DNA from: a virus | Lineage: Duplodnaviria; Caudoviricetes | Reading direction: 5' to 3' (one strand) | Virus record (IMG/VR): IMGVR_UViG_3300020045_005939 | Location: 1-30,516 of that record | Length of the DNA: 30,516 nucleotides | Shown here: in pieces, positions 1 to 30,516 of the stretch | Position numbering within the stretch: the first letter of the stretch is position 1 | Layout: the number at the start of each line of letters is the position of its first letter | Notes under the pieces: generated by a model | Told to the model about the DNA's origin: nothing | Database searches by the model: none | What the model saw: the letters and a program-made list of their open reading frames with translations, nothing else | Position numbers and translations under genes: made by a program

Positions 1-2
1 TA

Positions 3-1295
3 AAGGACAATAAAGAACTTATAAACAATATAGGTTCTGTGCTTAAAGAAAAAATTGGTGATGAAGCTGCCATCAAAAGAACATTAGCAGAAAATCCAGC
101 AGAAGTAATGAGCTTTATTGCTCCTATTGTTGGTGGTGTTGGCAAACTTTCAGGGATCTCAACATTACAAAAAGCTGGATCAGTGTTAGACCCATTGTCA
201 ACAGCTGCGAGCATTGCATCTAAAGGCATTGGTTATGCAGCCCCTAAGCTTGGTTCTATGCTAGGTAAAGGAATCGCTACTTATGGCACTCATACAGGCT
301 CAGACACTCTTAATGATGCTGCAAGAGCTGGTGTTGTCGGTGGTAAGAAATTGGAGGATTTTACCTCTAATATGCGTGGTACTGCTGATATGAATGACAT
401 GGTCGAAGAAGCGGCGACGTCACTTAAAACAATGCGTAAAGAATCGCGCAACAAATACAATCAAGGTTTAAGTAATGTTCGCGCAGATACTACAGTATTA
501 GACTTTCAGCCTATTATTGAAGGCGCAAAAGAAGCCATTGCAGCAGGTAGATATAAAGGTGTTTCTATTGATTCAAGTGCTGCAAATATACAAGGCAAGA
601 TATTCGGTGAAATTAAGAAATGGTCTAAGCTCGATCCAGAAGAATATCATACTGCTGGTGGATTCGATGCTCTTAAGCGCAAAATTGGCGATATAAGATC
701 AACCACTCAAGCCGGTACACCTGCAAGAGTAGCAGCAGACACAATCTATCATTCAATAAAAAATGAAATAGTAAAGCAGCATCCTTTATACCGTGATGTG
801 ATGGAAGAATCAGCTAAACGTATAAAGGAATCTAAAGGAATTGAGAAGCAGTTTTCATTGAGTGAAAAGCAATTAGAAAATCCAGATACAGCAATCCGTA
901 AATTTCAATCTATACCACGTAACAATGCAAACACAAATTATGGTAATCGTTTACGTGATGCATTGAAATTAGAGCGTGCTGGCGCAGAAAACCTTGTTAG
1001 TAAGGCCAATGCACAGGCTTTAAGTTCTTTCCAGCCTAGAGGCCTTGCTGGTACGATAACAGGTGGTTTGGCTGGTCTTGGCATAGGAACAGGAAACCCA
1101 TTATTAGCATTGCCAGTCTTATTATCATCACCTAGAGCAGCTGGTGAAATAGCAGTAGGACTTGGGATTACAACAAGAAAGCTTAAAAATCTTGCTAAGA
1201 CAGCAGAAGGAAAAGGCCTTATAGCCGATTACCTTTATCGTGCTGATGCTTTGAATAGATCAAGTCGTCAAGGCGATTCTGAAGCTCGTCAATAG
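3..1295 (+). CDS. Probable internal virion / DNA ejection protein, 5'-truncated by the window edge
   Basis: The frame is open from position 3 (KDNKELINNIGS...), so GTG39 is probably not the true start. Ala/Gly/Lys-rich helical sequence with Gly-rich hydrophobic patches, lying just before the tail fibre genes as ejection proteins do in P22-like podoviruses. Confidence 0.6.
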   Translation, partial: KDNKELINNIGSVLKEKIGDEAAIKRTLAENPAEVMSFIAPIVGGVGKLSGISTLQKAGSVLDPLSTAASIASKGIGYAAPKLGSMLGKGIATYGTHTGSDTLNDAARAGVVGGKKLEDFTSNMRGTADMNDMVEEAATSLKTMRKESRNKYNQGLSNVRADTTVLDFQPIIEGAKEAIAAGRYKGVSIDSSAANIQGKIFGEIKKWSKLDPEEYHTAGGFDALKRKIGDIRSTTQAGTPARVAADTIYHSIKNEIVKQHPLYRDVMEESAKRIKESKGIEKQFSLSEKQLENPDTAIRKFQSIPRNNANTNYGNRLRDALKLERAGAENLVSKANAQALSSFQPRGLAGTITGGLAGLGIGTGNPLLALPVLLSSPRAAGEIAVGLGITTRKLKNLAKTAEGKGLIADYLYRADALNRSSRQGDSEARQ

Positions 1296-1377
1296 CATTT
1301 TGGTTCTTTTCTTGTTCGTTATCATAAATAGATGCAATTATCCAGGCTATGAAAAAAATAATGTATAATGTAGTCAT
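1219..1377 (-). CDS. Small antisense membrane protein, 52 aa (MTTLYIIFFIAWIIASIYDNEQEKNQNAIDELQNRLDDLIYSKHQHDKGNRL)
   Basis: Translated by hand (below the ORF-track cutoff). N-terminal hydrophobic helix plus a coiled-coil-like tail; fills the gap between two + strand genes. No clear SD. Confidence 0.5.
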   Translation of the reverse strand: MTTLYIIFFIAWIIASIYDNEQEKNQNAIDELQNRLDDLIYSKHQHDKGNRL

Positions 1378-1398
1378 AATTTTATTAGGTTAATCAGA

Positions 1399-2373
1399 AT
1401 GGCAAAGCTAAGTCCTGTTTTTAACGACGAACAACTAGATGATAATGGCTTGCCTCTTTCTGGTGGTGAAGTTATCTTTTATCTGGCTGGTACGTCAACT
1501 GTAACAGATACCTATACTAACAGCTCCGGAACGACACTACAAACATCGCCAATAGTTCTTAATTTTCGTGGTGAACCTACTTTTCCAATATGGCTGCAAG
1601 ATGGGTTGTCATATAAGGCAAGGCTGTTCGATGCTGACAGTGTTCTGATTCGTGAATACGACAATATCACTGGTATTAATGATGCATCAATATCCGCATC
1701 AACTAATTCAGAATGGACAGGTAATTATGATGCTACCTACATTAGCGCCACATCATTCTCAGTATTAGGTGATCAAACTACAATCCTTCATGTTAACCGC
1801 AGAACAAAAAGCCAAGCAACAGGTGGACTTGTCTATGGAACTATCACATCATCAACATTTGCTACCGGCATAACCACGATAGTCCAGGTTAATGATGGAA
1901 TACCATTAGATTCAGGATTAACAGAAACTCAATACGGAATATTATCTTATTCGCCAAAAAGCTTTCTCCCTTCTATACCTTCTGGGTCGAAGATGACTTT
2001 TTTCCAGGCTGTCGCTCCGGTAGGGTGGACACAAGATACAACACATAACAACAAAATGTTGAGGGTTGTTAGTGGTTCGGGTGGTGGTTCTGGTGGTAGT
2101 GATTCACCCATATTGATGAATAAAGTCCCAAGCCACACGCATACATTCACGACAGGCGATCAAAGTAACGACCATTCCCATACATATACTATCCCAAACG
2201 CAACGGCTGCCAGTTATGGTGCAGGAGTATTAAGTTCTGTGCCATCAATAACCTCTGCAAGTACAGGAGGTTCGAGTTCTGGACATACGCACGATGGTAC
2301 AACAAATGCCAATGGTAGCGCATCAAACTGGACGCCCATGTATATTGATATGATACTTTGCCAAAAGGATTGA
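1399..2373 (+). CDS. Tail fibre with N-terminal virion-attachment domain and C-terminal collar/HxH needle
   Basis: N-terminus DDNGLPLSGG..FYLAGTST...PIVLN.RGE..IWL is typical of podovirus fibre head-binding domains. C-terminus has IPSG..M.F.Q..AP.GW (collar-like) and HTH/HSH/HTH repeats as in T4 gp37/gp12-type tips. Confidence 0.8.
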   Translation: MAKLSPVFNDEQLDDNGLPLSGGEVIFYLAGTSTVTDTYTNSSGTTLQTSPIVLNFRGEPTFPIWLQDGLSYKARLFDADSVLIREYDNITGINDASISASTNSEWTGNYDATYISATSFSVLGDQTTILHVNRRTKSQATGGLVYGTITSSTFATGITTIVQVNDGIPLDSGLTETQYGILSYSPKSFLPSIPSGSKMTFFQAVAPVGWTQDTTHNNKMLRVVSGSGGGSGGSDSPILMNKVPSHTHTFTTGDQSNDHSHTYTIPNATAASYGAGVLSSVPSITSASTGGSSSGHTHDGTTNANGSASNWTPMYIDMILCQKD

Positions 2374-2374
2374 T

Positions 2375-2644
2375 ATGGAATTACAAATAGTTAAATTTTG
2401 TCCACTTAATGAAAATAACAAATGCGAAAGCATAAGAGACAATAAAATTTATAGATGTGAATGGTACGAAACATTGCCAGGTGTTAATTTACAAACTGGT
2501 GAAGTAAGTAATGAGACAAGGTGTAGTCTTAGATGGATACCAGTATTGTTAGTAGAAAACGCAGGCACTAATCGCGGTCAAACGGCTGCGCTTGAATCAT
2601 TCAGAAACGCAGTTGTACTTAGGAAATTAGAAAATGGCAATTAA
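2375..2644 (+). CDS. Cys-rich tail-fibre-associated protein (possible assembly chaperone)
   Basis: CPL..KC...C.W....G.N.QTG......C...W.P.LL.EN......AALESFRN pattern; starts 1 nt after the fibre stop codon. Confidence 0.55.
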   Translation: MELQIVKFCPLNENNKCESIRDNKIYRCEWYETLPGVNLQTGEVSNETRCSLRWIPVLLVENAGTNRGQTAALESFRNAVVLRKLENGN

Positions 2645-4517
2645 TATTCAAACATCAGAACAATATCAGGGTGTAATAGAATCAGCAGGTTCACCACAAT
2701 CGCAAAGCATTAATGGTGATACCAATATCGTTTCTATTTCAGGGAATACGCCTGCAAGAATTAATACGGCAAACATACAAGCTGCATTAAATTCAGGTGG
2801 CAATATACGCATTATAGGCCAGGGAATTGCGTCAATTAATGATACATTAACACTATATAACAACACCAATCTGACTATCGATGCTGGTTTGACATTAAAA
2901 CTGGCTGCTGGAGTAGGTAGAAACATATTTAAAACAAGTCAAATCAATGCGGCATCAGAGGCAACAGTAACTATCGCTTGGACTCAAGGTCTGAGAGCTA
3001 CCGTTACATGGACTGGACACGGTAAAGCTATAGGCGATTATGTATTCTTTCAGGGTGCTGACCAAAAAATGTTTAACGGCGTGTTTTTGATCGACTCTGT
3101 GCCGACAGCTGACACGTTCACTATTCAGCTCGACAGGGCACCATCGGCAACCGCAACCGGGACAATAACCGCAGTAACGCCAAATAAAAATATCACTCTT
3201 AATATCTATGGGACACTGGATTACGATAGTACCAATAACCCCAATGGCACATCATTATCAAAACTTGCTGTCATACTATCTGGTGTTAATATCAACATCA
3301 ATACCGCTAATATTAAAAATGCTCCAAAATATTGTATAGGCATAGGTGCGGTTAGACATGTAAACATCAACAATGTAACGTTCGGTCCAACATTATCAGA
3401 CGGAATCAAAGTTTATGGACCAGCTTACGATGTAAAAATAGATGGTGCTTATGGTTCTAGTGAAGATGATTTTATCTCGCTACAACCAAGAGAAGCTACT
3501 CCGTACATAGGTTATGTATGGTCGTATGGTGACATTATAAATGTTAGTATAAAAAATGTAGCCCCAGATAAAACCAGCACCAGTGCGACAATAACAATGT
3601 ATGCATGTGATGAGGGAGAATACTTAGATAACGTAACTCTTGAGAATATTGATGTTATTAACCGTATAAACATAGCTAGTAATGAAGGAGGAACGGCTGG
3701 CAGTTTTGGCAACATCATAATAAAGAATATCAAAGCACTAGATGATTCTGGTTGGGCTAATGGTGGATTAGGAATACGCATAAAAGGCACTGTTGCTGGT
3801 GTTACTCTACAGGATACTCATGGCTCATACTGGCAGAAAGAATTTATAACAGTCACTTCTACGGCGACTATTAAAAAATTAATGGTGCAAAATTGTTCGT
3901 TTTTATGCGGTTCAAATCATATTGTTAATAATGCAGGTGTCATTAATAAATTAACGATACGCAACAACAACCTTGATAACTTCTTAACTGGTTCATATTT
4001 AAGACTGGTTAAAAACAGCAAAACCATAAATTTTCTTGATGTACATGAGAACCGCTGTAATAAATTAACATCAGCTATAGAACAAGCATCAGGTGTTACC
4101 GCTGGTGGTGTCATTTCATTTAGGAATAACTATATATCAACGACGTACGGCATTTTTGAGCTGATAGAAAATTCAGAATGCATCTTCGAAGGCAACGTAG
4201 GAGACATCTTTGATGCTAGGCATATACTGAATATTAACGGCTCAGGAAAATCTGTAAAACTAACTACGCGAGATAACACCATAACTTTTGGTACAAGTGC
4301 TCTTTTTGTCAAAAGAACTGTTGGTAATGAGCTTGTATCTATTTTTGGATATGACATACCTATCGCTCTTGACATTTTGAATAGGGCAATTCCTGGGCAG
4401 ATAGCAAAAGCGTCAGCATCAATTGGAACAGTATTGATTAACGAAACATGCGTAAATGATACAACAAATGCGGCAGGTTCTTGGCATCAACTATCTAATC
4501 CTGCATTAGTTTATTAA
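2634..4517 (+). CDS. Tailspike / polysaccharide depolymerase, right-handed beta-helix
   Basis: NTANIQAALN motif at the helix start, SDGIKV...EDDFISL (GH28/pectate-lyase-like), and repetitive Asn/Ile beta-strand pattern. Confidence 0.75.
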   Translation: MAINIQTSEQYQGVIESAGSPQSQSINGDTNIVSISGNTPARINTANIQAALNSGGNIRIIGQGIASINDTLTLYNNTNLTIDAGLTLKLAAGVGRNIFKTSQINAASEATVTIAWTQGLRATVTWTGHGKAIGDYVFFQGADQKMFNGVFLIDSVPTADTFTIQLDRAPSATATGTITAVTPNKNITLNIYGTLDYDSTNNPNGTSLSKLAVILSGVNININTANIKNAPKYCIGIGAVRHVNINNVTFGPTLSDGIKVYGPAYDVKIDGAYGSSEDDFISLQPREATPYIGYVWSYGDIINVSIKNVAPDKTSTSATITMYACDEGEYLDNVTLENIDVINRINIASNEGGTAGSFGNIIIKNIKALDDSGWANGGLGIRIKGTVAGVTLQDTHGSYWQKEFITVTSTATIKKLMVQNCSFLCGSNHIVNNAGVINKLTIRNNNLDNFLTGSYLRLVKNSKTINFLDVHENRCNKLTSAIEQASGVTAGGVISFRNNYISTTYGIFELIENSECIFEGNVGDIFDARHILNINGSGKSVKLTTRDNTITFGTSALFVKRTVGNELVSIFGYDIPIALDILNRAIPGQIAKASASIGTVLINETCVNDTTNAAGSWHQLSNPALVY

Positions 4518-4521
4518 TTTT

Positions 4522-4686
4522 ATGAACATAAAAGAACCTTCAACAAAACGAGGCATAATCTGGATCATCACCGGCGCATTAGGATATGCCGGGTGGTGGT
4601 TCGGTAAGGACATAACACCTGTTATCCTCCTTGGAACAACAATAGCAGGTAGTTTGGGAGTTGCACTTGATGATGATAAGGATTAA
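4522..4686 (+). CDS. Putative holin, 54 aa (MNIKEPSTKRGIIWIITGALGYAGWWFGKDITPVILLGTTIAGSLGVALDDDKD)
   Basis: Translated by hand. Two hydrophobic segments, charged C-terminus and an EPST.RG N-terminal motif seen in small phage holin-like proteins; directly after the tail genes. Confidence 0.65.
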   Translation: MNIKEPSTKRGIIWIITGALGYAGWWFGKDITPVILLGTTIAGSLGVALDDDKD

Positions 4687-4688
4687 AC

Positions 4689-4949
4689 ATGCATGAACAG
4701 AGAGTTATGCTGCGACGTGAAATAGATAAACAACGTTTTGAACATTGCCCAAAATATGAAAGGCATGACCTTTCAGAAGATCAGATAATTGATATAGTAA
4801 AACGAATACGACAAGAGGATAATGCAGAACTTGGCGCATTTATAAAACAAACTGGCAAGGACTGGTTTCCAAAAGTGATTTTCTTTGTTGGTGGTGGAAT
4901 ATATCTCCTTATGCGCTGGTTTGAAAATCATGGGATAAAGATATTATGA
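4689..4949 (+). CDS. Membrane protein with C-terminal TM helix (possible lysis accessory)
   Basis: Soluble N-terminus, then VIFFVGGGIYLLMRW; follows the putative holin. Confidence 0.5.
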   Translation: MHEQRVMLRREIDKQRFEHCPKYERHDLSEDQIIDIVKRIRQEDNAELGAFIKQTGKDWFPKVIFFVGGGIYLLMRWFENHGIKIL

Positions 4950-5035
4950 AAACAATATTAAATGTAGCTATAGCAACGCTTTTGTTAATATGGATTACAT
5001 CAATATTGTCAATTATCATGCATTTAATGAGATGA
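4946..5035 (+). CDS. 29-aa single-TM microprotein (MKTILNVAIATLLLIWITSILSIIMHLMR)
   Basis: Translated by hand; ATGA overlaps at both ends (4946-4949 and 5032-5035). Confidence 0.55.
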   Translation: MKTILNVAIATLLLIWITSILSIIMHLMR

Positions 5036-5274
5036 TATCAAAAGAAGAATACCTTGATGCTTTGTGTCATCCTTTCGAAAATAAGATAATTGACACATGC
5101 CTGGCTATTCTTCTTTTTTGTATATCTATGGGATCCCTCGCTCTTGCTATTCATTTATCAATTAAGCCTTATCCTGTCTCATTAGGCTATAAGCTTTCAA
5201 AGTTCCTGATGGAGACTGACTCAACTGCATGTTACGGGCAAAACACTAAACAAAATAGAGATAAAAGCAAATGA
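5032..5274 (+). CDS. Hypothetical membrane protein (start revised from 4990)
   Basis: The in-frame ATG at 5032 forms an ATGA overlap with the upstream stop; one TM segment (CLAILLFCISMGSLALAIHL). Confidence 0.5.
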   Translation: MISKEEYLDALCHPFENKIIDTCLAILLFCISMGSLALAIHLSIKPYPVSLGYKLSKFLMETDSTACYGQNTKQNRDKSK

Positions 5275-5636
5275 AAAAACTATTGTTATCACTAACTTTA
5301 TTGCTTGTTATTCCACAAGCAGAAGCTTTGAGCCCAGGAATAATCTATAAAAATGACCCTTATTGCGGATTGTTTGGAGGCGCATGTCCTCAAACATTCA
5401 TGTACAACAGGACAGGTCAAAAAGCATTAGCCAGATACAACCCAACTGGGAAAAACTATTGTAATTCAGCAGCAATGAATGTCTGGATAATGGGCCATCC
5501 AAACAATGCTTATGGCATTGGGTTTTCTACTGAAGATTGGCAGGATTTGGAGATAGCTAAACAAAAAACAGGAGGTTATTACAGGTGGGGTTGCTGCTAT
5601 ACTGGTGACCCAGTAACAAAAACATGTTTACAGTAG
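5271..5636 (+). CDS. Secreted Cys-rich protein
   Basis: Sec signal MKKLLLSLTLLLVIPQAEA (AxA cleavage site); 6 Cys in the mature part; ATGA overlap with the upstream gene. Confidence 0.65.
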   Translation: MKKLLLSLTLLLVIPQAEALSPGIIYKNDPYCGLFGGACPQTFMYNRTGQKALARYNPTGKNYCNSAAMNVWIMGHPNNAYGIGFSTEDWQDLEIAKQKTGGYYRWGCCYTGDPVTKTCLQ

Positions 5637-5699
5637 GTTATACGATACCTACAAACGTATCTCAATAAATTTGCGCTTAATCACGGCACACGCTTGACT

Positions 5700-5743
5700 C
5701 TTGCTGTATGGTTGAAATATATTTTGCGATACCATACAGTGAG
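5700..5743. terminator. Hairpin between convergent operons (possible terminator or processing site)
   Basis: CTGTATGGT (5704-5712) / ACCATACAG (5731-5739) perfect 9-bp stem, extendable with G-U pairs. No classic U-tract. Confidence 0.45.
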
Positions 5744-5822
5744 CATTTATTGTTTAAACTGTGATAAAACAGCTCGGAGGTAACACCTTAAAGGTGCTGT
5801 GCCTAATCGCTTTTGTTATATA

Positions 5823-5852
5823 TTAGGTGTATAACATGCGTTAGCCACCTAA
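5823..5852. other. Tyrosine-recombinase-type (dif/Xer-like) core site
   Basis: TTAGGTGTATAA-CATGCG-TTAGCCACCTAA: 12-bp inverted arms (10/12 matching) around a 6-bp spacer, with TAA/TTA inner ends. Confidence 0.45.
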
Positions 5853-6610
5853 ATCGCACATATCGCGCAGCCCGTAAAAATATCTTCTTGATCTTCATTG
5901 TTCCGCTTTTTTCCGCCTTTGCTTGACCATATTGAGTAATTAATCTTTTTTTCAAGCTCTTGAACAATTTTAAAATGCTTTCTTCCAGTTTCGTCAAAAC
6001 TAAAAGCCTTTTCTTTCCATTTGTCGCCGCTTGCCAAGCAAGGGAAACATCCCACGCGGTCAAAACCATGTGAATAAAGTGGGTTTGCTTCGCCTCCTAA
6101 AATATAAAAAATATCTTGTTTTGACATATTAAGCACGGGAAGGCGGAAAGTTACACCTAATTTGTATAGGTATTTTGGGTATTTATTCAAAACATCGTGT
6201 GGAACATATAGCGTGTTGTCAATCTTATCAGCATACCGTTTCGCTCTTGCGTTAGACTCGCCTGCTCTCATCCCAAGCCAAACTTGAAAACCGCCTTGCT
6301 GTTCAGCTAAAGATTTATAGAATTTTTTGCTTGGAACTATCTTTAATTCGTCCGTGCAATGTCTAGCCCCTCCGCCCGGAAATCGGTTGTACTTAATAAC
6401 TTTTTGTTCAACACTTCCAGCAGTTATCCGTTCTATTTTCACCCCGTACAAATCCCGCATTTTATCAATATGCGCGTAGGTCAAAGGGTGCTCGAACTGC
6501 GTATCACAAAAAAGACCGATAACTTCGCTTTTATCGTATGACTCAAGAGCAAGCTTTAAACACGCTTGGCTGTCTTTCCCGCCAGATATTGGTACAACTA
6601 TTTTTATCAT
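5849..6610 (-). CDS. PAPS reductase family (CysH/DndC-like PP-loop) protein
   Basis: SGGKDS PP-loop, DT..E...T, R.CT..LK..P, G.R..ES..R, NPLY..GF.RVGC.PC and C-terminal CxxC. Confidence 0.85.
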   Translation of the reverse strand: MIKIVVPISGGKDSQACLKLALESYDKSEVIGLFCDTQFEHPLTYAHIDKMRDLYGVKIERITAGSVEQKVIKYNRFPGGGARHCTDELKIVPSKKFYKSLAEQQGGFQVWLGMRAGESNARAKRYADKIDNTLYVPHDVLNKYPKYLYKLGVTFRLPVLNMSKQDIFYILGGEANPLYSHGFDRVGCFPCLASGDKWKEKAFSFDETGRKHFKIVQELEKKINYSIWSSKGGKKRNNEDQEDIFTGCAICAI

Positions 6611-6716
6611 TTTGATCAGCCTCTATTTCCTCAGTAGCCCATATAAGGGTTTTTTCGTCCCAGTTCCACGGATTTTTTAAAACTAAATATGGATTTAATT
6701 CAATTACACATATCAT
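6543..6716 (-). CDS. Possible small hypothetical protein, 57 aa (MICVIELNPYLVLKNPWNWDEK...)
   Basis: Translated by hand; overlaps the PAPS reductase start. Confidence 0.35.
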   Translation of the reverse strand: MICVIELNPYLVLKNPWNWDEKTLIWATEEIEADQNDKNSCTNIWRERQPSVFKACS

Positions 6717-6752
6717 CTGCGTATAACTCTTAGTTCAAGCGGACAAGCCGCC
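6716..6752. other. attC-half / Xer-like recombination site
   Basis: GTATAAC-TCTTAG-TTCAAGC-GGAC-AAGCCGCC matches the R''-spacer-L'' layout of integron attC left halves. The complementary half was not found nearby. Confidence 0.5.
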
Positions 6753-6965
6753 ATTTAGCGCATTTTGTTCTTTTTCAATTTCAATTGATAATTGAAATAA
6801 TTGTTCTTTGAAATTATCCAATAAATCTCTTGTTAATGAGATAGATTTATATACCGTACTAGCTTTGTCAGTATATGTTATAAAATCAAGTCCTGAGTTT
6901 ATTTTTTTAATTGCTCTGTCTATTTCAGTGTAGCAATCTCGTACATTGTTATAGTCGTTATTCAT
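6735..6965 (-). CDS. Hypothetical protein
   Basis: ORF track; coiled-coil-like; its last codons (GGLSA*) come from the attC-like site. Confidence 0.55.
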   Translation of the reverse strand: MNNDYNNVRDCYTEIDRAIKKINSGLDFITYTDKASTVYKSISLTRDLLDNFKEQLFQLSIEIEKEQNALNGGLSA

Positions 6966-6968
6966 AAT

Positions 6969-7196
6969 TTACCTTTTCCATGCACTTCGTTTTTCAATGA
7001 ATCGCAAAATTTGTTTTGCTGTTTCATCATACAGTTCATTATTCGATTTATCAAGAAACTCAATTATTTTGTTCGCTATCAGTTCTCTTTCTTTGTGTGC
7101 TCCTTCACAATATGCAGCGTCAATTTGACGTTGATATGTAATGGTATCTTTGAAATAATCCTGTTCTTTAAATAATTTTGCAAATATGTTTGTCAT
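6969..7196 (-). CDS. Hypothetical protein
   Basis: ORF track; tightly packed in the - strand operon. Confidence 0.55.
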   Translation of the reverse strand: MTNIFAKLFKEQDYFKDTITYQRQIDAAYCEGAHKERELIANKIIEFLDKSNNELYDETAKQILRFIEKRSAWKR

Positions 7197-7208
7197 AATA
7201 ATCTCTAT

Positions 7209-7355
7209 TTTATATTCAATATTGCCTGGGTTGTATGAACTCTATGCCTTACGCCTTGGGAAGTGGGTTTTACATTGGGCGGCTAGATGTAAGGATTCCT
7301 ATCCCAATAACCAAGCTTACCCACCTCCTACACGAGTTCTTACATTGAATATAAA
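7209..7355 (-). ncRNA. Putative structured RNA, ~147 nt, family not recognised
   Basis: Four nested stems: 7209-7220/7344-7355, 7237-7242/7334-7339, 7259-7268/7319-7328 and 7274-7279/7303-7308. Two A-C mismatches on + read as G-U on -. Confidence 0.55.
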
Positions 7356-7384
7356 CCGTCAATCAACATAGATCACTAAATCTT

Positions 7385-7573
7385 TCATAATCTAGCCTTC
7401 TGGTTCTTGTCTAATTTCCACTCAAACCAATGATTAGGCACACAATCCTGGCAGACTTTAAGATTTAGTGTTGCCATTTCACCCAGCTTTGTGTTTCCGC
7501 ATTGTGGGCAGTATTTCTTTGATGATTCCCATTTCTTGTGAAATAAGAGCCATTTTATTTTTTTAAACATCAT
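7385..7573 (-). CDS. Small Zn-ribbon protein
   Basis: CPQC...CQDC. Confidence 0.6.
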   Translation of the reverse strand: MMFKKIKWLLFHKKWESSKKYCPQCGNTKLGEMATLNLKVCQDCVPNHWFEWKLDKNQKARL

Positions 7574-7643
7574 TTATATAATAAAAAATAAACATAAACA
7601 ATGCATAAAGTACAATAAATGTTATTAAACCTATCTCAATCAT
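7563..7643 (-). CDS. 26-aa TM microprotein (MIEIGLITFIVLYALFMFIFYYINDV)
   Basis: Translated by hand; fills the gap after dUTPase. Confidence 0.4.
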   Translation of the reverse strand: MIEIGLITFIVLYALFMFIFYYINDV

Positions 7644-7645
7644 AA

Positions 7646-8083
7646 TTAAATACCTGAACTCCCAAAACCTCCACGCCCAGTGTCATGACTGAACTCTGTG
7701 ACCATTTTAACAGTTGGATGATATACAGGTAGAAACATAATCTGTGCAACTCTATCGCCACGTTTAACGGTGTAAATGTCAATTGAATCATTGAATAGAG
7801 ATATTCCTATTGTTAACTGATATTCGCTATCAATAACCCCAAGGCAATTAGAAAGTCGAATGTTATTTTTGTGTCCTAATCCACTCCTAGAAACAAGAAC
7901 CCCTACTATATTAGAGTCATCTATATTTACAGCAATTCCAGAGGAAATAAGCTCACAGGAACCTGGAAAGATAATTATATCGTCCTCAATTGCAGCATAT
8001 AAATCAATTGCTGCATCTCCATTGTGAGCGTACGTTGGAATTTTTGCAAATTCGTTTGTAAGTTTAATTTCAATTTCTTTCAT
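7646..8083 (-). CDS. dut: Trimeric dUTPase (start revised to 8083)
   Basis: Motifs AAIDL, SRSGLG, GVIDSEY, GDRVAQ and RGGFGSSG; ATGA overlap with the upstream stop. Confidence 0.95.
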   Translation of the reverse strand: MKEIEIKLTNEFAKIPTYAHNGDAAIDLYAAIEDDIIIFPGSCELISSGIAVNIDDSNIVGVLVSRSGLGHKNNIRLSNCLGVIDSEYQLTIGISLFNDSIDIYTVKRGDRVAQIMFLPVYHPTVKMVTEFSHDTGRGGFGSSGI

Positions 8084-8424
8084 GATAACTTCCAATAAAG
8101 ACCAGCAAGACCAACAACAATCATAAGTAATGATTCAGGCTCAGGTACATTTAATGCCTTTCTTACCTCCATGTCATATAATGAATCGTTGTTAGGGATG
8201 TACATCACACGAGTCTTTTCTTTGGCCCAGGTAGGTTCGCCAAGTTTGTCATACTTTCTGCAAGTAGTACTTTGATTAGCCATTGATGTTTCGAAGCAAT
8301 AATCAAAGTCTTTGTAGAAGTTAGGATCATCAACACCATCAGCTTTAACAAATCCAACAAAAGAAACTGCGATTATTGTTGCAACAAGCATGTTACACAA
8401 TATCAGATAAATGTACTTGATCAT
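8080..8424 (-). CDS. PEP-CTERM sorting-signal protein
   Basis: N-terminal signal peptide (...SFVGFVKA/DG); C-terminal VPEPESLLMIVVGLAGLYWK. Confidence 0.75.
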   Translation of the reverse strand: MIKYIYLILCNMLVATIIAVSFVGFVKADGVDDPNFYKDFDYCFETSMANQSTTCRKYDKLGEPTWAKEKTRVMYIPNNDSLYDMEVRKALNVPEPESLLMIVVGLAGLYWKLS

Positions 8425-8425
8425 T

Positions 8426-8776
8426 TTATTCTTCCCATTCTATTTTTAATACAATTCCATCAATGTTATTGCATTTATTATTAAGCTCTTCTGTTGATTG
8501 ATATATTCCAAGGCATGTATTATGCCTAATAAGTATCCATCCTTCTTTTTTTATTGAGGGTAGCATTAAGTCATCATCAAGCTGACTACCTTTAAGATAA
8601 CAACCGTCTTCATCATAAGTACATACATACTCTTCTTCAATGTCTATTTTTTTTACTCTAGCAACAATATTGTATAAACCATTTTTTAAGTCAATACACA
8701 AAATTTGTGCATCTCTACCATCACGTGTTTTTACCCAGTCACCAACTTTTATTTTTGTTTTATCAAATTTTTTCAT
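8426..8776 (-). CDS. Conserved phage hypothetical protein
   Basis: TRDGR.A.I.C.D...Y...G......DDL pattern common in phage early genes. Confidence 0.65.
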   Translation of the reverse strand: MKKFDKTKIKVGDWVKTRDGRDAQILCIDLKNGLYNIVARVKKIDIEEEYVCTYDEDGCYLKGSQLDDDLMLPSIKKEGWILIRHNTCLGIYQSTEELNNKCNNIDGIVLKIEWEE

Positions 8777-8883
8777 TTCAATTCTTCATTAAAGTTAAGT
8801 GCAGGCATCTCACCTGCTTGGAAATTTCATTGTGCCAAGGTTTCGATATGTATCCGTGGTCAAGCAATTTCTAAGATGTGTTT

Positions 8884-8911
8884 ATTATAATTACTTTTTT
8901 ATAAAAATCAA
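8884..8911 (-). promoter_or_regulatory. Sigma70-like promoter TTGATT-16-TATAAT
   Basis: Perfect -10 and A-tract upstream; precedes a ~100-nt structured leader. Confidence 0.6.
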
Positions 8912-9255
8912 ATTTTATTTTTTATTCTTACTTCAACGAGACCATCTTTAATTACAGTTTCAGATAAATTAATTGTCAGACAAAACTTGCTATCATCAAT
9001 TCCAAGTCTATCCGCTATACCATCAAGACCAGATTTAATGCTGGACAGGCAGCCATCAACATCACGTCTTCGGTTATTAGGTGGATAAAAAGTAATATCA
9101 ACCTGGTATTTGTCTGACTGTTCAAGTTCACCAAAAACAGCATTAAAAGCATCTGTTCGGTATTTCTTTGTTGCTTTTGATTTTACTGTCCAGTGCGATC
9201 TTGCATTAGGATGCAATGACCTTGGGGGCCATTCTAAATTAACTGTTATCATCAT
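8908..9255 (-). CDS. rusA: RusA-like Holliday junction resolvase
   Basis: L.WPP..L.PN.R.HW; ITFYPP..RRRD.D......K..LDG.AD.LG.DDS. Confidence 0.85.
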   Translation of the reverse strand: MMITVNLEWPPRSLHPNARSHWTVKSKATKKYRTDAFNAVFGELEQSDKYQVDITFYPPNNRRRDVDGCLSSIKSGLDGIADRLGIDDSKFCLTINLSETVIKDGLVEVRIKNKI

Positions 9256-9383
9256 CCAAGGTCATAGATAAGTGAGTTCAATTCTCTCGAGGCATCATAG
9301 AGATCATCATATAAATTATCTCCATTTCTAGCTATCTCAAGCAATTCTATAATTTGATCAATTCTTGAATCATAATCAACCAT
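9252..9383 (-). CDS. Hypothetical protein (start revised to MVDYDSR)
   Basis: GGAG SD upstream of ATG9383; the longer 9452 start overlaps another ORF. Confidence 0.45.
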   Translation of the reverse strand: MVDYDSRIDQIIELLEIARNGDNLYDDLYDASRELNSLIYDLG

Positions 9384-9384
9384 C

Positions 9385-9537
9385 TTAACCACTCCACTCG
9401 TTACTGTACAAATGCCCATTAAAATCGGCAATGTCACATTCCTTGATTTCATGATCAGGATGCATTGCTTCGATTTTTTTCTTGTTTCTTGATCCTACTA
9501 TTCGATCTTTATTCAATACAACGTAATATATTTTCAT
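9385..9537 (-). CDS. Hypothetical protein, 50 aa (MKIYYVVLNKDRIVGSRNKKK...)
   Basis: Translated by hand; ATGA overlap with the upstream stop. Confidence 0.5.
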   Translation of the reverse strand: MKIYYVVLNKDRIVGSRNKKKIEAMHPDHEIKECDIADFNGHLYSNEWSG

Positions 9538-9752
9538 TTGTTTCTATTCCTTAATTTTACACACAAAGCCATGCGTTCAGATTGTACGATGTCAATATCA
9601 GTTACAGGTTTTGACATTTCAAAATGGCGCCAGGAGTTTGTTTGTTTTGGTCTTGGTTGAAGTTTAAGACTGTTTGCTCGTTTGTCTTTATCGTTCATAT
9701 TTGGAGCTGTCCATAGGTTTATCGGAGGAAATTGAATGTCTGGCCAGTACAT
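9534..9752 (-). CDS. Hypothetical protein
   Basis: ORF track; operon packing. Confidence 0.5.
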   Translation of the reverse strand: MYWPDIQFPPINLWTAPNMNDKDKRANSLKLQPRPKQTNSWRHFEMSKPVTDIDIVQSERMALCVKLRNRNK

Positions 9753-10072
9753 AATTGCGAATTAACAATGGTTTCTACTAATTTCCTGTATTCCTCTATT
9801 GGATCAGCTTTCAAATTGATTTCCTGATCCCATTTATCAACTAAATCAATCCTATCATGTTCAATCAGAGTCAATTGATCCTCAAAATACCATGAACATT
9901 CACCAATTCCTTTAATATAAATGCTGTATTTTTCGTTATTGTCACCACCAAATTTATCAGCATAACTTCCGACAACAACAGCATCACAATCTTTGTGAAA
10001 ATGAGACATTCCTGGTTTAAGCTCTTTATCGACTTTAACAAGATCGCCTTTATTAAATTTTTGCATAATCAT
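9719..10072 (-). CDS. Hypothetical protein (SH3-like N-terminus)
   Basis: KF.KGDLVKV...WY.E.QL pattern. Confidence 0.6.
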   Translation of the reverse strand: MIMQKFNKGDLVKVDKELKPGMSHFHKDCDAVVVGSYADKFGGDNNEKYSIYIKGIGECSWYFEDQLTLIEHDRIDLVDKWDQEINLKADPIEEYRKLVETIVNSQLCTGQTFNFLR

Positions 10073-10356
10073 TAAAATAATGATGAATTAATTACAATTT
10101 CTATGCCTTTTGTAGCTTCTTCAACTGCATCGGCTGTAAGCCATCCTCCAGTTTCCGAAATCATTATAGACCCATCTTCATTAATACCAATGTGGTCATT
10201 AAGCTCAAATGTTCCGTCGTCACTTGGTTTTGTAACGATGTAGCGTATTCCAGGAATCATTTTACATTGCTTAATTTCTATTAATCCTTCAATTGTTATT
10301 TTATCTCCTACATTAAGGTTTTTATCAGATTTTTTTACCGTAAATTCATTGTTCAT
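10072..10356 (-). CDS. Hypothetical protein
   Basis: ORF track; coupled to neighbours. Confidence 0.55.
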   Translation of the reverse strand: MNNEFTVKKSDKNLNVGDKITIEGLIEIKQCKMIPGIRYIVTKPSDDGTFELNDHIGINEDGSIMISETGGWLTADAVEEATKGIEIVINSSLF

Positions 10357-10591
10357 TATTTATTTGCCTCAAAAATTTCTCACGATCTTCTAGTTTAATG
10401 TCTGTCAAATACTCATTAATTTCAGTGTATCCGGCTTTAAAAAGAGCAACGCCAAAGACAGCATCGCTTATTGATAAAAAGCCATCAGAGCACGTTATTC
10501 TTTCGCTTTTGACAGGTTGTTTTTGTTTAGACAATGCTTCAAGAATGTTCAAATTAAAATCCCCACGATATAAGCTTATTGAATCTGCCAT
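10346..10591 (-). CDS. Hypothetical protein
   Basis: ORF track; overlaps the helicase end. Confidence 0.5.
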   Translation of the reverse strand: MADSISLYRGDFNLNILEALSKQKQPVKSERITCSDGFLSISDAVFGVALFKAGYTEINEYLTDIKLEDREKFLRQINNEQ

Positions 10592-12263
10592 CTTTGATGA
10601 CAGTAATTGTTTTTATTGTGTTGAAATACTGATTATAGTAGTTTTCAAACAAAAACAATAAGTTCTTTACATTGTGACCACCTTCAAATTTTCCAATCTG
10701 ATACCAGTCTTTTTTGTTCTTCATTAGGCTTTGAATCTTTGCAATAGCTAGCCCACGAGCGGAGCCGCTATGATCCAAGCAAATGTACTCTACATGCAAT
10801 AAAAAAAATTTTTCATCGTAAAATATAGCCCTTATCATAGTCGTGTCATCCTTATGATACTCATCAAAATAAACCTCGCTAATATTGTACGTTATTTTAT
10901 TTTGATCCTGTTTCAATGCTAAAGCCTGGACCTTAGTTCTCATTGAGTAGAGTCCATCTTCTGACTCACTGATAAACTGTGCTTTGCATTTACGGCAATA
11001 TTTTGCTCCTAAATGATTCTGATGTCCACAATAATCATTTTTTTTATAAATTACATTTTCAAAAAAAACATCTTCATCTAGATAGGCTGTACATTCTTTT
11101 TTTGGTGTTTCCTCTTTTGGTGGTCGTACAGTTGGCACAATAACATTCTCAATGCCTCCTTTAGTTAGCCTTGATAAGTTTGTGCCATAGTCAATTAAAA
11201 AGCCATGAACCTTGTCCTCGTGTGGTCGAATAACTCTACCTACCATTTGCACAAGAAGTCCAGGTGATGTAGTGGCCCTAAGCAAAACAACACATTCTAA
11301 AGCCCTATGGTCATAACCTTCGGTCAGCAGGTTTACATTGACTAGGTAACGGCATCCAGAACCATTTTTAAGCCAATTTAAGGCATCTTTACGTTCATTT
11401 TTTGGCATATCACCATAGATGATACGCATGGTTGAATTATCACCCCATGCAGACAAAATATGCTGTGCATTGGCGACACTTGATGCAAAGATAACCGCTG
11501 TTGATATGTTATGCTGAGTGAACTTTTGGCGCATATCCGAAACAGCATTTTCAATGATTGCATCAAACTTTATACCTGCCTCTGCCTGGTTGTAATCATA
11601 GCCAGATTTGCTTACTCCATCCAGATTAACACTAACATCAGAGTTAAGTGTCTCTATGTGAGACAGGTATCCATCAGATATTAATTGCTTTAATCCAGGA
11701 TCAACAGCAGTATCAAATACTTTGTGTGTGAAGAATGGTTTTGTCTTGTGTGTTTCCTCATGCAATTCCCCCTGATCTAATCTATATCCAGTACCCGTAA
11801 ATCCACAAACCTTTAAATTAGGATTTATATGCATCAATGCTTCTATTATCTTCTGATAAATTCCTTTATCTCCTTCCTTGAACCTTGTTCTGTGACATTC
11901 ATCGATAAAACAGTAATCGAATGATCCTGATACTGTGCGCTTATTAACAAAGCTCGATGCCATTGCAATTACAGCTTGTTTGTGCCGTTGGTTCTTACCA
12001 AGCTGTGAACAGACTATACCTAATGAATCTTTGTTATCCATGTAGTCAAATGCTTCTGCGTAGTTTTGTTCTACCAGCTCAAGACGTGGAACAAGCTGCA
12101 ATACTCTTTTGCCGTTGTTAACGTACCGGTTAGTCAATGCAGCAATACATAGTGACTTCCCAAGACCTGTGAAGAGAGAAGCATAAGGCTTCTCTCCTTT
12201 ATGCATAGACACATGTACAGATTTGCAGGCTTGCTGTTGGTATAATCTAAGCTGTTTTTTCAT
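10554..12263 (-). CDS. SF2 DExH helicase, RadD/YejH-like, with C-terminal Zn finger
   Basis: LRLYQ Q-motif, TGLGKS, DECH, TGT, LTEGYD, QMVGRVIR and a Cys cluster. Confidence 0.9.
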   Translation of the reverse strand: MKKQLRLYQQQACKSVHVSMHKGEKPYASLFTGLGKSLCIAALTNRYVNNGKRVLQLVPRLELVEQNYAEAFDYMDNKDSLGIVCSQLGKNQRHKQAVIAMASSFVNKRTVSGSFDYCFIDECHRTRFKEGDKGIYQKIIEALMHINPNLKVCGFTGTGYRLDQGELHEETHKTKPFFTHKVFDTAVDPGLKQLISDGYLSHIETLNSDVSVNLDGVSKSGYDYNQAEAGIKFDAIIENAVSDMRQKFTQHNISTAVIFASSVANAQHILSAWGDNSTMRIIYGDMPKNERKDALNWLKNGSGCRYLVNVNLLTEGYDHRALECVVLLRATTSPGLLVQMVGRVIRPHEDKVHGFLIDYGTNLSRLTKGGIENVIVPTVRPPKEETPKKECTAYLDEDVFFENVIYKKNDYCGHQNHLGAKYCRKCKAQFISESEDGLYSMRTKVQALALKQDQNKITYNISEVYFDEYHKDDTTMIRAIFYDEKFFLLHVEYICLDHSGSARGLAIAKIQSLMKNKKDWYQIGKFEGGHNVKNLLFLFENYYNQYFNTIKTITVIKDGRFNKLISWGF

Positions 12264-12498
12264 TCATTATTTCTTTAAGGTCAGCAGAAATAGTTCTGAT
12301 ATATTGAATCAATTCATTAACAAGATTATCAAAATCATTTTCGCCTTTTGTTTCATAAATTGATCTTAATAGTGACCATATCATGGGACTAACAGCTGGA
12401 ACATCACCTTCAATTAATACTGACAATTTTAATATATCAAGAAAAATGTCAGCATATTTTTCATTTATAGTTACGTTTCTATTTTCCATTGTTTTCAT
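12247..12498 (-). CDS. Hypothetical protein
   Basis: ORF track. Confidence 0.55.
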   Translation of the reverse strand: MKTMENRNVTINEKYADIFLDILKLSVLIEGDVPAVSPMIWSLLRSIYETKGENDFDNLVNELIQYIRTISADLKEIMNEKTA

Positions 12499-13037
12499 GA
12501 AACCCTCAATATTTCTTTCTTAACAAGATAACAACCAGACAAAGATTTATCTTTAACGATCATTTCATCAGACTGAATTTCAAGCAGCTTTTGTTTGATC
12601 AAGTCTGTTTTTGGTTTCATGATTACTTCGATGTAGTCACGTTCAAGGTTCATAACAGAGAAGTCTGCTGCAAACTCAAGTGAACCTTTGCTTGTGCAAT
12701 GCGAGCAGTTGAAAAGATCGCCTTTGTGCTTATCAATACCAAAGTCAATCATCAGATTAAGTACATGCTCTTTTATGAGTTCGTGAACTTTTTCTTTCCT
12801 CTTGATATTTGCATCATGAGCCTTAAGGTAGAGTTTCTTGTTTTCTACAGCTGTTTCATGTTCTGCTTTTGCTTCTGCTAATACTGGCAACCAGTAGTCA
12901 ATTTTTTTGTGAACATCACCTTTAACACTAGAAAGTATTCTTTGTACATGTTCAATCTCTTCTTCTTCATCTCCAGTTAGCCACTCAAGTTCTTCAAGCG
13001 CCAAAGCCTGTTTTTCTTTTAGTTCAAATATTTTCAT
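12495..13037 (-). CDS. Siphovirus Gp157 family protein
   Basis: Coiled-coil N-terminus, KID.W..V, L...M...GI.K.K..LF and PKTDLIK..L; typical neighbour of Sak4/SSB. Confidence 0.65.
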   Translation of the reverse strand: MKIFELKEKQALALEELEWLTGDEEEEIEHVQRILSSVKGDVHKKIDYWLPVLAEAKAEHETAVENKKLYLKAHDANIKRKEKVHELIKEHVLNLMIDFGIDKHKGDLFNCSHCTSKGSLEFAADFSVMNLERDYIEVIMKPKTDLIKQKLLEIQSDEMIVKDKSLSGCYLVKKEILRVS

Positions 13038-13156
13038 TATTCAATGCCACTTGTGTTTGGTGATGGTGTAATAACTGCAATTGCAATCTGGAATATACCG
13101 ATAGTAAGGATTGCAAATATAACCATTAATTTAATTGTTTCTAGTAGTGCTTTCAC
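13037..13156 (-). CDS. 39-aa TM microprotein (MKALLETIKLMVIFAILTIGIFQIAIAVITPSPNTSGIE)
   Basis: Translated by hand; GGAG SD before GTG; stop overlaps the next start (TAATG). Confidence 0.55.
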   Translation of the reverse strand: MKALLETIKLMVIFAILTIGIFQIAIAVITPSPNTSGIE

Positions 13157-13194
13157 TTTATCTCCAAAATTATGCCATCCTTGGTTATTGAATG

Positions 13195-13893
13195 TCAGAA
13201 TGGAATTAAATCGTCAAAGTCATCGAGCATGTCGATTACGTCAGCTGTGCTTATTGGATCAACAACAGGCGCATTAGGCTGGTTTGATGCCTGTTTTATA
13301 ATGTGTTCATCTTCAAGAAGAATATCAAGATAGCGATCACATGAAACAGCATCGGAGTTATTCAAGAACTCGGCAGCGGATTGCTTTGTTTCAACATCAA
13401 AAAACTGCCTAAACTCCATAACAGTTTTCATTTCATTTGAGGAAACCCATTTCCCATCAACCTGGATATTTTTTGGCAATTGCTTTGCTTCCAGTATGAT
13501 GCCTATTTGCTGGCCGACAAGATCAGTGTAGACCATCTTTTTTTGCTCAACATCCTGGCGCAGATCAAAGTCATATATTGCTACGCGTCCAGGTTTGCTG
13601 GATAGGTCATCAATATCAAGTAGCACTTGAAGGTCATTGATTGATTGCAATGACGGTAAGTCTTTTCCATTTTTGTCAGTTGACATGCCATTTTTTGCTT
13701 TATACCAAAGATCAAAATTTGAATATTGACCACTACCTGAAACAACCTCAAAATGAATTGCAGCCGATTCAGCCCCTGGAACTTGTGATTTCTTGTCGTA
13801 GCATTTTGTTATTGTGCATGGGTAGAAGCCTGTTTTTTTGATAGGTCCTGAGTTGAAAGTTTTTACTTTTGTTGTATCTTTTTTAAATGCCAT
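13195..13893 (-). CDS. Single-stranded DNA-binding protein (DUF669-like)
   Basis: G.Y...I.....K N-terminus, acidic C-terminal DDFDDLIPF tail, adjacent to the Sak4-like gene. Confidence 0.7.
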   Translation of the reverse strand: MAFKKDTTKVKTFNSGPIKKTGFYPCTITKCYDKKSQVPGAESAAIHFEVVSGSGQYSNFDLWYKAKNGMSTDKNGKDLPSLQSINDLQVLLDIDDLSSKPGRVAIYDFDLRQDVEQKKMVYTDLVGQQIGIILEAKQLPKNIQVDGKWVSSNEMKTVMEFRQFFDVETKQSAAEFLNNSDAVSCDRYLDILLEDEHIIKQASNQPNAPVVDPISTADVIDMLDDFDDLIPF

Positions 13894-13896
13894 TTT

Positions 13897-14742
13897 TTAT
13901 TTCTCTAAGTCTATGAATATTTGTTTTGATGTTTCAGGCTCACGTATATCAATAATATAACTATCTTGTACGTTTTCTATTTTTTCAGTTCTTACTTTCG
14001 CAAAGAATGAGCTAGTTCCCCTGGTGCTAACTGTTATTTCAGGTGGAAAGTCATTGTCAGCAACATGTTTCACCGCTCCAAATGCGTTTCGTTTAGCTTT
14101 AGTGTTTACTGATGAGTCCATAAACAGAACCCAGTCAGCTTTAGCCGTTAGCAGGTTTGGCACTGAATAAACACCAAATTCTGCCATGTCTACGCCATGT
14201 TTTTTGTAGTCATTACCATCAGAGTCAGACATGTTTTTTTGCCTGCTGTGAGCAATAAGGATTACATTTAAGCCTTTTTTGTGCAGATACTTGAGAGCTG
14301 TAAAAAAGCGAGTCTCCCATGTATTAACAACAGCAGCATAACCAACACCAAAGTCAAAGTCGGCGATTGATGATATCTTTTTCACATCACCATTCTTTTT
14401 CTGAACTTCAGGTGTTTCGCTGATTAGTCTTTCAACAATAAGCTTGTCTACAAACATCCCACTATCAACAACTATGGTTTTGTAGTCATGTTGTTTTTTT
14501 ACAAATGACTGCAACATCTGGAAAAATTCATCAATTGTTTGTGGCAAATATACAATGCCATCTTTAATGAATTTACCAACTTCAGGAACCTTTTCTACTC
14601 CTTTCTCAACAGCTACAAAGAAAGGTTTTTCCGCATGTTTGCAAAGGAATGTTTTTCCAACTCCTGGAGGGCCGTAAACGATACCAAAATAAGGACCACT
14701 TACAGGTTCTTCGGTAATCTCTAAGTCATCAATGAAGCTCAT
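13897..14742 (-). CDS. Sak4-like AAA_24 ssDNA-annealing ATPase
   Basis: YGPPGVGKT, TIVVDS, DFG.GY, VILIAH, ADWVLF. Confidence 0.85.
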   Translation of the reverse strand: MSFIDDLEITEEPVSGPYFGIVYGPPGVGKTFLCKHAEKPFFVAVEKGVEKVPEVGKFIKDGIVYLPQTIDEFFQMLQSFVKKQHDYKTIVVDSGMFVDKLIVERLISETPEVQKKNGDVKKISSIADFDFGVGYAAVVNTWETRFFTALKYLHKKGLNVILIAHSRQKNMSDSDGNDYKKHGVDMAEFGVYSVPNLLTAKADWVLFMDSSVNTKAKRNAFGAVKHVADNDFPPEITVSTRGTSSFFAKVRTEKIENVQDSYIIDIREPETSKQIFIDLEK

Positions 14743-14743
14743 T

Positions 14744-14857
14744 TTATATATACCAATAAATAGACTTTGATTTAGAACTAGACCAAGACCCAGACATAGA
14801 CCCAGATTTGAAAAATGGTCTAAACATAATAATTCTTGATTTTCTTGTAACTTTCAT
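14744..14857 (-). CDS. 37-aa Ser-X repeat basic microprotein (MKVTRKSRIIMFRPFFKSGSMSGSWSSSKSKSIYWYI)
   Basis: Translated by hand; ATGA overlap upstream; TCT-NNN hexamer repeats. Confidence 0.5.
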   Translation of the reverse strand: MKVTRKSRIIMFRPFFKSGSMSGSWSSSKSKSIYWYI

Positions 14858-15021
14858 TTATCTAACTTTATTTTTTTGTGCATGTTGAATTGATCTTCCA
14901 TAAATTCATTCAATATCATTTCTGATAATTCTTTTTTAGTACAATACCATTCATTATTTTCTTTATCGTCACATTCGTTAAGAAAATTAGATATTTTTTC
15001 TTTAAGTTCTTTTTTTGTCAT
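14854..15021 (-). CDS. Hypothetical protein, 55 aa (MTKKELKEKISNFLNEC...)
   Basis: Translated by hand; ATGA overlaps at both ends. Confidence 0.6.
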   Translation of the reverse strand: MTKKELKEKISNFLNECDDKENNEWYCTKKELSEMILNEFMEDQFNMHKKIKLDK

Positions 15022-15182
15022 TTTGTTTTGTTCTCAATGTATATTGTCAATGCTTCTTCAACAAGGTCTTTGACCTTGATCTTGTTTTCAGGTGTTGCAA
15101 GCTTGCCACGAAGGATCATGAGCTTTGAGAATAAATCCCATGAAATTGAAATAGCTTGCTTTGGTTTTGCTTTTTGTTCCAT
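15018..15182 (-). CDS. Probable ribbon-helix-helix regulator, 54 aa (MEQKAKPKQAISISWDLFSKLMILRGKLATPENKIKVKDLVEEALTIYIENKTK)
   Basis: Translated by hand. Alternating beta strand (AISIS), helix, then DLVEEAL..Y helix; AGGA SD; first gene after a promoter. Confidence 0.65.
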   Translation of the reverse strand: MEQKAKPKQAISISWDLFSKLMILRGKLATPENKIKVKDLVEEALTIYIENKTK

Positions 15183-15214
15183 TGTTTTTCCTGTTTGATT
15201 AAATAGTGTGAAAA

Positions 15215-15243
15215 ATGATAATTTATTTTTTAGTAAAAGTCAA
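15215..15243 (-). promoter_or_regulatory. Sigma70-like promoter TTGACT-17-TATCAT
   Basis: Near-consensus hexamers, 17-bp spacer and upstream A-tract. Confidence 0.7.
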
Positions 15244-15254
15244 TTTTTATTTAA

Positions 15255-15779
15255 TTAAACTTCTCTTGCATGAAATAAGGTAGTAGTTACCTGATTTCCT
15301 ATTTTCCATTGCCGGCCAGTGCAGAAATAAACCATAGTCGAAGCATCAAGGCTTAGCTTTCTGGTTTTTGCTGGTGTCTTCTTTTCAACAAAGTTATGTG
15401 GAATCAGCAACTCCTCTCTCCTCTTAAAGAACCTTTCCACATCGTCACGATGCCATAAATTCAAATCCCTTGATCCTGATACAAGCATGACTCTATGCCT
15501 TACAGGGAAGTCATGGTGATTGACAAGCAGCCTTAGTTTGTTACGGCCCATAAGGCCCTTGTATTTGTTGTAGATATCATCAAAAGACAGCTCAAAGCTT
15601 TGTTTTGCCATTCTTTTTTTGTAGAGCCTGACAAACAGTTCACCGAGCTTTGCTTCATCTATGGGATGTTTGCCATTCACCCTTGGCAAGTTTTTGTTGA
15701 TGCATTTGTTTTTATAAATAACTTCTTTTGCAGATGCTTCGTTGTATCCTAGTCGATCTCTGAATTCTTCAAATGTCAT
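15255..15779 (-). CDS. Hypothetical DNA-binding protein (AlpA/Xis-like winged-helix segment)
   Basis: DFP........LW.RDDVERF pattern. Confidence 0.5.
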   Translation of the reverse strand: MTFEEFRDRLGYNEASAKEVIYKNKCINKNLPRVNGKHPIDEAKLGELFVRLYKKRMAKQSFELSFDDIYNKYKGLMGRNKLRLLVNHHDFPVRHRVMLVSGSRDLNLWHRDDVERFFKRREELLIPHNFVEKKTPAKTRKLSLDASTMVYFCTGRQWKIGNQVTTTLFHAREV

Positions 15780-16030
15780 ATAAATAACCCATCTATCCAG
15801 TTTTTTGTTGCTCTTTCTACTCTTGCTTTTGCTTCATCCATTGTTTCGTAATAATCCAGGTGATTTTTTAATCCTGGAAGCATTGATTTTGCGGCATAAT
15901 GTTTATTTTCTCCTTTTGTTCTGCTTTCATAACAAACTTCTCCGACAATCCATTTGCCTGCACGGAGCAGCTCTCCATTATGAAATATTCTTTTATCACC
16001 TTCCCATGTATATTTATTTTCTTGACTCAT
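15776..16030 (-). CDS. Hypothetical protein (start revised to MSQENKY)
   Basis: AAGGA SD before ATG16030; the longer ORF would overlap the promoters and the + strand RHH gene. Confidence 0.6.
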   Translation of the reverse strand: MSQENKYTWEGDKRIFHNGELLRAGKWIVGEVCYESRTKGENKHYAAKSMLPGLKNHLDYYETMDEAKARVERATKNWIDGLFI

Positions 16031-16057
16031 AATTTTGTTCCTTTTTTTAAAATGAGA

Positions 16058-16090
16058 TGCTACTATATCAATTCCGTACGTACAAAACAA
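16058..16090. promoter_or_regulatory. Overlapping divergent promoters with a GTACGTAC palindrome
   Basis: Leftward TTGTTT-17-TATAGT with a TGn extension; rightward TGcTACTAT (16058-16066); palindrome 16076-16083 lies in the leftward spacer. Confidence 0.55.
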
Positions 16091-16097
16091 CATTAAA

Positions 16098-16256
16098 ATG
16101 AAAGAAGATAAAAAAACAGAACGCCTAGAGATAAGGCTCACTAAAGAAGAAAAAAAACAACTGCATGATATTGCTCAAAAGCAGGAAATAACACTTTCTG
16201 AGCTGGTCAGGCTTAAATCAATTTGCAACAAGGAAACTAAAAATGAACACATTTAA
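16098..16256 (+). CDS. Ribbon-helix-helix (CopG/MobC-like) regulator, 52 aa (MKEDKKTERLEIRLTKEEKKQLHDIAQKQEITLSELVRLKSICNKETKNEHI)
   Basis: Translated by hand; classic RLEIRLT.EEK..L...A......LSELVR signature. Confidence 0.8.
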   Translation: MKEDKKTERLEIRLTKEEKKQLHDIAQKQEITLSELVRLKSICNKETKNEHI

Positions 16257-16608
16257 AACACAAGAAGAACTTCATCGTTTTTTGCTAGAGGGTGGAACAA
16301 TAGAATATATTGAAAGTGGCGATGATAATGTAATTTTAAACTATCAAGATGGACAAATATGCTACCAAGACGGAAGAAAAGCATCTTTTCATTTTAGCAA
16401 GCCTGATGAGTGGAAACCATACGTTAAAAAAGAATGGTATGAACAGATTCATGAAGGTGGTGTTTGGTGTAAAAATAGTGATGACAATATTATAGAGGTA
16501 ATTAAATTCACAAAAAAAGACTTGATTACTGAATATGTTAAAAAACATTATCAGCCAATTACCAAAGAGTTTTACGAAGAAATGGGAAAGCATATCTATG
16601 AATATTGA
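16243..16608 (+). CDS. Hypothetical protein
   Basis: ORF track; AAGGA SD. Confidence 0.6.
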   Translation: MNTFKTQEELHRFLLEGGTIEYIESGDDNVILNYQDGQICYQDGRKASFHFSKPDEWKPYVKKEWYEQIHEGGVWCKNSDDNIIEVIKFTKKDLITEYVKKHYQPITKEFYEEMGKHIYEY

Positions 16609-17011
16609 TATCTTTCTTACAGTTCTTGATAAAGTAAAAAAGACCGGCTATAACAAATGGCTGGCATGTTGCCCTGTTCATAATGACAAAACACCAAGCC
16701 TGGCTGTTCGTATGATTGACGGTGACAGGCTTTTGTTTCATTGCTTTGGGTGTGGTGCAAATGGCGTTGAGATTTGCAAAGCACTCAATATTGACCAAGG
16801 TGAACTATTTCCACCAAAGCTCGAAAACTATAAACGCGAAAGGACGCCATTCCCGGCAGATCAAATATTAACGGCTTTGGCTTATGAGGCCGGCATCGTC
16901 ACAGCTGCATCATATGCTATCGCTAATGGTGAAAAACTATCTCCTGGTGATGTTATGCGCATAGAAATGGCAAGAGATAGGTTAACGGAAGGGCTCCAGT
17001 ATGCTAAATAG
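16598..17011 (+). CDS. Primase-type CHC2 zinc-finger protein without catalytic domain (start revised to 16598)
   Basis: ACCPVHNDKTPSL...LFHCFGCG. Confidence 0.8.
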   Translation: MNIDIFLTVLDKVKKTGYNKWLACCPVHNDKTPSLAVRMIDGDRLLFHCFGCGANGVEICKALNIDQGELFPPKLENYKRERTPFPADQILTALAYEAGIVTAASYAIANGEKLSPGDVMRIEMARDRLTEGLQYAK

Positions 17012-17432
17012 AGACGGATTAGAGAACAGCGATCATTGGGCAACTCCAAAATGGCTTTATGATGAATTAAATTTAGAGTTTAATTTTGATTTTGATCCAT
17101 GCCCACTACATTCAAATTTTGATGGTCTATCTATTAATTGGGGTAAATCAAATTTTGTTAATCCCCCTTACAATCGTATTGATAAGCCTAAATTTATAAA
17201 AAAGTCTTTTGATGAATGGAAAAAAGGTAAAACTTGCGTATTGCTAATTCCTGCAAGTGTAAGCACAAAACAATTTCATGATTTGATTTTACCTAATGCT
17301 GAAATAAGATTTATTAGGGGAAGGGTTGCTTTTTTGGGAACTAATACAAAAGGAGAATATACAGAAACAAAAAAAGGTAAGCATGACAGCATGATTTGTA
17401 TATTTAAAGGTTTTGACTATGCTAAAACCTGA
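17001..17432 (+). CDS. Phage DNA N6-adenine methyltransferase (phage Dam family)
   Basis: W.TP..LY..L..EF.FDFDPC, FVNPPY, V.LIPA and EIRFIRGR. Confidence 0.9.
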   Translation: MLNRDGLENSDHWATPKWLYDELNLEFNFDFDPCPLHSNFDGLSINWGKSNFVNPPYNRIDKPKFIKKSFDEWKKGKTCVLLIPASVSTKQFHDLILPNAEIRFIRGRVAFLGTNTKGEYTETKKGKHDSMICIFKGFDYAKT

Positions 17433-18507
17433 TAAAGCCTACAAAGAGTACATAGAAAAGGCAGATGCGGGTATTAGCTTTCTGGATGCAAAGATAAAGG
17501 AGAAAAAAGACCTTGATAATGATGGTCGTGAATGGTTGTCTGGTGATGTTTTAGCGGATGAAGCTAAGGCTCCTGAATTTTTGATTAATAACATTATCGA
17601 AACTAACAGTCACGGAATTATTAGTGGATCAAGCCAGGCTTTTAAAACATTCCTGGTTGTCAAGCTCGCCCATTCTGTTTGTACTGGGATTGATTTCTTT
17701 GGCCATGATGTTTTTGAAACTGGCAAGGTGCTTTATATCTGCGGTGAGGGTAAAGGTGCTCTTGCTCGCAGAATAAAGGCTTTAAAGATCGTAGAGGGTG
17801 GTTTTAGCGACAATCTTTTTATTCTTAACCAACCCATAGGGATTGATAATATTGCTTGTATGCAGTGGCTTAAAGAGGCCGTAGAGGAGATCAAGCCAAT
17901 GTTGGTTATTGCTGATACGTTTAGCTCTCTGGCAACATCAACAAATGAAAATGATAACTCGGAAGTGGCCAGAACATTAAGGCTTATAAATGACTCTTGT
18001 ACCGGCAATAAAACCTGTTCACTAGTTGTGCATCATTATGGCAAGGATGCTGCTCGTGGCGTTCGTGGGGCATATGCTTTCCAGGGAAATGTTGACTACA
18101 GTATGACTATGGAGCGCATAGAGGGGACCATGAAAACAACTCTGACAAGCAACAAGATGAAAGATTCAGAACTATTTGATGAGTTGAAGCTTGAGGCTCA
18201 TGTTGTCGATCTTGGCATGTTACGCCAGGATGGGCAGCAATCTACCAGTTTGATATTAAAACTTGATGGTGATGCTGTATCTAATGAATATGATGGTAAT
18301 GGAAATGATAGCAGGGTTTATGTTGCGCTTAAAAACTTAGGAAAGGAGAGTTATTCAGAACCAGAAATAAGGGAAATAATCAGACAGGAATTTCATGATT
18401 ATTCTAACCATCGAGTACTTTTTAAGAGGATTATGGACAGCTTGATTTCAAAGAATCTCATAAAAAGTCACTATAAAAAGTTCCTGGTTGTTAAAGAAAA
18501 TGTTTGA
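17419..18507 (+). CDS. AAA_25 / RepA-like replicative helicase
   Basis: Walker A GSSQAFKT, VLYICGEG, Walker B VIADT, ENDNSE, VVHH.GK and RGA.A..G.VD; possible C-terminal wHTH. Confidence 0.85.
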   Translation: MLKPDKAYKEYIEKADAGISFLDAKIKEKKDLDNDGREWLSGDVLADEAKAPEFLINNIIETNSHGIISGSSQAFKTFLVVKLAHSVCTGIDFFGHDVFETGKVLYICGEGKGALARRIKALKIVEGGFSDNLFILNQPIGIDNIACMQWLKEAVEEIKPMLVIADTFSSLATSTNENDNSEVARTLRLINDSCTGNKTCSLVVHHYGKDAARGVRGAYAFQGNVDYSMTMERIEGTMKTTLTSNKMKDSELFDELKLEAHVVDLGMLRQDGQQSTSLILKLDGDAVSNEYDGNGNDSRVYVALKNLGKESYSEPEIREIIRQEFHDYSNHRVLFKRIMDSLISKNLIKSHYKKFLVVKENV

Positions 18508-18509
18508 TC

Positions 18510-18820
18510 AATATTTGCAAAATGTTTGCAAAATGTTGATTTTGTCGTGTTACGCACAATCGCTACAAGCCACGGCTAGCGTGGCTTACAGCGTTTCAAT
18601 GTTTTGTTACGCCTGTAACACTTTTTTTCAAACATTTGTTTATGTTACACCTTGTTACACTTGTTACGGCAAAGCTCTGTATGCCACGAATACCAAGGCT
18701 TTCAAAGTTTAAATGTTTTTGTTACACCTGTTACACTTTTGTTACGGCGTAACGTGTAACACACATCTATCTATCTATAGATAGATGTGTTTGTTACGGT
18801 TGTTACATTTTGGTGTTACA
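18510..18820. repeat. Probable replication origin: TGTTAC iterons plus hairpins
   Basis: 11 direct TGTTAC copies (18548, 18605, 18643, 18653, 18662, 18720, 18729, 18740, 18792, 18801, 18814) and 2 inverted (18615, 18756); 14-bp IR at 18761-18790; 8-bp IR at about 18567-18587; AT-rich flank; directly after the helicase gene. Confidence 0.75.
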
Positions 18821-18860
18821 AAATAGGTTTATTTAATAGTAAAAAAATAAAAAATAATTA

Positions 18861-18890
18861 TTTACTTTTTATTATTATTTGATCTATACT
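18861..18890 (+). promoter_or_regulatory. Sigma70-like promoter TTTACT-18-TATACT
   Basis: A-tract upstream; precedes GGAG SD and ORF 18940. Confidence 0.5.
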
Positions 18891-18939
18891 GTAGTCACTT
18901 TCAAAAGAAAGTATTTTTCAACTAACCGGAGTAAAAATA

Positions 18940-19179
18940 ATGAAATTCAGAATTGAAACATTAAGGTTCAGTTATTCGAAAGAAAAATCAGAGAAACTAG
19001 AGAAATTAGGGTTTGAATTCTCTGTTAATGGTGATGACTGTTGGTGTTATGAAAAAAGCGACAAAAAAGTTTACATTGAGATTGAATCAATTGAGCAATT
19101 AATTGAACTGGGAAACAAGGTTGATTGTGATTTAATCATAGATTCAAAGAACATGATTATATTTATAGATGACGAATGA
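18940..19179 (+). CDS. Hypothetical protein
   Basis: ORF track; GGAG SD. Confidence 0.6.
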   Translation: MKFRIETLRFSYSKEKSEKLEKLGFEFSVNGDDCWCYEKSDKKVYIEIESIEQLIELGNKVDCDLIIDSKNMIIFIDDE

Positions 19180-19188
19180 GGTGATGAA

Positions 19189-19344
19189 ATGAAATACTGG
19201 ACATTTATAGTACTGAGCATGGGCATGACAATCACTGTGCAAGCCTATGGAAAGAGTGATGCAAAGAGACATGTGATTAACCATGTAGGTCTAAAACATG
19301 ATGCTGAGTTAAGATGCATCAAATGTGAACGTGATAGGTCGTAA
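19189..19344 (+). CDS. Hypothetical protein, 51 aa (MKYWTFIVLSMGMTITVQAYGKSDAKRH...)
   Basis: Translated by hand; GAGGTG SD. Confidence 0.55.
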   Translation: MKYWTFIVLSMGMTITVQAYGKSDAKRHVINHVGLKHDAELRCIKCERDRS

Positions 19345-19346
19345 GG

Positions 19347-19583
19347 ATGATAGGTGCAGATATAACAAAATTCGATGGGTTTACAATCATTAACACACCT
19401 TCTGGGTCTGATAATGATCATTATGGTGATTGTAAAAATACAATTACATTTGATAGTGAAAATCTAATTATAGAGTCTTATCAGAAAAAAAAGGAATTAT
19501 GCGCAATTGCTTTTAGAATAACGCCTCAATTTATAAAAGAACTTAAAGTCTTTGTAAATGTGTTAGAAGTTATGAATAACTAA
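19347..19583 (+). CDS. Hypothetical protein
   Basis: ORF track. Confidence 0.55.
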   Translation: MIGADITKFDGFTIINTPSGSDNDHYGDCKNTITFDSENLIIESYQKKKELCAIAFRITPQFIKELKVFVNVLEVMNN

Positions 19584-19584
19584 C

Positions 19585-19719
19585 GTGAGAGAGCTTAGTT
19601 TGAGTGATTATGTTTTTAACATAGCATTACAGTCATTTAAGGTTTTTTTGGCTGTAGTGTTTATTTTTGGTGGATTTATGTATTATTTAACAGTGTTTGT
19701 TGTGGGTAAATTCAAATGA
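19585..19719 (+). CDS. Small TM protein, about 44 aa (start uncertain)
   Basis: Translated by hand: ...FKVFLAVVFIFGGFMYYLTVFVVGKFK; ATGA overlap with the next gene. Confidence 0.4.
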   Translation: MRELSLSDYVFNIALQSFKVFLAVVFIFGGFMYYLTVFVVGKFK

Positions 19720-19937
19720 AACTGTTTTTGTTGCTTTTGGTAATGTCATTCAATGCTAATGCATATACTCAGGAAGATTTGACAATGTACTATGCTAGAA
19801 TGAAATGGTTACAGTACATAAAGACTGTGCCTAGGTCATCAATGACAGATGAGGAGTATTTGATGTTGGTTGATGCAAAGCTGAAGATGATGACTTGGCA
19901 AATTGAGTTTATACAAAGTGTTGGAGGAACAAGATGA
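19716..19937 (+). CDS. Small secreted protein
   Basis: Signal peptide MKLFLLLLVMSFNANA. Confidence 0.6.
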   Translation: MKLFLLLLVMSFNANAYTQEDLTMYYARMKWLQYIKTVPRSSMTDEEYLMLVDAKLKMMTWQIEFIQSVGGTR

Positions 19938-20149
19938 GTGATGTTTATCCAAAAGGATTGAAAGAATCAGACTTGATATGTTTTGATGACTATACATTGC
20001 CATTTCATATTGGCGATAATGAAGGACCTGATAAAAAAATAAAATGTAAAATATGTGGAAGCAATGCTTTCAATGTTGCAACTAGTAGTTATAGAACATC
20101 AATTAGATGTGTTAATTGTCTTTGGGAGCTTTGTGTACATGATGACTAA
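19934..20149 (+). CDS. Zn-ribbon protein
   Basis: CKIC...CVNC. Confidence 0.6.
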   Translation: MSDVYPKGLKESDLICFDDYTLPFHIGDNEGPDKKIKCKICGSNAFNVATSSYRTSIRCVNCLWELCVHDD

Positions 20150-20450
20150 ACATAGACATTGTGATTTAATAAAAGCCTGGGCAGATGGTGAGTCAATCCA
20201 ATATTGGTCACCAGTTTATAAAAAATGGATTGATTTTGAAGAAGGACAAACAATACTATGGAATTTGGAGAAATATAGAATCAAGCCTAAAGAAATACTG
20301 ATAGATGAAATTTCTTTCAAAGAATTGCTTGATATGGCGACAAATATAACTCCAAGTGTTGCTTTGTCACAACAGCTTGTTATTGAGGCTTATGTGGCTG
20401 GTAAGCGATCAGTATTGAAAGATGGTATTAGAGTGGATGATGGCTTGTAA
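20139..20450 (+). CDS. Conserved phage hypothetical protein (start revised)
   Basis: H.H..LIKAWADG..IQ....YRIKP pattern. Confidence 0.65.
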   Translation: MMTKHRHCDLIKAWADGESIQYWSPVYKKWIDFEEGQTILWNLEKYRIKPKEILIDEISFKELLDMATNITPSVALSQQLVIEAYVAGKRSVLKDGIRVDDGL

Positions 20451-20524
20451 TTTGAATTGTTTTGTGTTAGTGTTGTAGTATTTATAACTATTGCAACACT
20501 AATTTAATAGAATTTGATAGAAAA

Positions 20525-20800
20525 ATGGCTAATCCAGAAGGAACAATGAAACCAGGAAGGGTAAAAACTGGTGGACGACCAAAAGGAGTTACAAACAAAG
20601 TCAATAAAGAACTAAAAGATATGATCTTAGGTGCTCTTAACGATGTTGGTGGTCAAGCGTATTTAGCAAGACAGGCAGAACAAAACCCTGGCCCATTCAT
20701 GACTCTAGTAGGTAAGATTTTACCTAAAGAAATAAAAGCAGACGTTGACGTTAAAGCAAGTGTAGTCATAAAGGCATCACCACTTGACGAAAGAATTTAA
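20525..20800 (+). CDS. terS: Putative terminase small subunit
   Basis: KTGGRPKG..NK...LK.MI..AL...GG..YL; immediately upstream of TerL. Confidence 0.65.
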   Translation: MANPEGTMKPGRVKTGGRPKGVTNKVNKELKDMILGALNDVGGQAYLARQAEQNPGPFMTLVGKILPKEIKADVDVKASVVIKASPLDERI

Positions 20801-22127
20801 ACTTACAGACAAACAATTACAGGCTCAGGAGATTCTTGCTTCTGATGCCACGCATATTTGTTTGTTTGGTGGCTCAAGATCAGGTAAAACTTTTCTTCTT
20901 GTTCGCAATGTAATATTCAGAGCACTAAAGGCTCCAAAGTCTCGGCATGTAATATTCAGGTTCAGATTTAACGCCATAAAATCAAGTATCATACTTGACA
21001 CATTCCCAAAGGTTATGGACGTTGCTTTTCATGGAGTCCAATATAATCTCAACAAAACTGACAATTATGTCACGTTTGATAATGGCAGCGAGATATTTTT
21101 TGCTGGACTTGATGACAAAGAAAGAGCCGAAAAAATATTAGGTATGGAGTTCGTGACTATCTATCTTAATGAGTGCTCTCAAATACCACAACACTCAAGA
21201 GAAATAGTTATCACTCGATTAGCTCAACAAGTAGATCAAGAAATTGATGGTCGTGAATCTACACCACTAAAGCCGCGCATATATTATGATGCTAATCCAC
21301 CGTCTAAGGCTCACTGGCTTTATAAAGTATTCATACAGAAACTTGACCTTGATACAAAACTACAGGTATCAAAACCTAATGATTATGCATCATTCAAGAT
21401 AAATCCTTCAGATAATGTACAGAATCTTTCAGATGGTTACCTTGACTCTCTAAAATCTATGTCTGCAAGGATGCGTAAACGGTTCCTAGATGGCGAATTT
21501 GCAGATGCAACACCAAATGCATTATTCACAGATGAAAATATAGATACTTGGCGTGTAGTTGATGGATCAATCCCACAGCTAATTCGAGTTGTAGTTGCTG
21601 TTGATCCGAGCGGATCAGGTGACATAGATAATGCTGATAATGATGCAATAGGAATTGTAGTTGCTGGATTAGGTATTGATGGCAATGCTTATGTTCTTGA
21701 AGATTGTACCGTTAAATGTGGGCCTTCTACTTGGGGACGGGTTGCAACAGATGCATATGATCGGCATAATGCTGATATAATAGTCGGAGAGATAAACTAC
21801 GGTGGTGCTATGGTGCAGCATGTTATTCAAACTGCTAGGCCAAGAACTCCATACCAAACCGTAACTGCTACTCGTGGAAAGGCTGTTAGAGCAGAGCCGA
21901 TAAGCTCACTGTATGAACAAGGAAAGGTTAGGCACGTAGGTAATTTTGTAGAGCTTGAAGAAGAATTGACAGCTTTTAGCACTTATGGTTTTACTGGAGA
22001 AAGATCACCAAATAGGGCAGATGCTCTTGTTTGGTCATTAACAGCCCTATTCCCAGGAATAGTAAAACCAAAGAATGAAAATAAACCAAAAACACATATA
22101 CAAATACCTGTAGGGTCGTGGATGTAA
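20784..22127 (+). CDS. terL: Terminase large subunit
   Basis: GGSRSGKT, YLNE, ANP, nuclease VAVDPS, RGK..RAEP...LYE.G and SP.RADA. Confidence 0.95.
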   Translation: MTKEFKLTDKQLQAQEILASDATHICLFGGSRSGKTFLLVRNVIFRALKAPKSRHVIFRFRFNAIKSSIILDTFPKVMDVAFHGVQYNLNKTDNYVTFDNGSEIFFAGLDDKERAEKILGMEFVTIYLNECSQIPQHSREIVITRLAQQVDQEIDGRESTPLKPRIYYDANPPSKAHWLYKVFIQKLDLDTKLQVSKPNDYASFKINPSDNVQNLSDGYLDSLKSMSARMRKRFLDGEFADATPNALFTDENIDTWRVVDGSIPQLIRVVVAVDPSGSGDIDNADNDAIGIVVAGLGIDGNAYVLEDCTVKCGPSTWGRVATDAYDRHNADIIVGEINYGGAMVQHVIQTARPRTPYQTVTATRGKAVRAEPISSLYEQGKVRHVGNFVELEEELTAFSTYGFTGERSPNRADALVWSLTALFPGIVKPKNENKPKTHIQIPVGSWM

Positions 22128-24286
22128 TGACAGATAAAACACTGGAAATAGCACGTAAACGCTTCGCACAGGCTGAAGAAGCCGATCAGGAAAACCGCCG
22201 TGAACGTGTCAATGACATAAAGTTTGTGAGGCTTGGTGAACAATGGCCAGAGTCAGTTAAACGTGACCGTGAACGTCCTGGTGCTGAGAGGCCAATGCTT
22301 ACCATTAACAGGCTTCTTCAGTTCCGTAACCAGATCGTTAATGAGATCAGACAGAATTGCCCAAGCGTCAAGTTCCGTCCTGAGAACGACGAGGCAGACG
22401 TTGAGACAGCAGAGATATATAACGGGCTGTATCGACACATACATCACACTGGCGGAGCAAAGATAGCGTATGTTACAGCAGCAGAAAATCAGGTTGATAC
22501 AGGTATCGGCTATTTCCGCATTTACACTGACTATTGCGACTCTGATTCATTCGATCAGGAAATAAAGTTCAAGCGCATCCTTGATTCAAATTCAGTTTAC
22601 TTTGATCCTGATAGCACAGAACCAGATGGTTCGGACTCAAAATATGCATTTGTAGTTGAAGATATAGCAAAAGATGACTTCGAGAAGCTATATCCTAAGG
22701 CTGAAGCAAAAGGCTGGGAAGAAGACACATCAGGCTGGATCAAAAAAGACACTGTTCGTGTCGCTGATTATCTGTATATCGATACAAAGGTAAACACAAT
22801 ATGCCAAATGCAAGATGGATCAACAGTCAATAAGGATGAATTGCCTGAAGAATTTCATCCACTTATTGTTAAAGAACGCAAGTCTGAAAAAAGAACATGC
22901 AAAATATGTAAGATCGGAGGCAATGAAATCCTTGAAGAATCAGAGATGCCATGCTCTTATATTCCAGTTATCCCAGTAATAGGATCGGAAGTTTATGTTG
23001 AAGGTAAGCGCACATTATACGGTCTTACACGGCCGGCAAAAGATTCCCAGCGATTGTATAACTACATGGAGACTGCCAACACCGAGTTACTTGGACTTGC
23101 ACCACGCGCTCCATACGTTGTCGCAGCAGGGCAGATCGACGGTTATGAGAACGAATGGCAAGCAGCTAACAGGGTTAACCTATCGGTGCTCACATATAAT
23201 CCAGTCTCAGACCTAGGAACATTGCTGCCAGCTCCACGAAGAGAAATGCCACCTGGGCAAAACCCTGGCTTCGAGTCTGCAATGAACAGAGCAGCAGAAG
23301 ATATCAAAGCTACTATGGGCATTTATGATGCATCTGTAGGTAACCGTGAAGGTGATCAATCCGGGAAGGCTATAAACTCACAGATCAGACAAGGACAAGT
23401 AGGAAACTACCATTTTCAAGACAACCTTGCGCTCTCAGTACAGCAATGCGGTAAGATCATTGCAGAGTTAATACCAGCAATATACGACACTGCTCGTGTC
23501 ATAAAGATATTAGGGGAGGATGGATCGCCAAAAAGCGTCAAGATTGACCCTAACGCTCCTGAAGCAGTAAACAAGACAGAAGACTCAACCATCTATAACC
23601 TTAACAGGGGAAAGTATCACGTTGTCTCTGATGTCGGACCATCATTCGCTACTCGTAGACAAGAAGCAGCAGAAGCGCAGATACAAATGTGCCAGGCAGA
23701 CCCAACCCTTATGCAAATTGCTGGGGACATTATCATTAGCAACATGGATTGGCCCGGAGCTGATGACATAGCTAAGCGCAAAAAAGCCATGCTTCCTCCA
23801 CAAATACAGGCAATCATTGACGCTGATAATGAGGAAGGACAAAAGAAGCTTGATCCACAAGTAGAGATGCAGATGAATCAAATGGCTGATCAAGTCGAGC
23901 ATTTGAGTGCAGAATTACAAAAGATGCAAGCTGATGTTGAAAGCAAAGAAGAAGAACTTGAGATTAAACGGTTCGAAGCAGAAACCAAGCGCTTAGAAGT
24001 TCAACACAAGATTGCTCTTGAGTCTACAGACCTTACACATAGACTGGCATTAGAGCAGGTTAATGCTGAATTAATGAAGCCAAACAACGGCGAATCAGAA
24101 GATATTGAAGATGAAGAACCAGAGGAAGTAAAGCCACAAGAACCAGCTCCTCCACATCCTGATTTGCTTAAAGCAATTAATGATTTAAAAGATACACATA
24201 GCCAAACACAGGCTATAATAGGCGCAATTAATAAACCCAAGCGCATCATTCGTGGCGCAGACGGCAGGCCGGAAGGCATAGAATAA
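22127..24286 (+). CDS. P22-like portal protein
   Basis: G.QW.....R....RP.LT.N, KD.QR.YNY, SG.AI...., GPSF.T.R and a long C-terminal coiled coil; start at the TAATG overlap. Confidence 0.95.
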   Translation: MTDKTLEIARKRFAQAEEADQENRRERVNDIKFVRLGEQWPESVKRDRERPGAERPMLTINRLLQFRNQIVNEIRQNCPSVKFRPENDEADVETAEIYNGLYRHIHHTGGAKIAYVTAAENQVDTGIGYFRIYTDYCDSDSFDQEIKFKRILDSNSVYFDPDSTEPDGSDSKYAFVVEDIAKDDFEKLYPKAEAKGWEEDTSGWIKKDTVRVADYLYIDTKVNTICQMQDGSTVNKDELPEEFHPLIVKERKSEKRTCKICKIGGNEILEESEMPCSYIPVIPVIGSEVYVEGKRTLYGLTRPAKDSQRLYNYMETANTELLGLAPRAPYVVAAGQIDGYENEWQAANRVNLSVLTYNPVSDLGTLLPAPRREMPPGQNPGFESAMNRAAEDIKATMGIYDASVGNREGDQSGKAINSQIRQGQVGNYHFQDNLALSVQQCGKIIAELIPAIYDTARVIKILGEDGSPKSVKIDPNAPEAVNKTEDSTIYNLNRGKYHVVSDVGPSFATRRQEAAEAQIQMCQADPTLMQIAGDIIISNMDWPGADDIAKRKKAMLPPQIQAIIDADNEEGQKKLDPQVEMQMNQMADQVEHLSAELQKMQADVESKEEELEIKRFEAETKRLEVQHKIALESTDLTHRLALEQVNAELMKPNNGESEDIEDEEPEEVKPQEPAPPHPDLLKAINDLKDTHSQTQAIIGAINKPKRIIRGADGRPEGIE

Positions 24287-24308
24287 ACTCAACCACAGGA
24301 CAAATGAA

Positions 24309-24704
24309 ATGGCAATAGCTTATGCAGTACCTTTACGCAATTCTATGCTTGATGCAATTACCAGTTTAGCTGGTGCATCATGTTTAATCAATATATATGA
24401 TGGCACAAGACCAGCAACAGGTGGAACAGCCACAACATTGCTTGCACAGCTTACAGGTAATGCAACATTTGCTCCTGCTGCTTCAGGCGGTGTTTTGACT
24501 CTCAATGCAATAACTCAAGACTCAAGCGCAAACGCCACCGGAACGGCAACATGGTTCCGTATTTATGCATCAAATGGCACTACACATGTTCTTGATGGCA
24601 ATGTCGGCACATCAGGTAGTGATTTGAACTTGACTACTGTATCCATTGTCACCGCTCAGCCAGTCTCTATATCCTCATTCGTTATAACAGAGGCTAATCC
24701 ATAA
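24309..24704 (+). CDS. Probable virion structural protein
   Basis: RN..LD.I......I.IY.G..P...GTATWFRI......LDG.VG..G.DL.L pattern of phage structural proteins. Confidence 0.6.
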   Translation: MAIAYAVPLRNSMLDAITSLAGASCLINIYDGTRPATGGTATTLLAQLTGNATFAPAASGGVLTLNAITQDSSANATGTATWFRIYASNGTTHVLDGNVGTSGSDLNLTTVSIVTAQPVSISSFVITEANP

Positions 24705-25195
24705 TGGCTTCCTTAACTGATGCTCAACTGGTAACACTTAAAGCGGCAATACTAGCATCTGTTGATGCTGAGATTATCGCATTAAGAACGGCTCGTAATG
24801 ATACAGAGCTCACAATAAAACTGAACAGCAATGTCAATCCTGTGCAATTAGCGTGGGTAAGCAATCAGTTACCACAAGATTCAGATGCTGCCCCTGATTA
24901 CTCACTTTACGATAGCCTATTAGCTGGTAAACGTGACTCATGGCGTTTATTCCTGGCTTATCCTCGTGACTTCACAAAGAACAAAATCCGCAAATGGGTA
25001 ACTGACGTTTGGGGTAATGCAACGGCTGGAAGCAATGCTGAGTTAGTCCTCCAGGCAGCAACAAAAAGCATCACCTTCTTTGAGTTAATGTTCGGTGGCA
25101 CAGATGCCACAACAGGTACAGTTACAGCAAAAAAGCTAAACATTCTTGGCCCTGTAGCGATGCAAGATGTGAGTGCAGCACTCAATTTACCATAA
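24704..25195 (+). CDS. Hypothetical (virion-associated) protein
   Basis: LT.AQL.TLKA.I N-terminus; coupled in the late operon. Confidence 0.55.
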   Translation: MASLTDAQLVTLKAAILASVDAEIIALRTARNDTELTIKLNSNVNPVQLAWVSNQLPQDSDAAPDYSLYDSLLAGKRDSWRLFLAYPRDFTKNKIRKWVTDVWGNATAGSNAELVLQAATKSITFFELMFGGTDATTGTVTAKKLNILGPVAMQDVSAALNLP

Positions 25196-25206
25196 GGCTT
25201 TAAACC

Positions 25207-25707
25207 ATGGCTAATGAATTATATTTACGCAAAGGCACATCAAAGCTTGTTAACGGTGAAGCAACAGCAGATGTAGCCTTCTCTATGGAGGGTGTTACCA
25301 CAGCCGCTGGCCGTGTGTCTGCTCAGATAGATTGGGGCGCAGCACCTAGACCTTATACGTACTCATGGTCATGTGAGATTCAATTTCAGGCTACACCAAC
25401 ACAAGGGCTTGGGCTTGAGTTGTACATTGCCTGTGCTCCCGATGCTGATGCCACACAAATAGATGGTGATGTAGGCAACGCTGATGCTGCTTTAGGTGAC
25501 ATAGACATGAGACGCAACCTGCAACAAATAGGCTATGTTGTAAGTGAGAATGCTGCCGCTTCCGAGAAGTGCGTCGCTTCTGGGATCTTCGAATGTGACA
25601 AGAGATACATGAGTATTGTCGGTTATAACGCCAGCGGAGCAACAGTAAACGCAACAGATAGCAACTTCAGGTTTGATATAGTTCCGGTTTACTATCAAGG
25701 ACAATAA
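25207..25707 (+). CDS. Hypothetical beta-sandwich virion protein
   Basis: Beta-rich sequence in the late operon. Confidence 0.55.
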   Translation: MANELYLRKGTSKLVNGEATADVAFSMEGVTTAAGRVSAQIDWGAAPRPYTYSWSCEIQFQATPTQGLGLELYIACAPDADATQIDGDVGNADAALGDIDMRRNLQQIGYVVSENAAASEKCVASGIFECDKRYMSIVGYNASGATVNATDSNFRFDIVPVYYQGQ

Positions 25708-25710
25708 TTC

Positions 25711-27321
25711 ATGTCCTATGGTCGCATAAACAGAGACAAGATCACACGTCAGCCAAGGCAACAATACCCAGTAACCAATAATGACATTGGTAAGGGTCTT
25801 GTTGCTCTTGCAATTCCTGCTATACAGTATGATCTAAAGACCCGTAAAGCAGTTACCTATAGTGGTAATGCATTATTAGATCAGGATTTCAACGGTAACT
25901 ATTGGCATGGTGCTGCAACCAATTCACCTGTAGATATTGGCGCTACAGCTGGCTTGAGTTCTGTTTTAGATCAGACAAGGCCTTGGTCTATAGCCACAAA
26001 GATATTCCTGGATGATATAACATCATCACAAGAATATATCGGCGACATGAACGCAGCAGGGGCTAACAGAAGTATTGAGCTTTTGGTTAGTGCTGGTGTT
26101 CTGTATGCTATCGGCTATGGTACAACCAACTCCCAAGCCACATACACACTGCCAAGCACTGGCATGTACGACATTCTTGTTGTCAGTTCTGGTGGCTCGG
26201 CGTTTGTTATCTCTCTATATGTCAATGGTGTCCTGGTTAACACAGGCTCAGCAGCAAGCAGTAACCAAGCAGCTGGAACAACACTCCGACTGATGAACCC
26301 AGGGGCTTATACGGCAGGTTTTGGTGCGCTAGGACATATGTATTATTGCGCCTTCTTCCAGGGTGATAAGTCAAAATATGCTAAAGACCTGTATAAAAAT
26401 CCATGGCAATTGCTTGATGGCACAACATCAAATTATGGATTCTTTAACCAATCTGCAATAACAGGTACATTAGCAACAACAAACGCCAACGACACACTAG
26501 CAGCTAGTGGTACTACTACAATAGTAGGCATACTTGCTCGCACAAATTCCAACGATACTTCAGCAGCTTCAGGAACCACTACAATAGTAGGTTCTCTTGC
26601 AAGAACTAACGCAAACGATACTGTAAGCGCATCCGGAACGACAACTGTCACAGGCTCTCTTGCTAAAACAAACTCAAATGATACAGTAGTAGCTTCAGGT
26701 AGTGTTGGAAGTGCTGTGAGTGGTTCTCTTGCCTATGTAAACATCAATGACACGATTTCTGCATCCGGAACGACTACAATCACAGGAACCTTAGCAAGAA
26801 CTAACGCTAATGATTTAGTTGTAGCCAGTGGATCGCCCGTAATTGTCGGTACATTAGCCACAACAAACAGCAATGATACTATAACTGCTAATGGAGCTGT
26901 TGGTGATGCCGTTATTGGTACTGTATCTGTCACCAATGCGAACGACACATTAGCGGCATCTGGTACGACAACAGTCATTGGTTCGCTGACAAAGATAAAC
27001 AGTAACGATACATTAGTATCATCAGGAACGACAACAATTGTCGGTTCAGCATCCATAACAAATGCTAACGACACACTTGTGGCTAGTGGATCAGCCACAG
27101 GAGCAACAACACTAACATCTCAAGACCTGCTAGACATTGCTGACGCTGTTTGGGCTCACAGCACAGCCATACACCTTGAGTTATTGCTAACGGAAGCATG
27201 GGGAAGGTTAGGCTTAGACATAACTGCACCGTTGGTTAGTGGTCAAACAGAGATAAGCTTCGGTTCAATTGTGATGGCATTAACTGAAGCGAGTGGAACT
27301 GTAACCTGCGCTAGACAATGA
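25711..27321 (+). CDS. Fibre-like protein: LamG/ConA-like domain plus 10 Thr-rich repeats
   Basis: LYVNGVLV and LY.NPWQL LamG-like motifs, followed by tandem 21/23-aa repeats. Confidence 0.7.
   Translation: MSYGRINRDKITRQPRQQYPVTNNDIGKGLVALAIPAIQYDLKTRKAVTYSGNALLDQDFNGNYWHGAATNSPVDIGATAGLSSVLDQTRPWSIATKIFLDDITSSQEYIGDMNAAGANRSIELLVSAGVLYAIGYGTTNSQATYTLPSTGMYDILVVSSGGSAFVISLYVNGVLVNTGSAASSNQAAGTTLRLMNPGAYTAGFGALGHMYYCAFFQGDKSKYAKDLYKNPWQLLDGTTSNYGFFNQSAITGTLATTNANDTLAASGTTTIVGILARTNSNDTSAASGTTTIVGSLARTNANDTVSASGTTTVTGSLAKTNSNDTVVASGSVGSAVSGSLAYVNINDTISASGTTTITGTLARTNANDLVVASGSPVIVGTLATTNSNDTITANGAVGDAVIGTVSVTNANDTLAASGTTTVIGSLTKINSNDTLVSSGTTTIVGSASITNANDTLVASGSATGATTLTSQDLLDIADAVWAHSTAIHLELLLTEAWGRLGLDITAPLVSGQTEISFGSIVMALTEASGTVTCARQ
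26458..27099 (+). repeat. 10 intragenic repeats (63 or 69 bp), consensus I.G.LA.TN.NDT..ASGTTT
   Basis: Unit lengths 21,21,21,23,21,21,23,21,21,21 aa. Confidence 0.9.
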
Positions 27322-27695
27322 TCAATCCGCGAGCAATAGTCACGCTTGGCTTAGGTTTTGATAGCTTATCAAAAGCTACAATTGGCTTTGTTACACAAGC
27401 AGCAGAAATATTTTATCCTTATTTCGGTGCTGCTGGTGACTATAGGCATGAAGATAAGAGAAAACCAAAGCCACGCATAGTAAAAAAAGTAATTAAAGAA
27501 TTAGCAAAAGAAGTTTTGCAAAAAAAGAAAATAGTACCAAAGTATTATACTAATAATATTGATATTGAAAAAATATCAGCATTGATACAGTATGATACAA
27601 TGGTACAAGCCAGGGAATATATCAGAAATGAGATACAAAGAAAAATAAGGCAAGAGCAAGATGAGGAAGATTTTTTGATGTTGATGTTTTTATAA
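27318..27695 (+). CDS. Hypothetical protein (basic centre, DEEDFLMLMFL end)
   Basis: ATGA overlap with the fibre-like gene. Confidence 0.6.
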   Translation: MINPRAIVTLGLGFDSLSKATIGFVTQAAEIFYPYFGAAGDYRHEDKRKPKPRIVKKVIKELAKEVLQKKKIVPKYYTNNIDIEKISALIQYDTMVQAREYIRNEIQRKIRQEQDEEDFLMLMFL

Positions 27696-27711
27696 CTAAT
27701 AGGCATTAATA

Positions 27712-27903
27712 ATGGGATTATTAATCATTGAAACAGAATATTTCAAGAATGAAAAAATAATAAATATAACTGATGAGCATGGCAATGAATTAACTGATTT
27801 ACACATGGTTGATTATGTTGTATTTAATTTTGAAAGTGGGAAAACTCTTAAACTTGGCATTGATTGGCGAGGAAGAGATTGTTATATATCACAATATGAA
27901 TAG
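27712..27903 (+). CDS. Hypothetical AT-rich protein
   Basis: ORF track. Confidence 0.5.
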   Translation: MGLLIIETEYFKNEKIINITDEHGNELTDLHMVDYVVFNFESGKTLKLGIDWRGRDCYISQYE

Positions 27904-27912
27904 GTATTGCAA

Positions 27913-28689
27913 ATGAGCGAAGCAGAAACGATTGTTGAAGAGACAATTGCACCGGAAGAACCAGAACAACAAGAAGAACAACCGGAACCAGAGCAACAAG
28001 AGGAAACAGAAAAAGAGAAGTACTCAAAGAGAGTCCAGAAAAGAATTGATAAGCTTGAATGGGAAAAGAACGAGGAGAGGCGTAGAGCATACGCACTTGA
28101 GCAAGAGATAGAGCAATTACGGAATGGTTCACAACAAAAGCCACAGCAAAACACCGGCGAACCAAAAGCAGACGATTTCCCGGCTGGTCGATATGACCCT
28201 GATTATTTGTTGGCATTAACTGAGTACAAAATACAACAATCTATTGACAATTTACAAAAATCTGCTAATGTTAGTGAGCAAAGAAAGCTAGTTGATTTGC
28301 AGCAACAACAGGCAAGGCAAGCCCACGATGATTATGACGATGTTACAGCAGAACTCCTTGATCATCATCTTGCTAACGACCCTGTTTTTAATGATGCAAT
28401 CCTAGCTTCTGATAATGTCGCGGAAGTAGCCTACTATTTAGGTAAAAATCCAGACCAATTAGACCATATAGCAACGCTTCAAGGTAATCCAGCCAAGATG
28501 TTGAAATACATTGGCAGGATTGAAGCAATGCTAGAAAATCAAAAACCTTTAGACAAGCCAAAACTGGCAACATCTAATGCACCAAGACCTATCGCTCCTG
28601 TCGGCAGCGCAAAACCAGAACCAAGCAGCAAAGACCCTTCAACCATGACTCAAGACGAGTACATAAAATGGCGTAAGGGCACAAAATAA
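27913..28689 (+). CDS. Scaffolding protein
   Basis: Acidic N-terminus, VQKRIDKL, AYYLGKNP, AP.PI.PV and M...EY.KWR end; directly before the coat gene. Confidence 0.85.
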   Translation: MSEAETIVEETIAPEEPEQQEEQPEPEQQEETEKEKYSKRVQKRIDKLEWEKNEERRRAYALEQEIEQLRNGSQQKPQQNTGEPKADDFPAGRYDPDYLLALTEYKIQQSIDNLQKSANVSEQRKLVDLQQQQARQAHDDYDDVTAELLDHHLANDPVFNDAILASDNVAEVAYYLGKNPDQLDHIATLQGNPAKMLKYIGRIEAMLENQKPLDKPKLATSNAPRPIAPVGSAKPEPSSKDPSTMTQDEYIKWRKGTK

Positions 28690-28747
28690 CCCAATTTTTT
28701 GCGGATTAATCCGCGCAGACAAGTGACCCAAGACAGGGGAATACAAA

Positions 28748-29986
28748 ATGGCTAATACCTTACTTACATCCAGTATAATCATGAAAGAAGCCCTCATGAT
28801 TCTGGAAAATGATTTAACATTCACGAAAAACGTAAACCGTGAATATGACGATAAATTTGGCGTAGCTGGCGCTAAAATCGGTGCCACAATCAATGCACGT
28901 AAACCACCTCGTTATGTTGGCCGTACTGGTCAAGCATTGCAGGTTGAAGGCTCAACCGAAAACTATGTGCCTATCACTTTAGATACTCAATTCGGTGTTG
29001 ATATTTCTTTCAGTTCAGCAGATTTAACTCTGCACATTGATGAGTTCGCAAATCGCTTCCTGAAGCCAGCCATGGCAACCATAGCCAACAAAATTGACTA
29101 TGACGGCACAGGTTTGTATAAAGATGTATTCCGTTACATCAACGCAAACAGCGCAGCCGGCACTTTGACTGGTGGATCAGTTACAGCAGCACAAGCTCAA
29201 GCTCAAATACTTGGCGCAGGTGCGATCTTAACTGAATCTGGCGTACCTAAAGATGGTCAGCGTGGTTTGGTTATGTCACCAAACTCAACCGCTTCAGCTA
29301 TTACTCCTTTGCTGGCACAATTCAACAATGCCCAAAAAATCTCTCAAATGTTCGGTGAGGCAACAGTTGCATCACGTACATTAGGTTTTGACTGGGCCGA
29401 AGATGCAAACGTCCAGGCATTTACTCCTTCAGCTTCTGGTGGCTTAGTTACTGGTACGTCTACCGGCACATTGACCGCATCAGGCGCAACAACAATGGCT
29501 GTGGCTTCCGTTACTGCTGGCACTGTACCTCGTGGTACTGTATTAAGTATTGCTGGCGTTTATGCAATTAACCCACAATCAAGAGTTTCAACTGGTCGGT
29601 TGATGCAGTTTGTTGTAACTGCGGATACAGTTGTTACCACTACCGGCACATTGCCGATTTATCCTGCTTATATTCCATCAGGTCAATTTGCGACCTGTAC
29701 CGGATCGGCAGCTGGCGGTTCATTGATTACATTGCACTCAGGCGCAACCGGTGCAGGCCCATACGATCAAAACCTGGCTTACCATAAAGATGCATTCACT
29801 TTGGCAACTGCTGACTTGCTGTTACCTGGTGGTGTTGATATGGCAGAACGTGCAAACCATAACGGCGTATCAATGAGAATGGTGAGACAGTACGATATCA
29901 ACTCAGATATGTTCCCTGTCCGTTTCGATGTTCTGTATGGCTGGAAAACTGTCTATCCTGAACTCGCTGTTCGTGTAGGCGGCTAA
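28748..29986 (+). CDS. Major capsid protein, P22 gp5 family
   Basis: MANTLLT...I..EAL..LEN.L, KIG.T...RKP and R.DVLYG...YPE.A.R. Confidence 0.95.
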   Translation: MANTLLTSSIIMKEALMILENDLTFTKNVNREYDDKFGVAGAKIGATINARKPPRYVGRTGQALQVEGSTENYVPITLDTQFGVDISFSSADLTLHIDEFANRFLKPAMATIANKIDYDGTGLYKDVFRYINANSAAGTLTGGSVTAAQAQAQILGAGAILTESGVPKDGQRGLVMSPNSTASAITPLLAQFNNAQKISQMFGEATVASRTLGFDWAEDANVQAFTPSASGGLVTGTSTGTLTASGATTMAVASVTAGTVPRGTVLSIAGVYAINPQSRVSTGRLMQFVVTADTVVTTTGTLPIYPAYIPSGQFATCTGSAAGGSLITLHSGATGAGPYDQNLAYHKDAFTLATADLLLPGGVDMAERANHNGVSMRMVRQYDINSDMFPVRFDVLYGWKTVYPELAVRVGG

Positions 29987-29997
29987 AACAAAACATT

Positions 29998-30021
29998 AAG
30001 GAGGTATTGCTACCTCCTTTT
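29998..30021 (+). terminator. Rho-independent terminator after the coat gene
   Basis: AAGGAGGTA-TTGC-TACCTCCTT followed by TT. Confidence 0.7.
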
Positions 30022-30041
30022 AACTAAAAGAGACTAAGATT

Positions 30042-30398
30042 ATGCCAGATTCAAATTATAGCGGTTTAGGGCCTATTGTACCTATCGTCACATATACCAG
30101 CGGATCAACCTACGCCATCAATGCAGGTTCTGAACTTGCAGCCGGTGCAACTTCAGCCAGTGCAGATATTACCTTCACAGGTGTTGCTACTACTGATAAG
30201 AACGTCATGTTTGGCCCAAGGGATGCTTATGTTATCCCAGCAGGGATCAAACTTGTTTCAGCTAAGGTCACTGCAACAAATACTGTTTCTGTTGTTTGGA
30301 AAAACACCACTAATGCAGCCATTACCCCACCTGCTGCGGCGACGTGGACTTTGGTTGTGCTGAAACAGATGTTTTATGTAGCTGAAAACGCAGAGTAA
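30042..30398 (+). CDS. Probable capsid decoration protein
   Basis: Small Ala/Thr beta-rich protein (A.VTA.NTVSV...N.T..AI.P) right after the coat gene. Confidence 0.55.
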   Translation: MPDSNYSGLGPIVPIVTYTSGSTYAINAGSELAAGATSASADITFTGVATTDKNVMFGPRDAYVIPAGIKLVSAKVTATNTVSVVWKNTTNAAITPPAAATWTLVVLKQMFYVAENAE

Positions 30399-30447
30399 AC
30401 GCTCAATCCTCATTATAGCCAGGGAAGGCTCTTTTTTAGGCTAATAT

Positions 30448-30516
30448 ATGTCAATAGTAGTCGGTACAACAGGGCAAATAATTACTGTAGTTGACATAAT
30501 TACAGCAGCTTTGCGG
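30448..30516 (+). CDS. Start of a probable head-tail adaptor (P22 gp4-like), truncated
   Basis: MSIVVGTTGQIITVVDIITAALR, with a T..DII..ALR motif; expected gene order. Confidence 0.5.
   Translation, partial: MSIVVGTTGQIITVVDIITAALR

Follow-up and report, generated by a model that had tools for sequence, protein, structure and literature searches.

Accessory genes bounded by attC sites have already been reported in phages, as in phage TJE1 (2023, PMC9892861), which, like the locus described here, lacks the integron integrase IntI. According to the accessible portion of that report, IntI1 recombines phage attC sites. However, the two TJE1 attC sites that were checked display the ordinary polarity, whereas the genes at our locus are antisense to attC, and our locus retains one half attC and hence forms no cluster, unlike TJE1. 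Furthermore, in the part of PMC9892861 available to us, an attI site is reported only for a cryptic prophage that also carries intI.

Integrons of class 1 and of class 2 likewise include truncated attI and truncated attC forms, and the accessible text of PMC12901181 describes attI cores that recombine despite being shortened, as well as attC sites that deletion has reduced. In those clinical integrons, the truncated attI replaces the attC behind a sense gene, whereas the probable counterpart at our locus heads an antisense phage cassette. IntI can also place cassettes outside integrons, at attG sites, after which the attC can be deleted by slippage (bioRxiv 2022.09.11.507474, available text). 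Such secondary sites require only GWT, in contrast to the target at our locus, whose attI-type L box is seen again in other phages.

The sedentary chromosomal integrons of the Methylococcales share with our locus one copy within the order of the same attC family and, if our locus has a shortened attI, as is probable, the attI core motif and the top-strand order attI, cassette, attC. In contrast to those integrons, our locus has no intI, a collapsed attI arm and reversed genes, whereas the first cassettes of the hosts are mostly sense, and its expression would start at phage promoters on the other side. The origin and travel of gene cassettes remain an open question, and the locus links a phage cassette to specific host attI and attC families. 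With reasonable confidence, we interpret the module, which encodes a protein with a PAPS-reductase domain, as an integron cassette that has its genes antisense, lies between a half attC and a likely truncated methanotroph attI, was likely inserted by a host IntI and is now probably immobile.

Cassette boundaries and a truncated attC site

The stretch analyzed here in full, called the window, is a viral contig of 30.5 kb (30,516 nt) that is estimated to be 78% complete. It encodes P22-like portal and coat proteins, a terminase, a Sak4-like annealing protein, a helicase and a dUTPase, and the PAPS module lies at the meeting point of the leftward early genes and the rightward late genes (Table 1). 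The larger product passes only the Pfam PAPS-reductase domain and scores below the cut-offs of both NCBIfam models compared, with 34 bits versus 154 for the CysH equivalog PRK02090 and 35 bits versus 290 for DndC; its activity is putative. No family match was found for the small overlapping ORF, and Rfam and tRNA scans of the window returned no matches. Among named phage genomes, we found matches to the PAPS gene only, together with one weak 47-nt match in an unannotated record.

Table 1. Features of the cassette locus (positions in the window)
Feature	Position	Strand	Description
TTTTGTT, left copy	5811..5817	+	Likeness to the empty relative L337 stops
Probable shortened attI	5815..5846	+	Collapsed upstream arm 5815-5825; L-type box GGTGTATA 5826-5833; 6-nt spacer 5834-5839; core G|TTAGCC 5840-5846
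Gene cassette body	5841..6727	+	On the attC top strand; runs from the TT in the left core up to R''; genes on the opposite strand
PAPS-reductase-domain protein	5849..6610	-	253 aa; Pfam PF01507, phrog_424
Small ORF	6543..6716	-	57 aa as called; overlaps the PAPS start; N-terminal part common to L342 and L001
attC left half	6721..6765	+	R'' GTATAAC 6721-6727; spacer; L'' GTTCAAGC 6733-6740, extra base included; variable region, first 25 nt only
Phage ORF	6735..6965	-	76 aa; last 9 codons and TGA stop supplied by the attC remnant
TTTTGTT, right copy	6763..6769	+	Likeness to L337 picks up again

The boundaries of the module were defined by comparison with L342, the one locus that came back when metagenomes were searched with the small upstream ORF. 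Both genes recur in L342 among other neighboring genes, flanked on each side by an attC site with all four boxes retained. The two loci align over 888 gap-free columns from core to core, of which 660 are identical, and the likeness stops two bases past the GGCTAAC that begins 2 nt beyond the PAPS stop codon. The second attC of L342 is complete, belongs to another family and bears no likeness to the left site of the window, yet the boundary falls at the same core. One and the same unit, delimited by the G|TT and AAC cores, thus occurs in different surroundings, which makes the PAPS module a gene cassette of integron type. The original prediction had proposed a cassette that ends at such cores; this part stands, whereas reading the module along its minus-strand genes does not correspond to the ordinary polarity of an integron. 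A third carrier, a 977-nt contig from run X5, covers 5860-6481 and 6548-6754 and then continues into the attC variable region, with attC-like letters past 6754, which supports the attC end only; none of the sequencing runs searched covers half of the stretch, and no RNA run with the stretch is on record. The cassette is also a mosaic relative to L342, with 97% identity over 6548-6727 (the 180 nt next to the attC end, 175 of them identical) and about 70% in the PAPS body. Complementarity between the two cores extends over 5 of 7 positions for the PAPS cassette and over 6-7 of 7 in 10 of the 14 cassettes beside sites of this attC family.

The four attC boxes (R'', L'', L' and R') and the rule of the extra base are established integron knowledge. 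At the right site, an R'' box, a 5-nt spacer and an L'' box with its extra base are present at 6721-6740. The site matches an attC in L184 at 45 of 45 nt and a model of the attC family by nhmmer (E=1e-13, model positions 4-50 only), a likeness well beyond chance. The L' and R' boxes are absent from the site, and no partner half was found anywhere in the window. The family is about 98 nt long, and a family-specific scan of viral contigs yielded 17 sites in 15 contigs, 15 of which are full length and 2 truncated. The existence of full copies elsewhere, together with a match that ends inside the variable region, indicates that the missing partner half was deleted. The full-length member in L193 has matching L' and R' boxes and forms a long hairpin when folded (z about -3.7), whereas the window half is unable to pair its boxes into the single-strand hairpin of an attC. 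The family attC of L342 keeps all four boxes with a shortened variable region and has weak predicted folding (z -0.8). Three copies are cut or deleted at one point of the variable region (window 6765, L188 at about 5042 and L342 at about 720-735), which coincides with the loop of a small internal hairpin and is possibly a fragile spot. A CALIN consists of at least two nearby attC sites without intI; the window contains one half site, whereas L342, L189/L190, L194 and L198 do have such arrangements.

The module had first attracted attention for GTATAAC at 5829-5835 and 6721-6727. These coordinates are right. However, the word occurs 4 times on both strands of the window, versus 6.3 expected from base composition, so it carries no weight as a direct repeat. 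Nor are the two copies equivalent sites: the right copy is a true R'', whereas the left copy consists of the end of an L-type box and the first spacer bases of another kind of site. The upstream ORF does take its last codons and its TGA from the right site, as had been noticed.

The motifs had further been expected beside homologous PAPS genes. We examined 60 loci, and an attC pair was found at none of the 58 full-length ones; a TAAC-like word is present at the stop in 4 of these and a weak upstream motif in 2. The idea that PAPS homologs form a cassette family was therefore dropped. L001 contains both the small ORF and the PAPS gene without att sites, flanked by a 17-nt near-perfect direct repeat (around 2900-2925 and 3763-3785), which may represent a second route of module movement.

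A probable shortened attI core

The position of the core in the left site was fixed independently by the L342 boundary. The motif recurs in 11 viral loci, some of which may be chance occurrences, and several of these feature an upstream TATACACC arm and no R'' box. We had also considered an attC collapsed between R'' and L', and this candidate was dropped because the motif family lacks R'' and is found beside intI. In the order of a Methylococcaceae MAG, an integron integrase scored above the cut-off in 155 of 301 genomes, and a related core was present 144-188 nt upstream of intI in 22 of the 28 loci examined, which is the position of attI. Several of these host cores read GGTGTCTA-N6-GTT.

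Profiles built from the host cores gave graded results. With a 24-nt profile, the phage cores in L342, L121 and L194 scored 19-26 bits and clearly show the L-type box, 6-nt spacer and GTT core of the sites beside intI, whereas the left site of the window reached 7.5 bits and sixth place in the window. Simulated sequences had a higher mean maximum (11.6 bits), and the left site is not significant on a window-wide scan. With a 20-nt profile, the left site was among the top 4 of the 1,221 GTT sites in the window and below every host leave-one-out score. A 14-nt profile, chosen post hoc after the 20-nt result, ranked it first of the 1,221, and none of 98 attC right halves reached its score. With the position set beforehand, the left site matches two host attI cores at 10 of 11 positions. 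Its upstream accessory arm is collapsed relative to L343, L351 and the host sites, and intI is absent beside it.

The attI-type core pattern, designed after some of the sites had been seen, was present in 7 of the 15 viral records that contain the right-site attC family, or in 6 after discounting one occurrence inside an integrase gene, and all 38 control phage records lacked it. The 6 retained cores all lie on the attC strand, and 5 are upstream of the attC. Taken together, these results suggest that the left site is probably a shortened attI core of Methylococcales integrons. In the mainly open-access literature searched, we found no description of an integrase-less host attI in phages.

One alternative is that the left site is a hairpin that arose by chance or selection, or the remnant of another attC, and that the cassette entered a secondary, attG-type GTT site. 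Consistent with such an origin, the left site has the weak window-wide score given above, the site and the cassette end fold as a stable hairpin (5823-5852, z -3.2), the accessible text of bioRxiv 2022.09.11.507474 reports GWT to be sufficient for IntI secondary sites, and the junction of the empty relative L337 contains a GTT. However, neither the match to two host attI cores nor the failure of all 98 attC right halves to score equally is explained by this account, cores much like it stand at the head of cassettes in other phages, and the hairpin is followed by no U-rich tail and is absent from the list of the terminator scan. We consider this alternative very improbable and retain the shortened attI as the preferred reading.

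Phage attI-type cores mostly have GC before GTT (L392-L394, L396, L398-L401), whereas host cores mostly have AC or TA (L360-L388), and the GC of the phage cores resembles attC spacers; this difference weighs against our reading. In L344, at about 770-890, an attI-type core occurs in three tandem 30-nt copies directly after an attC. In L358, a bacterial genome, an attI-type site at 1460-1530 heads an ordinary sense gene, with no intI match listed for the genome.

Reversed polarity of phage cassettes

Based on the extra base of L'', the attC's top strand is on the plus strand, and the cassette genes are on the minus strand. An integron cassette gene is usually sense and ends at R'', with known exceptions (PMC5027507, accessible text); the genes in the window are antisense to the attC and do not show this arrangement. 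A scan of viral contigs for the attC left half returned 123 loci, drawn from 43 of the 64 parts of the collection, or 120 distinct sites, of which 70 are full by pattern. Bacterial genomes scanned with the same pattern yielded 155 distinct sites, 64 of them full. In orientation counts that rely on ORF-heuristic gene calls, partial scans and non-independent sites, the R''-side gene was antisense at 52, sense at 15 and uncalled at 3 of the 70 full viral sites, versus 12 antisense, 49 sense and 3 uncalled of the 64 full bacterial sites (Fisher p 5e-11, for sites that are not independent). No more than 50 nt from R'', the bottom strand carries a ribosome-binding site and start at 46 of 69 viral and 14 of 64 bacterial sites. 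Furthermore, the longer ORF is antisense in all 14 cassettes beside sites of the right-site family, one of them a near-tie. We conclude that, across the viral sample, reversed polarity is the general pattern.

We found no account of inverted phage cassettes in the mainly open-access literature searched. If polarity reversal is systematic in phages, surveys of attC sites would miss or misread a large pool of cassettes.

Movement of the block and the likely source of the integrase

The closest relative of the window phage, L337, is 88-94% identical on both flanks and lacks a block of 952 nt. The left end of this block is at a GTT that lies 25 nt out from the cassette core, and its right end is inside the variable region of the attC. 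The difference between these nearest relatives is thus a block event at microhomology, not at the cores. Alignment of relatives had been put forward as the way to see whether cargo changes exactly at the cores; L342 has its boundaries there, whereas the difference to L337 ends at the TTTTGTT repeat, which counts in part against the earlier proposal, since breakpoints unrelated to the cores had been named as its refutation. The L337 homolog of the upstream phage ORF terminates in Q-S-D-stop, and those codons survive in the window at 5803-5811. The intact gene end in L337 favors an insertion in the window phage. On the other hand, deletion between the repeats would be easy, and the syntenic locus of the 70% relative L193 contains a core, an antisense cassette and a complete attC, which favors a loss in L337. 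No family attC was found in the stretch of L338 that was examined.

A repeat-bounded event raises the alternative that the locus is a passive relic, in which pieces of host integrons, such as attI ends and attC halves, were captured by illegitimate recombination and modules are now traded between these recurring sites by homologous or microhomology recombination with the phage's own annealing protein, while IntI has ceased to act on phage DNA. Several observations point in this direction, including the 7-nt repeat at the ends of the L337 difference, the Sak4-like protein encoded in the window, the shared break point of the family attC copies of the window, L188 and L342, and the repeat-flanked genes of L001; such capture was also proposed by Qi et al. 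in the portion of PMC9892861 available to us. However, the attC that follows the gene in L342 is of a different family and the boundary is nonetheless at the same core, which homology cannot explain. Complementarity of the cores has been kept in most of the cassettes beside family sites, and passive capture would give the bacterial polarity instead of the predominantly inverted genes of the viral sample. We therefore consider a passive relic unlikely, and we continue with insertion by a host IntI as the preferred reading.

The contig contains no integron integrase. No match to PF00589 was found in this 78%-complete contig or in the complete relative G017, and the window, without an integrase gene, is not a complete integron. 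None of 20 related viral records encodes an integron integrase; PF00589 proteins occur in 3 of them, score far below the TIGR02249 cut-off or have no match to that model, and look like ordinary prophage integrases. A dedicated phage recombinase was likewise sought and not found in the records searched. With no recombinase found on board, the host enzyme is the likeliest agent, as one half of the earlier suggestion of a host or helper recombinase had it.

These data also bear on a separate phage-adapted system, in which attC-like sites would be worked by a helper or phage tyrosine recombinase other than IntI, including XerCD. IntI is present on no viral record examined, two arms can be drawn around a 6-nt center at the left site, and the spacers of phage cores differ from those of the hosts, all of which are compatible with such a system. 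However, a PF00589 protein is found in just the three records noted above, bacteria have this core motif next to intI, and antisense cassettes are present at host attI sites. In addition, the right arm of the palindrome at the left site is the cassette end, which differs in L342, and we take this arm to be unlike a XerD arm. A separate system therefore appears improbable, and the pair of Xer-like simple sites originally proposed is replaced by a truncated attC together with what is probably a truncated attI.

Returning to the host enzyme, the exact attC family of the right site was detected in only 1 of 401 genomes from the order of the Methylococcaceae MAG, so that a methanotroph is no more than a putative host. 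Among 22 host integrons, 2 have an antisense first cassette in a phage-like layout, with small genes (L381 1188-1355 and L385 2609-2791), which fits a two-way exchange. We infer that host IntI acts on phage DNA from the site patterns and, as far as the accessible portions of the sources go, from the activity of IntI1 on phage attC sites (PMC9892861), the activity of truncated attI (PMC12901181) and the loose target requirements of IntI (bioRxiv 2022.09.11.507474).

In the mechanism that we propose, phages of this group would have an attI core at the distal end of the early gene run, pointing against transcription, and host IntI would insert circular cassettes at G|TT of this core. Cassettes with reversed genes would then be read from phage promoters, and ordinary host cassettes would land antisense. 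The attC of the window would have lost L' and R' and with them its ability to fold, and the block of attI, cassette and half attC would have come or gone as a single unit, by way of the 7-nt repeat and without IntI. The copy in the window is decayed, yet it is a well-documented phage-borne, inverted, integrase-less integron unit. A broader and more tentative proposal, on which we lean slightly toward doubt, is that phages of methanotrophs keep an integrase-less host attI against early transcription and use host IntI to load phage-specific cassettes with reversed genes. If so, phage and host would share one recombinase, and the cassettes of each side, including host anti-phage cassettes, would be silent in the array of the other. 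The filled, empty and differently filled alleles make the borrowing of host integrases by phages directly testable.

Other features of the contig were also noted. Noncoding motifs at 5667-5690 and 5781-5810, also present in L337, resemble a coreless attC right half and an attI-like arm hairpin and are possibly older relics at the same locus. Nearby, 5271-5636 (plus strand) encodes a cysteine-rich protein of 121 aa with a hydrophobic N-terminus and no family match, which is kept in L336 and L337, while other genes occupy that place in L338. The ORF at 8080-8424 (minus strand) encodes a phage protein with a PEP-CTERM sorting motif, which is common to the relatives L337, L338, L193 and L187. At 16535-18507, a Dam-type methyltransferase ORF is flanked by a primase zinc-finger ORF on one side and an AAA_25 helicase-like ORF on the other, and the ORF at 25711-27321 (536 aa) contains nine degenerate repeats with a 63-nt period at 26464-27099.
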